A DNA stretch of 64,000 nucleotides from Deltaproteobacteria bacterium (lineage in GTDB: Bacteria; Desulfobacterota; Desulfomonilia; UBA1062), in assembly GCA_029547045.1 (NCBI GenBank), contig JAKPQL010000076.1:1442-65441 (forward strand). Direction: 5' to 3'. Every line of letters begins with the position of its first letter. Positions within the stretch are counted from its first letter, which is position 1. A program made the translations under genes and the position numbers. This document shows positions 1 to 64,000 of the stretch, piece after piece. The notes under the pieces are model-generated. The model worked only from the letters and a program-made list of their open reading frames with translations, had not been told where the DNA came from and ran no database searches.

Positions 1-3121
<3,121 letters not shown>

Positions 3122-3230
3122 GCTTTTCCTTCAGAACAGTCTTCCGTTTCTGTAGCCCTTCGAGACCCGCCGTGCGCACCTCACCGGGCAGCGCACGGAA
3201 GGCCTCGTATCCCTCTCCGGGGAAAGCTGT

Positions 3231-4190
3231 TCAGTTCAGCTCTTTGATCTTCATCCCTTTGGCGGTCAGGGCCTTCCTGTTGGCGAGCAGGTCCCTGGCG
3301 GCGATCCTGTCCAGCACGTAGATCATATCGCCTCCTCGCGCTGCGTATGTCTGGCTGTAGGAGATCGGGATGTCCGGCGTCGGGTCTCCGAGCAGCGAGA
3401 GGGCCACCGGCTCGACCTTGCGCTCGCCGTTGGCAAGGAGGATGACGGTCTTTGCCTTGTAGACGAGTTCCGCGCCCATGGACACGGCATAGTTGGGGGA
3501 CTCCTTCTTCGTGGCGAAGTGGCCGTCCGCCACCGCGTTGGCCACGGTGTTGTCATCGAGCTTCACGAGCATGACGCTGCTCCCCTTGAAGGGGATGCCG
3601 GACTCGTGGAAGGCCACGTGTCCTCTGCCTCCCACGCCTATGATCTGGAGGTCGATGCCGCCCGCCTTTCTGATCTTTTTCGCATAGCCGTCCAGGATCT
3701 CCCTCTTCACCCATGCGAGGTAGGCGGACTTCGCGCTGTCGCTGATGGCGATGGACTTTCCTTTGTCCGTTCCCAGCGCAACCCAGTCCTTCGGGTTCGC
3801 CTTCAGCTCGGCAATGAGCCTTTTCTGCTCGACGAGCGAGCCGAAGGGCACGTTTGTCTCCATGAACTTGTCCCTGAGGAGGCTGAAAAACTCCTGGATC
3901 ATGAAAAAGGCATAACTCTCGGGGTGCATGACCCGCTGCTGGACATTCTCTCCGGGCAGGCCCACGTACTCGTCCAGGTTGAAGCTCATGCAGGCCTTCG
4001 CGTCGAACTCACCCTTGTTGGCGGACTTTGCCAGGTGCTTGTAGAGCCCGGTGGGCGAATTGCCCGTCGCAAGACCGAGGACGGCCCGCCCCTTCTGCTT
4101 CAGCGTCTGCTGGATCTTCTTCTTGGCGATGTCCGCAGCCACCTCGCTCATTGCTGCGAAGTCCTTTGTGACGATGATCTGTATGCCCAT
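3231..4190 (-). CDS. glucosamine-6-phosphate deaminase / 6-phosphogluconolactonase superfamily protein (long NagB-like form)
   Basis: 319 aa. Carries the motifs GLATGNSPTGLY, NLDEYVGL and GVGGRGHVAFHESG typical of the NagB/Pgl fold. An extra internal segment makes it longer than classical NagB. RBS GGGGAGG precedes ATG 4190. Confidence 0.8.
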   Translation of the reverse strand: MGIQIIVTKDFAAMSEVAADIAKKKIQQTLKQKGRAVLGLATGNSPTGLYKHLAKSANKGEFDAKACMSFNLDEYVGLPGENVQQRVMHPESYAFFMIQEFFSLLRDKFMETNVPFGSLVEQKRLIAELKANPKDWVALGTDKGKSIAISDSAKSAYLAWVKREILDGYAKKIRKAGGIDLQIIGVGGRGHVAFHESGIPFKGSSVMLVKLDDNTVANAVADGHFATKKESPNYAVSMGAELVYKAKTVILLANGERKVEPVALSLLGDPTPDIPISYSQTYAARGGDMIYVLDRIAARDLLANRKALTAKGMKIKELN

Positions 4191-4248
4191 GTCCGAAACC
4201 TCCCCTGTAGATGGAATGTGCTGCCGGATGGTGATGCCGCACCCGTGC

Positions 4249-5598
4249 TCAGCCGATTGTCTTCTTTACGAGTTCCGCCAGCTGAGTGCAATACTTCTCC
4301 GTCACGGCGTCCGTCGGGCCTTCCACCATGACTCGGCACATGTTCTGGGTCCCGGAGTAGCGGATCAGCACCCTTCCCTCCTCGCCAAGCTCCCTTTCCA
4401 CCTGGGCGATGGCCTCCTTCAGCTCGGGCACCGTGCCGATGTCCGGTTTGCTCTTCACGTTCACGTTGATGAGCTTCTGCGGGAAGACGTCCATGAGCCT
4501 GGCAAGCTCGGACAGCGGCTTGCCTGTCTTCACCATGGCCGAAACCAGCTGCATGGCCGTGAGGATGCCGTCCCCCGTGGTGTGGTGGTTGAGGAAGATC
4601 ATGTGCCCTGACTCTTCCCCGCCGATGACGCCGCCCATGCTGAGCATGTCCTCGAGCACGTAGCGGTCACCGACCTTGGATGCGTGGTGCTTGAATCCGT
4701 ATTTCCTGCACGCCACCCGCAGCCCGAGGTTGCTCATCACCGTGCTCACGAGGAGGTCGTTCTTCAGCTTTCCCTCCTCCTTGAGGATCTTTGAGCAGAT
4801 GAGGAGGATCTGGTCGCCGGTGATCTCGTTGCCCTTCTCGTCCACCGCGATGAGGCGGTCGCCGTCGCCGTCAAATGCGAGACCGATGGAGGCCCCGTTT
4901 TCCAGCACCTTCTTCTTCAGGTCGCCCGTGTGCTGCGACCCGCACTTCTCATTGATGTTCAGTCCGTTGGGCTTGTTGTGGATGACCTCCACATCCGCGC
5001 CGAGCTCTGTGAACGCCTCGGGCGCAACGCGGTAGGTCGCCCCGTTCGCCGTGTCCAGGACCATCTTCATCCCTTCCATGGAGAGTTCGCGGGGGAAGGT
5101 GTTCTTCAGGAAGACCACGTACCGTCCGTTCACGTCCTCCATGCGGAATGCCTGCCCCATGTCCTTCGAGGCGGGCAGGTAGTCTGCCAGCTTGCCCCCC
5201 AGCATGAGGTCCTCGATGGTGTTCTCCTGTTCGTCGGAGAGTTTGAACCCGTTTCCGCCGAAGATCTTGATCCCGTTGTCCTCGTAGGGGTTGTGGGAGG
5301 CCGAGATGACGATGCCCGCGTCGGCCCGCATGCTGTTGGCGATGAAGGCGATGCCGGGCGTGGGGAGTACGCCCACCAGGTAGGGGTTGCCGCCCATGGA
5401 GGTGATGCCCGCCTCCAGGGAGCTCTCGAGCATATAGCCAGAAATGCGCGTGTCCTTGCCGATGATGATGCGCGTGCGGTGGTTCTCCTTCCGGAGAAGG
5501 TACGTCACTGCCTGGCCGACCTTGAAGGCGATGTCCGCGGTCATGGGGTAGCGGTTCGCCTCGCCGCGTATCCCGTCAGTTCCGAAAAGCTTTCCCAT
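4249..5598 (-). CDS. glmM: phosphoglucosamine mutase
   Basis: 449 aa. Starts MGKLFGTDGIRG, with phosphoserine loop SASHNPYEDNGIK and metal loop FDGDGDR. RBS GAGGAGG. Confidence 0.93.
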   Translation of the reverse strand: MGKLFGTDGIRGEANRYPMTADIAFKVGQAVTYLLRKENHRTRIIIGKDTRISGYMLESSLEAGITSMGGNPYLVGVLPTPGIAFIANSMRADAGIVISASHNPYEDNGIKIFGGNGFKLSDEQENTIEDLMLGGKLADYLPASKDMGQAFRMEDVNGRYVVFLKNTFPRELSMEGMKMVLDTANGATYRVAPEAFTELGADVEVIHNKPNGLNINEKCGSQHTGDLKKKVLENGASIGLAFDGDGDRLIAVDEKGNEITGDQILLICSKILKEEGKLKNDLLVSTVMSNLGLRVACRKYGFKHHASKVGDRYVLEDMLSMGGVIGGEESGHMIFLNHHTTGDGILTAMQLVSAMVKTGKPLSELARLMDVFPQKLINVNVKSKPDIGTVPELKEAIAQVERELGEEGRVLIRYSGTQNMCRVMVEGPTDAVTEKYCTQLAELVKKTIG

Positions 5599-5638
5599 TG
5601 CATCCTCCTCGTAATAGCCGGGTACAACCCGGAATTTT

Positions 5639-6889
5639 CTACTTCCTGAACAGCTCCAGGCCGGGCATGGCTGCCGATACCGCCCTGCAGCAGCTATCCA
5701 CTACACCCTGGAGCCATTTCGTGCCCGTTGCAGAGACGTCCAAGCCCAACCCCTGTATGGTTTCTACGTAGGTGCCCGCTCCGCCCTGCCTCGCCTTTTC
5801 CAGTTCCCTGAGGAATGCATCTCTCCATGCGTTGCTCTCGGAGTCCAGGTAGTCATTCCCCTCGAATACCTCCTGTACTTTGCCCATGGCGCTTCCGAGC
5901 TCCCTCCTCTGGGCGGCTGCCTTCCCGGATACCGGAGGCTGTTCCGCAGAGGCCTGCCTGGCCATGGCCTCGAGCCTCTTGAGCCGCTCTGCCCTGCCCA
6001 GCGAGAGCTTGTCCAAGAGCCCCGCGTGGATGAGCTCCCCGAACTCGGTGCCTGCGAGGAACGGCCTGCGCACGTGGATGTACCACTCCTTCAGGGCAGC
6101 CAGGTTGGCGAGGTAGATGATGTTGTTCTCCACCACGCGGGCCAGGTTCGGGTAGAGTGCCCGCCGGTAGTCCTTCACGCTCCCGGAGGGAACCTTGCCC
6201 GGGATCAGCATGTTGTCGGAGGTGCAGTCCTCCCTCAGTACCGTTCCTGCCGCCACCACATTGCCGAAGCCCATGCGCACGGGACCCACGATGCCCCCCT
6301 GCCCCCCCAGGAAGATGGCCGGCTGGTTCAGCATGACCCCCCGGGGGACATCGCCGATGAGGGAGGCGGTGGTCTTGTCGCCGTCAGGGGTGAAGTTGAA
6401 GTGGATATAGGAGCTCCCCACCTCGCTGTGGTCCTTGCGGCTGGTGCCCCCTGCCATGAGGCAGTCGCAGAAGTTGATGAGGCTGCCCAGCGTCACGAAG
6501 GGGAAGAGGATGGTCTGCTTGAGGCCCACGCAGTGGGCGCCGCCCGCCTCCTCCTCCAGGATGGACCCTTCCCGTACATGGGCGCCGAACCCCATGTTCG
6601 CCTTGTCGAGGAACACAGACTTGCTGAAGTAGCCGCCCTTGAGCTCCACGTTACGACCGATCTGGCAGTTCTCGATGGTGACGGTCCCCTCACGGCCGAG
6701 CTGAGTGCCCGACGATATGAGCGTGTCCTTGCCGTAAATCCTGCAGCCGGGAAAGATCTTGACCTTGTGGCTGGAAATCCGGTCGACGTTCACCTCGTCT
6801 CCGATGTCCAGGGTCAGGGGATTGGGGATGTCCACCCCCTTTTCGATCAGGTGCATGATCTTCTCATGACAGCGTGGCTTCAGTTCCAT
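5639..6889 (-). CDS. left-handed beta-helix (hexapeptide) acyltransferase-like protein related to the GlmU acetyltransferase half, with no nucleotidyltransferase domain
   Basis: 416 aa. A hexapeptide-repeat region (GAHVREGSILEE..., NFTPDGDKTTASLIGD..., GNVVAAGTVLRED) aligns by eye with the GlmU C-terminal domain. It is followed by a helical tail of about 150 aa. Strong RBS GGGGAGGA. Confidence 0.6.
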   Translation of the reverse strand: MELKPRCHEKIMHLIEKGVDIPNPLTLDIGDEVNVDRISSHKVKIFPGCRIYGKDTLISSGTQLGREGTVTIENCQIGRNVELKGGYFSKSVFLDKANMGFGAHVREGSILEEEAGGAHCVGLKQTILFPFVTLGSLINFCDCLMAGGTSRKDHSEVGSSYIHFNFTPDGDKTTASLIGDVPRGVMLNQPAIFLGGQGGIVGPVRMGFGNVVAAGTVLREDCTSDNMLIPGKVPSGSVKDYRRALYPNLARVVENNIIYLANLAALKEWYIHVRRPFLAGTEFGELIHAGLLDKLSLGRAERLKRLEAMARQASAEQPPVSGKAAAQRRELGSAMGKVQEVFEGNDYLDSESNAWRDAFLRELEKARQGGAGTYVETIQGLGLDVSATGTKWLQGVVDSCCRAVSAAMPGLELFRK

Positions 6890-6936
6890 GCGTTCCTCCC
6901 CTCAAGGGTTGTTCTTCATCCGCTACTCTTCTGTTC

Positions 6937-9900
6937 TCAATGATCAGCCTTCCCGATCTGCTCGAAAATCCTGTTCTTGATGACCTCCACGTCCTCGCCC
7001 AGCAGGAACTTCACCGTCAGGCCGTCGAGGTACTCGTCTTTCCAGGGGATGTTGTACTCGTTGATGAGGTTCGTGATGTCGTTGATCTTCACGCCCATGA
7101 TCTCCTTCTTCTGTGCCGTGGTGAGCGTCTCGTCGAAGTCCACCTGGAGCAGGAGCAGGTGGGTGATGTCCCGCTTTGTGCCCTGGATGGGGATGATGAT
7201 GATGGATGCATCGTCAAAGCGGCCCGTTCCCGCATACACCTTGCGTGTGCGGACAATGGTGTTCTTGGTGCCCTTCAGCGGTGCCTTCCGGTCATACCTG
7301 GACTGCATGCCGGAAGCGACGCCCTGGCGCTTCACGATGGAGAGGGTCGTCTGTGGAGTTGGCATGCCCACCTCGTCCAGGCCCTCCACCGCGTACAGGG
7401 TGTACCCCTTGACCCTCCCGACCGCGGTCTGCAGGTTCTTGAGCGTCAGCATGTCCTTGGCTCGCACGCTCTCCGGCGAGTACCCGAGTTCCGAGAACAC
7501 GGCGAAGATGGGCCCCTTGGGCGCCTCGACCTTCCTGCTGGTGCCCACCGTTACGGTCTTGGCCTGGTGGCGGATTGCGTCCACCGGCCGCGAGAGCTCT
7601 TCGATGGCGCGCTTCATGGTGAGGTCCAGCATGTCTATGGGCGAAGACGATATTCTCCTGCCCTCGAACTCCATCCAGAAATCCTCCACAGGGAGCTTGC
7701 CCTTGGCATACTTGAGCAGGAGCCTGATGTCCGAGGACACGTCGTTGCTCAGGGAGGTAAGGGACCCGCTGTCCAGGCACTTCTTGTACTCAGCCTCGAA
7801 GGCGTCAACCACAAGGTGGAGCCCCTTGTCCGCTATGCTCTCGTAGACGGTATATTCCCGCTTCCGGTGTTCCCGCGCGATCTCTGCGAGGGTGGTACGG
7901 AACCCCTTCAGCGTTGCGGCCAGCGCGTCCAGGCTGCAGGCCGCGTAATAGCCCCAGATGTGCCCGGCCAGGGTGTTGAAGATGACTGAGAGCGGGAACG
8001 CGGCGCGGGGAACACGTATGACCGCGTCCGCAATGGTGTCGAACCGGTGCTCGCCCTCGTCGGTGATGACCACTACACTGGCCGCATGGGCCTTGAAGAT
8101 GGCCACGTCCTTGACGATGTCCTCCACGACGATCTCCGGGCTCCCTGCGGCGCACACGAGGATGAGCGGTTCCGAGGACAGGTCGATGTGCTTCTTGTCC
8201 TCGATGATGTCCGACGAGATGGTCTTGTAACAGAGCTCGGAGAGCTTGATGCGGATCTCGTCGGACGCCACCTTGTTGATGCCGCTTCCCACCACGGCCC
8301 AGTACTGCTTCCTCCGGACCAGTTCCCACGCGGTCTTCCTGATGGCATCCCTGCCCTGGATCACCTCCCTCATGAGGCCGGGGGCATCCTCAAGGGTCAT
8401 CAGGTCCCGGGCGATGGCCTCATCAGACATGGTCTTCATGGTCTGCGCGAAGAAGAGCGCGAGTACGTACCCAGCCACGATTTGCGCGTAGAACGCCTTG
8501 GTGGAGGCCACGGACATTTCGATGTCCCGCCCGTCGCTCGTGTAGAACACGCCGTCGACCTTGGTGGTGATGTCCGACTGCCTGCGGTTCACGATGGCGA
8601 TGAGCCGCGCGCCCCTCTGCCTGGCCATGCTCACGGCGCGGTTCGTGTCCGTGGTGGTCCCGGACTGGGTGATGGCGATGACCAGGGTGTCCGACATGTC
8701 CTCCTCGAGCAGGAACCCGCTCAGGTCCGTGGCCTTCCGGGCCTGGACGTTGACGGTCGCGGGCCTGAGGTAGGCGGAGATGGCCTCGGCCACGGCGGAG
8801 GCGGCCACTGCGGCCGTGCCCTGCCCCACCACGTAGATGTTCCTGATCCTGCCCCCACCCATCGCCTCCCTGGTTGCGGGGTCCACGATGCCGTCGTCCA
8901 GGTTGAACACCGCCTTGCCGCCTGCTCCGATACGGTACTTGCCCCGCAGGGTCTTGCGGATGGAGTCGGGGGCGTCGAGGATTTCCTTGATGAGGAAGTG
9001 GGGATGGTCACCCCTGTCGATGTCGCGGGTGGTCATCTGGGCCAGGCCGATGTCCTTCCCGGTGAGGCACAGGGGATGCCCGTCGTAGGACATGGCCTCG
9101 ATGCCGGCAAGCCCGGGGCCCCGGTCATGGTGCAGCACGAACAGCTGGCCCTGGGTTGCCGGGTCGTCCGGCACGCGAGGGGTCTCGCCGTCCATCTTGA
9201 TGAACCTCTGGGTCTCTTCCACCAGACCGTATATCTCGGAGGCGAACATGTAGCCGTTCTCGAGGAGGCCCACGTAGATGGTCTGTCCGCTGCCCTTCTG
9301 GGCGAGGTATATCGTGCCCGGCTCCAGGTTGCTCTCCATGGCGATGGCATGGGAGCCCTCGAAGTCGCACACAGCCCTGCGGAAGGCCTCCTTCAGGTCA
9401 TGGCCCTTGAGGAGGTATCGTTCGATCTGCAGGGGGATGACCTTGGTGTCGGTGGTCACGTCCGGGCTCACGTGCGTGCCTGCCGCCTCGATGTCGTTCC
9501 TGATCCGGTGGTGGTTGTCGATGTCCCCGTTGAGCACCGCGCTGATGGTCCACGCGCCCTGCCCGTAAAAGGGGTAGTCCCTGAGGGCCACGGGGATGCC
9601 TTGGTCCTCCCCGGGCCTTTGGTCCACGGTGTGGCTGTCCACCGGGTGGCAGTTGACCTCGTTGATGGCGCCCACAGAGGCCCAGCGTGTATGGGTGAGG
9701 TACGCCTCCGTGGCGCAGTCCAGACCCAGGGTGACCCTGAGGATGCTGTCCCGGCAGATGTACGCGCGCAGCTTGGCCGTGTTCTCGCCGAGCTCGCCGG
9801 TGATCTGGGCGGTCTTGTACGTAAAGGAGACACTGGATCCGCCCAGGCGTATGGATCCGTTCATCAGGTCACCGGGCCCGGACCGGGAGAGAAACTCTTC

Positions 9901-10776
9901 CAGGTGCCCTTCCTGGGCGAGCATCTGTCTCAGGCCTGCAGCGGCATCCTTTCCCCTGAGCTCCACCATGACCTGGAGTCCGGCAGAGTCGCGCCCCCGC
10001 ACCTCGAGCCGGTCCAGGGCGTTGAGACAGGCATTGATCCTCAGGTACCGGCCGAACAGTGACGGATTCTCGAAGATCCCGGGCCCGGCCAGGTCCTGGA
10101 TCTTGTCGAGATTCCCGATGATGTCAGTCCTCAGTGACCAGGACACGTCCTTCAGCGTGATGAGGCGGGCCGTCATGGCCTCCAGTTCCCCTGGCGGGAT
10201 GCCCCCTGCCTCCCTCTCCAGGGCCTCGTCCTCACTGTCCACAAAGGTCTTGAGCCGCTGCGACACTTCCCTGAGACGGCCGAGGCCGCCGCCGGAGAGC
10301 AGGGCATGCTGAAGGTCCGAGTCCTGCTTGATCAGCGTGATCCCACGGTGAAGCTCCTCCAGGGATCCCGGGTCCAGGTATGCCTCTTTCCCGGTCCTGC
10401 CGGAGATCAGGGATGCCATGCCATGGCCGTACACGGCACCTGCGGCCCTCTCCAGGTCCTCAAGGATGGAACCGTGCGCTGCGGATGAGGCCCGTCTGAT
10501 GCACACGAAGCCGGCAAGCCCGCAGCAGAGCAGGTGGTCCTGGATGGGGAGGAAAACGACGGCCGGCCCGCGAAGGGTCCTCGGGTCTTTCCCGACATAC
10601 ACCCTCCATCCCTGTTTCCTGCGCTCTCCGGCTGTAAACACCTTGAACATGGGGGCCCTCATCCGCCACCGGTCCCTGATGGCAGTGTGGAGACCGTCCA
10701 CCCACCGCCTCAGATGTCCCTTCGACTGCCCTCTATAGCATCCGGAAGACATGACAGGCAATCCCCTATGCCCCAT
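6937..10776 (-). CDS. giant glutamine--fructose-6-phosphate aminotransferase (GlmS)-like protein: Ntn amidotransferase + 2 SIS domains + extra domains
   Basis: 1279-aa ORF. Class II amidotransferase motifs CGLAGFV, RLEVRGRDSAGL, HTRWASVG and NGDIDNH. Two SIS domains (VVGQGTAAVAA...ITQSGTTTDT; VVGSGINKVASDE). A GlmS C-terminus-like AKTVTVG is followed by about 200 more residues. The start is uncertain: ATG 10776 overlaps the carA stop, and ATG 10752 and 10650 have RBS-like AGGGGA/GAGGG. Confidence 0.8.
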   Translation of the reverse strand: MGHRGLPVMSSGCYRGQSKGHLRRWVDGLHTAIRDRWRMRAPMFKVFTAGERRKQGWRVYVGKDPRTLRGPAVVFLPIQDHLLCCGLAGFVCIRRASSAAHGSILEDLERAAGAVYGHGMASLISGRTGKEAYLDPGSLEELHRGITLIKQDSDLQHALLSGGGLGRLREVSQRLKTFVDSEDEALEREAGGIPPGELEAMTARLITLKDVSWSLRTDIIGNLDKIQDLAGPGIFENPSLFGRYLRINACLNALDRLEVRGRDSAGLQVMVELRGKDAAAGLRQMLAQEGHLEEFLSRSGPGDLMNGSIRLGGSSVSFTYKTAQITGELGENTAKLRAYICRDSILRVTLGLDCATEAYLTHTRWASVGAINEVNCHPVDSHTVDQRPGEDQGIPVALRDYPFYGQGAWTISAVLNGDIDNHHRIRNDIEAAGTHVSPDVTTDTKVIPLQIERYLLKGHDLKEAFRRAVCDFEGSHAIAMESNLEPGTIYLAQKGSGQTIYVGLLENGYMFASEIYGLVEETQRFIKMDGETPRVPDDPATQGQLFVLHHDRGPGLAGIEAMSYDGHPLCLTGKDIGLAQMTTRDIDRGDHPHFLIKEILDAPDSIRKTLRGKYRIGAGGKAVFNLDDGIVDPATREAMGGGRIRNIYVVGQGTAAVAASAVAEAISAYLRPATVNVQARKATDLSGFLLEEDMSDTLVIAITQSGTTTDTNRAVSMARQRGARLIAIVNRRQSDITTKVDGVFYTSDGRDIEMSVASTKAFYAQIVAGYVLALFFAQTMKTMSDEAIARDLMTLEDAPGLMREVIQGRDAIRKTAWELVRRKQYWAVVGSGINKVASDEIRIKLSELCYKTISSDIIEDKKHIDLSSEPLILVCAAGSPEIVVEDIVKDVAIFKAHAASVVVITDEGEHRFDTIADAVIRVPRAAFPLSVIFNTLAGHIWGYYAACSLDALAATLKGFRTTLAEIAREHRKREYTVYESIADKGLHLVVDAFEAEYKKCLDSGSLTSLSNDVSSDIRLLLKYAKGKLPVEDFWMEFEGRRISSSPIDMLDLTMKRAIEELSRPVDAIRHQAKTVTVGTSRKVEAPKGPIFAVFSELGYSPESVRAKDMLTLKNLQTAVGRVKGYTLYAVEGLDEVGMPTPQTTLSIVKRQGVASGMQSRYDRKAPLKGTKNTIVRTRKVYAGTGRFDDASIIIIPIQGTKRDITHLLLLQVDFDETLTTAQKKEIMGVKINDITNLINEYNIPWKDEYLDGLTVKFLLGEDVEVIKNRIFEQIGKADH

Positions 10777-11914
10777 TCGGGGTATGTCTCTCCATCAGCT
10801 CCATGAACTCCCTGAAGAGATATCCGGCATCCCTGGGGCCCGGGGCGGCCTCGGGGTGGTACTGAACACTGAAGGCCTTCAGGTCCGGCGCCCTGAATCC
10901 CTCCAGGGTGCCGTCGTTCAGGTTGATGTGGGTCACCTGTGTGTCGCGGGGAAGCGTCTCCCTGAGCACCACGAACCCGTGGTTCTGAGAGGAGATCTCC
11001 ACGCGGCCCGTGATCAGGTTCTTTACGGGCTGGTTTATCCCATGGTGGCCGAACTTGAGCTTGGCGGTCCTGGCGCCCAGTGCCTGGCCCAGGATCTGGT
11101 GTCCGAGGCAGATCCCGAAGACGGGCAGCCTGCCCAGGAGTTCCCTCACCGTGTCCACCAGGCAGGTGAGCGGCGCCGGGTCCCCGGGACCGTTGGAGAG
11201 CAGCAGGCCGTCCGGCTCAAAGGCCAGCACGTCGTGGGGTCCTGTCGCTGCGGGGACCACCACGACCTCGCACCCCTGGGCCTCGAGCATGCGGAGGATG
11301 TTGAGCTTGACACCGCAGTCCATGACCACCACCCGGGGTCTGTCCTTCTTCTCAGGCATTGCGTCAAGGGGCATCCTGGCGTTGCCCTTCCAGATGCAGG
11401 GCGCATCGCAGGTGACGCCCTGCACGATGTCCCTGCCGACGAGCCCCGGATAGGCCCGGACAGCATCCAGGAGGCCCCTGATGTCCCCAGTGTCCGTGGA
11501 GACGACACCCCGCATGGCGCCCATGGTGCGGATGCGCCGGGTGAGCGCCCTGGTGTCGACGCCCTCGATGCCGATGCGTCCGTTCTCCTGAAGGTACGCT
11601 GCCAGGCTCTTCCTGGACCGGTGGTTGCTTGGGAACGGCTGGTATTCACGTACCACGAGGCACTCCAGGTGGATGCCAGCCGACTCAACGTCCTCGTCGT
11701 TGATGCCGTAGTTCCCGATGAGGGGATACGTCATGACCAGGATCTGTTCCCTGTAGGAAGGGTCCGTGAGGCACTCCTGGTACCCGGTCATGCCCGTGTT
11801 GAACACGACCTCGCCGAAGCGGGAGCCCTCTCCGGCAAAGACCCGCCCCCGGTACACGGTGCCGTCTTCGAGCACCAGAACGGCGGGTCCTGTGGAGTTG
11901 CCAGTCAATCCCAT
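10766..11914 (-). CDS. carA: carbamoyl-phosphate synthase small (glutaminase) subunit
   Basis: 382 aa. Contains VFNTGMTGYQE and the catalytic region VFGICLGHQIL (class I amidotransferase). Confidence 0.93.
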   Translation of the reverse strand: MGLTGNSTGPAVLVLEDGTVYRGRVFAGEGSRFGEVVFNTGMTGYQECLTDPSYREQILVMTYPLIGNYGINDEDVESAGIHLECLVVREYQPFPSNHRSRKSLAAYLQENGRIGIEGVDTRALTRRIRTMGAMRGVVSTDTGDIRGLLDAVRAYPGLVGRDIVQGVTCDAPCIWKGNARMPLDAMPEKKDRPRVVVMDCGVKLNILRMLEAQGCEVVVVPAATGPHDVLAFEPDGLLLSNGPGDPAPLTCLVDTVRELLGRLPVFGICLGHQILGQALGARTAKLKFGHHGINQPVKNLITGRVEISSQNHGFVVLRETLPRDTQVTHINLNDGTLEGFRAPDLKAFSVQYHPEAAPGPRDAGYLFREFMELMERHTPNGA

Positions 11915-11942
11915 AGCGCCTCGGAAGGTTTCGTATGCCCGT

Positions 11943-11977
11943 CAGGCAGCCCGGTCCATCGAGGGCCGGGCTGCCTG
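11943..11977 (-). other. perfect 12-bp GC-rich stem-loop between glnA and carA (no U-tract)
   Basis: CAGGCAGCCCGG-N11-CCGGGCTGCCTG read directly. No T-run follows on either strand, so it is not a classical intrinsic terminator. Confidence 0.5.
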
Positions 11978-11989
11978 GTCTGCCATGAT

Positions 11990-13321
11990 CTATAGTACGG
12001 CAAGGTAGGTGTCAATCTCGTACTTGCTGACATGGATGCGGAAGTTGTCCCACTCCTTCTTCTTGTTCTCGATGAACTTCTCGAAGATGTGGTCGCCCAG
12101 GGCCTCGCGGACCAGAGAACTCCTGGAGACCTCCTGGATGGCCTCGAAGAGGTTGCCGGGCAGCGAGGTGATGCCGGCCTCCTCCCGCGCGTGCTCGTCC
12201 ATCTCGAAGATGTCCTGCTCCACGGGTTCAGCCAGGGGGTACTTCCTGGTGATGCCCTCGAGGCCGGCAGCGATCTGGACCGCAAAGGCCAGGTACGGGT
12301 TGCATGCAGGGTCCGGGGCCCTGAACTCGATGCGGGTGGCGTTGGCCTTGCCCGGCTTGTACATGGGCACGCGCACCATGGCAGAGCGGTTCCTGCGGGC
12401 CCAGGATATGTAGACCGGCGCCTCGTAGCCGGGCACGAGCCGCTTGTAGGAGTTCACCCACTGGTTCGTCACGGCCACGATCTCGCGGGCGTGCTTGAGG
12501 ATGCCGGCGATGTAGCTCTTGCCGACCTTGGAGAGGTGGTACTTGTCCTTGGCGTCGAAGAACGCGTTCTCGTCCCCCTTGAAGAGCGACTGGTGCACGT
12601 GCATGCCGCTGCCGTTCCCCCCGAAGATGGGCTTGGGCATGAAGGTGGCGTAAACGCCCTTCTGGCGGGCGATCTCCTTCACCGCGGTGCGGTAGGTCAT
12701 GACGATGTCCGCCATCCTGAGTGCCTCGGCGTACCTCAGATCGATCTCGTGCTGGGAAGGCGCCACCTCGTGGTGGCTGTACTCCACCCGGATGCCCATG
12801 TTCTGCAGGGCGAAGATGGTCTCGCGCCGGAGGTCCGTGCCAAGGTCTATGGGCAACCCGTCGAAGTAGCCGCCCCGGTCTATGATCTCCGGGCACGTGC
12901 TGTTGGCGAAGTAGAAGTACTCGAGCTCGGGTCCGAGGTATGCGGTGTAGCCCAGCTTGGCGGCCTTCCTGAGCACGCGCTTCAGGGCGTAGCGGGGGTC
13001 ACCGTCGTACGGCGTGCCGTCCGGGTTTACAATGTCGCAGATCATGCGTGCCACCGGCTTCTCCGCGGGTCTCCAGGGGAGCATCTGGAAGGTGGTGAGG
13101 TCGGGTTTGGCGATCATGTCGCTCTCGTGGATGCGGGCGAACCCCTCGATGGAGGAACCGTCGAACCCCATTCCCTCCTCGATGCCTTCGTCGAGCTCGG
13201 AAGGGGTGATCTGGAAGCTCTTCAGCCTCCCGATGACATCCGTGAACCAGAACTGGATGAAGCTTATGTTGTACTCCTTCACCGCCTTCAGTACATCCGC
13301 TTTCGTCTTGCAGTTGAACAT
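11990..13321 (-). CDS. glnA: glutamine synthetase type I (short, GSI-alpha-like)
   Basis: 443 aa. N-terminus ...ISFIQFWFTDVIGRLKSF, plus MPKPIFGGNGSGMHVHQS and NRSAMVRVP motifs. Confidence 0.93.
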   Translation of the reverse strand: MFNCKTKADVLKAVKEYNISFIQFWFTDVIGRLKSFQITPSELDEGIEEGMGFDGSSIEGFARIHESDMIAKPDLTTFQMLPWRPAEKPVARMICDIVNPDGTPYDGDPRYALKRVLRKAAKLGYTAYLGPELEYFYFANSTCPEIIDRGGYFDGLPIDLGTDLRRETIFALQNMGIRVEYSHHEVAPSQHEIDLRYAEALRMADIVMTYRTAVKEIARQKGVYATFMPKPIFGGNGSGMHVHQSLFKGDENAFFDAKDKYHLSKVGKSYIAGILKHAREIVAVTNQWVNSYKRLVPGYEAPVYISWARRNRSAMVRVPMYKPGKANATRIEFRAPDPACNPYLAFAVQIAAGLEGITRKYPLAEPVEQDIFEMDEHAREEAGITSLPGNLFEAIQEVSRSSLVREALGDHIFEKFIENKKKEWDNFRIHVSKYEIDTYLAVL

Positions 13322-13378
13322 AGATCATCGTCCTCCGTAATGGTGTTGTGCGCCTACCTGCACGCGTAAGGCATCGCC

Positions 13379-15718
13379 CTATCCTATTGGAACGTTCTCC
13401 CTGAGCTCCCAGATCCCGCACGGGCACGCCCCGGCGCAGAAGCCGCACCCGATGCACCGATCCGCATCCACCACATATTCGAACCCGCCGCCCTCAAGCG
13501 TTTTCCTGGATATGGCACTGCCCGGGCAGAGCGTCTCGCACAGGCCGCAGTCCCTGCAGCCCCCGCACGAGGCGCACTGCACTGAGCAGGCATGGATGTC
13601 AGGCAGTTCCTTCACCGACGGGTCATAGTATTCGAGGTGGATGCGTGCCGTGTCGATGACCGAGAGCTGGTCATGGGTCTCCTGCTGACCTCTCAGTGCG
13701 GCATCTATTGCGGAAGCCACCTTCCTGCCCGCTCCTATGGCATCCGTGATGAGACCAGGACGGACGCTGTCACCGATGGCGAAGACCCGGGGGTCGGAGG
13801 TCCGATAGTCATCGCCCACCCTGATGAACCCGCCCTGCGTGTCGATGGAATCGGGGAGGAAGGAGAGGTCCGGCCTGTCCCCGATGGACGCCACTACCAG
13901 GTTCGCCGGGATCTCTGTCCCGTCGGACAGGACCACGCCCTTCTTGGTGATGGCCTCGGTCTTCACAGGCCAGACGAACCTGGCGCCCGCGGCTTCGGCG
14001 GCTGCCCTCTCCTTGCCGAAGGATGCGGGTTTCTGGATGTCGATGAGCGTGACTTCCTTGGCACCGAGGCGATATGCCTCTGTAGCCGCATCGCAGCCAA
14101 CATTGCCCGCTCCGATGATCACGACGCGCTCACCCACGCCGATCCTGTTTCGTTTGGCGGACCGGAGGAAGTCGAGTGCCGGCATTGCCCTGTCATACCC
14201 CTTGACCCTGAGTTCCCGGGGATTCTGCGCCCCCACTGCAATGACGGTATACTCATACCGATCGCGAATGTCCATGAAAAGCTCTTCCGTGACGCCCCCC
14301 TCGTCGAGCTTCACCCAGGCAACCCTGTCACGCAGGCGCTTCAGCTCGTGCTCGAACACGTCCTTCGGGATCCGGCTGAAGGGGATGACGCTGCGGATCT
14401 TTCCGCCCAGATCCTCGGCCCTGTCATGGATGACCGGCTCGTGGCCCTTGAGCCACAACTGCCACGCTACGGAGAGTCCTGCGGGCCCTCCGCCGATGAT
14501 GGCCACCTTCTTCCCCGTGGGCTGGAGCGGTTCCGGTTCAACGGCGTCGAGGCTCGCCCTGCCGAGAAGGGCCGTATCGACGGGAACCAGGTTCGCCTTT
14601 CCTCTGGTGCACCCTTCCATGCACAGGTTCGGGCACAGATGGCCGCACACCGTGGCAGGGAAAGGGGTGTATTCCAGCGACAGGTTCACCGCCTTGTCGA
14701 GCTCACCCTTGCGGATGAGCTCCCACCTCTTCTGCACCGGGATCCCGGTGGGACAGCTCGCCTGGCAGGGCGGGAGATACTTGTGGTTCTCCCACGAGGG
14801 CACGAACCTCCTCAGATCGCCCGTGGTGATGACCGGGATCTGTCCCCGATCGAGGTTGGTGAGGTCTCCGATGAGTCCGCCTGCGCCCAGTTCCCTGTCC
14901 CAGACCTCGGTATGGAACTGGCGCATGGTGGATCTTCGTATGGACAGCTTCTCCGATGGCGCGCGGGCCGTGATGAGCTGCCATGTGGACCGGTCATGGG
15001 TGAGCTCTTCAAAGATGTATTCCTTGCCCGCCACCTGGAGGAAGTCCTTGAGGCCTTTTCTCAGCCACTCCCACTCTTCGTCCGTGATGCGCACGATCTT
15101 CGCGTCCGCCTCACTGTAGGACTTCTGGTGACCGTGGAAGAAGATCTTCCCCCCCACCATGCCCACGCACGGCCGGGTACCCAGGATGCTGTTCCGCCGG
15201 TAGTGAGAGCCGTGACCGCACACCACGGCGACGCCGCCGGCCATGAACTCTGCGAACGAGTCCCCCACCCCACCCAGGACCCAGAGCTCGGGCGGCTCGA
15301 AGCGGGGGTTCTGCTTGGTCATGGTCATGCCCCGGGCACCGATGTCGCCGGCCACGTAGATCCTGCCCTGGGCCATGGCGTTGGCCACCCCGTTGGTGGC
15401 ATCGCCGTGCACGATGATGGTGGCCCCTGCATTGAGCCAGCCCACGTCGTCGGAGGCGGACCCGTGCACCTCGATGGTGGTGCCGGGCGCACCCATGGAA
15501 CCTATGCGCTGCCCTGGGAAGCCCCTGATTTCCACCTTGACGGGCTTCCCGTCAGTGTTCCACAGCCTGCCCCCGATGCCGTGCTGGCCGTGGGCCTGCA
15601 CCTCGATTCGGTGGTACCCCTCGGCCACAGCCCGCTGGATGCGCTCCTCGAGGATGCGGGACTCGATGCGGCGGTCGTCCTCCATGCCGGCTATGAATAT
15701 GCTGTCATGCTGTGCCAT
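13379..15718 (-). CDS. glutamate synthase GXGXG (GltB C-terminal) domain fused to a GltD-like NAD(P)H/FAD oxidoreductase and a 2x[4Fe-4S] ferredoxin tail
   Basis: 779 aa. N-terminal GXGXG beta-helix (HGQHGIGGRLW..., GDATNGVANAMAQGRIYVAGDIGARG). Central GltD-type region (KKVAIIGGGPAGLS, VVIIGAGNVGCD, FAIGDS). C-terminal CxxCxxCxxxCP x2 (CGGCRDCGLCETLCP, CIGCGFCAGACP). Confidence 0.85.
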   Translation of the reverse strand: MAQHDSIFIAGMEDDRRIESRILEERIQRAVAEGYHRIEVQAHGQHGIGGRLWNTDGKPVKVEIRGFPGQRIGSMGAPGTTIEVHGSASDDVGWLNAGATIIVHGDATNGVANAMAQGRIYVAGDIGARGMTMTKQNPRFEPPELWVLGGVGDSFAEFMAGGVAVVCGHGSHYRRNSILGTRPCVGMVGGKIFFHGHQKSYSEADAKIVRITDEEWEWLRKGLKDFLQVAGKEYIFEELTHDRSTWQLITARAPSEKLSIRRSTMRQFHTEVWDRELGAGGLIGDLTNLDRGQIPVITTGDLRRFVPSWENHKYLPPCQASCPTGIPVQKRWELIRKGELDKAVNLSLEYTPFPATVCGHLCPNLCMEGCTRGKANLVPVDTALLGRASLDAVEPEPLQPTGKKVAIIGGGPAGLSVAWQLWLKGHEPVIHDRAEDLGGKIRSVIPFSRIPKDVFEHELKRLRDRVAWVKLDEGGVTEELFMDIRDRYEYTVIAVGAQNPRELRVKGYDRAMPALDFLRSAKRNRIGVGERVVIIGAGNVGCDAATEAYRLGAKEVTLIDIQKPASFGKERAAAEAAGARFVWPVKTEAITKKGVVLSDGTEIPANLVVASIGDRPDLSFLPDSIDTQGGFIRVGDDYRTSDPRVFAIGDSVRPGLITDAIGAGRKVASAIDAALRGQQETHDQLSVIDTARIHLEYYDPSVKELPDIHACSVQCASCGGCRDCGLCETLCPGSAISRKTLEGGGFEYVVDADRCIGCGFCAGACPCGIWELRENVPIG

Positions 15719-15736
15719 GGTTGTTCTCCGGCCTCC

Positions 15737-17371
15737 CTACACCACGTACCGAATGCCCAGGCGCTCCGCTGCGTTACGGTCGTCGATGCCTAAGGCATCC
15801 GCCATGCCTATGGGCAGCGACGTGGACCTGCCGAGCGGTGCAAGAATCTTCTTGAGCTCTGCATCGAAGCTCACAAACACGTCCACCAGCCTCTGGGCGA
15901 CATCTTCCGGGTCGAGCCGCCGGTAGATCCGGGGGTCCTGGGAGGTGATGCCCTTGGGACAGAGCCCTATGTTGCAGATGTTGCAGCGGTCCGCCTCCGA
16001 ACCAACGCAGCCCCCGCAGGCCTGCATGATGTACTTGCCCGCCTGGATCCCGCTGGCACCGAGCATGATGAGCGCCGCCGCGTTTGCGGCCAGGTTCCCG
16101 TTCTTGCCCACCCCTCCGCCGGCAAGGATCGGGATTTCGTTCTGCTTGCCTATCTTCACCAGGTTGAGATAGGCGTCGCGGATATTGCTGGCGATGGGAT
16201 GGCCCATGTGGTTCATGGACACGTTGTAGGCCGCGCCCGTGCCGCCATCCTCCCCGTCGATGGCGAGGCCTGCGGCGTAGGGGTTCCGGGCCAGGTTGTT
16301 CAGCACGGCGAGCGTCGTGGTTGTGGCCGAAATCTTCGGGTACACAGGCACCCTGAAGCCCCAGGCCATGCACATGGACTGGATCATCTTGGCCACGGAC
16401 TCCTCGATGGAGTACTTCGTCTGGTGCGTGGGCGGCGACGGCAGACTCACGCCCGTGGGCACGCCCCGGATGGCCGCGATGAGCTTGTTTACCTTGTACC
16501 ACATGAGCAGACCGCCGTCCCCGGGCTTGGCCCCCTGTCCGTACTTGATCTCGATGGCGCAGGGGTCTTCCTTCATCTCGGGCAGGGCGTGGATGATCTC
16601 ATCCCACCCGAAGTATCCGCTGGCGATCTGGAGAATGACGTACTTGAGGAACCGCGAACGCAGGAGCCTCGGCGGGCACCCTCCCTCGCCGGTGCACATG
16701 CGCACGGGCATGCCCAGTTCCTCGTTCAGGTAGGCTACGCCCATCTGGAGGCCTTCCCACATGTTCGGGGACAGTGCGCCGAAGGACATGCCTCCCACCA
16801 TGAGGGGATAGATCTCCCGCACGGGCGGTATCCACAGGTTTTCCCGCTGGGCTCTGAGGGACTCCTCCGGCGAGAGGATCCTCCCCAGCAGGGTCCTCAC
16901 CTCGAACTCGTGCCTGCCGGCGTCAAGGGCTGGGTCGGTGAGCATGGAGATTCGCACGAACTTGATCCTGTCCAGCACGCTCCCCGGGTCGTTGCGCCTG
17001 CCCCCCCTGCGCCTGGGCTCGCCGCCCTTGTTGACATGGAAGCGGAGCTTGTCGGCCTCGTCGCTGCGCAACGCCATGATGGCCCCGTTGGGGCATACCT
17101 GGGTGCACAGTCCGCACCCGATGCATGCCCGGGCCGGGTCCGTCACCTGGTCGATGCCGTGATAGACCTGGTAGAGGTTCGAGGGCTTCGTGGCGAGACC
17201 CACGGAGACCTCCATGGTGCGCTTGCGGTGAACGCCGAGTCCGATGGCCCTCACCGGGCAGGCTGCCGTGCACCTGCCGCACAGGGTGCACTTCTCCCTT
17301 TTCCACAGGACCCGCCAGGGCAGGTCCCTGGTGCTCAGTGTGGACGGATGCAGGTTTCCCACTGGTTCCAT
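15737..17371 (-). CDS. glutamate synthase FMN/synthase domain subunit with N-terminal 4Fe-4S ferredoxin domain (archaeal-type GltB2)
   Basis: 544 aa. CTLCGRCTAACP and CIGCGLCTQVCP ferredoxin motifs, then a Glu_synthase TIM-barrel region (IKYGQGAKPGDGG, EDGGTGAA, LAGGGV). Confidence 0.9.
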   Translation of the reverse strand: MEPVGNLHPSTLSTRDLPWRVLWKREKCTLCGRCTAACPVRAIGLGVHRKRTMEVSVGLATKPSNLYQVYHGIDQVTDPARACIGCGLCTQVCPNGAIMALRSDEADKLRFHVNKGGEPRRRGGRRNDPGSVLDRIKFVRISMLTDPALDAGRHEFEVRTLLGRILSPEESLRAQRENLWIPPVREIYPLMVGGMSFGALSPNMWEGLQMGVAYLNEELGMPVRMCTGEGGCPPRLLRSRFLKYVILQIASGYFGWDEIIHALPEMKEDPCAIEIKYGQGAKPGDGGLLMWYKVNKLIAAIRGVPTGVSLPSPPTHQTKYSIEESVAKMIQSMCMAWGFRVPVYPKISATTTTLAVLNNLARNPYAAGLAIDGEDGGTGAAYNVSMNHMGHPIASNIRDAYLNLVKIGKQNEIPILAGGGVGKNGNLAANAAALIMLGASGIQAGKYIMQACGGCVGSEADRCNICNIGLCPKGITSQDPRIYRRLDPEDVAQRLVDVFVSFDAELKKILAPLGRSTSLPIGMADALGIDDRNAAERLGIRYVV

Positions 17372-18465
17372 ATCTGTACCTCTGTCCGCGCGGCATCAAC
17401 GTATGCCACGTCGTACTTCATGGGCTGGTATTCCAGCTTTCTGTCTCGGTCCGGGATGGCCTCGTCCAGTCCGCACATCTCCGAGGAAAAGGCATACCTC
17501 CCCTTTTTACCTCCAATGACGCCAGGCCTGAGCTTCTTGGAATCCTGCACCATGAACAGGGTCTTGTCCGGCAGGCACCCGATCACGCAGTTTGGTCCGT
17601 CGACGGTGAGGAACCGGCACGCATGCTTCAGGTTCCGAAGATAGGATGCATCCGGGTGTCGCAGGAGTTCCTCGTCCTTGAGCGGGGTGATGATATGCTT
17701 GTATTCGGGCAGCCCCAGGCCCAGGGTGTTCTTCGTGTAGTGGAGGATGTGGGCAAAGACCTCGGAGTCCGACTGGTAACCCATGTACCCCGGGAAACCC
17801 CGGGACATGAGGTATTCCCTGTTGGGCACGAAAGCGGTGTTCTCCCCGTTGGTCATGGTGGCATATCCCTGGATGAAGAAGGGGTGGCAGGCATAGAGCG
17901 TGATGGCATAGTTCGTGTTCTGGCGGCCCTGGGCAAGGAGGACCCTGGCCCTGAGCCCGTTGTTGTCCAGACCGAGGTACTGGGCCACCTCCATGGGGTC
18001 TCCCACCTCCTTGATCATGATGGTGTCCGGCCAGAATGAGAAGACCACCATGGACTGGTCTTCCTCGCCGAGACGCCTCAACTCCACGCGGATGTTCATG
18101 AGCCGGTCCGCGATCTCAGCAGGGGAGAATCCCTCCCACTCGTACGGGTATTCGTAGACGCGGATGAGATAGGCGTCTCGTTTGGGCGTCCCCGCGGGCG
18201 GCTTCCCGCTGGGTCTGATGGAGAGCTTGAACTTGGTGAGCAGACCTATCTCCATCATGTAGCGGTCGAGCTTCTTGATTCCCTCCTGGGAGAAGATCCC
18301 GGACAGGATGGGAAAGTCCCTGAACTGCTCCAGCTCACCCCCAAGGTCCGTGAGCATGAGCCCTACCCCGGACCCGTCATGACCTTCCTTCATGGCGTTG
18401 AGCGCTCGGATGGCCACCATGGGGGAAAGGGCATCTTCACTGGTGATGGCAAAGAGACGGCACAC
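17335..18465 (-). CDS. glutamate synthase class II glutamine amidotransferase subunit (archaeal-type GltB1)
   Basis: 376 aa. GTG start followed by Cys (M-CRLFAITS), as expected for an Ntn nucleophile. RBS GGGAGGA 6 nt upstream. The 3' end overlaps the next gene by 37 nt. Confidence 0.85.
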   Translation of the reverse strand: MCRLFAITSEDALSPMVAIRALNAMKEGHDGSGVGLMLTDLGGELEQFRDFPILSGIFSQEGIKKLDRYMMEIGLLTKFKLSIRPSGKPPAGTPKRDAYLIRVYEYPYEWEGFSPAEIADRLMNIRVELRRLGEEDQSMVVFSFWPDTIMIKEVGDPMEVAQYLGLDNNGLRARVLLAQGRQNTNYAITLYACHPFFIQGYATMTNGENTAFVPNREYLMSRGFPGYMGYQSDSEVFAHILHYTKNTLGLGLPEYKHIITPLKDEELLRHPDASYLRNLKHACRFLTVDGPNCVIGCLPDKTLFMVQDSKKLRPGVIGGKKGRYAFSSEMCGLDEAIPDRDRKLEYQPMKYDVAYVDAARTEVQIWNQWETCIRPH

Positions 18466-18507
18466 GCATGTTCCTCCCTGGGCTTCTTGTCATGCTCCTT
18501 CAGTATA

Positions 18508-18522
18508 GCCATAACTATGCCA
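18508..18522 (-). promoter_or_regulatory. candidate sigma-54 (-24/-12) promoter of the GOGAT-glnA operon
   Basis: The minus strand reads TGGCATAGTTATGGC. GG-N10-GC spacing is correct, but the -12 element is TGGC rather than TTGC. It lies about 40 nt upstream of the GTG start at 18465. Confidence 0.45.
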
Positions 18523-18764
18523 GGCTGGGCATGGCTGTATCTTTTCCACGATATTGTGCCGCTGATGTCTGCACAGGTGCTTCATTTCGTTGTTATCTAT
18601 TTACAGTGTTGTTCATGGTTACAGGTACAGTTACTGCTACCATGCCATGCTGTCTGATGCATTCTTGTGCAGCAGGCCTGTCTTGATACATAATTGTTGA
18701 CATTCTGGACCCTCATCCAGAAAGCCATTCACTGTATGGGGTGGGGATGGTATGTTTCGGTGTG

Positions 18765-20285
18765 CTAGGCCTTCTTGGCCTTGAAGCGCCTCGTGTCGAT
18801 GCCGTACTTCTCCACCTTGTACTGGATTATGCGCTTGGTGGTGCCCAGGAGTCGCGCTGCCTGGCTCTGGTTCCCCTTGGCGTCCTTCATGGCGTCGATG
18901 ATGAGGGAGCGCTCGTAGGTGTTCACCAGGCTTTCGAGCTTGCCGTGCTGCTTCTTCTCCTGGCCGGAGGTCTTCATCTGGAGAGACGGCGGGAGGTGGA
19001 TCCCGTCGATGGTGTCGCCGCCTGCGATGAGTACTGCACGTTCGATGCAGTTCTCCAGTTCCCGGACATTGCCGGGCCAGTGGTAGGCGAGCAGCATGTC
19101 GATGGCGGGCGTGGAGATGCGCTTGACGGTCTTCTTGAACTGCCTGGCATACTTGTCCACGAAATAGTCTGCCAGCAGCATGATGTCCCCTCCCCGCTCC
19201 CGGAGCGGCGGCATGTAGATGGGGAACACGTTGAGCCGGTAGTAGAGGTCCGACCTGAAGGTGCCCGATGCCACGTCCTGATCGAGGTCGCGGTTGGTGG
19301 CCGTGATGATCCTCACGTTCACCTTGATCATGGCGTTGGAGCCGAGCGGCTGGATCTGGCGCTCCTGGATCACGCGCAGGAGCTTCGCCTGGGCCATGGC
19401 GGAGAGCTCCCCCACCTCGTCGAGGAAGATGCTGCCGCCGTTCGCCTCCTCGAAGCGGCCACGCCTCTTCTGGCTGGCCCCGGTGAAGGCGCCCCGCTCG
19501 TGTCCGAACAGCTCGCTCTCGATGAGGGTGTCCGGCATGGCGGCGCAGTTCACCTCGATGAAGGGCCCTCCTGCGCGCGGGCTGTTCTTGTGGATGGCCC
19601 TGGCCACGAGCTCCTTGCCCGTTCCGGTCTCGCCGTGGATGAGCACCGTGGTGTTGGAGTCGGCCACCTGGGAGACGAGCCCGAACACCTCCTTCATGCT
19701 CTTGGAATTTCCGATGATCTCCTCTGAGGGACGCTGGCTCTTGCCGATGATGTTCTTGAGGCGCCGGTTCTCCTCCTCGATGGCGCGGGTGTGGACGGCC
19801 TTGGCGATGAGGTCCGCCACCGCGCCGAGGAGCTGCAGCTCGTACTCCTGGCTGTTCACCTCATGTGCCACCTTGTCGGCGGAGAGCACGCCCACCACCC
19901 TGTCGTCGTACATGATGGGCACGCAGAGAAAGGCAAGCTCGCACTGGTTCAGGTTCTTCCTCGCCCCGGTGCGGTCGAGAAACTGCTTGTCCTTGCCAAG
20001 GTTGGTGATGACCATGGGCTTTCCCGTCTGCGCCACCTGGCCGGTAATGCCCTCCCCGGGCATGTAGGTGATCTCCATTCCATCGATGTCGATCCCGTGC
20101 GCCACGTCGAGGATGGCAACGCCGGAGTCCCTGTCCAGGATGGAGATCATGCCGCGGTTCATGCCCGTGCCGGTGCTGAGCTCGTCGAGGACCCGCTCCA
20201 GCTGCACACGGAGATCCAGCGGTGTGGCCAGTATCATTGCCAGGTCGTGGAGCACCTTGAGATCGTCATAACTGAACGGCACCAT
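18765..20285 (-). CDS. sigma-54-dependent transcriptional activator, GAF-AAA+-HTH (NifA/NtrC-like, no receiver domain)
   Basis: 506 aa. N-terminal GAF-like domain, Walker A GETGTGKE, GAFTGA loop ESELFGHERGAFTGA, and a Fis-type HTH QSQAARLLGTTKRIIQYKVEKYGI. Confidence 0.9.
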   Translation of the reverse strand: MVPFSYDDLKVLHDLAMILATPLDLRVQLERVLDELSTGTGMNRGMISILDRDSGVAILDVAHGIDIDGMEITYMPGEGITGQVAQTGKPMVITNLGKDKQFLDRTGARKNLNQCELAFLCVPIMYDDRVVGVLSADKVAHEVNSQEYELQLLGAVADLIAKAVHTRAIEEENRRLKNIIGKSQRPSEEIIGNSKSMKEVFGLVSQVADSNTTVLIHGETGTGKELVARAIHKNSPRAGGPFIEVNCAAMPDTLIESELFGHERGAFTGASQKRRGRFEEANGGSIFLDEVGELSAMAQAKLLRVIQERQIQPLGSNAMIKVNVRIITATNRDLDQDVASGTFRSDLYYRLNVFPIYMPPLRERGGDIMLLADYFVDKYARQFKKTVKRISTPAIDMLLAYHWPGNVRELENCIERAVLIAGGDTIDGIHLPPSLQMKTSGQEKKQHGKLESLVNTYERSLIIDAMKDAKGNQSQAARLLGTTKRIIQYKVEKYGIDTRRFKAKKA

Positions 20286-20466
20286 GCATGTTCTCCTTTC
20301 TTCCTACAGCCATATTCCCTGCTATATAGGACAGGATCGGCACTTGTCCACATTATTATTCAGTTTTGTGCCGTATTTTTATAATATGCACGATATTGTA
20401 CCTTCTGAAACCTCTTGAGATATACAATCATTCTTAATTTCCAGATGTTATGAACTCAATGAGCAG

Positions 20467-20482
20467 TGGCATTCACATTGCT
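20467..20482 (+). promoter_or_regulatory. sigma-54 (-24/-12) promoter of amtB-glnK(-glnD)
   Basis: TGGCATTCACATTGCT matches TGGCAC-N5-TTGCW in spacing and in both the GG and GC elements. It lies 35 nt upstream of ATG 20517. Confidence 0.7.
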
Positions 20483-20516
20483 TTCAAGGTGCCCAGACAT
20501 CCCAAAGGAGGAACGT

Positions 20517-21722
20517 ATGATCAGTTCAGGAGATACAGCGTGGATGCTGGTGGCGACCGCCCTTGTCATGCTCATGACGCCGGGGCTCGCCCTGTTCTAC
20601 GGCGGCATGGTGCGTTCGAAGAACGTGCTGGGCACCATGATGCACAGCTTCATGTGCCTCGGTCTCGTTTCCGTGCTCTGGGTGCTCTTCGGATACAGTA
20701 TGGCCTTCGGTCCGGATCTTGGGGGGGTCATCGGCACCCTCGACTGGGCGGGACTGTCCGGGGTCGGCATGGATCCTGGTCCGTATTCCGACAAGATCCC
20801 CCACCTTGTCTTCTGCGCCTTCCAGCTCATGTTCGCCATCATCACCCCGGCGCTCATCACGGGGGCCTTTGCAGAACGCATGAAGTTCAGCGCCTTTGTC
20901 CTCTTCACCATCCTCTGGACCACGCTGGTGTACTTCCCGGTATGCCACTGGGTCTGGGGCGGGGGATGGCTGGGAAAGATGGGGGCCCTCGACTTTGCAG
21001 GCGGAACGGTCATCCACATCAACTCCGGCGTTGCTGCCCTGGCCGCGGCGATCATCATGGGCAGGCGCAGGGGGTACCGCCAGGAACCCTTCTATCCCAA
21101 CAACATCACCCTCACCATGCTGGGTGCGGGACTGCTCTGGTTCGGATGGTTCGGGTTCAACGCCGGGAGCGCGGTGGCAGCCAACGGTGTTGCGGGACTC
21201 GCCTTCTTCACCACCCATGTGGCAACCGCATCGGCGGCGCTGTCGTGGATCATCTTCGAGTATATCATCCGGAAGAAACCCACGAGCCTCGGTTTCGCAT
21301 CGGGCGCCGTGGCAGGGCTGGTGGCCATAACCCCGGGAGCGGGGTTCGTCACGCCGCTTCCCGCCATGATCATCGGGTTCGTAGCAGGCATGCTCTGCTA
21401 CTTCGCCATCCTTGCCAAGGAGAGACTCGGGTATGACGACTCCCTCGACGTGGTGGGCGTGCACGGCGTCGGCGGCCTCTGGGGAGCCCTGGCCACGGGT
21501 CTTTTCGCATCGGTCGGCGGAACGGGCCTGTTCTACGGGAACCCCCACCAGTTCCTTGTGCAGCTCATCGGGGCCCTGGCCGCCATCGTCTTTTCCCTTG
21601 TCATGACCTCGGTCATTCTCTTCGCCATCAAGAAAATCGTCGGCCTGAGGGTGGAAGAGGAGGACGAGGTGCAGGGGCTCGACCAGAGCGTGCACGGCGA
21701 AACGGGCTACTATCTGACATAG
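20517..21722 (+). CDS. amtB: ammonium transporter
   Basis: Amt family (ISSGDTAWMLVATALVMLMTPGLALFYGG..., FAGGTVIHINSG, VHGVGGLWG). ATG 20517 has RBS AAAGGAGG. The track's GTG 20466 lies inside the sigma-54 promoter. Confidence 0.93.
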   Translation: MISSGDTAWMLVATALVMLMTPGLALFYGGMVRSKNVLGTMMHSFMCLGLVSVLWVLFGYSMAFGPDLGGVIGTLDWAGLSGVGMDPGPYSDKIPHLVFCAFQLMFAIITPALITGAFAERMKFSAFVLFTILWTTLVYFPVCHWVWGGGWLGKMGALDFAGGTVIHINSGVAALAAAIIMGRRRGYRQEPFYPNNITLTMLGAGLLWFGWFGFNAGSAVAANGVAGLAFFTTHVATASAALSWIIFEYIIRKKPTSLGFASGAVAGLVAITPGAGFVTPLPAMIIGFVAGMLCYFAILAKERLGYDDSLDVVGVHGVGGLWGALATGLFASVGGTGLFYGNPHQFLVQLIGALAAIVFSLVMTSVILFAIKKIVGLRVEEEDEVQGLDQSVHGETGYYLT

Positions 21723-21775
21723 GTGCAGAAGTGACCACGGAAAGAGCGTACCCACACGAATACAGGAGAGGATAA

Positions 21776-22117
<342 letters not shown>

Positions 22118-22138
22118 CACGAACCGCGACTGCTCATG

Positions 22139-22182
22139 CCGGGTACGGGCTCGTCTCAGAGGGTCCCCGGGCCCGTACCCGG
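22139..22182 (+). other. perfect 12-bp stem-loop between glnK and glnD (no U-tract)
   Basis: CCGGGTACGGGC-N20-GCCCGTACCCGG read directly. Confidence 0.5.
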
Positions 22183-22212
22183 CCATGGTCATAGTTCGCT
22201 GCCATAGAGCGT

Positions 22213-24669
22213 ATGGACGGAAGATTACTCACCCGGCGACTCACCGAGAAAACCGATTCCCTGGTGAAGGATCTCACCATGGGTCTTTCCCATCATGGCA
22301 ACCCTCCATGGTGCATGGTCGCCGTGGGAGGGTACGGCCGGATGGAGCTCTGCCCCTACTCCGACATAGACCTCCTGCTCCTGGTCGATGGAAAGGCCCG
22401 GCAGGAAGACATCGAGGCAACCCTGCAGAAACTCCTGTACCCCCTCTGGGACCGGGGGTTCACGGTGGGATACAGCGTGCGCACCGTGAAACAGTCCCTC
22501 AGGGACACCAGAAACGACTTCTTCTTCAGAACCTCCCTCCTCGATGCACGGTATCTGTGCGGGAAACGGGAGCTCTTCGATGAGCTGATGCGGGCCTGTG
22601 AGGGGAACAGGGCGCTCAGGGACACGAGGAGGTTCTTCCTCGACCTCGAGGCACACATCGAAAAGCGACACCTGCGCTTCGGCGACGCATCGTACACCCT
22701 GGAGCCGGACATCAAGGAAGGAATGGGCAGTCTCAGGGACTACCACTGCCTCCTGTGGGTTACGAGGGTCGCTTCCCTTGACCGGGGGGTCCAGGTACTG
22801 TATCTCGCACGGGTGGACCACGACGAGTTGGAGGATGCAGCAGCGAACCTCCTGTACATCCGGTATGCCCTCCATGAACTCGCCGGGAGAAAGGTCGACC
22901 GTCTTTCCTTCGAATACCAGCAATCCCTTGCAGAACGGCTGGGATTCAAGGGCAACGGAAACGAGACAGCCTCAGAGCTGCTCATGCGGAGCTTCCACTG
23001 CTCCGCCCTTGCCATCAAGTCCATCACCGGTTCGTTCCGCGCCCAGCTCGGGGTGGAGTACAAGACTCGCTGGAGGACAAAGCCACGTCCCATGGGGAAA
23101 GACTTCCTCGTGTCTGCGAACCTCATCTCGTTTTCCCATCCGGATGAGGTCACCCGCAGGCCCGGCCTCGTCATGGACGCCTTCGGACTCGTGGCAGACC
23201 ACGGGTTGTCCCTGTCATACCATGCACGGAATATCGTCAGGAGATCCCTCGAAACCCTCGAGCCCCTGCGCCAGGATAATGGTGCAAAGCAGAAATTCAT
23301 CAGGATACTCAGGGGCAGGCAGTGTCTGGCTGCGCTCACCACCATGCTTGAGACTGGGATTCTCGAGCGGTTTCTGCCCGAGTTCGCACCACTGAAAGGC
23401 AGGACACAGGTCGATGTGTACCACACCTTCACCGCGGACCTGCACAGCATCCGCACGGTCCATGAGTTGAGGATCCTGGAAGAAGAGGAGTCCGACGTAT
23501 TCGGCCTCATCGAGGACAAGGATACCCTGTACCTCGCCGCCCTCCTCCACGACATCGGCAAGGGTTATGGCAGACCCCACGCCGTCATCGGAGCTTCCAT
23601 GGTGCACGACATCGCCGGGTGGCTGGGTTTTCCCGGAAAGTCGGCGGATCTCGCCGCGTTCCTGGTGCACCACCACCTCCTTCTGCCCGACATCGCCTAC
23701 CGGAGGGACCTGTCCGAGGAGAAGGTCTCCCTGGAGTGTGCCCGCATTGCCAGGGACAGACAGACGTTAGCCATGCTCTACCTTCTCAGCATCGCCGATT
23801 CGAGGGCCACCGGCCCACGGGCATGGGACGACTGGAAGGCAAGTCTCCTGCAGGAGCTCTTCCAGAAAGCCATGAACAGCCTCCAGCGCGGCGTGCTCCG
23901 TGACCCCCAGACCATGATCGTCCTGAATGCACGCTGGAGCGAGCTCATTGGAGACATACCTTCGGAGTCCCGCACGTACGGGGGCGGAAGGCTCTGGGTC
24001 CTTCCCCAGGCATACGTCATCCACACGGAGGCCGACCACATCAGGCGCCACCTCTCCCTGAGCTCGTCACTCAAGAGCCGGGACGACATCGCCCTGGACA
24101 TCATGAACAATGGAGGCCATACGAAGGTCACCATGATAACAAGAGACCGGCCAGGTCTCTTTGCCCTGCTCACCGGAATCCTCACGGTCAACCACCTCGA
24201 TATCCTGTCGTCACAGGTATTCACCTGGCTCGACGGGGTTGCCGTGGACACCTTTCATGTCCTCAGGCCGTGGGAGGATTTTTCAGGATGGGAAAAGATC
24301 AGAAGCCAGTTCAAAGCCGCGTGTTCGGGCGCCATGGACCTTGGAGCAGTGGTCGCAGAAACAAGGCCATTGAGGACAGGTCCCGCCATACGGTCGACAT
24401 CGCGGCCCTCGGTGTCCCTGGACAATGTCTTTTCAGACTTCTTCACCCTCATCGAGGTGCATGCGCCAAGAAGCTCAGGACTCCTCTATCGCATCGCCCG
24501 GTGCATTTCCACCCTGAAGCTGGATATCCACAGGGCCTTCCTTTCGCACACCGGCGACCCGTGCACGGATGTGTTCTACGTGGTGGACGAGTTCGGTGAA
24601 AAGATCGTGGAACCGGCTCGGATGCATACGGTGGAGAATGAGCTCATCAGGGCGATCGGGCAGTCCTGA
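22213..24669 (+). CDS. glnD: [protein-PII] uridylyltransferase/uridylyl-removing enzyme
   Basis: 818 aa. Nucleotidyltransferase core GGYGRMELCPYSDIDLLLL, HD domain AALLHDIGKG, and C-terminal ACT-like repeats. Confidence 0.9.
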   Translation: MDGRLLTRRLTEKTDSLVKDLTMGLSHHGNPPWCMVAVGGYGRMELCPYSDIDLLLLVDGKARQEDIEATLQKLLYPLWDRGFTVGYSVRTVKQSLRDTRNDFFFRTSLLDARYLCGKRELFDELMRACEGNRALRDTRRFFLDLEAHIEKRHLRFGDASYTLEPDIKEGMGSLRDYHCLLWVTRVASLDRGVQVLYLARVDHDELEDAAANLLYIRYALHELAGRKVDRLSFEYQQSLAERLGFKGNGNETASELLMRSFHCSALAIKSITGSFRAQLGVEYKTRWRTKPRPMGKDFLVSANLISFSHPDEVTRRPGLVMDAFGLVADHGLSLSYHARNIVRRSLETLEPLRQDNGAKQKFIRILRGRQCLAALTTMLETGILERFLPEFAPLKGRTQVDVYHTFTADLHSIRTVHELRILEEEESDVFGLIEDKDTLYLAALLHDIGKGYGRPHAVIGASMVHDIAGWLGFPGKSADLAAFLVHHHLLLPDIAYRRDLSEEKVSLECARIARDRQTLAMLYLLSIADSRATGPRAWDDWKASLLQELFQKAMNSLQRGVLRDPQTMIVLNARWSELIGDIPSESRTYGGGRLWVLPQAYVIHTEADHIRRHLSLSSSLKSRDDIALDIMNNGGHTKVTMITRDRPGLFALLTGILTVNHLDILSSQVFTWLDGVAVDTFHVLRPWEDFSGWEKIRSQFKAACSGAMDLGAVVAETRPLRTGPAIRSTSRPSVSLDNVFSDFFTLIEVHAPRSSGLLYRIARCISTLKLDIHRAFLSHTGDPCTDVFYVVDEFGEKIVEPARMHTVENELIRAIGQS

Positions 24670-24708
24670 TCGTCAGGGCGGTGCGCATGTCCCCCCTGAA
24701 TACTCTCC

Positions 24709-24749
24709 CATAAAAATGTGAAGGCAGCGATTTCCATCGCCGCCTTCAC
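24709..24749 (-). terminator. intrinsic terminator of glnN (stem also closes glnD)
   Basis: Stem GTGAAGGCAGCGAT/ATCGCCGCCTTCAC (13 of 14 bp paired, loop TTCC). On the minus strand it is followed by ATTTTTAT. Confidence 0.6.
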
Positions 24750-24778
24750 GGAGGAGGGTGTTGAATCGAGGGGGTTCT

Positions 24779-26947
24779 TCAACTGATGAACAGCATCTCC
24801 CAGTATTTGGGCATGGGCCACAGCTCGTTGTCCACGTAGTGCTCCAGCGTGTCCACCGTTTCCCTGACCGCGAGCATGGTCCCTTTGATCTCGTCGCAGA
24901 AGAAGGCGGCCTTCTGTTCCTCTGATTCTATGGACTTGGACTTTGCGAGCCTTTCCGTGAGCTCGCCGGTGAGCTTCTGCGCCTCGCCGATGAGGGAGCT
25001 CACCGTCTTCAGCAGGTCCTTCTGGTGTTTCAGGGCCTTGGTGTCGCCGAGGACATCGACAGCAGACCTGATGGAGGAACCCAGTGCTCCCTGATACTGC
25101 ACTGCGGCCGGTATGACCTGGTTCTGCACCATGTTGGCAAGGGTCGCAGCCTCGATGTCGATCTCCTTGACGTACCGCTCCAGGCGGATATGGTAGCGCG
25201 ACTTCAGCTCCGTGGCGGTGAGCACGCCGTACTTCTCGAAGAGCTTGAGTGCCTTTTCGGCCTTCAGGTCCTTCAGTGCCTCTGCGCTGGTCTTCTTGTT
25301 GGGCAACCCCCGCCTGGCCGCCTCCTTCTCCCATTCCCGGGTGTAGTTGTCTCCCATGAACAGGATGGCCTTGTTGGCCTTCACCTCTTCCCTGATCACA
25401 TCCAGGGCGGCCTGGTTCACGTTTCCTCCCCTGGACTTGATCTTCGCCGCGATGAGGTCGATGCTCTCGGCCACGATGGTGTTGAGGACGGTGGCCGGGA
25501 AGGAGATGGACTGGGAGGATCCCACGGCCCGGAACTCGAACTTGTTGCCCGTGAAGGCGAAGGGCGAGGTCCTGTTGCGGTCGGTGCTGTCCTTGCTGAG
25601 CACAGGGAGCTTTGACACGCCGAGGTCGATGATGGCTTCGTCGGTCGCCTTGGTGATCTTCCCCTTCTCGATGTCGTCCAGGATCCGGGTGAGCTGTTCC
25701 CCCAGAAAGATCGAGATGATGGCAGGAGGTGCCTCGTTGGCCCCGAGCCGGTGGTCGTTGCCCGCTGATGCCACGGATGCCCTGAGCAGGTCCGCGTGCA
25801 GGTGTACGGCCTTGATGGTGGCCATGAGGAACACCAGGAACTGGATGTTGTCGTGGGGGGTCCTGCCCGGGTTGAGCATGTTGTTGCCTTTGTCGTCCGA
25901 GAGCGACCAGTTCAGGTGCTTGCCCGAGCCGTTGATGCCCGCAAAGGGCTTCTCGTGGAGCAGCAGCCTGAGCTTGTGCAGCGGCGCGATGCGCTTCATG
26001 GTTTCCATGACGAGCTGGTTGTGGTCGGCGGCCAGGTTGGCCTCCTCGAAGATGGGGGCTATCTCGAACTGGCTTGGCGCCACCTCGTTGTGCCTGGTCT
26101 TTGCCGGAATGCCGAGCTTGTAGAGCTCTTCCTCGACGTCGTGCATGAAGGACAGGATCCTCTCCTTGATGCTGCCGAAGTACTGGTCCTCCAGCTGCTG
26201 GCCTTTGGGCGGTGTGGCGCCGAGAAGGCTTCTGCCGGACATGACAAGGTCCTGCCTCCGGTAGTAGTAGTCCTGGTCGATGAGGAAGTACTCCTGTTCC
26301 GGTCCTAGTGTCGCAAAGACCTTCTTCGCCTCGTTGTTGCCAAGCAGGCGCAGCAGGCCCAGCGCGCTCCTGTTGATGGCCTCGATGGAACGCAGCAGCG
26401 GGGTCTTCTTGTCCAGTGCCTCGCCGGTGTACGATATGAATATGGTCGGGATGCACAATGTCGTCCCGAGGCCGCTCTTGATGATGAAGGCCGGACTGGT
26501 GGGGTCCCATGCCGTGTAGCCCCTGGCCTCGAAGGTGGACCTGAGACCGCCGCTGGGGAAGCTGGACGCATCGGGCTCGCCCTGGATGAGCTGCTTGCCG
26601 GAGAAGCGCTCGATGATGTCGCCCTCGTCGGTGAACTCGATGAACGAGTCGTGCTTTTCCGCCGTGGCACCGGTCATGGGCTGGAACCAGTGGCAGTAGT
26701 GTGTGGCGCCCTTCTCGATGGCCCATTCCTTGATGGCGTGGGCGACGGCGTTGGCGGTGTCCAGGTCAAGCTTCCGCCCTTCGTGGATGATCTCTATGAC
26801 GCGCCTGTACACATCCTTGGGGAGCCTTTCCATCATGACCTTGACGCCGAAGGTGTCTTCTCCGAAGTACCTCGACACCTGTACATCCTTCTCCTTCTCG
26901 ACGGCATAGCTCCTCTCGTATGCAGCGACTGTGTTGCCGACCTTCAT
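24779..26947 (-). CDS. glnN: glutamine synthetase type III
   Basis: GSIII-type N-terminus (YFGEDTFG..., THYCHWFQPMTG) and a length of about 722 aa from ATG 26947, which has RBS GGAGGA. The track's upstream extension to 27040 lacks an RBS. Confidence 0.9.
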   Translation of the reverse strand: MKVGNTVAAYERSYAVEKEKDVQVSRYFGEDTFGVKVMMERLPKDVYRRVIEIIHEGRKLDLDTANAVAHAIKEWAIEKGATHYCHWFQPMTGATAEKHDSFIEFTDEGDIIERFSGKQLIQGEPDASSFPSGGLRSTFEARGYTAWDPTSPAFIIKSGLGTTLCIPTIFISYTGEALDKKTPLLRSIEAINRSALGLLRLLGNNEAKKVFATLGPEQEYFLIDQDYYYRRQDLVMSGRSLLGATPPKGQQLEDQYFGSIKERILSFMHDVEEELYKLGIPAKTRHNEVAPSQFEIAPIFEEANLAADHNQLVMETMKRIAPLHKLRLLLHEKPFAGINGSGKHLNWSLSDDKGNNMLNPGRTPHDNIQFLVFLMATIKAVHLHADLLRASVASAGNDHRLGANEAPPAIISIFLGEQLTRILDDIEKGKITKATDEAIIDLGVSKLPVLSKDSTDRNRTSPFAFTGNKFEFRAVGSSQSISFPATVLNTIVAESIDLIAAKIKSRGGNVNQAALDVIREEVKANKAILFMGDNYTREWEKEAARRGLPNKKTSAEALKDLKAEKALKLFEKYGVLTATELKSRYHIRLERYVKEIDIEAATLANMVQNQVIPAAVQYQGALGSSIRSAVDVLGDTKALKHQKDLLKTVSSLIGEAQKLTGELTERLAKSKSIESEEQKAAFFCDEIKGTMLAVRETVDTLEHYVDNELWPMPKYWEMLFIS

Positions 26948-27107
26948 GCGTTCCTCCGTATGCTGGTATGGTTGTGCCCCATGGGTGCCGGATCCCACCC
27001 GTGGCTGACTCACCCGTAACCCTCTTAGGTCAGTCAGCATGTCTGTTCAATACAAAATCATGGAAACGGGTGCGGGGCATCCTTTCGTCTCCTTGTGCCC
27101 CCCTACA

Positions 27108-27122
27108 GCAAGGACGGTGCCA
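27108..27122 (-). promoter_or_regulatory. sigma-54 (-24/-12) promoter of glnN
   Basis: The minus strand reads TGGCACCGTCCTTGC, a perfect TGGCAC-N5-TTGC. It lies about 160 nt upstream of ATG 26947. Confidence 0.7.
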
Positions 27123-27358
27123 GGGACCGGCAAGGACAGTTATGCGATATCATTAAATAATTGCCGCACCGCACCCTTTGACCTGTAACAATAGCGGGTC
27201 ATTCCTGTCAGGTTGGGTCATTTTTGTTTCAAAAGCCTGCCACATAGAGACCCTGCGGGGAAGCACAGGGGAGACGGTGTGCATACCGTGCATTCATCCA
27301 TGCCCATTTCTACAGATTCATCTTGAAGTACGGGAGTCATTTCTTTTAAGTAGTGTGC

Positions 27359-29980
27359 ATGAAAAGAGCATTCAGCCCATTCAGCACCGGCATTTCCGGC
27401 CTCGATGAGACCCTGAGCGGCCTCAGGCCTGGAGATAATGTCGTATTCCAGGTGGACAGCATCGAGGACTATGCGGCCTTCGTGCACCCCTTCTGCATCC
27501 GGGCGAACAAGGAGAAGCGGGTACTCGTCTACTTCCGCTTCGCCAGGCACGAGCCGCTTCTGCCCGAAGGCGTCGAGGCCCAGGTCTTTCACCTGCACCC
27601 TGAGCAGGGGTTCTCCAACTTCGTGTCCGACATCTTCGATGTCATCGAACAGGTCGGCCTGGAGGCCTACTACGTCTTCGACTGCCTCTCCGAGCTGGCC
27701 GTGGACTGGTACTCCGACCGCATGCTGGGCAACTTCTTCATGCTCACCTGCCCCTACCTCTACATCTACGAGACCATCGCCTACTTTGCCCTTTTGAGGA
27801 ACCGCAACACCGCCCAGGCCGTGGACGCGATTCACACCACCGCACAGGTGGTGATGGATGTCTACCGCAACCGGGACACCCTGTACCTGCAGCCCCTGAA
27901 GGTCTACAAGCGCAACTCGGAGACCATGTATATGCTGCACGCCTGGGAGGGTGACCGCTTCGTGCCGGTGAGGAAGAGCGTGGTGAATGCCGAGATCCTC
28001 TCCAGCTCGCCCCAGCGCTGGCTCGACTTCACCTTCCAGCGCGACGTGTGGTCGCGCATGTTCATGCTGGCCCAGGACCTCCTGCACAGGGCCCGCCGGG
28101 GCAAGCCCAGGCCGCGGGCGGAGAAATACGTGCTGCGGCGCCTGCTGCGCATGATGGTCACCCGCGACGAGCGCCTCCTTGAGCTGGCGGAGAGGTGTCT
28201 CGAGCTTTCCGACCTCATCGAGATCGGCAAGCGCATGATCGGCACGGGCATGATCGGCGGCAAATCCGCCGGCATGGTGATCTCCAGGGCCGTCCTGAGC
28301 AAGGCCTCTCCACACTGGAAGGATATCCTGGAATCCCATGACTCGTTCTACGTGGGCTCCCACGTCTTCTACACCTATCTCATCCGGAACGGCTGCTGGG
28401 CAGCCTACCGCGAGACGAGGAAGCCCGGCATGAACGGCGACAGCCTGCGCGAGGCACGCCACCGCATGCTGAACGGCACCTTCCCGGATGACATCCTGGA
28501 GCAGTTCAAGGAGATGCTCAACTATTTCGGCCAGACGCCCATCATCGTGCGCTCCTCCAGCCTGCTCGAGGACGCCTACGGCAACGCCTTCTCCGGCAAG
28601 TACAACAGCTACTTCCTGGCCAACCAGGGCACGCCCGAGGAACGACTGGAGGTCTTCGTCGAGGCGGTACGCAAGGTGTACACGAGCACCATGAACAAGG
28701 ACGCCCTCATGTACCGCGAGCATTGGAACCTGCTGGACAAGGAAGAGCAGATGGCACTGCTGGTGCAGCGAGTCTCCGGAGAGGACTTCGGCACCTTCTA
28801 CTATCCCCATGTGGCTGGCGTGGGGTTTTCCTTCAACCCCTTTGCGTGGAGCGCGGATATCGATCCCAAGAGCGGCTTCCTCCGCATGGTCTTCGGACTG
28901 GGCACCCGCGCCGTTGACCGCACCGATGACGACTACACCCGCATCATCGCGCTGAACGCGCCGCAGAAACGGCCCGAGTCTTCGTACTCGGAGATGCGCA
29001 GGCACACCCAGCGCCGCATCGACGTGCTGGACCTGAAGCAGAACCAGCACATCGCGCAGCCCTTCGAGGACGTGGTGTTGAATTCGGACGGGTTGCCCAT
29101 CGACCTTTTCGCCTCGCAGGACACCGAGGCACGGCAGCGGGCCGCTGAAATGGGACACGAGGACGCCTTCACCTACTACCTGTCCTTTGATGAACTGCTG
29201 GGCAGGACCACCTTCGTGAGCACCATGCGGTCCATGCTGGAAACCCTGGACAGGGCCTACGAATACCCGGTGGACATCGAATTCACCGCCAACTTCATCG
29301 ACGGGAGCAATTACCGCATCAACCTCCTCCAGTGCCGCCCCTTCCAGGTCAAGAGTCCCACCGGAAAGGCCGAGGTGCCCGAGGGCATCGCAGAGGAGCA
29401 CGTGGTGCTCTACACCGAGAGCACGGTGGTGGGCAACAGCCGCGTGCTTCCCGTGGACCGCATCATCTACGTGGTGCCCGAGGCCTACAAGGACCTCAGC
29501 CAGCAGGAGCGCTACACCCTTGCGCGCATGGTGGGCAGGATCGCCCATGCGGGCGATCCGCGCAAGCCCATGTCCATCATGATCATCGGTCCGGGACGAT
29601 GGGGCACCACCACTCCCTCCCTGGGGGTGCCGGTGAGCTTTGCGGACATCAACACGGTGTCGGTCCTGTGCGAGCTCGGCGTCATGCACGAGGGACTGGT
29701 GCCCGAGGTGTCCCTGGGAACCCACTTCTTCAACGACCTGGTGGAGATGGACATGCTCTACCTCGCCGTGCACCCGGAACGGGACCGCCATGTGTACAAC
29801 CGGGCCTTTCTGAACAGCGCCCCCAACCGGCTGTCCGAGGTGGTGCCACAGGCCGCGTCCTGGGAACATGCCATCCGCGTCATCGATTCCGGCGTGAACG
29901 AGAAGGGACTCAGGGTCTTCCTCAATGCGGACGCCATCCAGCAGAGGGCCATGTGCTACCTGGCCGAGGAAGAGAAGTGA
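27359..29980 (+). CDS. multidomain protein: P-loop-less KaiC/RecA-like domain + PPDK-N type ATP-grasp (PEP/pyruvate-binding) domain + C-terminal domain lacking the phosphohistidine
   Basis: About 873 aa. The N-terminus TGISGLDETLSGLRPGDNVVFQVDS resembles KaiC/RadA, but GxxxxGKT is absent. The PPDK_N motifs GGKSAGM, IIVRSSSLLEDAYGNAFSGKY and ALLVQRV are present. The tail GPGRWGTTTPSLGVPV resembles the swivel domain without His. ATG 27359 versus GTG 27353 is uncertain. Confidence 0.8.
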   Translation: MKRAFSPFSTGISGLDETLSGLRPGDNVVFQVDSIEDYAAFVHPFCIRANKEKRVLVYFRFARHEPLLPEGVEAQVFHLHPEQGFSNFVSDIFDVIEQVGLEAYYVFDCLSELAVDWYSDRMLGNFFMLTCPYLYIYETIAYFALLRNRNTAQAVDAIHTTAQVVMDVYRNRDTLYLQPLKVYKRNSETMYMLHAWEGDRFVPVRKSVVNAEILSSSPQRWLDFTFQRDVWSRMFMLAQDLLHRARRGKPRPRAEKYVLRRLLRMMVTRDERLLELAERCLELSDLIEIGKRMIGTGMIGGKSAGMVISRAVLSKASPHWKDILESHDSFYVGSHVFYTYLIRNGCWAAYRETRKPGMNGDSLREARHRMLNGTFPDDILEQFKEMLNYFGQTPIIVRSSSLLEDAYGNAFSGKYNSYFLANQGTPEERLEVFVEAVRKVYTSTMNKDALMYREHWNLLDKEEQMALLVQRVSGEDFGTFYYPHVAGVGFSFNPFAWSADIDPKSGFLRMVFGLGTRAVDRTDDDYTRIIALNAPQKRPESSYSEMRRHTQRRIDVLDLKQNQHIAQPFEDVVLNSDGLPIDLFASQDTEARQRAAEMGHEDAFTYYLSFDELLGRTTFVSTMRSMLETLDRAYEYPVDIEFTANFIDGSNYRINLLQCRPFQVKSPTGKAEVPEGIAEEHVVLYTESTVVGNSRVLPVDRIIYVVPEAYKDLSQQERYTLARMVGRIAHAGDPRKPMSIMIIGPGRWGTTTPSLGVPVSFADINTVSVLCELGVMHEGLVPEVSLGTHFFNDLVEMDMLYLAVHPERDRHVYNRAFLNSAPNRLSEVVPQAASWEHAIRVIDSGVNEKGLRVFLNADAIQQRAMCYLAEEEK

Positions 29981-30023
29981 TTCGCCTCACCATTGCGTGA
30001 TGCCACGGGGGAGGTCAGCCAGC

Positions 30024-31211
30024 ATGCAGGCCATGAATCCCGACAGGATCGCCATCATCGGGCCCGGGCGGCTGGGGACCGCCTTTGCCTACAAGTGGGG
30101 GCGTGACGGCAGGCAGATCACCATCTACTACCACGACGAGGCCCTGTGCCATGCCATCAACACCACCCGCCTGAACCCGAAGCACCTCACCGAAGACCTG
30201 GGAAGGATCTTCGGCGGCATGGACAAAGTGCCGAGGCTTTCCCCTCGGGTGCGGGCGACCAACGATCTGGACGAGATCGTCTCCGAACATGACTTCATCA
30301 TGCTCGCCATCAACATGAAGGGGCTTCCGGACTTCCTGGGCCACCTGAAGCCCCGCATCGCGAGGAAGAAACGCAGGACCTGTATCATCTCCCCCATCAA
30401 GAGCCTCGCCTCGGCGGGGCGGAAGAACGAGCTCATCACGCCGTCGCAGATGATCAACTCCCACTTCTTCGACCTCCAGCGATGCTACGACATCGTCTGC
30501 ATCGGCGGGCCCTTCTTCGACGTGGACCTTGCTGCGGGCCACCCGGTCTGCGTCGCCGTGGCCGGAAACGCTCAGGTCGCAGCAACGGTGAGGCGGGAGT
30601 TCTTCGCGCGGAACAGGGACGAGCTGAGCTCCTACTACAACTGCGACACCGTTGGCGTGGAGGCCTGCGGCGCACTCAAGAACATCGTGGCGAACATCAA
30701 GGGAATCGCGGACTGCTGCGGCCTGGGGAACTCGTTCCCCGGGACCATCTTCGCCCGGGCCGGCGTGGAGATGCGGGCCATATCGAAGATCCTCGGCGGC
30801 CACTTCCTCACCTTTCTCGGCCAGGCGGGCGTGGGAGACATGTACGTGACGCTGTCCTCGAACGCCAGCAAGAACTACCGGTACGGGAGGGATTTCTACG
30901 AGCACTACACCGGGAACACCATCGAGACCCACCGCAGGGTCGTAGCGGGCATCGACGGCACGCCCGAGGGTCCCGGAACCCTGAAGAACGTGTACCGGTA
31001 CCTGGAGGGCAAGAACATGTACAGCCCCATCTTCCGCAGCGCCTACAGGATATTCAACGAGGCCGGCACCAGGGAGGAGATCCGGGAGCAGATCATCCAT
31101 GCCTGCCAGTTCGACCGCAGGAGCAACGAGTACATCGGACCGTTCTCGGGCCTGGTCTACAACCTGTTTCCGCACTTCTGGTACCGGCGTCAGAAGGGGT
31201 GGCTGGGCTGA
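30024..31211 (+). CDS. divergent NAD(P)H-dependent glycerol-3-phosphate dehydrogenase (GpsA)-like oxidoreductase
   Basis: About 395 aa from ATG 30024 (RBS GGGGGAGG). Rossmann IAIIGPGRLGTAFA, plus GALKNIVANIKG and GQAGVGDMYVTLSS, which parallel the GpsA motifs. It has a longer C-terminal tail. Confidence 0.7.
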   Translation: MQAMNPDRIAIIGPGRLGTAFAYKWGRDGRQITIYYHDEALCHAINTTRLNPKHLTEDLGRIFGGMDKVPRLSPRVRATNDLDEIVSEHDFIMLAINMKGLPDFLGHLKPRIARKKRRTCIISPIKSLASAGRKNELITPSQMINSHFFDLQRCYDIVCIGGPFFDVDLAAGHPVCVAVAGNAQVAATVRREFFARNRDELSSYYNCDTVGVEACGALKNIVANIKGIADCCGLGNSFPGTIFARAGVEMRAISKILGGHFLTFLGQAGVGDMYVTLSSNASKNYRYGRDFYEHYTGNTIETHRRVVAGIDGTPEGPGTLKNVYRYLEGKNMYSPIFRSAYRIFNEAGTREEIREQIIHACQFDRRSNEYIGPFSGLVYNLFPHFWYRRQKGWLG

Positions 31212-31271
31212 GCGGAGATGCAGGAATACGGCGCTCCCCCTGGCGTATGATCTGCCGGGCCAGGCACATCG

Positions 31272-31472
31272 TCATCCACACCGTGTCAGGTCGAGGAGCA
31301 GGGATCCGGCTTGTTCGCGAACACGTACGCCCTCTGGCTTGCATACTCTGTAGAATCTGCTCAGGATCTCACGGTCCCTGGGCTTCTTTTCGTGTTCACC
31401 GGTGAAGGCTGCAGCGTATTCTGCTGGAATGTCGTCGTATGTGCCCACGATATTTTGCAGGTCCTGTTCCAT
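31272..31472 (-). pseudogene. possible remnant of a class I SAM-dependent methyltransferase (N-terminal fragment)
   Basis: MEQDLQNIVGTYDDIPAEYAAAFTGEHEKKPRDREILSRFY...LLLDLTRCG* resembles a methyltransferase N-terminus, with the stop inside motif I. A shifted frame continues ARQIIRQGERRIPASPLSPA (compare ARxLAxRGxxVxGxDLSPxM). It then runs into the antisense of the gpsA-like 3' end. Confidence 0.3.
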
Positions 31473-31552
31473 TCGTGCCGGCCTGGATACGCGGTAAGAG
31501 CCCTCTGTCCGTAGCCTGCCGTTCCCGGGGAGAACCCTCTCCGTGTCCCGAG

Positions 31553-32776
31553 CTAGAACAGGAAGATCGGGTACGTGTCCGGGTTCTTGCCGAAGCACGT
31601 GACGTCGTCGATCTTCTCGATCCTGGCGCCCTTGAGCAGTGCGTAGAGCGACCGCTCCACGCCGATGCCAGCGCCCATGGTCTCGGGGAAGTAGGGTCTG
31701 CCCTGCTCGTCCTTCATGTGCACCGCGGTGAGGAACGGCCCGTAGCCGTCCAGGCTGGCGATGTTCTCCAGCATGCCGCCCTCGAAGCGCGGGGCCTCGG
31801 GGAGAATCCTGTTGTCGATGAGGCGGTAGATGATGGGCTCGTAGAGCCATTCCCGGATGGCACCGGACAGGATCTCCAGGGCAGGGGTGAATTTAGCGGT
31901 CTGACGGATGATTGACTTGGCGCAGATGTCGTAGTTGTAGATCATGTCCGAGGTGAACGACGATATGGGGATCCTCGTGCCGTCGGGCTTCACGTAGGGA
32001 TAGATGAGGTCGTAGTTCTCCCGCATGAGGCCCGTGACCCAGAAGAACTGGCCCTTGACGTCCTCACCGGCCTTGGCGTCCAGGTCCACCTTGCCGTGCT
32101 TCCTCAGGGCCTCGTCGTGCCGAACCCTCGGGAAGGGCTGCTTCGGCACCTCCAGCGCCACGCCCAGATCCCTGAGGTTGTCTTCGTTCTTCTCCACGAT
32201 GGACGCCGTGGCCGCGATGATCATACGCTCGAAGAAGTCGATGATCTTCTCGTAGTCCTCCTTCAGTACTGCCTTCACCTTTTCGGGCTCTTTCAGGTAC
32301 TGCCCGTAGTCTATGCCGCGGTTCCTCCGGAGCTCCACGTCGATCTGGGAGAAGTCGATGAGGTACTTGCCCCGCTGCTTGCGCTGGGGGCTCTCGATCT
32401 CCAGGCGGATGTTGGGCGAGTCTATGAAGATGCCCTTGATCTTGGGGTTGAAGCAGGCCAGGAACTTCATATAGATCATGGAGTGGGTCGCCACGTAGGG
32501 CATGCCCTTGTAGTGGATGGTCGGCACGTGCTCCACGTCGTGGGCCAGGGGGTCGGTCACCGGGCTCATCTCCACGCGTTCCAGGTTCAGCAGGCCTTCA
32601 TTCACGAGGAAGTTGTTGATGGCGGTCACGAAGGTGGTGCGGATGCTCATGGCATTGTATATGTCGTCGTTCACCCACTTGTTCACATAGTTGTCGCGCA
32701 CGAACTCCTCGAAGGTGGAACCGGACTGACCGATGGTGGCCTGGAAATGGAACAGGTCTTCGCCGATGAAACCCAT
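31553..32776 (-). CDS. stand-alone class IIb aminoacyl-tRNA synthetase catalytic-core paralog (AsnA/archaeal asparagine synthetase A-like)
   Basis: 407 aa from ATG 32776 (RBS GAGGAGG). Motif-2-like SPNIRLE...KYLIDFSQIDVEL, EILSGAIRE, and motif 3 GAGIGVERSL. There is no anticodon-binding domain. Confidence 0.7.
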   Translation of the reverse strand: MGFIGEDLFHFQATIGQSGSTFEEFVRDNYVNKWVNDDIYNAMSIRTTFVTAINNFLVNEGLLNLERVEMSPVTDPLAHDVEHVPTIHYKGMPYVATHSMIYMKFLACFNPKIKGIFIDSPNIRLEIESPQRKQRGKYLIDFSQIDVELRRNRGIDYGQYLKEPEKVKAVLKEDYEKIIDFFERMIIAATASIVEKNEDNLRDLGVALEVPKQPFPRVRHDEALRKHGKVDLDAKAGEDVKGQFFWVTGLMRENYDLIYPYVKPDGTRIPISSFTSDMIYNYDICAKSIIRQTAKFTPALEILSGAIREWLYEPIIYRLIDNRILPEAPRFEGGMLENIASLDGYGPFLTAVHMKDEQGRPYFPETMGAGIGVERSLYALLKGARIEKIDDVTCFGKNPDTYPIFLF

Positions 32777-32892
32777 TGTGTTACCTCCTCGCGTATTGTT
32801 GCCCGTACAGGGCATTTCCGTGAATGTCCGATTATCAGCAAACCTTATGCCACGGAGGAGCCGTTGATTGCAAGGACGGGCACGCACCCGCT

Positions 32893-34290
32893 TCAGATGC
32901 AGTACTTGTCGAAGGCGGCGGGGACCGGGGTGCGGTACTCGCCGCTGAAGCAGGCGGTGCAGTAGTCCTGCGGGTTGTCCACGGTGCTGAGCATGCCCTC
33001 GATGGTGAGGTAGCCCAGGGAATCCGCGCCCAGGTAGGCCCGTATCTCCTCGATGGATTTCTCGCTGGCGATGAGTTCAGAGTGCCTGGAGATGTCGATG
33101 CCGTAGTAGCAGGGGTGCTTGATGGGGGGCGAGCTGATGCGGACGTGCACCTCGCGGGCGCCCTTGTCGCGGAGGATCTGCACGATCTGGCGCATGGTGG
33201 TGCCCCTCACGATGGAGTCGTCCACGAGGACCACACGGCGATCGTCCAGCACGCCGGTCACGGGGTTGAGCTTCACCTTGACGTCCAGCTTTCGTTTGTC
33301 CTGGTGGGGCGCGATGAAGGTGCGGCCCACGTAGTGATTCCTGATGAGCCCGATCTCGTAGCGCAGGCCCGAGACCCGCGCATACCCCAGGGCCGCGGTG
33401 TTGCCCGAGTCGGGCACGGCGATGACGATGTCGGCTTCCGCGGGCGAATCCTCGGCGAGCCTCTTGCCGAGCCTCCTGCGGATCTTGTCCACCTTTTCCG
33501 AGAAGATGAGGCTGTCGGGCCTGGAGAAGTAGATGTGCTCGAAGATGCACAGGCTCTTCTGTGGCGCCTCGGGAAGCCTGCTCGACCTCAGGCCGCTCCT
33601 GTCGACGATGATGACTTCGCCGGGCTCCACGGACCTGACATACTCGGCGCCCATGATGTCGAAGGCGCAGGACTCGGACGCCACCAGCCAGGCATCGCCG
33701 TGTCTGCCGAGATTCAGCGGCCTGAAGCCCTGCGGGTCTCGGGCAGCGATGAGCATGTCCCTGGTGAGGAACACGAAGCAGTAGGCGCCCACGAGCTGCT
33801 TCAGGGCATCCATGACCGCTTCCGTCACGTCGGTCTTCCGGGAGCGTGCGACGAGGTGCAGCACGATCTCGCTGTCGGAGGTGGTCTGGAAGATGGACCC
33901 GGTGTCCTGCATCTCCCTCCTGAGCTGGGAGGCATTGGTGATGGTCCCGTTGTGAGCCACCGCTATGGTGCCGGTCCTGCACTCTATGACAATGGGCTGG
34001 GCATTGACCAGGGTGGAGCCTCCCCGGGTGGAGTAGCGGTTGTGGCCGATGGCCGCGTGTCCCTTGAGCCTGGGCATGACGGCAGGGTCGGCAAAGACCG
34101 ACCACACGAGCCCCATGCCCCTGTGGTGCTCCACGCAGGCGCCGTCCGTGGCGGCGATGCCGGCGCTCTCCTGCCCCCTGTGCTGGAGGGCGTAGAGCCC
34201 GAGGTATGTCTGCTCTGCGGCCCGGGGGTCGCCGTAGATGCCCACAATGCCGCATTCCTCGCGCCAATGGTCGTCAAGATGATCATCCAT
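32893..34290 (-). CDS. purF: amidophosphoribosyltransferase (with short propeptide)
   Basis: 465 aa. MDDHLDDHWREE-CGIVGIYG (nucleophile Cys after a 12-residue leader), HRGQESAGIA, and the PRTase loop VVLVDDSIVRGTT. Confidence 0.93.
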   Translation of the reverse strand: MDDHLDDHWREECGIVGIYGDPRAAEQTYLGLYALQHRGQESAGIAATDGACVEHHRGMGLVWSVFADPAVMPRLKGHAAIGHNRYSTRGGSTLVNAQPIVIECRTGTIAVAHNGTITNASQLRREMQDTGSIFQTTSDSEIVLHLVARSRKTDVTEAVMDALKQLVGAYCFVFLTRDMLIAARDPQGFRPLNLGRHGDAWLVASESCAFDIMGAEYVRSVEPGEVIIVDRSGLRSSRLPEAPQKSLCIFEHIYFSRPDSLIFSEKVDKIRRRLGKRLAEDSPAEADIVIAVPDSGNTAALGYARVSGLRYEIGLIRNHYVGRTFIAPHQDKRKLDVKVKLNPVTGVLDDRRVVLVDDSIVRGTTMRQIVQILRDKGAREVHVRISSPPIKHPCYYGIDISRHSELIASEKSIEEIRAYLGADSLGYLTIEGMLSTVDNPQDYCTACFSGEYRTPVPAAFDKYCI

Positions 34291-34451
34291 GCCCAGGTAC
34301 TGTGCAAGCCAGGGGCCAGTCCTGTTTCAGAACTGCGACCTCGTGGAGCCGCAGGGTTTCACGATGCATGGCCCATGGTACGTCCGGGTCGAGGGACATT
34401 TTCGTCCATTCATGCGCTTTTGGCTCAATATTGTTTCAACGAACACCTGCA

Positions 34452-36119
34452 CTACTTGTAGCTGTCCTTGTGCACGTCCTTAACGGCCCTGCCGGAGGGG
34501 TCGATCATCTTCGCGAACGCCTCGTCCCACTTGATGGCAGTGGGCGTGGAGCAGGCCACGGACGGCCCCTCGGGCACGCAGCGGGCCGCGCTGTCAAGGG
34601 GGAAGAACTCCTGGAAGATGGCGCGGTAGTTGTACGCCTCCTTGGTGACGGGCGTGTTGATGGGGAACCGGAACCGGGCGTTCGCCATGTGGGTGTCGCT
34701 CACCTCGCGTTCAGCCACCTCCCGCAGGGCGTCGATCCAGCCGTAGCCCACTCCGTCGGAGAACTGCTCCTTCTGGCGCCAGGCCACCTCTGCAGGCAGG
34801 TAGTCCTCAAAGGCCTTTCTCAGGATGTGTTTCTCCATCCTGCCGCCCGTGCACATCTTGTCCGCAGGGTTCAGGCGCATGGCAGTGTCCAGGAATTCCT
34901 TGTCCAGGAACGGTACGCGACCCTCCACGCCCCATGCGGCGAGCGACTTGTTGGCGCGGAGGCAGTCGTATTTGCTCAGCATGGAGAGCTTCCGCACGGT
35001 CTCCTCGTGGAACTCCCTGGCATCGGGCGCCTTGTGGAAGTAGAGGTATCCACCGAAGATCTCGTCCGCCCCCTCTCCGGAGAGCACCATTTTGACCCCC
35101 ATGGACTTGATCTTGCGCGCCATGAGGTACATGGGCGTGGAGGCGCGGATGGTGGTCACGTCATAGGTCTCGATGTGGTGGATCACGTCCCTGAGCGCGT
35201 CGAGACCCTCCTGGATGGTGAAGGTGAAGTTGTGGTGGATGGAACCGATGTGGTCCGCCACCTTCTGTGCCGCGGCCAGGTCAGGGGAGCCCTCAAGACC
35301 GATGGCGAACGAGTGCAGCTGGGGCCACCATGCGTCTTTCAGGCCGCCGGTCTCGATGCGCTTGGCCGAGAACTTCCTGGCTATGGCCGAGATGATAGAA
35401 CTGTCCAGCCCCCCCGAGAGCAGCACTCCGTAGGGCACGTCGCTCATGAGCTGGCGCTCCACCGCATCCTCCAGGGCATGCCTGAGGTCCCTGATGCAGC
35501 TCGCGTTGTCCTTCACGGCGTCGTACTCCATCCAGTCACGCACATAGTATCGCCGGGCAGCGCCCTCGGTGCTCAGGAGCAGGTGGCCGGGGGGGAACTC
35601 CTCCACATGGTTGCACACCCCCATGAGGGCCTTCATCTCGGACGCCACGTAGAAGTTGCCGTGCTCGTCGTGTCCCGTGTACAGGGGACAGATGCCTATG
35701 TGGTCGCGTCCGACGAGGTAGAGGTCCTTGTCGCTGTCGTACAGGGCAAAGGCGAAGATGCCGTTCAGGTCCTCGAGGAAATCCGGACCCTTCTGGCGGT
35801 ACAGGGCCAGGATGATCTCACAGTCGGACTCGGTGAGAAAGTGATAGGGCTCGGCAAGGCCCTTCCTGAGCTCCTGATGGTTGTAGATCTCGCCGTTGAC
35901 CGCCAGTGCGACCTTGCCGTCGCCGGTGTAGAGCGGCTGGGCCCCGGAGTTCAGCCCCACGATGGAGAGCCGCTCGTGGGCGAGGATGGCACGGTCGTGC
36001 ACATAGATGCCGCTCCAGTCGGGCCCCCTGTGGCGCTGGGTGCGGCTCATGACCAGGGCCTGGGCGCGGAGCTCCTTGATGTCCGTCTTGATGTCGAAGA
36101 TGCCGAGTATGGAGCACAT
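34452..36119 (-). CDS. asnB: asparagine synthase (glutamine-hydrolysing)
   Basis: ATG 36119 gives M-CSILGIFD (Ntn Cys2) with RBS GGGGGAG. PP-loop SGGLDSS. About 555 aa. Confidence 0.92.
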   Translation of the reverse strand: MCSILGIFDIKTDIKELRAQALVMSRTQRHRGPDWSGIYVHDRAILAHERLSIVGLNSGAQPLYTGDGKVALAVNGEIYNHQELRKGLAEPYHFLTESDCEIILALYRQKGPDFLEDLNGIFAFALYDSDKDLYLVGRDHIGICPLYTGHDEHGNFYVASEMKALMGVCNHVEEFPPGHLLLSTEGAARRYYVRDWMEYDAVKDNASCIRDLRHALEDAVERQLMSDVPYGVLLSGGLDSSIISAIARKFSAKRIETGGLKDAWWPQLHSFAIGLEGSPDLAAAQKVADHIGSIHHNFTFTIQEGLDALRDVIHHIETYDVTTIRASTPMYLMARKIKSMGVKMVLSGEGADEIFGGYLYFHKAPDAREFHEETVRKLSMLSKYDCLRANKSLAAWGVEGRVPFLDKEFLDTAMRLNPADKMCTGGRMEKHILRKAFEDYLPAEVAWRQKEQFSDGVGYGWIDALREVAEREVSDTHMANARFRFPINTPVTKEAYNYRAIFQEFFPLDSAARCVPEGPSVACSTPTAIKWDEAFAKMIDPSGRAVKDVHKDSYK

Positions 36120-36159
36120 GGTCTCCCCCTTCAAGCTTCATTGTTTCAGGGAGACGACT

Positions 36160-36174
36160 GCAATTGCCCTGCCA
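36160..36174 (-). promoter_or_regulatory. sigma-54 (-24/-12) promoter of asnB-purF-(aaRS-like) operon
   Basis: The minus strand reads TGGCAGGGCAATTGC (TGGCA-N6-TTGC, correct spacing). It lies about 40 nt upstream of ATG 36119. Confidence 0.7.
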
Positions 36175-36281
36175 ATCCGATCCGGATGGACCGGGTTTGC
36201 ATACCTTTCAGTACAGGGTAACCAGCACGCGGGACAGGCTGCCTGCTTTGAGACCGTCCGAACGGTATTCTCTCGACACCC

Positions 36282-36596
36282 TCAATCACAGGTTGATCCT
36301 GTTGGAAGAAACAACTCGGGCACCCGGCACTGCTTCACCTCGATCTCCTGCCAGACCTTGCCGCACATGTACGGTTCATCCGCGAGGTACTGGTCGAACT
36401 CCTCCCGCGACCCGAAACTCATGATCAGGACAGACCCTCTCATCGTACCGTCCTCATCGATGAGCGCGGCCCCGTACAGCGCCTTGCCCTCGGCCTTGAG
36501 CCTGGTGATGGATGCGAGGTGCCGCTCACGGCTGGCGAGCCTGCGCTCCAGGGCCTTTTCGTCGGTGCCGTCTCGGGCGATGAGGAGAAAATGCAT
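36282..36596 (-). CDS. YciI-like (YCII domain) protein
   Basis: 104 aa from ATG 36596 (RBS GGAGGA). MHFLLIARDG...RERHLASITRLKAEGKALYGAAL...SREEFDQYLADEPY fits the YCII pattern. Confidence 0.6.
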   Translation of the reverse strand: MHFLLIARDGTDEKALERRLASRERHLASITRLKAEGKALYGAALIDEDGTMRGSVLIMSFGSREEFDQYLADEPYMCGKVWQEIEVKQCRVPELFLPTGSTCD

Positions 36597-36674
36597 GACA
36601 GTCCTCCGTGCGATTGGTTTCGTGCAACAATACCATCTGACCATTCTTATGAACAGGGCCGGAATACATCCTTC

Positions 36675-36688
36675 TTGACTCAGGTCAA
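36675..36688. promoter_or_regulatory. CRP/FNR-type palindrome upstream of hcp (candidate HcpR/FNR-like operator)
   Basis: TTGACTCAGGTCAA is a perfect TTGAC-N4-GTCAA, centred about 70 nt upstream of the hcp ATG. Confidence 0.55.
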
Positions 36689-36750
36689 GTACTTCCTATC
36701 TTTTCTCCGGTATCCCTCTCTCATACCAAAAGCCAAGGAGGAAAAACGAC

Positions 36751-38382
36751 ATGTTCTGTTTTCAGTGCCAGGAAACGGCGAAGAACCAGGGGTGCACGGT
36801 GAGGGGCGTATGCGGCAAGAGCGAGGAGACAGCGAACCTCATGGACCTGCTCATCCACGTGCTCAAGGGGGTCTCCCTGTACGGTGAGGCGGTCATGGCC
36901 AGAGGATCCATCGACCACTCCCACGGCAGGTACCTCACGGACGCCCTGTTTGCTACCCTGACCAACACGAACTTCGATACTGCACGGATCGTTGCGTACA
37001 TCAACGAGGGGTTCACGCTCCGCGACGAACTCAGGGCAAAAGCCGGGGATGCCGCCAGGACCATCACCCATGACAGCGCCCTCTGGAAGGGTTCCGAGGC
37101 AGACTTCGCCGCCAAGGCTAAGGAGGTGGGCGTGCTTGCCACTGCGCACGAGGATATCCGCTCGCTCCGCGAGCTCCTCGTCTACGGCCTCAAGGGGATC
37201 GCGGCCTATGCCCACCACGCCATGGTTCTGGGCTACGAGGATGAGGACATCTACCGCTTCGTGGTGGAAGGCCTGGCTGCCACCACCAAGGACAAGACCG
37301 CGGACGAGCTCGTGGGTCTGGTCATGAGGGCCGGCGAGACCGCGGTGAAAACCATGGCCCTGCTGGACAAGGCCAACACCACCACCTACGGCAGCCCTCA
37401 GGTAACCAGGGTGAACATCGGGGTCAGGACCAACCCGGGCATCCTCATCTCGGGCCACGACCTCAAGGACCTCGAGGAACTTCTCGAGCAGACAAAGGGC
37501 ACCGGCGTGGACGTGTACACCCACGGCGAGATGCTGCCCGCCCACTACTACCCCTTTTTCAGGAAGTACGACAATCTCGTGGGCAACTACGGCGGCTCGT
37601 GGTGGCACCAGCGTGAGGAGTTCGAGGCCTTCGGCGGACCCATCCTCATGACCACCAACTGTATCGTGCCCGTGAAGGAGACTTACGCGAACCGCATCTT
37701 CACCACCGGCACCACGGGCTATCCCGGAGTGCAGCACATTCCCGGCAGATCCAGGGGCACGGCGAAAGACTTCACCGCCATCGTCAAGCTCGCCAAAACC
37801 TGCCCGCCGCCCAGACAGCTGGAGACCGGGCAGATCGTGGGCGGATTCGGCCACGGCCAGGTCCTGGCCCTGGCGGATAAGGTGGTGGATGCGGTGAAGT
37901 CGGGCGCCATCAAGCGCTTCGTGGTCATGGCCGGATGCGACGGCCGCCACAAGGAACGGGACTACTTCACCAGGGTGGCCGAGCAGCTGCCCGCCGACAC
38001 GGTCATCCTCACCGCCGGCTGCGCGAAATACCGCTACAACAAGCTGAATCTCGGTGACATCGGCGGCATCCCGAGGGTTCTGGACGCGGGTCAGTGCAAC
38101 GACTCTTACTCTCTGGCCGTCATCGCGCTCAAGCTCAAGGAGGTCTTCGGGCTGGACGACATCAACAAGCTGCCCATCTCGTTCGACATCGCCTGGTACG
38201 AGCAGAAGGCTGTGGCCGTGCTGCTCGCCCTGCTCTCCCTGGGCGTCAAGGGCATCCGGCTCGGTCCCACGCTCCCGGGCTTTCTCTCGCCGAACGTGGC
38301 CAATGTGCTGGTGGAGAAGTTCAACATCAGGCCCGTCTCCACTCCCGAAACGGACATCCCGGCCATTATGACGGGGAATTAG
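36751..38382 (+). CDS. hcp: hybrid-cluster protein / hydroxylamine reductase
   Basis: 543 aa. N-terminal Cys cluster [23 protein letters not shown]. Hcp-like along its full length. Confidence 0.93.
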
Positions 38383-38392
38383 CGCAAACCAG

Positions 38393-38430
38393 GGGGAGGG
38401 GAGCCCGAAACGCCCCCTCCCCTCTCTTTT
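38393..38430 (+). terminator. intrinsic terminator after hcp
   Basis: Stem GGGGAGGGG / CCCCTCCCC (9 bp, 12-nt loop) followed by TCTCTTTTCC. Confidence 0.6.
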
Positions 38431-38526
38431 CCGGCAACAAAGAACCTTGACCCGGTGTGCACGGCCTGCTACCACTCAGTCCACCGACATCAGGAACACC
38501 TCACAATCCAAGAAGGGAGAACCGTC

Positions 38527-39063
38527 ATGAAAAAGGTATTGGTACTCACTGCCCTGTGCTGCATGCTCCTCACCGCGGGCCCCGTCCTTGCGGCCAGACC
38601 CCTGTATCTGGGCATCCAGCTCGGTCCGGAGTTCATCACCGACGACGACAGTGGCCTCGACGATGCAGTGGCCTTCGGGGTCTACGGTGGGTACCGCCTC
38701 GACGAACTGCTGAGCCTGGAGATGTCTCTTACCAGCGCGAGCCACGACGCTGACCGCCGCAGCGACGTTGAACTCGACAACACGGCCCTGCTCTTCGGGC
38801 CCCGCCTGAACGCCAGCGTGGGCCGTGGCGCCTCCCTGTATGCCGGGGCCGGGCTCGGCGTGTATTTCTTCGAACTGGACACACCGGTGGGGGACGACGA
38901 CGAGACAGAGACCGGACTCTACCTGGGTGCGGGCATGGAATTTCCCCTCCAGAGCAACGTGAAGCTGGGGCTGGACTTCAAATATCACGCCATGTTCGAC
39001 AGCGACGATTCCATCGACTCGGACCTTCTCACCCTGCTGTTCCGGGTGGGGTTCGACATCTAG
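38527..39063 (+). CDS. small outer-membrane beta-barrel protein (OmpW/OmpA-beta-barrel-like)
   Basis: 178 aa from ATG 38527. Signal peptide MKKVLVLTALCCMLLTAGPVLA, and an alternating Gly/aromatic beta-strand pattern (LYAGAGLGVYFFE, LYLGAGMEF, LGLDFKYHAMF). Confidence 0.55.
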   Translation: MKKVLVLTALCCMLLTAGPVLAARPLYLGIQLGPEFITDDDSGLDDAVAFGVYGGYRLDELLSLEMSLTSASHDADRRSDVELDNTALLFGPRLNASVGRGASLYAGAGLGVYFFELDTPVGDDDETETGLYLGAGMEFPLQSNVKLGLDFKYHAMFDSDDSIDSDLLTLLFRVGFDI

Positions 39064-39104
39064 GCGCTTCCGGCGGTGTCCGGCCCGGTGCCGGACGCCC
39101 CGTT

Positions 39105-39467
39105 TCACTCCCTGTTCCCGGTATCGCTCACCGAGATGAGAAAGAACGGGAAATGGTCCTGGACAACGTCCGTGTTCCCGGTCTCCAGGCACCACGCATA
39201 GGCTTGCTCAACGCTGATTGTCCTGACGTACCTGCCGCCGAACCACGACTCCACGCCCGGCAGGTCGTGGAACCCCGAGGTGAGCCCCCCCTCGTACACG
39301 AGGTAGTACTCGCCCTGCTCGTTGAGGTAGAGCGTCTCCGAGTCGTTCCTGAGGCTGCCCGAGTGGTCTGCGCTGGTCCATTCGGCGAGCCTGCGTGACT
39401 TGTCCGGGTTGAGTTCCTTCTCTACGAGCCGCTGCTCGACCTTTTCATAGAGGATGTCCTTGAGCAT
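39105..39467 (-). CDS. hypothetical protein (last gene of the RND operon)
   Basis: 120 aa from ATG 39467. I recognise no family. A TTG start at 39518 is an alternative. Confidence 0.45.
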   Translation of the reverse strand: MLKDILYEKVEQRLVEKELNPDKSRRLAEWTSADHSGSLRNDSETLYLNEQGEYYLVYEGGLTSGFHDLPGVESWFGGRYVRTISVEQAYAWCLETGNTDVVQDHFPFFLISVSDTGNRE

Positions 39468-39524
39468 GTGCGCACCGCCTGTGCGGGCATGATAGCGCGC
39501 AGGGCGGTCCCTGCGCAAGCCTTC

Positions 39525-39815
39525 TCAGACGATCTGCTCCATGGGCAGGACAAAGGCCTTGATGCCCGAGCGGGGATGATCCTTCTTTATGGCCCTGATG
39601 ACCTCGAGGACCGAAGGCATATCCTCGTCCTGCAGGGCGAGGAAGAGCACGCAGTTCTCGCCCGGCCAGGTGTGGGTCTGGAGCTTGGGTTCGGTCTCCA
39701 TCCCCTCTCCGCACGCCTTTTCCACCTTGGTGTATCCCTTGATGCCCGATCTCCTGATGGCGTCCATCACGTCATAGTCGGCGGCGCGTGAATAAACCAC
39801 GAAGACCATTTTCAT
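39525..39815 (-). CDS. small PII-fold-like transporter-associated protein
   Basis: 96 aa. Its ATG overlaps the RND permease stop (ATGA). MKMVFVVYSRAADYDVMDAIRRSGIKGYTKVEKACGEG... has a beta-alpha-beta pattern like small PII-like proteins found next to RND pumps. Confidence 0.55.
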   Translation of the reverse strand: MKMVFVVYSRAADYDVMDAIRRSGIKGYTKVEKACGEGMETEPKLQTHTWPGENCVLFLALQDEDMPSVLEVIRAIKKDHPRSGIKAFVLPMEQIV

Positions 39816-42800
39816 GGATTACCCCCTCCTTGCATGTTCGACAATGCCCCTCCCCTCCCCTTCATCCTGCTCCAAAGCCATTCCTTCCAGCTCTCAAAGG
39901 TGTCGTAGGCCGCGGGCACCACGGCCAGGGTGAGGAACAGTGAAGTGAGGAGCCCCCCGATGACGATGATACCCATGGGCGACCGGATGTCCGAGCCCTC
40001 ACCGATGCCGAGCGCCACGGGGAGCATGCCGAAGATCATGGCAAAGGTAGTCATGAGGATGGGCCGCAACCTCACCGGACCTGCCTGCAGGATGGCCTCG
40101 CGCCTGGACATGCCCCGTTCCCGCAGGGTGTTCGTGTAGTCCACCAGCAGGATGGAGTTCTTCTTCACCAGGCCCATGAGCAGGATCAGGCCGATGAAGC
40201 TCACGATGCTGATGGTCTTGCCCGTGATGAGCAGCGCCCCGAAGGCGCCGATGAAGGAAAGCGGCATTGCCAGCAGGACCGTGACGGGGTGCATGAAGCT
40301 CTCGAACTGGGACGCCAGCACCATGTAGGCAAGGACGATGCCCAGGACAAGGGCCAGCATGAGAAAGAGGAACGATTCCTTCATGGTCTCGGCCTGCCCC
40401 ACGTAGGCGGTGTTGTAATCCGGCGGCAGGATCTTCGCAGAGATGGAATCGAGGGCGTCCATGGCCTCGGCAAGAGGCTTGTTCTCGAGGTTCGCGAAGA
40501 CCCAGATGGAGCGCTGCCGGTTGTATCGGCTGATGCTGGTGGGCCCCCCGCCCTCCTCGATGCGCACGATGTTGGAGAGCTCCACCATGCTCCCGTCCCG
40601 GGACCGCACGCTGATGCGTCCGAGGTCAGCGGGGTTCATCCTGTCCTGGGGATTCAGCCGCATCCGCACGTCGTAGCGCCTGGAGCGCGTCTCGTCCTTG
40701 AACTTTGTGATCTCCACCTCGCCGCTGAAGAGCAGGTTCACCGCCTCTGCGATGGACGCCACGCTCACGCCGAGGTCAGCTGCCTTGTCGCGGTCGATGA
40801 AGACCTTGAGTTCGGGCTTGCCCGCCTCGAAGGAGGTGTCAACGTCCACGATGCCCGGCACCTTGGCGAGCTCCTTCATGACCAGCCTGGTGTTCTTCTG
40901 GAGGTTCTCCATGTCGCCGCTGCTGATGATGTACTGGATGGGCACCTCCCGGATACCCCCGCCCAGCATGGAGACCATCTCGGTGGTAGCCTTGATCCCG
41001 GGGATCACGCCCAGCGACGTACGGAGCTCGGCCATGATCTCGTGCTGTTTCAGGCTCCGCTGGTTCCTGGGAACAAGGCGGGTGAACACGACTGCCTTGT
41101 TCACCTGTCCGGAGCCCCCCTGGCCCATCCCCTGTGCGAAGAAGGCGCCGACAACCTCGGGACGGTCACGTACGATCTTCTCCGCCTCCAGGAACATTGC
41201 CCGGGCCTGGTCGAACGAGTAGTCGATGGGCGCTTCAAGCCTCACGATGAACTGGGCCTGGTCCTCTGGCGGCACGAACTCCTTGCCTATGAAGCGCACC
41301 ATGTACATGCTGAGCACGAATACGACCAGGGAGCCCGTGAGAACGAGCGCCCGGTGGTCAAGGGAGAAGGCCAGGATGGGACGGTATGCCGCCTCGATTT
41401 TCTTGTACAACCGCTCCAGGGAATCGCCGAAACGTTTCAGCACCCCGTTCGTGCCCTTGTCGTGCGCGTGAGTGGGCTTGAGAAAGATGGACGAGAGCAT
41501 GGGCGTGAGGGTAAGGGAGACCAGCAGCGAGACACCTACCGAGAACACCACGGTGAGCGCGAACTGCATGAAGAATCTCCCGATGATACCCTTCATGAAG
41601 GCCACGGGCAGGAAGATGACCATGATGGCGAGCGTGGTGGCCATGACCGCGAGCCCTATCTCGGATGTGGCGAAGGATGCGGCCTCACGCGGAGCCATGC
41701 CCTCCTCGATGTGCCGGTAGATGTTCTCGATGACGATGATGGCGTCGTCGATGAGGATGCCCACGGAGAGCGTCAGCGCCAGCATGGTGAGGTTGTTGAA
41801 GGTGAAGTCGAAGGCCCGTATCAGGGTGAAGGTTGAGATGATGGACACGGGCAGGGCCACGGCACTGATCAGCGTGGTCCTGACGTTCCTGAGGAAGATG
41901 AACACGGCCACCACGGCCAGGATGGAACCGATGACGAGGTGGTGCCGCACCTGGTCGATGGAGTCCTGGATGAAGACGGACTGGTCGAAGGCGGTATTGA
42001 TCTTCATGCCCGGCGGCAGGGTCTTATTGATGCGCTCGAGCTCTTTCTTCACGCGCCTGATGACCTGCACGGTGTTGGTTCCGGTCTGCTTCCGGATGCC
42101 GATGCCCACACAGGGCATGCCATTGTACTGGGTATAGGAGCGCCGTTCGCTCACCCCGTCCTCGGCCCGGCCGATGTCCCTGATCCTCACCAGGGTTCCC
42201 TGACGATTCGCCACCACCAGGTCGTTGAACGCCGCGGCGTCTTTGAGGTTGCCTTTGACCTTGACGGCGTACTCCTTCGTCCCGCTCTCGATGCGGCCGC
42301 CCGGCAGTTCGATGTTCTCGTGGCCGATGACTGCCGCCACCTCGTCCGGGGCGACGTTGTAGGCCTTGAGCTTGTCAAGGTCAAGCCAGATGCGGATCTG
42401 CCGGCGCTGCAGCCCTCCCAGCCACAGGGAACCCACGCCCTCGATGCGCTGGAGCTGCTCCTTGAGGATTTCGTCCGCATAGGTTGACAGCTCAGGGATG
42501 GACTTCTGGCCGGTGAGATTCAGCCACAGGATGGGTGTGGAGTCAGGGTTCACCTTCTGGATGACCGGCTCGTCGATGTCTTCGGGCAGGGATCTGCGGA
42601 CTGCGGCGATCTGCTCGCGCACGTCCTGCACGGCCAGGTCGATGTCGCGCTCCAGCTGAAACTCCACGATCATGCTGGACACGCCCTCTGAGCTCGTGGA
42701 GGTGATGGTCTTCACGCCGTTGATGGTATTGATGGCCTCCTCGATCCGGTCCGTGACGTCGATGTCCACCACCTCGGGGCTGGCGCCCTTGAGGATCGTG

Positions 42801-42943
42801 GTGACGCTCACAATGGGGAAGTCCACCTTGGGGAAGAGGTCTACGCCGATCTCCGGGTAGCTCACGATGCCCAGTACCACCAGGGCAAGGAGGACCATGG
42901 TGGCGAAGACCGGCCGCTTGATAGAGGTGTCAGAGATCCACAC
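39812..42943 (-). CDS. RND efflux transporter permease (AcrB/HAE1 family)
   Basis: 1043 aa. Starts MWISDTSIKRPVFATMV, with 12-TM/two-large-loop RND organisation. Confidence 0.93.
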   Translation of the reverse strand: MWISDTSIKRPVFATMVLLALVVLGIVSYPEIGVDLFPKVDFPIVSVTTILKGASPEVVDIDVTDRIEEAINTINGVKTITSTSSEGVSSMIVEFQLERDIDLAVQDVREQIAAVRRSLPEDIDEPVIQKVNPDSTPILWLNLTGQKSIPELSTYADEILKEQLQRIEGVGSLWLGGLQRRQIRIWLDLDKLKAYNVAPDEVAAVIGHENIELPGGRIESGTKEYAVKVKGNLKDAAAFNDLVVANRQGTLVRIRDIGRAEDGVSERRSYTQYNGMPCVGIGIRKQTGTNTVQVIRRVKKELERINKTLPPGMKINTAFDQSVFIQDSIDQVRHHLVIGSILAVVAVFIFLRNVRTTLISAVALPVSIISTFTLIRAFDFTFNNLTMLALTLSVGILIDDAIIVIENIYRHIEEGMAPREAASFATSEIGLAVMATTLAIMVIFLPVAFMKGIIGRFFMQFALTVVFSVGVSLLVSLTLTPMLSSIFLKPTHAHDKGTNGVLKRFGDSLERLYKKIEAAYRPILAFSLDHRALVLTGSLVVFVLSMYMVRFIGKEFVPPEDQAQFIVRLEAPIDYSFDQARAMFLEAEKIVRDRPEVVGAFFAQGMGQGGSGQVNKAVVFTRLVPRNQRSLKQHEIMAELRTSLGVIPGIKATTEMVSMLGGGIREVPIQYIISSGDMENLQKNTRLVMKELAKVPGIVDVDTSFEAGKPELKVFIDRDKAADLGVSVASIAEAVNLLFSGEVEITKFKDETRSRRYDVRMRLNPQDRMNPADLGRISVRSRDGSMVELSNIVRIEEGGGPTSISRYNRQRSIWVFANLENKPLAEAMDALDSISAKILPPDYNTAYVGQAETMKESFLFLMLALVLGIVLAYMVLASQFESFMHPVTVLLAMPLSFIGAFGALLITGKTISIVSFIGLILLMGLVKKNSILLVDYTNTLRERGMSRREAILQAGPVRLRPILMTTFAMIFGMLPVALGIGEGSDIRSPMGIIVIGGLLTSLFLTLAVVPAAYDTFESWKEWLWSRMKGRGGALSNMQGGGNP

Positions 42944-42983
42944 GGATGTTCATCCTTTCATGCCGGATGGCAGTGCCGGGCCT

Positions 42984-44111
42984 TCATTGCACAACGTTCA
43001 CCCTCACCCCGTCCGTCAGGGTGTTCTGGCCCACCACGATGAGCTGTTCCTTGGCCTGAAGGCCCCCGAGCACCTCCATCACCTCGCCGTATTTGCCCCC
43101 GAGTTCGAGTACCCGCTCCCGGGCAACTCCCTTTTCCAGGATAAAGACCCTCGTCCTGGTGCCCTCGTAGAGGATGGACGTGACAGGTACAACGATGGTG
43201 TCGCGTGCAGCCCCTGTATAGAGCCTCACCCGGGAAAAAATGCCCGGTTTGAGCTCCCCGGACCGGTTGGGCACCGTTGCCTCGGCCCTGAGCATGCGGC
43301 TCCGCTCGTCGAGGCTCGGGTAGATGATGCTCAGGGTCCCGGTGAACTCCTTCCGGGGATAGGGGTCTACGGTGAAGACCACGTCCTGTCTCACCTTGAG
43401 CAGGGAAATATCCTTTTCGGGCACGGAGAATACGAGCTTCAGCGGGTTGATGACCATGACGACCGCGAGCGGCTGGCCCGCCTTGATGAAATCACCCGCG
43501 TTCACCATGCGCTGCTTCACCACGCCGGAGATGGGAGATCGTATGGTGGTCTTGCCCAGGCGCTCTCTCGCCAGGTCCAGCGAGGCCCGTGCGCGCTCCA
43601 TATCCTGTCCTGCCACGTCCAGCCTGGTCTTTGCATTATCGTACTCCTGTTTGGAGATCGCCTGTTTCCCAAACAGGGCTTTCATGCGACCATACAGGGT
43701 GTCCGCGTTTTCCAGATTCGCTCTGGCCTGGCCCAGCGCCGCGTCCGCTGCCTGCACCGCGAGCCGGTAATCAATGTCGCTGATCCTCCCCAGGACCGAA
43801 CCGCTCTTGACCAATGTGCCCTCGTCCACAAGGATTTCCTTTAGGACCCCGTCAACCTCGGAGCTCACGATGACCTGGTCGTGGGGCTCAAGATTCCCCA
43901 CCGCCTCAATATAGGGTCTCAGTGACTGCTTCTGGACCGTCATGGTCTTCACGTTGAAAACCTTCTCTTCCTTGGTTTCTGGTTTCTCCCCGCACCCGGC
44001 CACAAGGACAGTGCCTGACATGAAGAAGACCGTGAGGAGGACCACAGCCGCCCTCTGCAGGGCTCTGCCGTGGCCCTGCGCACCCCCGTGACGTTTGCCA
44101 TGCCGATCCAT
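42984..44111 (-). CDS. RND efflux periplasmic adaptor (membrane fusion protein), lipoprotein
   Basis: 375 aa. Lipobox LVAGC, then coiled-coil and beta-barrel regions typical of the HlyD_D23/MFP family. Confidence 0.9.
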   Translation of the reverse strand: MDRHGKRHGGAQGHGRALQRAAVVLLTVFFMSGTVLVAGCGEKPETKEEKVFNVKTMTVQKQSLRPYIEAVGNLEPHDQVIVSSEVDGVLKEILVDEGTLVKSGSVLGRISDIDYRLAVQAADAALGQARANLENADTLYGRMKALFGKQAISKQEYDNAKTRLDVAGQDMERARASLDLARERLGKTTIRSPISGVVKQRMVNAGDFIKAGQPLAVVMVINPLKLVFSVPEKDISLLKVRQDVVFTVDPYPRKEFTGTLSIIYPSLDERSRMLRAEATVPNRSGELKPGIFSRVRLYTGAARDTIVVPVTSILYEGTRTRVFILEKGVARERVLELGGKYGEVMEVLGGLQAKEQLIVVGQNTLTDGVRVNVVQ

Positions 44112-44312
44112 CAGAACCTCCCCCCCCTTTCCTGCACCACGCCGTGAGAGAACAGCCTCCCATCGAGATGAGAACGTACGAACAAATGTTTTTGAAGTTC
44201 ATTGTCATGCCGCATCCTGCCCTGTCAAATGAAATGTCCGAAGAAATGAGAGACAGCGTCGCAGCATGTCAGGATTATTTTCATTGACCACGAGCCCTCG
44301 AAGGTATATTTA

Positions 44313-44325
44313 TACTGACACAGTA
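44313..44325. promoter_or_regulatory. candidate TetR operator palindrome in the divergent RND/tetR promoter region
   Basis: TACTG-ACA-CAGTA inverted repeat. A TATAAT box at 44333-44338 lies only 8 nt before the tetR ATG. Confidence 0.3.
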
Positions 44326-44346
44326 CATTTAGTATAATGATATAGA

Positions 44347-44931
44347 ATGAAATCTTCCAATGATGCCATCAGAGACAGGGTAATCCGCACAGTGCGCGAA
44401 CTTCTGCGCAGGCACGGCCTCAAGGGCTGGAACATGGACGACCTGGCCCGGGAAGCTGGACTTGCCAAGAACACCCTGTACAAGATCATCGGCTCCAAGG
44501 AGAGCCTCCTGGAGCAGGCCATCCTGTCCAAGATGAGGGATGATCATGCCCACATCGAGACCATCATCCAAGAAGAACAGGACTACATGACGGCAGTGGC
44601 CAGGATGACCGAGTGCTTCGCGGACCTCGTGAAGAACAACTTCGACTATGTCATTCCAAGCATCTTCCTGGAGTACCCTGATATAGAAAAGAATGTCAGA
44701 AATTCACGGAAGGAAATCCTTACGTCATTGAGCGCCTTCATCGAACGGGGGGTCGAGATCGGCCTGGTGCGCGACGACATGCCACCGGACTTCATCATCG
44801 ACCTGCTGGAGGGCATTGTCCTGCACTACTACCGCACCGGCCTCACCGGAGACCGGTTCGAGATGTCTTTCCAGTGCGCCATGGACTGCCTGGTGCACGG
44901 TTTGAAGAAGAGAGAAAACGGGCTGAGGTAA
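44347..44931 (+). CDS. TetR/AcrR family transcriptional regulator
   Basis: 194 aa. N-terminal HTH (VRELLRRHGLKGWNMDDLAREAGLAKNTLYKI). Divergent from the RND operon. Confidence 0.88.
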   Translation: MKSSNDAIRDRVIRTVRELLRRHGLKGWNMDDLAREAGLAKNTLYKIIGSKESLLEQAILSKMRDDHAHIETIIQEEQDYMTAVARMTECFADLVKNNFDYVIPSIFLEYPDIEKNVRNSRKEILTSLSAFIERGVEIGLVRDDMPPDFIIDLLEGIVLHYYRTGLTGDRFEMSFQCAMDCLVHGLKKRENGLR

Positions 44932-45004
44932 GTGATCGTCCTGTTCCGGACGCATGATCCATCAGTCACCGAGCAGCCCAATGCAATGGGGTAACGAGGT
45001 GTAT

Positions 45005-45976
45005 ATGGCAAACACGAGGAGGTTTCTCAAGAGGGGGATCCTGGCCTTCGGGCTGCTGGCCCTCATCGCTGTCCTGGCATTTCACATCGTGTCCGACAGG
45101 GGAAGGCGGGGGCTTGCCCAGGGCTTTGCCAAGGGCAACGGCCGCATGGAGGCCACCGAGGTGGACATCGCCACCAAGATACCGGGCCGTCTGGCCGAGG
45201 TCTTGGTGAAGGAGGGAGACTTGGCGCAAAAGGGCCAGGTGGTGGCCCGGATGGACACGTCAGCCCTTGATGCACAGCTCAGACAGGCCCAGGCCGAGGT
45301 GGCGCGATTGAAGCAGACACGGCTCACGGCCCTTTCCCGGGTTGAGAGCATACGACTGAGGCTGGTCCTTGCCGGCAAGGAGCTGGAGCGCTCACGGCAG
45401 CTCCACGCCCAGGGAATCGTTGCCCAGCAGCAGTATGACCGCGACCTCACGGCCAGACAGACCCTTCAGGCCGACCACGTGGCGGCCCAGTCCGCCGTGG
45501 CCGAGGTGGACGCCGCCATCACGGCGGCCCAGGCCCAGGCGGAACGTCTCCAGGTCGAGATCAGCGACTGCATGCTGAAGAGCCCCATCTCGGGGCCGGT
45601 GCTCACCCGCCTGGCCGAACCGGGAGAGGTCCTGCCCGCCGGCGGCAAGGTGCTCACCGTCGTGGACCCCACGGACATCTACATGAACGTCTACCTGTCG
45701 GATAACCTCGCAGGGGTCGTCCCGCTCGGCGCTGAAGCCAAGGTGGTGCTTGACGCCATTCCAGACAGGCCCTTCGCTGCGAGGGTGGCCTATGTCTCGG
45801 AAAAGGCCCAGTTCACGCCCAAGGAGGTCGAGGCGGTGGAGGAGCGGCAGAAGCTGGTGTTCAGGGTCACCGTGAGCTTCACCGAATACGGCGATCCCCG
45901 CCTGAAACCGGGCATGCCGGGCACCGCCTACATCCGCTTCGACCCTGCCGCGAAGTGGCCGGATAATCTGCAATGA
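45005..45976 (+). CDS. HlyD-family membrane fusion protein (YhiI-like)
   Basis: ATG 45005, N-terminal TM segment, a long coiled coil (LDAQLRQAQAEVARLKQ...), and a C-terminal beta domain. Confidence 0.85.
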   Translation: MANTRRFLKRGILAFGLLALIAVLAFHIVSDRGRRGLAQGFAKGNGRMEATEVDIATKIPGRLAEVLVKEGDLAQKGQVVARMDTSALDAQLRQAQAEVARLKQTRLTALSRVESIRLRLVLAGKELERSRQLHAQGIVAQQQYDRDLTARQTLQADHVAAQSAVAEVDAAITAAQAQAERLQVEISDCMLKSPISGPVLTRLAEPGEVLPAGGKVLTVVDPTDIYMNVYLSDNLAGVVPLGAEAKVVLDAIPDRPFAARVAYVSEKAQFTPKEVEAVEERQKLVFRVTVSFTEYGDPRLKPGMPGTAYIRFDPAAKWPDNLQ

Positions 45977-48729
45977 ACGCCCCCGTGCCTGTGCGCGAAC
46001 CCATAGCCACCCTCAGGGGACTGAGCCACCGCTACGGGAAGAAGACCGCCCTGGGCCCGGTGGATCTCGACATACCGTCCGGGTGCGAGGTGGGGTTCAT
46101 CGGACCCGATGGCGTGGGGAAATCCACCATCCTGGGCCTCATCGCGGGGCAGAAGAAGATCCAGCAGGGCTCGGTGACGGTGCTGGGCGGGGACATGCGC
46201 TCCGGCATCCACCGCCACAACGTGTGCTCCGAGATCGCCTACATCCCCCAGGGGCTCGGCCAGAACCTGTATGCCACCCTGTCCGTGTTCGAGAACGTGG
46301 ATTTCTTCGGCCGGCTCTTCGGGTTCACGCCCTCCGAACGCGAGGAGCGGATCCGCCGCCTCCTCCATGCCACCAACCTCTCACACTTTGCCGACAGGCC
46401 GGCAGGCCAGCTCTCGGGCGGCATGAAGCAGAAGCTCGGCCTGTGCTGCGCCCTGATCCACAACCCGGAGCTGCTCATCATGGACGAACCCACCACGGGC
46501 GTGGACCCCCTGTCCCGCCGCCAGTTCTGGGAGCTCGTGAAGGAGATGGGCACCCACCACGGAGGCATGAGCATCCTCGTCGCCACGGCCTATATGGAAG
46601 AGGCCGAGCACCTGGACTGGCTCGTCATGATGGAGGGCGGCCGCGTGCTTGCCGCCGGAACGCCGGCAGAGCTGAAGGCGCTGACCGCCACCACCACCAT
46701 CGAGGCCGCCTACATAGCCCTGCTCCCCGAGGAGATGCGCGCGGGACACCGCACCTTCGTGGCCGTCGAGCGCGTCGACCATCACGACGGCTCGGCCATC
46801 GAGGCGCACCATCTCACCAAGCGCTTCGGCGACTTCACGGCAGTGGACGACGTGTCCTTCACCATCCCCAAGGGCGAGATCTTCGGGTTCGTGGGCTCAA
46901 ACGGCTGCGGCAAGACCACCACCATGAAGATGCTCACTGGCCTGCTCCACCCCACCCACGGGGAGGCACTCATCTTCGGGAGCACGGTGGAGGCCGGCAG
47001 CATCGAGCTCAAGAAGCGCATCGGCTACATGTCCCAGACCTTTTCGCTCTACGGCGAGCTCACGGTGCGGCAGAACCTGGACATGCACGCCCACCTCTTC
47101 GACCTGAGCGCGGAGGAGGTGCCGGCGCGGGTCGATGAGATGGCCCGCACCTTCGAGCTCACCCAGGTCATGGAGGACCGCACGGAAAGCCTGCCCCTGG
47201 GGATCCGGCAGCGCCTCTCGCTCGCCGTGGCGACCATCCACTCCCCGGAGATTCTCATCCTCGACGAGCCGACCTCAGGGGTGGACCCGGTGGCCAGGGA
47301 CCACTTCTGGGAGCTGCTCGTCAAGCTTTCCAGGGAGAACGGCGTAACCATCTTCGTGACCACCCACTACATGAACGAGGCCTTCCGCTGCGACCGGGTG
47401 GCCCTCATGAGCATGGGGCGGGTGCTGGCCTGCGCGGCCCCGGACGAGCTCATCGCCATGCGCGGGTGCTCCACCCTGGAGCAGGCCTTCATCGCCTTCA
47501 TGAAGGATGACATCATGATGCACGGCGGCATGCTCGATGCGGACGACGAGAAGCAGAGCATACCCTTCATGCTCGCCCCTGAGCGGGAACACAGGCAGGG
47601 ACGGATCTTCGACATCCACCGTCTGGCCGCCCTTGCCAGGAGGGAGACCGTGGAGCTGTTCCGGGACCCGGTGCGACTCGTCACGTCCTTCATCGTCGCC
47701 CCCTTCCTCCTCATCGTGTTCGGGTTCGGCATCTCCACGGACATCGAGAAGATCACCTTCAGCACCCTGGACTACGACCAGAAGCCCTGGGGCAGGGAAT
47801 ACCTGGAGTACTATGCCGGCTCCCGCCTCTTCAGCGAGACCCCTGCCATCGACTCGCCATCCCGGATCGACGAGGGGTTCCGGAAAAGCGAGTTCAAGTT
47901 CGTCGTGGAGCTACCGCCCGGGTTCGAAGAGGACATCAAACGCGGCAGGTGCCCCACGGTGGGCATCTGGATCGACGGCACCATGCCGTTCCGAGCAGAG
48001 ACCACCAAGAACTACGTGGACGCGGTGCACCTGTCCTACCTCATGGACCTTGCCGGGTACACCGGGTCCGCCGTGTCATACGCAACCGCCGACGTGGAGC
48101 CGCGGTACTGGTACAACCCCATGGTGCGCAGCCGCTTCTCCATCGTCCCCGGGCTCATGGCCGTGGTCCTCATGCTGGTCCCGTCCATGCTCACGGCCAT
48201 CGGCGTGGTGAGGGAAAAGGAGCTGGGCTCCATCACGAACTTCTACTCCAGCCCCATGACAAGGCTGGAATTCCTCTGGGGCAAGCAGATCCCCTACGTC
48301 GTGCTGAACTCCATCAGCTTCCTCATCCTGGTGGCCACCATCATGTTCCTGTTCCAGCTCCCCTTCCGGGGAAGCTGGACCGCCCTGTGCTTGGGCGCGT
48401 TCCTGTACATCGTGACCAGCACCGGCGTCGGGCTCCTCATCTCCACCTTCACCCAGACGCAGATCGCCGCACTGGTGGCCGCCTTCGTCATCACCATCGT
48501 ACCGTCCTTCGAGTTCTCCGGGCTCACCACCCCTGTTTCGGCGCTCGTGGGGGGGGCCGAGGTGATGTCGTGGATCTTCCCCGCGCGCTATTTCCTGAGC
48601 ATCAGCGTGGGCACGTTCACCAAGGGTATCGGGTTCGCGGAGCTCGGCATGAACTTTGTGTACCTCCTGACGGCGTACGTGATCATCCAGACCATGACGG
48701 TATTCCTCCTGAAGAAACAGGGTGCGTAG
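45973..48729 (+). CDS. fused double-ATPase + ABC-2 permease (RbbA/YhiH-like)
   Basis: 918 aa. Two ABC cassettes (GPDGVGKST...LSGGMKQK; GSNGCGKTT...) followed by an ABC-2 membrane domain. The start overlaps the upstream stop (ATGA-type coupling). Confidence 0.88.
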   Translation: MNAPVPVREPIATLRGLSHRYGKKTALGPVDLDIPSGCEVGFIGPDGVGKSTILGLIAGQKKIQQGSVTVLGGDMRSGIHRHNVCSEIAYIPQGLGQNLYATLSVFENVDFFGRLFGFTPSEREERIRRLLHATNLSHFADRPAGQLSGGMKQKLGLCCALIHNPELLIMDEPTTGVDPLSRRQFWELVKEMGTHHGGMSILVATAYMEEAEHLDWLVMMEGGRVLAAGTPAELKALTATTTIEAAYIALLPEEMRAGHRTFVAVERVDHHDGSAIEAHHLTKRFGDFTAVDDVSFTIPKGEIFGFVGSNGCGKTTTMKMLTGLLHPTHGEALIFGSTVEAGSIELKKRIGYMSQTFSLYGELTVRQNLDMHAHLFDLSAEEVPARVDEMARTFELTQVMEDRTESLPLGIRQRLSLAVATIHSPEILILDEPTSGVDPVARDHFWELLVKLSRENGVTIFVTTHYMNEAFRCDRVALMSMGRVLACAAPDELIAMRGCSTLEQAFIAFMKDDIMMHGGMLDADDEKQSIPFMLAPEREHRQGRIFDIHRLAALARRETVELFRDPVRLVTSFIVAPFLLIVFGFGISTDIEKITFSTLDYDQKPWGREYLEYYAGSRLFSETPAIDSPSRIDEGFRKSEFKFVVELPPGFEEDIKRGRCPTVGIWIDGTMPFRAETTKNYVDAVHLSYLMDLAGYTGSAVSYATADVEPRYWYNPMVRSRFSIVPGLMAVVLMLVPSMLTAIGVVREKELGSITNFYSSPMTRLEFLWGKQIPYVVLNSISFLILVATIMFLFQLPFRGSWTALCLGAFLYIVTSTGVGLLISTFTQTQIAALVAAFVITIVPSFEFSGLTTPVSALVGGAEVMSWIFPARYFLSISVGTFTKGIGFAELGMNFVYLLTAYVIIQTMTVFLLKKQGA

Positions 48730-49849
48730 CATGAAGAGGAAGCTCTGGCACATCTACCGTCTCGGGTTGAAGGAGCTCATCAGCTTCCGCTACGACTACG
48801 TGCTGGTTGTCCTGGTGGCCTATTCCTTCACGGTCATGGTCATCGTCCCCTCCAAGGGGACGGGACTGCAGGTGCGCAACTCGTCCGTGGCCTACGTGGA
48901 CGAGGACCGCTCCGCCCTGTCGGCACGCATCATCGACGCCGTGCAGGAACCCTACTTCATGAAGCCCCGGCCCATCGAGTACCACGAGATCGACCGCGTC
49001 CTGGACCGTGCGGAGTATATCTTCGTGCTCCACATACCGGCCGGGTTCCAGCGGGACATCCTGGCGGGCAGGGTACCACAGGTGCGCATCGACGTGGACG
49101 GCACTGCCATCGGCCATGCAAAGCTCGGGACGAGCTACCTCACCCGCATCATCAACGACGAGATCACCTCCTTCCTCCTGGGCAACCAGGCAGCCCCGGA
49201 GCCGCCCATCCGCCTGGTCACCCGGGTCCTGTACAACCAGAACCGGGAAAGCGCATGGTTCATGAGCATGGTGTTCCTCACCCACATGATCACCCTGTTG
49301 TCCATCATCCTGCCTGCCGCTGCATTGATAAAGGAGAAGGAGCGGGGCACCGTGGAACACCTGCTCGTCATGCCCCTCATTCCAGTGGAGATCACCCTGG
49401 CCAAGGTCTGGGCCAACAGCTTCATCGTGGTGGCGGGGGCCATGTTCTCCCTCTTCTTCTCCGTGAAGTGGGTGGTCGGCGCGCCCATCCACGGCTCCAT
49501 AGGACTCTTCTTCCTGGGCACCATCGTGTTCCTCTACGCCACCACCGAACTGGGCGTCTTCCTGGCAACCATCGCGAAAAACCAGCCCCAGGCAGGCCTC
49601 CTGAGCATGCCCATCATCGTACCCATCTCCATGCTCTCCGGCGGCACCACGCCGCTGGAATCCATGCCGACCTTCCTCCAGACCATCATGCGGTTCGCTC
49701 CCACCACGCACTATGTGGAGTTCTGCGCACGGGTGCTCTTCAGGAACGCCGGGCTCGATGTGGTATGGCCACAGCTCGCAGCCATGGCCGCCATCGGCAC
49801 GGTCCTGTTCATCGGCGCCATGATCCGGTTCAGGGCAACCTTCCGTTGA
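48722..49849 (+). CDS. ABC-2 type transporter permease (YhhJ-like)
   Basis: 375 aa. Large N-terminal periplasmic loop plus a C-terminal 5-6 TM ABC-2 domain. Overlaps the upstream gene by 8 nt. Confidence 0.85.
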   Translation: MRSMKRKLWHIYRLGLKELISFRYDYVLVVLVAYSFTVMVIVPSKGTGLQVRNSSVAYVDEDRSALSARIIDAVQEPYFMKPRPIEYHEIDRVLDRAEYIFVLHIPAGFQRDILAGRVPQVRIDVDGTAIGHAKLGTSYLTRIINDEITSFLLGNQAAPEPPIRLVTRVLYNQNRESAWFMSMVFLTHMITLLSIILPAAALIKEKERGTVEHLLVMPLIPVEITLAKVWANSFIVVAGAMFSLFFSVKWVVGAPIHGSIGLFFLGTIVFLYATTELGVFLATIAKNQPQAGLLSMPIIVPISMLSGGTTPLESMPTFLQTIMRFAPTTHYVEFCARVLFRNAGLDVVWPQLAAMAAIGTVLFIGAMIRFRATFR

Positions 49850-50087
49850 CATGGATGCCGGGTCACAGCGCCAGGATTGCTTTGCTGTTTTTTCTCCCAC
49901 GACAGGGGATATCTTTGTCCATAGTAGGTAATTAATTTCCACTTTCCGCCTTGTCGCCAGATCATTTAGTCGTTGATATTCTTAATTTATAATCTATTCA
50001 ATATGTTCTATGATCATGGCTTCCTGGCACGCCCCGTGTATACCAGAACCCAGGTGTGCTGTATATTTATTGGTTGCGGAGAGTGAC

Positions 50088-50876
50088 ATGGCTTCATCGA
50101 GAAAGAGTGCACCACCAGAAGACCTTTCACAGCATCCTGTGGTAGCTGCCACATACCCGGGATTCGCGGTCCGGCCGGACACCCAGGTTCCCCTGAGAGA
50201 ACAGGCCTCATCCGTCCTGGAACGACTGCTCTCCCTGCGGGATCCCATGAGCGGCCTGACCCACTTCGTAGGCGGCGTGATGGCCCTGGCAGGCCTTCCC
50301 GTGCTCCTGGCAACGGTCGCCAACCCCTTCAGGCCATGGCACTTCGTATCCTTTGCCGTGTTCGGCACGGCCCTGTTCCTGCTCTATGCGGCAAGCACCC
50401 TGTTCCACTGGCTGCCAGCGTCCCGGGAAGGCATCGTGCGGCTGCGGAAGCTCGATCATATCATGATCTTCATCTTCATCGCCGCCACCTACACCCCCTT
50501 CTGCCTGGTCCCCTTCCGGGGGCCCTTCGGGTGGACCATGCTGTGCTGCATATGGACCATCGCCCTGTGCGGCTCCGTGTTCAAGCTCTTCTGGATCCAC
50601 GTGCCCAAGTGGCTGTGCCTCTCCCTGTACCTCTGTGCGGGCTGGTTTTCCCTGGTCGGGACAGGCCACATCCTCAGGACCCTGCAGCCCGGTGCCATCA
50701 TGTGGCTGCTGGGGGGCGGTGCTTCATACTGCCTCGGTGCTCTGTTCTACGCCCTGGAGAAGGCCGATGACCCGCCGGTGCTGTTCGGGTACCACGAGGT
50801 GTTCCACCTCTTCGTCATCCTGGGGAGTTGCGCCCATTTCTGGGTCATGTACCGGTATATCACCGCATTCTCGTGA
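50088..50876 (+). CDS. hemolysin III / PAQR family membrane protein
   Basis: 7-TM pattern with STLFHW...KLDHIMIFIFIAATYTP...HEVFHLFVILGSCAHF motifs. ATG 50088 has RBS GGAGAG. Confidence 0.8.
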   Translation: MASSRKSAPPEDLSQHPVVAATYPGFAVRPDTQVPLREQASSVLERLLSLRDPMSGLTHFVGGVMALAGLPVLLATVANPFRPWHFVSFAVFGTALFLLYAASTLFHWLPASREGIVRLRKLDHIMIFIFIAATYTPFCLVPFRGPFGWTMLCCIWTIALCGSVFKLFWIHVPKWLCLSLYLCAGWFSLVGTGHILRTLQPGAIMWLLGGGASYCLGALFYALEKADDPPVLFGYHEVFHLFVILGSCAHFWVMYRYITAFS

Positions 50877-50910
50877 TAAGAGCCATCCGCGACCGCCCAG
50901 CGCTGCATTT

Positions 50911-51834
50911 CTAGAGCCTCTTCTCCTGTCTCAACCTGGCAATGATCTTCTGGATCTCCGGCATTGCCGCAAAGGCCGCCTTCTCCCCCTCGAGGATGGC
51001 CTGGTGCCGCTTTTTCATCTCCGTGGAGCCGATGTTACGCACATTGGGCCTGATGACCACGTCCGCCTTCCTGAGCTGGTGCTCCGCAATCTTGGCGTAC
51101 ATGACATCCACGGACTTCAGGATGGTGTCCATGGCCCCTTCCGGAACCTCACCGTCGATGCCGCCGGATATGTCCACCGCGATGACCACGTCGGCATCGT
51201 ACCTCCGGGCCACCTCCACCGCCACCGGGCTGACCACGCCGCCGTCCACATAGGTCCTGCCGGACATCTTCACCGGCTGGAACACCCCGGGCACCGAGCA
51301 GCTCGACCGCACCGCCTTGCCGGTGTTGCCGGACACGAAGACGGCCTCCTGTCCTGTGGCGATGTCCGTGGCAACAGCATAGAACCGCAGGGGGAGCTTT
51401 TCCATGGGCATGTTCCGGACGGACCTGTTGATGAACGCCTCGAGCTTTTCCCCCTTGATGAAGCCGTTGTCCGGGATAGTGTAGTCGATGACGTCCTTCT
51501 TCTCGATCTTGAGCGCCATGTCCTGGATCTGGAAGGCGTCGAGGCCCGAGGCATAGAGGCTCCCCACCAGACTTCCGGCACTGGTGCCCACCACCATGTG
51601 GATGGGGACCTTCTGCCCTTCGAGGACCTTCAGAACCCCGATATGCGCAAACCCCTTGGAAGCTCCCGCCCCGAGCACCAGGGCCACCTTGGCGGGCCTT
51701 GGAGGCGGCGTCGTATCCACCGGCGGCGGTGTGGTCGCGGTGGAACACCCTGTGATGATCATGGCACAGGCACCGATGAGGAGGTGCCCATACCATCGTG
51801 ACTTGTCTCTGTGCCGATTCATATGCCCGTTCAT
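50911..51834 (-). CDS. patatin-like phospholipase, lipoprotein
   Basis: LVLGAGASKGFAHIGV (oxyanion Gly-rich loop), GTSAGS (GxSxG), and lipobox ITGCS after the signal peptide. Start ATG 51834 (RBS GGAGAGAGGG) or 51822. Confidence 0.85.
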   Translation of the reverse strand: MNGHMNRHRDKSRWYGHLLIGACAMIITGCSTATTPPPVDTTPPPRPAKVALVLGAGASKGFAHIGVLKVLEGQKVPIHMVVGTSAGSLVGSLYASGLDAFQIQDMALKIEKKDVIDYTIPDNGFIKGEKLEAFINRSVRNMPMEKLPLRFYAVATDIATGQEAVFVSGNTGKAVRSSCSVPGVFQPVKMSGRTYVDGGVVSPVAVEVARRYDADVVIAVDISGGIDGEVPEGAMDTILKSVDVMYAKIAEHQLRKADVVIRPNVRNIGSTEMKKRHQAILEGEKAAFAAMPEIQKIIARLRQEKRL

Positions 51835-52205
51835 GTCCCTCTCTCCATCTCCTTTCCCAGCGTTCGCATGGAGCACAGCCCCGACCCCGGATACGTCCGC
51901 CGTCACTCCTGCGTGAAAACAGCTGGCAGTCCTGATAGCCCCATCCGTCTGCCCCGTCAAATGGAATCATTGCCCGGTCGGGATTGATGGATTACCTGGG
52001 GCACCAGGGGACGCAACTCCTTGGTATTATGTGAAAAGAACATGGCATCAGGGCGAACTAGGATACTGCATTAATCCTGTAAATCTATTACTCGGGCTTA
52101 GTGCTCAATCATCTGCATGTTATTCCTTTTTCTTGTAAATTGAATCCACATCAAATAGAGTGCATCTAAGTAGTGAGCAACTACTTTCCGAAAGGAGCAA
52201 CGGCT

Positions 52206-52445
52206 ATGGGAACGAGAGGGAGAAAGCCGCTTGATCTCCGGTCAAGTGACAAGAACGTGAAGCTCATCAAGCGGAATTATTACATCGAGGAACGCTATAC
52301 CAAGGCCCTCACTGTCCTTTCAGCCCTTACCGGAAAGGAGCTGTCGCTTCTGGTGAACGAGGCCATCGGGGGATTGATAAAGAAGTATCAGCCCCAGACC
52401 GACATCGATCTGCTCAAGCTCAAGAGCATCGACAAGCAGGGGTGA
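52206..52445 (+). CDS. small hypothetical protein, possibly ribbon-helix-helix-like
   Basis: 79 aa from ATG 52206 (RBS AAAGGAG). IKRNYYIEERYTKALTVLSALTGKELSLLVNEAIGGLIKKY has a strand-helix-helix pattern. Lies in a lower-GC region. Confidence 0.4.
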   Translation: MGTRGRKPLDLRSSDKNVKLIKRNYYIEERYTKALTVLSALTGKELSLLVNEAIGGLIKKYQPQTDIDLLKLKSIDKQG

Positions 52446-52602
52446 CAGCAGCGGCAAAGCGCCTCCCGCATAAGGGCAGTGCTTCACCACCGCGTATCAG
52501 CCGTCTCTCACGGCAGACCGTTTACGGGATACGTCAGGGGAGATTATCGTCCCCGTAATTTTTCCCTCAGGTATTCCCGTCAGTTGGCCGAATACATCCC
52601 GT

Positions 52603-53586
52603 ATGAAAGGGATTTCAGGAAGCTCCACTACACGGAATGTGGTGCGGCACCTCACCTGGGTACTGCCGGTAATCATTTCTTTTCTCCTCCTGGCCTTTTT
52701 CCAGACGCAGGGTCCGGGCCCCGGCCAGTTGCCGATATCCTACCGGATCGGGTCCGTGGACGAACGGTTCGGACTGACCCGCCAGGAAGTTGCTGAAGCG
52801 GTGGAACAGGCGGCATCCCTCTGGGAGAAAGCCTGCGGGCGTGACCTCTTCTGCGAGCTGGGCGACGCTCACATGGACATTAACCTGGTCTATGACTACC
52901 GCCAGGAAACATCGGACAAGCTCAAGGGGATCGGTGGCAGGATCGACAACACCAGGGGTTCCTACGAAGCGCTGAACGCCCATATCGAACAGCTCCAGGC
53001 AGAGTACCGCCAGGTGAAGGCGGACCTCTCGGCGGACATAGACTCCTACAACGATCATGTGGAGGCCTTTCATGTCCGGAGCGCACAGGCCATGCGGCTC
53101 GAATCCTCGTCCGGTGATCTCACCCGGGAGTTGGACATCGAGCGGTCTTCCCTGGAAGAGATGCGCGAACAACTCCAGGTCCGCCAGGAAGAGCTGAAGG
53201 CCATGGCGGAGACATTGAAAGGCATGGTGGCGGTGGCCAACGAAATCGCGAACAACCTGAACATCCGGGTCAGGGATTACAATTCCACGGGGAAAGACCT
53301 GGGCAAGGAGTTCAGCGAGGGGTGCTACGAACGCAGGAACGGCACCCAGAGCATCACCGTCTTCCACTTCAGCGACCGTGCCAAGCTGGTGCGGGTCCTT
53401 GCCCACGAGCTCGGGCATGCCCTCGGCCTGAAGCACGTGGACAACCCGGAGGCGATCATGTACCGCCTCAACCAGTCCGATTCGCTGGACCCCGCGCCCG
53501 ACGACATCGCCGCCCTGCACCAGGCCCTGGGGATCACTGACAAGGGACGGCCCACGTCCGTGGCCGTGCGCTCCCCTTCCCATTGA
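52603..53586 (+). CDS. membrane-anchored matrixin-like (metzincin M10) zinc metalloprotease with coiled-coil insertion
   Basis: 327 aa. N-terminal TM segment (WVLPVIISFLLLAFF), zinc motif HELGHALGLKH followed by the Met-turn AIMY. A heptad-rich segment of about 120 aa sits between the N-terminal strands and the catalytic helix. Confidence 0.7.
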   Translation: MKGISGSSTTRNVVRHLTWVLPVIISFLLLAFFQTQGPGPGQLPISYRIGSVDERFGLTRQEVAEAVEQAASLWEKACGRDLFCELGDAHMDINLVYDYRQETSDKLKGIGGRIDNTRGSYEALNAHIEQLQAEYRQVKADLSADIDSYNDHVEAFHVRSAQAMRLESSSGDLTRELDIERSSLEEMREQLQVRQEELKAMAETLKGMVAVANEIANNLNIRVRDYNSTGKDLGKEFSEGCYERRNGTQSITVFHFSDRAKLVRVLAHELGHALGLKHVDNPEAIMYRLNQSDSLDPAPDDIAALHQALGITDKGRPTSVAVRSPSH

Positions 53587-53659
53587 CCCTTCCCCGGTAG
53601 GGTGATACAGGGAGGCATACCCGGTCCACACCTGTCTGTTGGGAAGAGAACGCCACGGC

Positions 53660-55480
53660 ATGACACCTATTGAACTCCTGGCCCCTGCACGTGACCTCGC
53701 GTGCGGCAGGGCCGCCATAGACCACGGGGCCGACGCGGTCTACATGGGCGGTCCCGCCTTCGGCGCCCGTGCGGCCGCCTGCAATGCCATGCAGGACCTT
53801 CACGAACTGGCCCGCTACGCGCACCGCTTCCGGGCCAGGCTCTACATGACGCTGAACACGATCCTCTTCGACCACGAGCTGGACCAGGCGGAAAGACTGT
53901 GCCGGCAGGCCTGGGACGCCGGCGTGGACGGACTTATCATCCAGGACCCGGGGCTGTTGGAGCTCGACCTGCCGCCCCTGCCGCTCATCGCCAGCACCCA
54001 GATGCACAATACAGATGCCGCCCATATCCGTTTCCTGGAGCAGGTGGGGTTCCAGCGGGCAATCCTCGCCCGGGAGCTCTCCCTGGAGGAGATATCCGCC
54101 ATCCGGCGCAGCACCACCCTGGAGCTCGAGGCCTTCGTGCACGGCGCCCTGTGCGTGAGCTACAGCGGCCGCTGCTACCTGAGCGCCTGCCTGGGAGACA
54201 GGAGCGCCAACCGCGGCCAGTGCGGACAGCCCTGCAGGCTGCCCTGGAACCTGGTGGATGCGGACGGCTGTTTCCTGGAGCGTGGAAGACACCTTCTGAG
54301 TCTCAAAGACATGGACAGGGGCGCCTTTCTGGGGGACCTCATCGACGCGGGCATCACCTGTTTCAAGATCGAGGGCCGTCTCAAGGATGCGGCCTATGTG
54401 AAGAACGTCACGGCCTGGTACCGGAAACGGCTGGATGAGGTCCTTCATGGCAGACAAGGCCTGTGCCGCGCTTCGAGCGGTGAGGTGGAGTTCTCCTTCT
54501 CCCCTGACCCGGCAAAGACCTTCCGCCGTTCAGGCACGACCTTCTTCCTGCACGGCGAGGACGACGGCATCTGGTCGCCCGACACGCCCAAGTCGACGGG
54601 TGAGGAACTGGGAACGGTAACGGAATGCGGGCCGGACTGGTTTTCCCTGGATTCCGGGCAGGGCATCAATCCGGGGGACGGCCTGTGTTTCCTCGACAGG
54701 AACCGGGTGCTCCAGGGTCTCCAGGTGGTTGGGTCGGACGGGACGCGGATCAGGGTGCACCAGGGGTGCGGCACGCTGAGGCCGGGCACGCGGGTCTTCC
54801 GCAACCGTGATCACCGGTTCTGGAAGCTGCTCGAGGGAAAAACCGCAGTGCGCAGGGTGCCCCTCGACCTCTCCTTTCACGAGACGGGCAACGGGTTTGC
54901 CCTCCATGGACAGGATGCCGACGGCGTGCAGGCACAGGTCGCCCTGAAGACGCAGAAAGTGAAGGCGGACAACCCCGGGGCTGCCCTGGACACCATCAGG
55001 AAGCAGCTCTCCAGGTTGAACGGCACCATGTTCTCCCTGGCCTCCCTCACCCTGGACACCAGCCCCTGCTTCCTGCGCACCTCCGAGCTGAACAGGCTCA
55101 GGCGAGACCTCGTGGATGCACTGCTTGATGCCCGGGACAGGGCATACGTACGCCCCCTGCGCACGAAGGCGCCCGATCCCGACGCCACCTATCCCGCCAC
55201 TGGTCTCGACTACCGCTTCAACATCGCAAACCAGAAGGCCGCAGCCTTCTACCGCAGGCACGGGGTGACTTCCCTGAAGCCCGCCTTTGAGCTTGAACGG
55301 CCGGGTCCAGGCGCAGTCATCATGACCACCCGGCACTGCCTGCGCCGCTGTCTGGGCTGCTGCCTGAGAGAGGGAACCGCTGAGCGCCTGAAGGGCCCCC
55401 TGTTCATGGAGCACGAGGGGCACCGCTTTTGCCTTGAGTTCGATTGCGCACGATGCGTGATGCTCGTGGTCATGGAATGA
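53660..55480 (+). CDS. peptidase U32 family protein (RlhA/TrhP/UbiU-type family)
   Basis: About 606 aa. IELLAPARDL...GADAVYMGG, E-AFVHGALCVSYSGRCYLS signature, and IEGR motif KIEGRLK. Confidence 0.85.
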   Translation: MTPIELLAPARDLACGRAAIDHGADAVYMGGPAFGARAAACNAMQDLHELARYAHRFRARLYMTLNTILFDHELDQAERLCRQAWDAGVDGLIIQDPGLLELDLPPLPLIASTQMHNTDAAHIRFLEQVGFQRAILARELSLEEISAIRRSTTLELEAFVHGALCVSYSGRCYLSACLGDRSANRGQCGQPCRLPWNLVDADGCFLERGRHLLSLKDMDRGAFLGDLIDAGITCFKIEGRLKDAAYVKNVTAWYRKRLDEVLHGRQGLCRASSGEVEFSFSPDPAKTFRRSGTTFFLHGEDDGIWSPDTPKSTGEELGTVTECGPDWFSLDSGQGINPGDGLCFLDRNRVLQGLQVVGSDGTRIRVHQGCGTLRPGTRVFRNRDHRFWKLLEGKTAVRRVPLDLSFHETGNGFALHGQDADGVQAQVALKTQKVKADNPGAALDTIRKQLSRLNGTMFSLASLTLDTSPCFLRTSELNRLRRDLVDALLDARDRAYVRPLRTKAPDPDATYPATGLDYRFNIANQKAAAFYRRHGVTSLKPAFELERPGPGAVIMTTRHCLRRCLGCCLREGTAERLKGPLFMEHEGHRFCLEFDCARCVMLVVME

Positions 55481-55698
55481 GGGGCTGTGACAAAAAAGGG
55501 GGAAGCGTTGCGCTTCCCGTATGAGGAGGTTAGAAGTCTTGTGCTGCACAACCTATAAGGTCACGAACCTCCTGTTTCAATCCCCCGGCACCGTCTTTTC
55601 ATATCTTTTACCCGGCCCTTGCTTTTCTCATCGGATGCCCTGATAGTAGTTAGGTATAACGATTCGGGCGCATGACCTGTGCCAGAGGAGGGAACCCC

Positions 55699-55980
55699 AT
55701 GGTAACCGCGATCATCCTGCTGAACGTTGTCCGCGAACACATCAACGAGACTGCCCAGGAACTCTCCGACCTGGAAGGCATGACCGAGGTCTTTTCCGTG
55801 AGCGGCAGGTACGACCTGGTGGCCGTTGCCCGGGTGAACAGCAACGAGGACCTTGCAGAGCTCGTCACCGGGAAGATGCTCAAGGTCAGGACCATAACGG
55901 GGAGCGAGACCATGCTGGCCTTCAGGACCTACTCCCGTCACGACCTGGAGGGCATGTTCTCTGTGGGTTTCGAGGGCTGA
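55699..55980 (+). CDS. stand-alone Lrp/AsnC ligand-binding (RAM) domain protein
   Basis: 93 aa from ATG 55699 (RBS GAGGAGGG). VTAIILLNV...LSDLEGMTEVFSVSGRYDLVAVARV fits the AsnC_trans_reg fold without an HTH. Confidence 0.65.
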   Translation: MVTAIILLNVVREHINETAQELSDLEGMTEVFSVSGRYDLVAVARVNSNEDLAELVTGKMLKVRTITGSETMLAFRTYSRHDLEGMFSVGFEG

Positions 55981-56414
55981 TCCAGGCCCGGTAACCCTGC
56001 GCCATGCCTGACATGCGCTGCCTCTCCATGAAGACACGGACCTCGGGAGATACCTCCACCGGGGACCAGGGGGCGACCCCGTAGAACATCTTCGGGTCGA
56101 AGGGGTCCTGCTTCAGCGAAAAGCATACAGACCCGTCTTCCAGCGCGAGCAATGAGAGCAAGATGTTGGCAGGTGTATCAAACCCTAAGGATTCATGGTT
56201 CGGACCGAGGTTTTCGTCCAAGGATCCTCCCGGAATCGTCAAACAGGAAGACGTCAAAGCTGCCCGTGATGACCAAGACGCATTCCCATGTGTCTGGATG
56301 GCGAAGGGGGCGGAAGTATGCATTCCTCATGGAGGCTATAAGGAGCCTTTGAACCGGGTCGGCATGTGTCTCGTGCATGGTGTGGTGCGCACCTTCGCAC
56401 AGAGGACTCTGCAC
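55922..56414 (-). pseudogene. WbuC-like cupin, interrupted by a 1-nt frameshift (or sequencing error)
   Basis: The N-terminal frame (56193-56414) reads ...VQRLLIASMRNAYFRPLRHPDTWECVLVITGSFDVFLFDDSGRIL. The C-terminal part continues in another frame (from about 56225 downward): DENLGPNHESLGFDTPANILLSLLALEDGSVCFSLKQDPFDP...APW. The frames switch within GGGAGGATCCTTGGACG. Confidence 0.5.
56396..56413 (+). repeat. 18-bp perfect direct repeat, copy 1 (CGCACAGAGGACTCTGCA)
   Basis: Identical to 57180-57197. Covers the 5' end of the WbuC-like reading frame. Confidence 0.9.
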
Positions 56415-56747
56415 GGCGCACGAGGTCGGTGATCATTACCGAGTCTACCGGTTTCAAGGAAACCGATCTTTCGTGCCTCCCGTGCATCTCAACACCATGA
56501 GGATACCATGGTCTGTGCTGGGATGATCCCCAGGGCGCACCCGTTGCCCGCGATGAGGTCGACTGTTACTCATAAGTACGGGCCACCTCGAATAATGCTC
56601 TTTTTCAAAAGTAGTCATCTCTGTATTGATTTTTCCATGCACTCCCTGTGAGGAATACCCTCCGAGGAGCACTTTCAGCTGATATTGATCATCTGTTTTG
56701 TGCTCTATGATCTCTTTGGAAACCGATCCCGACATTATGGACGCACC

Positions 56748-57035
56748 TCACCTGACTGTTGCCAGTGTCTGAAAACGGAACATGTTGTAGGCTAGGTTCC
56801 TCAAGCCGATCTTGACCCATGCCCGAGCAATTCCTATCGTGCTCAACAGCAGATCTCCAGCCATCATGGCTTGGACTCCAAATACATGCTCGATGCGGGA
56901 CCGTACCTTCGACCGGGTGCGGTTCCCTCGTTTCTCCCAGTCCGTCAGCTTCCGGTGCCGATTACCACCTCCAGGGTCTTCACGGGCCTCCCTCTCTGAT
57001 GCTCGATTCTTTGTATCTTCTCCCTTCATCGTCAT
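56748..57035 (-). mobile_element. IS5-family DDE transposase, C-terminal remnant only
   Basis: 95-aa ORF ...SKVRSRIEHVFGVQAMMAGDLLLSTIGIARAWVKIGLRNLAYNMFRF matches the conserved C-terminus of IS5-group transposases (xVEHVFG...GLxKN...NLxR). No N-terminal catalytic region or inverted repeats were found. Confidence 0.6.
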
Positions 57036-57179
57036 CAGAGAGCCTGTTCCCTCCAGGCCCGCGCGGTCTGGGGGTACCCCCAGACCAGGGTTGCTTCCTT
57101 CTCCTTGTCTACCCCCTTAACCCCGAAAGTGGACTACTTTTAAATTCCCATTTCTGGCCTGGTTTATCATGCCCATTTA

Positions 57180-57197
57180 CGCACAGAGGACTCTGCA
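57180..57197 (+). repeat. 18-bp perfect direct repeat, copy 2 (CGCACAGAGGACTCTGCA)
   Basis: Identical to 56396-56413. On the minus strand it is preceded by ATGAACATG, i.e. a second copy of the WbuC-like 5' end. Confidence 0.9.
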
Positions 57198-57338
57198 TGT
57201 TCATACGGGAAAACAGTCATTGTCCTGGAGGACGGCCAGGCGATTGACCCGGCGACGTGGCAGATGCTCAATTACGAGGTCGTGAAGGCCACGGAGAAGG
57301 AACGTGCGGCCCTGCGACGGATCGGGCTGTGAGACCGG

Positions 57339-57377
57339 GGCCCGGTGGGGGATGCTCGCCGGGCCGTGTTGTTTTTT
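57339..57377 (+). terminator. orphan intrinsic terminator after a 3' gene fragment
   Basis: Stem GGCCCGG / CCGGGCC (13-nt loop) followed by GTGTTGTTTTTT. It comes directly after an in-frame stop at 57330-57332. Confidence 0.45.
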
Positions 57378-57433
57378 AGGATTTGGGTATCTATAGGGTA
57401 GCTATCAATTTTATCGATCACCCGGAAATCAAG

Positions 57434-57505
57434 AGCCAGCGCAGGGATTTGAACCCTGGACCTGCTGATTACGAATCAGCTGCTCTACCACTGAGCTACG
57501 CTGGC
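57434..57505 (-). tRNA. tRNA-Thr (anticodon CGU)
   Basis: Hand-folded cloverleaf: acceptor GCCAGCG/CGCTGGC, D arm GCTC-AGTGGTA-GAGC, anticodon arm GCTGA-TTCGTAA-TCAGC, variable AGGTC, T arm CAGGG-TTCAAAT-CCCTG, discriminator U. No encoded CCA. Confidence 0.9.
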
Positions 57506-57605
57506 ACAGGAGATGTTTTTGACACAGACCCCTCGGGGTTGTCAATGGATTAAAGGGCTCTGCCGGTGTGGGTAGGCAGGTATGAAGGGACGGAACAGAC
57601 GCCCC

Positions 57606-58328
57606 TTACAGGATCTGCCGCATGAACTGCTGGGCCCGCTCGTGCGTCGGGTTGGCGAAGAAGTGTTCGGGGGATCCCTCCTCCAGGATGACGCCATAGT
57701 CCATGAAGATGACACGGTCCGCCACCTCGCGGGCAAAGCCCATCTCGTGTGTCACCACGATCATGGTCATACCCTCCCTGGCCAGGTTCACCATGACGTC
57801 GAGCACCTCGCCGATCATCTCCGGGTCCAGGGCGGACGTCGGTTCGTCGAAGAGCATGAGCCGCGGCTGCATGGCGAGCGCCCGGGCGATGGCCACCCGC
57901 TGCTGCTGGCCGCCCGAGAGCTTGGTGGGGTACACGTGCGCCTTTTCCCGGATGCCCACCTTGTCCAGGAGTCTGAAGGCGACCTGTTCGGCCTCGGCCT
58001 TCGAGCGCTTGCGGACCACCTGCTGGGCAAGGGTGAGGTTCTGCAGCACGGTCTTGTGGGGGAACACGTTGAACTGCTGGAACACCATGCCAACCTCCAC
58101 CCGCACCTTGTTGATGTCCACAGCCGGGTCGTAGATGTCGAAGCCGTCCACGACGATGGTGCCGCCGTTGATCTCCTCCAGCCGGTTCACCGAGCGCAGC
58201 AGGGTGCTCTTTCCCGAGCCCGAGGGGCCGATGATGACCACCTTCTCCCCCTCGTAGACGTCCAGCGACACGCTGTCCAGGGCCTTGAGCGCGCCGAAGT
58301 ACTTGGTGACGCCCTTCATCTCCACCAT
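57606..58328 (-). CDS. polar amino-acid ABC transporter ATP-binding protein (GlnQ-like)
   Basis: [36 protein letters not shown]. Start at ATG 58328 ([12 protein letters not shown]) or the upstream ATG 58352. Confidence 0.92.
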
Positions 58329-58341
58329 CTTCTTCCGGCCG

Positions 58342-59160
58342 TCATTCCGCACTGATCTTTTCCTCCATGATGCTGATGAGCTTCGAGAAGAACAGGGTGA
58401 TCATGAGGTACACGAGCGCCACCATGGTGTAGGTCTCGAAATAGGCGAAGCTCTGGGATGCGAATTCGCGGCCCCTTCTCAGCAGGTCGGCAACTGCCAG
58501 GATGGAGACCAGGGATGAATCCTTCAGGAGCGCCACGAACTCGTTGCCCACGGGCGGCAGGATGGTCTTGACCGCCTGGGGAAGGATGACATGGTACATG
58601 GACTGGGCGGGCGTCATGCCCAGCGACCGTGCCGCCTCTGTCTGGCCCTTGGGGATGGCCTGGATGCCGGCCCGGAAGATCTCGCCCATGTACGCCCCGT
58701 AGCACACACCCATGGCGATGACCGCGCTGGGCAGGGGCGGAAGCTGGACGAACCTCCCCAGGGCGAAGTAGATGTAGAAGAGCTGTGCCAGCAGGGGTAT
58801 GCCCCGGATGACCTCCACGTACAGCGACGCGGTGCCGTTGATGAGCCTGTTCTTCGAGATCCTGCCCAGGCCCGTGAACAGGCCGATCACCAGTGCCAGA
58901 AGGATGGACAGCACCGTGACCTCGAAGGTCACCAGGATGCCGTCCGGCACGAACTTCATGATCTCCAGATACGGGTCCGGCTTGAAAATGCACAGACCCG
59001 CCGAGATCCCGATGGCGCCGAAGAATGCCACCCGCCAGGCAGTGAAGAGGCCGACATCCTCTTTTGAGGGGATGGCGGCCCCGTCGCCTACGTCGATGAG
59101 TACCTTCTTCGGTTCCTCGTTCTTCTTCTTCCTGAACCTCTTGGGTGCTATCTCAGCCAC
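58342..59160 (-). CDS. polar amino-acid ABC transporter permease (His/Glu/Gln/Arg family)
   Basis: 272 aa. EAA-loop region [23 protein letters not shown]. Confidence 0.9.
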
Positions 59161-60011
59161 TTCTTCTCAAGCTCTTTGTCGATGCCCTTTTCCTGCACGG
59201 CCTTGATGCCCTTGTTGAGAAGGTCCACGAGCTGCTTGTTGCCCTTCTTCACCACGATGCCGTACTGCTCCTTCGTGAAGGGCTCTCCCACGATCATGAA
59301 CTTGGCCTTGTACTCGGCGCGCTGCAGGGCATAGTCGGCGGCCACCGGGGTGTCGCAGACCACGCCGTGCACCCTGCCGGCTGCCATGTCCTCGAAGGCC
59401 AGGCCGATCTCGTCGTAGTTCTTGAGCTCGATGCCCTTCACCTTCTGGACCTCCATGGCGCCGGTGGTGCCGATCTGTGCGCCCACCTTCTTGCCCTTGA
59501 GGTCGGCGAGCGTCTTCACGCCCTTGGCGGTCTTGGGCACCACGAGGACCTGGCCTGCATTGATGTAGGGCTCCGAGAAGTCATACTTCTGCTTGCGCTC
59601 GTCCGTGATGGTGACCGACGAGATGACCGCGTGGTAGTTCCCCGTGTCCAGGCCTCCGAAGATACCGTCCCAGGCGACGTTCTTGAACTCCACGGTGAAG
59701 CCCGCCTCCTTGGCCACCGCGTTGAGGAAATCGATGTCGAACCCGATGATGTTCTTGTTTGCGTCGAGCATCTCCATGGGGGGCCAGGTGGCGTCCGTGG
59801 CCACGACCACCACCTTGGGAACTCCTCCGGCCTCCGCGGGTTGGGCAGCCTCTTCGCCGGGCGCTGCGGCCTGCTCGCCTGAAGGGGCCGCTCCCTCCGT
59901 CACCGCCGGCTGCTCGGTGGCCTTGTCCTGCTTCTGGCAACCGGAAACGAACATCAGAAGCCCGAACACCACTCCAAAACAGACTGCTGCAAAGAGTGTT
60001 TTGCTCCTCAT
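59148..60011 (-). CDS. amino-acid ABC transporter substrate-binding lipoprotein (family 3 SBP)
   Basis: ATG 60011 (RBS GAGGGGGA), lipobox FVSGCQ, a low-complexity Ala/Glu/Pro linker, then an SBP_bac_3-like core (GFDIDF..., WDGIFGGLDTGNYHAVIS). Confidence 0.88.
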   Translation of the reverse strand: MRSKTLFAAVCFGVVFGLLMFVSGCQKQDKATEQPAVTEGAAPSGEQAAAPGEEAAQPAEAGGVPKVVVVATDATWPPMEMLDANKNIIGFDIDFLNAVAKEAGFTVEFKNVAWDGIFGGLDTGNYHAVISSVTITDERKQKYDFSEPYINAGQVLVVPKTAKGVKTLADLKGKKVGAQIGTTGAMEVQKVKGIELKNYDEIGLAFEDMAAGRVHGVVCDTPVAADYALQRAEYKAKFMIVGEPFTKEQYGIVVKKGNKQLVDLLNKGIKAVQEKGIDKELEKKWLR

Positions 60012-60227
60012 AGAGTTTTCCCCCTCATACAAGATTTTGGTGCGTTCTGTACGTTGCTGCGGAAAGGCTTTCACTGGTGAGTACCATAAATTCTCAGGCC
60101 AGTCCATAGCCTTGCACCCTCCGGCGATCTTCTCTTCAGCGGCATTTTGCTTGACATCTGGACGGCAAGGTCCTATCTTCCATGCAGCATTTTTTGCGTA
60201 TCCGTTTCAATGAGTTAGGCGGGAAGA

Positions 60228-60908
60228 ATGGCAAAGGCCTCGGAGAAGCGCAGGGAAGAGACCAGAGACCGCATCATCATGGCGGCCTGCGAGCTCTTCA
60301 GCAAGTACGGATACCACAACACCCAGGTCATGGACATCGTCAAGGCCGTGGGCATGTCGGCCGGCACCTTCTACAACCATTTCAAAGACAAGCGCGACCT
60401 CTTCGAGCAGATCACCATCGAGAGCCTGGAGACGCTCAGGGTGACGGTAAAGAGCCTGCGCGAACCCATCGACATCTGGAGTCCCGAAGCACGCTTCGAG
60501 ACACTGCTGAACACCTTCAACGCCATCTACGACTATGTTGACTCCAATCCCCAGCAGATCCTCATGCTCCTGCGGGTGAGCTTCGGAGTGGACGAGAAGC
60601 TCGACGGCAGTGTGTGGGACTATTTCCGGGGATTCGCCCAGGACGCAGGCGAGGACATCCAGCGCTGGATCGACGAAGGGGTCATCGAGGGCATCGATCC
60701 CATGATCTTCGGCACCGCGGTGATCGGCATGGTGTTGCAGCTCATCCACAACTACCTGGTGGAGAAGCGCTTCAAGCGCGAAGACATCATCGCCAGCCTC
60801 ATCAAGATGATCATGGCCATGTTCGAGACCTACCTCACCGAGGAGGGCAGAAAGGCCGTGGACATGGCCCTGCTCAAAAGCCAGTACCCCGGCACCACGT
60901 CGTCGTAG
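60228..60908 (+). CDS. TetR family transcriptional regulator
   Basis: 226 aa. HTH IIMAACELFSKYGYHNTQVMDIVKAVGMSAGTFYNHF. Confidence 0.85.
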   Translation: MAKASEKRREETRDRIIMAACELFSKYGYHNTQVMDIVKAVGMSAGTFYNHFKDKRDLFEQITIESLETLRVTVKSLREPIDIWSPEARFETLLNTFNAIYDYVDSNPQQILMLLRVSFGVDEKLDGSVWDYFRGFAQDAGEDIQRWIDEGVIEGIDPMIFGTAVIGMVLQLIHNYLVEKRFKREDIIASLIKMIMAMFETYLTEEGRKAVDMALLKSQYPGTTSS

Positions 60909-61083
60909 AGGCATCGGCGGAAGCTGCCCCCGAACCACCTCCCTTGAATTTTCCCCCAGCTGTGATATGATATGACCCGGTTGAGGCTACAGCCTCCGCC
61001 GCCCCTGAAAGGCCATCTCCGGGCTGTTGCACTCGGGATGCGCTGACAGGGGATTTTATCACGATTCAATAGAAGAGGTCATC

Positions 61084-61656
61084 ATGAAGCCGTTCTCATT
61101 GGTTGTATCCTTCGTGTGTATGCTCATGCTTGTCGGGTGCTCCACGATCAATATGGACTGGGAGAGGGCCCTGTCCATCAACACCCTGGAGGCCTACGAC
61201 GAGTTCCTTAGGAAATACCCGGACAGCGAATATACTCAGCAGGCCCTCCAGAAGGTGGAGCCCATGCGCTTCCAGAAGGCAAAGGATGAGGGCACCACCA
61301 GGGGCTACTCCCTGTACCTCATGAGGTACCCGGACGGATCGTCCGCCAGGAAGGCCAGGGCCCAGCTCAAGGCGCTCCGCTGCGCAGACAAGACCCTAGT
61401 GAAGCAGGGATCGCCGGCCTGGCTGAAACGGGGTGACGACTCCCACCCGTTGCGCAGGACGAGCTTCTACCTCGACAACTCCTACATCGGCGTTGAACCG
61501 AGCGACATCGGGAGGGGGTACAAGGCCTGCTGCGACGACCCCGACTTCCCCCTTGACCTTATGTGGGAGCAGGATCATCTGGTGTATTTCGGCGGCAAAG
61601 GGGTGATCGTGGGTCCGGACGGCACGCCCATGCTCATGGGGTATGACTGCAGATAG
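61084..61656 (+). CDS. hypothetical lipoprotein
   Basis: 190 aa from ATG 61084. Signal peptide plus lipobox MLMLVGCS. I recognise no family. Confidence 0.5.
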   Translation: MKPFSLVVSFVCMLMLVGCSTINMDWERALSINTLEAYDEFLRKYPDSEYTQQALQKVEPMRFQKAKDEGTTRGYSLYLMRYPDGSSARKARAQLKALRCADKTLVKQGSPAWLKRGDDSHPLRRTSFYLDNSYIGVEPSDIGRGYKACCDDPDFPLDLMWEQDHLVYFGGKGVIVGPDGTPMLMGYDCR

Positions 61657-61744
61657 CCCGGCAGGCACCGCCACTGGTTGACAAAGACGGCGCATCCCGC
61701 TACACCTGAACGCAGAGCCGAATCGCCTATTCAAGGGAGGTTCC

Positions 61745-62557
61745 ATGAATCTCGTCTATGAGAAGACCGGGCACATTGCAAGGATCGGACTGAACCGCCC
61801 CCAGCAGCTCAATGCCCTGGATCCGGGCATCCTCCTCGAACTGCACAAGACCTGGATCGACGTCAACGAAGACCCGCAGGTCCGGGTGGCCGTTCTGTAC
61901 TCGGCCCTGCCCAGTATCTTCTGCGCGGGCATGGACCTGAAGACCGCCATCCCCATCCTCACCGGCGCACGCCAGCCCGAAAACGAGGCAGAGAAGTGGA
62001 TTGCCTGCGGGTGGGACGGTTGCGGCGTGGGCGAGGCCATGCTCAAGATGAGCTTCGTGAACAAGCCCGTCATCGCTGCCATCCACGGCTACTGCCTCAC
62101 CGGGGGGTTCGAGATGGTCATGGGCGCCGACCTGAGGGTGGCGTCCTTCGACGCGGTCTTCCAGATGCGCGAGGCAAGCCTGGGCATCATGCCCACGGGC
62201 GGCGGCAACGTCTTCCTCCCCCGCCACGTGGGGACCTGCAGGGCCCTGGAGATCCTGCTCACCGCGGGCAATTACGACGCGAAAACCATGTACGAGTGGG
62301 GCTTCCTCAACCGCGTGGTGGAAAAAGAGAAGCTCATGGACACCGCCATGGAGCTCGCCGGGAAGATCGCGGACAACGGGCCGCTCGCCACCCAGGGCAT
62401 CATCCGCTTCAACCGGGAGATGCGCATGAGAGAGCTCAGGGACCTCTTCATCCGTGAGGTGGAGATCGGCATGCCCATCTTTGCCAGCCAGGACGCCCGC
62501 GAGGGCGTGCGCGCCCAGAAGGAGAAGAGGAAACCCGACTTCACCGGCACGTACTGA
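61745..62557 (+). CDS. enoyl-CoA hydratase/isomerase (crotonase) family protein
   Basis: 270 aa. IARIGLNRPQQLNAL, FCAGMDLK, AAIHGYCLTGGFEM. Confidence 0.88.
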   Translation: MNLVYEKTGHIARIGLNRPQQLNALDPGILLELHKTWIDVNEDPQVRVAVLYSALPSIFCAGMDLKTAIPILTGARQPENEAEKWIACGWDGCGVGEAMLKMSFVNKPVIAAIHGYCLTGGFEMVMGADLRVASFDAVFQMREASLGIMPTGGGNVFLPRHVGTCRALEILLTAGNYDAKTMYEWGFLNRVVEKEKLMDTAMELAGKIADNGPLATQGIIRFNREMRMRELRDLFIREVEIGMPIFASQDAREGVRAQKEKRKPDFTGTY

Positions 62558-62566
62558 ACGCACCCC

Positions 62567-64000
62567 ATGACCGGCGGCACCGACCTGAAAAGCCTCTTCG
62601 AGCCGAGGAACATCGCCTTCATCGGCGCATCCACCAATGTGTTCAAGTGGGGGTTCAACATCCTCCACCACCTGGTGAACCGCGGGTTCACGGGCGGGAT
62701 CTTCCCGGTGAACCCCAGGGGTGGTGAGTGGTTCGGACGCAGGGTGTACACGAGCCTGGACGAGATCCCCCAGGCCGTGGACCTGGCGGTGATCGTGGTG
62801 GCGGACTCCCTGGTCCTCGATTCCATCGCCCAGTGCGCGGCAAAAGGCATCCCGGCGGCCATCGTCATCACGGCGGGGTTCTCCGAGACTGGACAGGAAG
62901 GCGCCCGTCTTGAACGCCGGGTGGTGGAGGCGGCGCGCTCGGGCGGGATGCGCATCGTCGGGCCCAACACCATGGGCGTGTACAGCGCCTACCCGAGCAC
63001 CATGCACGTCCTCATGGGATCCATGCCCCTGCAGCCCGGCTGCGTCGCTCTCGCGGTCCAGAGCGGCAACCTGGGAACATCCATCTCGTATCGTTTCCTG
63101 CGGAGAAAGGTCGGGATCAGCAGGCTCATCAGCACCGGGAACGAGGCGGACCTCACCATGGAGGACTTCCTGGAGTACCTCGAGCGCGACGAGCAGACGC
63201 GGATCATCTGCCTCTACGTGGAGGGCCTCCGGCGGCCGCGCCGGTTCTTCGAGACCGCCCGGAGGGTGTCGCCGGCCAAGCCCATCGTGCTCATCAGGGG
63301 CGGCAGGACAGCCCAGGGTGCCGCCGCCGCCCTTTCCCACACCGGCGCCCTGGCGGGTGACGATGCTGTGTTCAGCGCCATGTGCCGCCAGTCCGGCATC
63401 ATCGAGGTGTCCACCATGGACGAGATGATAGACGTGACGGGCATGCTCATGCAGCCCCCCATGCCCGGCCGCAGGGTGGCCATCATCACCCTGGGCGGCG
63501 GCTGGGGTGTGCTGGCGACGGATGCCTGCGCAGCGGGCGGACTTTTTGTGGAACCCCTCTCGCAGGATCTGGTGCAGACCCTCGATACCATCCTGCCCCC
63601 CTACTGGAGCAGGGGCAACCCCATCGACCTGGTGGCCCCCTCCCGGGTGAGCGTCATCACGGACACCATCACCGAGCTCATGGAACATGCCAGCGTGGAT
63701 GCCGTCCTCCTCATGGGCCTGGGCTACATGTCGCTGCGTGCCCGGAGCTGGATGCGCTCGGAAACCATACCGAAGGAGGCGGTGCAGGAGGCCTCCGAAC
63801 TCATGATGGAGGAGGAGGCGCGACTCTTCGGTCTCGTGGCCGGGCTCATCGGGACCTACCGCCGTCCCATCGTGCCGGTCATCGACATCATGAGCTTCGA
63901 CATCCGCTTCGACAACAACCCGGTGGATTTCCTGGACAGCCGCGGCATCATGTCCTACAGCGCACCTGACAGGGCTGTGGCAGCCCTTGCAAAGGCCGCC
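62567..64000 (+). CDS. ADP-forming acyl-CoA (acetate--CoA ligase family) synthetase, CoA-binding/alpha part (3' end outside window)
   Basis: Absent from the ORF track because it is open at the window edge. Hand translation from ATG 62567 gives MTGGTDLKSLFEPRNIAFIGASTNVFKWGFNILHHLVNRGFTGGIFPVNPRG...GMRIVGPNTMGV...VQSGNLG...LSHTGALAG. Confidence 0.85.
   Translation, partial: MTGGTDLKSLFEPRNIAFIGASTNVFKWGFNILHHLVNRGFTGGIFPVNPRGGEWFGRRVYTSLDEIPQAVDLAVIVVADSLVLDSIAQCAAKGIPAAIVITAGFSETGQEGARLERRVVEAARSGGMRIVGPNTMGVYSAYPSTMHVLMGSMPLQPGCVALAVQSGNLGTSISYRFLRRKVGISRLISTGNEADLTMEDFLEYLERDEQTRIICLYVEGLRRPRRFFETARRVSPAKPIVLIRGGRTAQGAAAALSHTGALAGDDAVFSAMCRQSGIIEVSTMDEMIDVTGMLMQPPMPGRRVAIITLGGGWGVLATDACAAGGLFVEPLSQDLVQTLDTILPPYWSRGNPIDLVAPSRVSVITDTITELMEHASVDAVLLMGLGYMSLRARSWMRSETIPKEAVQEASELMMEEEARLFGLVAGLIGTYRRPIVPVIDIMSFDIRFDNNPVDFLDSRGIMSYSAPDRAVAALAKAA

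Follow-up and report, generated by a model that had tools for sequence, protein, structure and literature searches.

Gene X, the name used here for the aaRS-like gene at positions 31553-32776 of the window (the 64,000-nucleotide stretch of contig JAKPQL010000076.1 from a Deltaproteobacteria bacterium that was analysed), encodes a stand-alone class IIb catalytic core that, with a probability of about one half, works beside AsnB in the nitrogen-limitation regulon as an ammonia-dependent aspartate-ammonia ligase. An NH3-dependent partner of AsnB is the most likely of the predicted functions and the one ranked first. From the observed fold, residues, phylogeny, promoter and neighbourhood we infer which substrate X uses, that ammonia is the acceptor, and what role the enzyme plays in the cell. 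The locus comprises the following features:

31553..32776, minus strand: X, a divergent member of the AS-AR radiation (archaeal-type AsnA); 407-aa protein, a stand-alone class IIb catalytic core (translation, PF00152, NF005054, PDB sequence matches, fold matches and trees)
32784..32790, minus strand: ribosome-binding site of X, GAGGAGG, 7 nt 5' of the ATG (read from the sequence)
32893..34290, minus strand: purF, amidophosphoribosyltransferase (TIGR01134, 530 bits)
34452..36119, minus strand: asnB, glutamine-dependent asparagine synthetase B (NF006949, 933 bits)

The open reading frame of X runs from 32776 down to 31553, the translated protein begins MGFIGEDLF, and its start and length are common to all its homologues in the alignment. 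The sole Pfam domain is tRNA-synt_2 (PF00152; 40.3 bits against a gathering cut-off of 25), and the Pfam search of the protein found no anticodon-binding domain. The motifs SPNIRLE...KYLIDFSQIDVEL, EILSGAIRE and GAGIGVERSL were located at residues 120-149, 301-309 and 368-377, respectively, so that translation and Pfam search bear out the original prediction of a 407-aa class II core with these motifs and without an anticodon domain. The predicted gene order of asnB, purF and X was likewise correct in profile searches of the window ORFs, with the true asnB start at the methionine of MCSILG (NF006949 aligned from ORF residue 6). The single insertion of about 100 aa that had been proposed was not seen. 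The protein exceeds the 294-aa Pyrococcus AsnA by 113 residues, and HMM alignment scattered the extra residues over at least five places (N-terminus, +28; residues 154-213, +29; 213-256, +4; 256-301, +25; 319-366, +22; C-terminus, +5). These segments are highly conserved among X homologues, and the N-terminal 35 residues form two helices in the AF2 model.

The best curated model for X was archaeal AsnA NF005054 (122.2 bits, the equivalog cut-off of 309 not being reached), followed by NF005052 at 70.3 bits (below the cut-off of 368), and the AspRS and AsnRS models scored 25-26 bits against cut-offs of 353-368. A distant family member scored 102 bits in the AS-AR model test. The best solved structures were Pyrococcus AsnA (1nnh/3p8t, for which the family profile gave E 7e-18) and Thermococcus kodakarensis AspRS (1b8a), with the middle region (residues 171-319) aligning best to AspRS. 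The AF2 model of X (pLDDT 74.7) matched 3nel, 1b8a, 3reu and 3p8t, the matches to AspRS, AsnRS and AsnA having a probability of 1.00. In the trees the X sequences were monophyletic (support 100/100) and nested inside the AsnA-like radiation (95/95), with AsnRS and AspRS outside (98/98), and the stem branch of the X clade was very long in two trees (1.6-1.9 substitutions per site). By these sequence comparisons the X clade is a bacterial branch of the archaeal-type asparagine synthetase A (AS-AR) radiation. Models, folds and trees agree with the earlier view of X as a stand-alone class IIb core related to AsnA-type enzymes, and since the phylogenetic placement that had been called for sets X apart from the tRNA-charging AspRS and AsnRS, that view stands in this respect as well.

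Three known identities were rejected for X. A tRNA-charging AspRS or AsnRS does not fit the low scores, the tree position and the lack of an OB-fold domain. E. coli-type AsnA was rejected as its model, TIGR00669, did not match X at the threshold of E <= 0.01. EpmA, which had been named as a possible relative, was dropped because neither of the EpmA/GenX models (TIGR00462, NF006828) was among the X matches at E <= 0.01 and X is of Asp/Asn type rather than Lys type; the only LysRS-type signal was a 45-residue fragment (E 6e-4). A full-text literature search found no paper, and no biochemical study among them, on the X family.

The alignment of X sequences, which are 64-88% identical to the window protein, contains 140 invariant columns. 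Residues K104, R124, E126, Q144, D146, E148, E301, R308 and R375 are invariant (R124 and E126 of SPNIRLE and R375 of GIGVER across 27 aligned X sequences), as are all catalytic residues of motifs 2 and 3 and the residues that bind metal and substrate. The suggested inspection of Asp/Asn-binding residues showed that those for an acidic substrate are kept, namely K104 (THSMIxxK) and R308 (SGAIRE), together with R124/E126, Q144, D146/E148 and R375. The motifs TDPL, (T)xSMIxxK, SPNxRLE, REx-YD and E..SGxxRE are common to X and AS-AR-type proteins; at the (T)xSMIxxK site AspRS has QSPQ and AsnRS has SGQL. Other AS-AR positions are changed in X: the His position of SMIxHK is variable (TDPL, SMI..K and the Arg of ..RE being retained), REFYD has become RENYD (F to N254), and SGGERE has become SGAIRE (GE to A-I/L/V). 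The motif 2 loop of X is 3-4 residues longer than in AS-AR-type proteins and is invariant.

Among known systems, AS-AR ('AsnRS2' of Pyrococcus abyssi and P. furiosus; 3P8T, 3REU, 3RL6, 1NNH) gives the best sequence and fold matches of X, is likewise a core without an anticodon domain, and shares TDPL, SMIxxK, SPNxRLE and GxGxGxER with it. However, AS-AR is archaeal and 294 aa long, whereas X is bacterial and 407 aa long, its additional length being spread over five or more conserved segments. An AsnC-linked bacterial AsnA-like clade, whose proteins are 330-360 aa long, belongs to the same radiation, also lacks an anticodon domain, and has the Arg/Lys-Tyr pair of motif 2 in common with X; it is sister to X at 90/92 in one tree, the relation being unresolved in the second. 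A divergent regulator lies directly upstream in five of six loci of this clade, its best match being the AsnC equivalog at 149-175 bits, roughly double the score of the next model of Lrp type; the arrangement mirrors the asnC-asnA divergon of E. coli. The AsnC-linked clade is thus paired with an AsnC-like regulator, whereas X is paired with sigma-54 and nitrogen genes.

More distant systems share either the fold or the proposed chemistry. Archaeal/eukaryal-type AspRS (T. kodakarensis 1B8A/3NEL) and AsnRS have the catalytic fold and the Lys/Arg for the acidic side chain found in X; unlike AspRS, X has no OB-fold anticodon domain, carries THSM instead of QSPQ and falls outside the aaRS clade. 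EpmA (GenX/PoxA) and HisZ are, like X, truncated synthetase cores re-used outside translation. Catalytic residues have been lost in HisZ; X differs from both in being of Asp/Asn type with invariant motif 2 and 3 catalytic residues. E. coli-type AsnA (TIGR00669; 11AS/12AS) has the chemistry proposed here for X but a separate evolutionary origin: it converts Asp, ATP and NH3 to Asn, AMP and PPi on a class II aaRS-like fold (PMC3532385, PMC9437257).

The nitrogen-regulated setting that had been read from the window is real, and a comparison of 84 X loci showed it to be far more general than the window shows. The gene glnA adjoins X in 33 of the 84 loci (directly upstream and on the same strand in 27), and AmtB, PII and GlnD are found in 13, 14 and 13 of them, respectively. 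In two Planctomycetota loci the gene upstream of X encodes type III GS; in five loci gltB follows X immediately, and in 29 loci, all of one clade, purF immediately precedes it. The purF upstream of X in the window is the only purF match above cut-off in the genome. Gaps between X and glnA, type III GS, gltB or purF are as short as 12-130 nt. Holophaga X has none of GS type I, GS type III or purF as a partner. No more than about 10 of the 84 loci have asnB nearby, and within 2 kb of X it occurs in three different arrangements. Hundreds of uncultured bacteria carry X: sulfate reducers, syntrophs, Planctomycetota, Acidobacteriota and Fibrobacterota. Neither an OB-fold nor a separately encoded anticodon domain was found among the conserved neighbours of X. 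A small conserved ORF of 75-105 aa downstream of X in 11 loci was rejected as a partner protein; it probably mirrors, in the reverse frame, a conserved gene of the opposite strand, likely hisF.

Matching of the sigma-54 consensus (GG-N10-GC, TGGCAC-N5-TTGC) identified three candidate sites in this part of the window:

32838..32852, minus strand: putative sigma-54 -24/-12 promoter of X itself, TGGCATAAGGTTTGC (pattern match; 61 nt before the ATG)
34304..34318, minus strand: weaker sigma-54-like site upstream of purF, TGGCCCCTGGCTTGC (only 14 nt from the annotated ATG)
36160..36174, minus strand: putative sigma-54 promoter of asnB, TGGCAGGGCAATTGC (pattern match)

The X site sits in the 116-nt gap between purF and X. 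Sites matching at least 9 of 10 consensus positions and lying 38-145 nt upstream of X were present in 34 of 82 homologous loci, compared with 39 of 1680 random 300-nt windows (2.3%). In relatives, a sigma-54-type site precedes purF with at least 9 of 10 positions in 10 of 25 loci and with 7-8 of 10 in the rest; similar sites precede asnB in five other loci, and the glnA upstream of X has a predicted sigma-54 promoter in 14 of 19 glnA-X loci. Of 33 loci, 15 have a palindrome, GAACAAWWWTGTTC, at a distance of 100-280 nt on the 5' side of the X promoter; in the background it turned up in 53 of 2520 windows. No convincing NtrC-type TGCACC-N5-GGTGCA site was seen in the window's sigma-54 upstream regions, and no known leader RNA (T-box, glutamine riboswitch) was detected upstream of X in the window and eight loci. 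X had been described as the third gene of a sigma-54 asnB-purF operon; the order holds, but the functional unit does not, as X has its own conserved putative sigma-54 promoter and as asnB and purF accompany X in part of the loci only. Judged by predicted promoter and neighbour genes, X belongs to the sigma-54/nitrogen-assimilation regulon. This control and the linkage to glnA, gltB and purF are features of X for which no description was found in AS-AR.

The genome of the window carries complete AsnRS and AspRS genes besides X, and the presence of a genuine AsnRS means that free asparagine is needed. A six-frame search of the whole genome (92% complete) gave no match to E. coli-type AsnA at E <= 0.001. 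AsnRS and AsnB-family enzymes were above cut-off in all six X-bearing genomes examined (the window's own and five others). Therefore X as the sole asparagine source has no support, none of the six having AsnRS but lacking AsnB; by gene content, X is redundant with AsnB for asparagine supply in these genomes. Across 301 genomes of the phylum, X was present in 8, E. coli-type AsnA in 12 (6 of these above cut-off) and AS-AR proper above cut-off in none, and one genome carries both X and E. coli-type AsnA. This distribution says little and, if anything, speaks slightly against strict equivalence of X and AsnA.

Taken as an ammonia-dependent aspartate ligase, X would be an amino-acid ligase of AS-AR descent that forms an adenylate and needs no tRNA. 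L-aspartate and Mg-ATP would be bound in the class IIb active site, beta-aspartyl-AMP would be formed, and attack of ammonia on this adenylate would release L-asparagine, AMP and PPi. The gene would be co-transcribed from sigma-54 promoters with the genes for GS, GOGAT, AmtB, PII, GlnD and AsnB, and since X shares this control with the ammonium-assimilation genes, it would act under nitrogen limitation, providing a glutamine-independent asparagine route that would spare glutamine and one ATP per asparagine. Against this reading stand the score of 122 bits versus 309, the long stem, the 113 extra residues, the changed AS-AR positions and the redundancy with AsnB and, in one genome, with E. coli-type AsnA; the added residues are dispensable for asparagine synthesis in AS-AR. 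It is also counter-intuitive that an ammonia-dependent enzyme should be induced when ammonia is scarce, and asnA of enterobacteria is not known to be Ntr-activated. The presence of AsnB in all six genomes and the long branch with conserved additions leave some room for another acceptor or a regulatory role.

It is tentatively conceivable that X is a neofunctionalised AsnA-derived ligase of the core ammonium-assimilation module, serving in high-affinity, PPi-driven ammonia capture, acting as an amide ligase on a new nitrogen acceptor, or being linked by its additions, physically or through allostery, to GS, GOGAT or amidotransferases. A rather unlikely alternative is that X adenylates an acidic amino acid (Asp, possibly Glu) and couples it to an amine other than free ammonia, making it a new amide ligase whose conserved additions would build the acceptor site. 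Such a function is consistent with the long stem followed by very strong conservation, with the placement of the additional residues in conserved segments, with the substitutions at AS-AR-conserved positions and the longer, invariant motif 2 loop, and with the redundancy with AsnB in six of six genomes and with AsnA in one. However, the acidic-substrate and ATP residues are unchanged, the phylogenetic neighbours are all AsnA-like, and no candidate gene for a co-substrate or carrier protein stands beside X, the neighbours all being standard nitrogen-assimilation genes.

A HisZ-like regulatory or sensor subunit, binding Asp or Asn and ATP and modulating GS, GOGAT or glutamine amidotransferases, is improbable. 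The tight cross-phylum linkage to glnA, type III GS, gltB and purF and the very high conservation, as expected given a conserved protein partner, would suit it, and HisZ, a class II aaRS paralogue serving as a regulatory subunit, provides a precedent (PMC9437257). However, the invariance of the catalytic, metal-binding and substrate-binding residues argues for catalysis, and the variation of the partner by lineage (type I GS, type III GS, purF, none in Holophaga) argues against one fixed protein partner. Intact catalytic residues and the lack of a partner gene led us to reject or down-weight both a HisZ-type and a split-aaRS identity. Aminoacylation of a macromolecule, whether by a split aaRS with a separate anticodon-binding protein or by an EpmA-like protein modifier, is very improbable: the class IIb domain is full-size (exceeding AS-AR in length and comparable in size to an AspRS core) and its invariant motif 2 loop is basic, this being the loop that touches the acceptor end of the tRNA in genuine synthetases, but X stands apart from AspRS and AsnRS in the trees, shows no EpmA/LysRS-type signal beyond the one fragment, has no OB-fold or other candidate partner among its conserved neighbours and no T-box or other known leader RNA found, and occurs in a genome already equipped with complete AsnRS and AspRS.

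Ammonium assimilation (GS-GOGAT, AmtB, PII, NtrC/sigma-54) is among the best-studied modules of bacteria, and within it sits the unnamed enzyme X, of a compact and highly conserved family, flanked by glnA and gltB or equipped with a putative sigma-54 promoter of its own. If X makes asparagine from ammonia, a point at which nitrogen enters metabolism is missing from the metabolic reconstructions of its carriers, whose response to nitrogen stress would then include the synthesis of asparagine. Should it instead be a neofunctionalised ligase, X would be a previously unrecognised nitrogen-assimilation component in anaerobic bacteria, and if it does something else again, it would add a new case to the tRNA-synthetase cores put to metabolic or regulatory use.

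The gene X encodes a stand-alone class IIb aminoacyl-tRNA synthetase catalytic core, and lies in the following setting.

X and features of its surroundings (window coordinates)
32776 down to 31553, minus strand: X, 407 aa, start MGFIGEDLF
32838-32852: predicted sigma-54 site of X, TGGCATAAGGTTTGC, in the 116-nt purF-X gap, 61 nt before the ATG
5' of X, same strand: purF (TIGR01134, 530 bits)
34304-34318, minus strand: purF sigma-54-like site, 14 nt from the annotated ATG
5' of X, same strand: asnB (NF006949, 933 bits)
24779-27040, further 3' of X: type III glutamine synthetase (Pfam scan)

The 407-aa start lies 7 nt past a GAGGAGG ribosome-binding site and was preferred over a mechanically possible 444-aa GTG-started frame because its methionine is common to all homologues (407-412 aa). 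The three motif strings quoted in the original prediction are all present in the translation, and an anticodon-binding domain is indeed absent, as Pfam gives the class II D/K/N synthetase core only (PF00152, 40 bits). The 340-nt gap past the X stop codon holds a frame (MEQDLQNIVGTYDDIPAEYAAAF...LLLDLTRCG-stop; 31272-31470, minus strand) that is a probable gene remnant, since it resembles a class I SAM methyltransferase N-terminus cut off within motif I.

The best curated model for X was that of archaeal-type asparagine synthetase A (AS-AR; NF005054), where X scored 122 bits, well under the cut-off of 309. Scores with AspRS and LysRS models were 16-26 bits, and none of the EpmA models matched, so EpmA, listed earlier among the known paralogs, is not supported as a relative. 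In two maximum-likelihood trees (LG+C20; 43 and 54 sequences), X was monophyletic (100/100), with a stem branch 1.6-1.9 substitutions per site long, and fell inside the AsnA-like radiation (95/95), with the AsnRS and AspRS cores of the window's own genome beyond a 98/98 branch. X thus stays apart from the tRNA-charging enzymes, clustering with which would have refuted the earlier proposal. Adjoining X is a clade of 330-360-aa AsnA-like proteins (the AsnC-linked clade), which the 43-sequence tree places as sister to X (90/92) and the 54-sequence tree leaves unresolved. X and this clade both carry an Arg/Lys-Tyr pair in motif 2. In five of the six clade loci examined (L097-L101) a divergent regulator lies directly upstream, for which the AsnC equivalog was in every case the best model (149-175 bits; next Lrp-type models, 62-82), and in the sixth (L096) the enzyme gene follows Rrf2, PALP and hexapeptide-repeat genes. 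In E. coli, asnC is divergent to asnA and activates it; the clade's loci mirror this arrangement, yet the enzyme there is of the archaeal type. By analogy, the divergent AsnC-like regulator argues that this clade would make asparagine. The Pyrococcus AS-AR enzyme is biochemically characterised (reviewed in PMC9437257, PMC3532385), and X is thus bracketed by asparagine synthetases, one predicted from its AsnC context and one characterised.

The segments TDPL and (T)xSMIxxK are common to X and AS-AR-type proteins and occur in neither AspRS nor AsnRS, which have QSPQLFK and SGQLYLE, respectively, where X has (T)xSMIxxK. As for the Asp-binding residues, which the original prediction proposed to check, Lys K104 and Arg R308 (of E..SGxxRE) are kept in X; their equivalents in AspRS hold the acidic group of aspartate. 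Two arginines anchor aspartate in archaeal AsnA and AspRS (PMC3532385). An acidic amino acid and ATP are therefore well supported, from the kept active-site residues, as the predicted substrate pair of X. Relative to AS-AR, the His position of SMIxHK is variable in X, REFYD is replaced by RENYD and SGGERE by the AspRS-like SGA(I/L/V)RE, and an invariant motif 2 loop (EIESPxxxQRGKY) exceeds that of AS-AR by 3-4 residues. Among 27 X sequences, 64-88% identical to the window protein, 140 columns are invariant, including K104, R124/E126 (motif 2), Q144, D146/E148, E301, R308 and R375 (motif 3).

Against solved structures, residues 35-154 (motif 1, TDPL, THSMIxxK, motif 2) align to Pyrococcus AsnA (1nnh, 3p8t), and residues 171-319 align best to Thermococcus kodakarensis AspRS. 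An AlphaFold model from 27 family members (mean pLDDT 74.7), weak in the active-site loops (poor in 64-103 and 114-142), matches archaeal AspRS, archaeal AsnA and AsnRS with probability 1.0. The single insertion of about 100 aa described previously resolves in the HMM alignment to 113 residues more than the 294-aa AsnA in six places (N-terminus, +28; 154-213, +29; 213-256, +4; 256-301, +25; 319-366, +22; C-terminus, +5). X thus amounts to an AspRS-type catalytic domain of full size, extended by helices at its N-terminus, and AS-AR to a trimmed version of that domain.

A search of 5.8 billion proteins returned 1131 relatives; those listed are 407-411 aa long, 62-100% identical to X, and named 'hypothetical', 'aspartyl/asparaginyl-tRNA synthetase' or 'amino acid--tRNA ligase-related protein'. 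Among 1.84 billion representatives, a word-free search gave only about six full-length 50%-identity clusters, beyond which matches drop directly to AsnA-like proteins of 300-350 aa at 30-39% identity. With one genome per species, a relative was present in 282 of 185,579 species, the hosts being Desulfomonilia, Desulfobacteraceae, Desulfatiglandaceae, Syntrophaceae-like MAGs, Holophaga foetida, a Fibrobacteria MAG, and Pirellulales and other Planctomycetota; in the window's phylum X occurs in 8 of 301 sampled genomes, including every member of the window's family. In several MAGs X is present twice, the copies being about 70% identical (seven by locus pair: L017/L055, L019/L040, L020/L037, L024/L050, L043/L052, L046/L048, L049/L058). 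Among pairs with visible flanks, a predicted sigma-54 promoter often precedes one of the copies, which then follows purF or diverges from asnB-glnK-amtB; in some pairs the other copy is divergent from glnA and lacks such a promoter. These differing settings suggest sub-functionalised paralogues, unless the bins are mixed.

Among 84 X loci compared (80 from species genomes and four from look-ups), purF precedes X on the same strand in 29, the window's clade, and type I glnA adjoins it in 33, in 27 of these directly upstream on the same strand (median gap about 120 nt). Type III glutamine synthetase precedes X in two Planctomycetota loci, and the GOGAT large subunit lies directly 3' in five (L063, L069, L073, L078, L082; gaps 12-190 nt). 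AmtB (13 loci), PII (14) and GlnD (13) are also found nearby, HisF and HisH recur, and the Holophaga locus has none of these nitrogen-gene neighbours. A small recurrent 'ORF' considered as a partner seems to be no more than a reverse-frame shadow cast by a conserved opposite-strand gene. asnB lies within 2 kb in about 10 of the 84 loci, in three arrangements: asnB-purF-X, purF-asnB-X, and asnB-glnK-amtB divergent from X. In L048, L052 and L003, amtB, glnK and an asnB-family gene stand in that order, co-oriented and divergent from X or glnA-X, and from their tight spacing asnB seems to be part of the nitrogen regulon in these lineages.

In the 300 nt upstream of X, a scan for TGGCAC-N5-TTGC matched 9 or 10 of 10 positions in 34 of 82 loci, 38-145 nt from the start (background, 39 of 1680 random windows); the positive loci are the purF-adjacent and stand-alone ones. 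Where X follows glnA it lacks a separate promoter, and glnA has a sigma-54 site in 14 of 19 such loci. Sigma-54-like sites also precede asnB and purF individually, both in the window and in relatives, so the 'asnB-purF-X operon' proposed earlier is better described as three adjacent predicted sigma-54 units; elsewhere X moves with glnA and gltB. In relatives (L005-L045) the purF site scores at least 9/10 in 10 of 25 loci and 7-8/10 in the remainder; it frequently reads TGGTAT-N5-TTGCA, and its distance is conserved at about 140-150 nt. With so short a distance to the annotated ATG, the window's purF site is either wrong or would give a transcript with almost no leader. The window's genome has no true purF other than this one, which appears to have a sigma-54-type promoter. 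A 120-aa ORF (36282-36644, minus strand) has the hcp divergent region on one side and the predicted sigma-54 promoter of asnB on the other; the Pfam scan of the opposite-strand ORF gave no hit for it.

Of 33 loci, 15 have the palindrome GAACAAWWWTGTTC 100-280 nt 5' of the X promoter (loci L010-L052), against 53 of 2520 background windows. Its sole exact copy in the window (18688-18697, minus strand) lies about 170 nt 5' of a weaker GOGAT-operon sigma-54-like site, and a near-copy, TTGAAACAATATTGAGC, is upstream of the purF sigma-54-like site. The palindrome, which does not resemble the enterobacterial NtrC box, may be a site for an enhancer-binding protein. The surroundings of X yielded neither a sigma-70-like promoter nor a terminator, and no known leader RNA.

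The window's genome encodes a true AsnRS (464 bits), a bacterial AspRS and three AsnB-family genes, with no E. coli-type AsnA detected, and AsnRS and AsnB-family enzymes are present in all five other X-bearing genomes examined. One sampled genome of the phylum (G145, contigs C90 and C116) has X together with an E. coli-type AsnA that scores 307 bits and lies at the edge of its contig; the two genes either truly co-occur or were brought together by contamination of the bin (stated as 2%). Given these AsnB-family enzymes and this AsnA, X is never demonstrably the sole asparagine route in the genomes examined.

The redundancy with AsnB, together with the long stem branch, the conserved additions and the altered positions near the substrate site, argues that something about the enzyme has changed. 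Use of a different acceptor or substrate is a credible though unlikely alternative; no conserved carrier, OB-fold or acceptor protein was found among X neighbours in the 84 loci. A regulatory role is improbable for X, with its invariant catalytic and substrate-binding residues, and aminoacylation of a macromolecule by this core, placed apart from the tRNA-charging enzymes, is very improbable; the rest of the probability is assigned to no reading. The most economical reading, given a probability of roughly 0.5, is that X is a glutamine-independent partner of AsnB in the nitrogen-limitation regulon that has kept the ancestral chemistry of its radiation: X would form beta-aspartyl-AMP, ammonia would then amidate it, and the enzyme would have been recruited to the regulon beside AsnB.

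An aaRS-derived asparagine synthetase is a known kind of enzyme. The X branch has no name in curated libraries, and no paper on this enlarged, putatively sigma-54-controlled, GS/GOGAT-linked bacterial branch was found in the literature searched; new here are the conserved predicted promoter of X itself, the palindrome 5' of it, an unbiased census of neighbours, the AsnC-linked clade, and the redundancy and co-occurrence results. If the proposed route is true, by simple accounting it would be one ATP cheaper than GS plus AsnB and would not draw on the glutamine pool.
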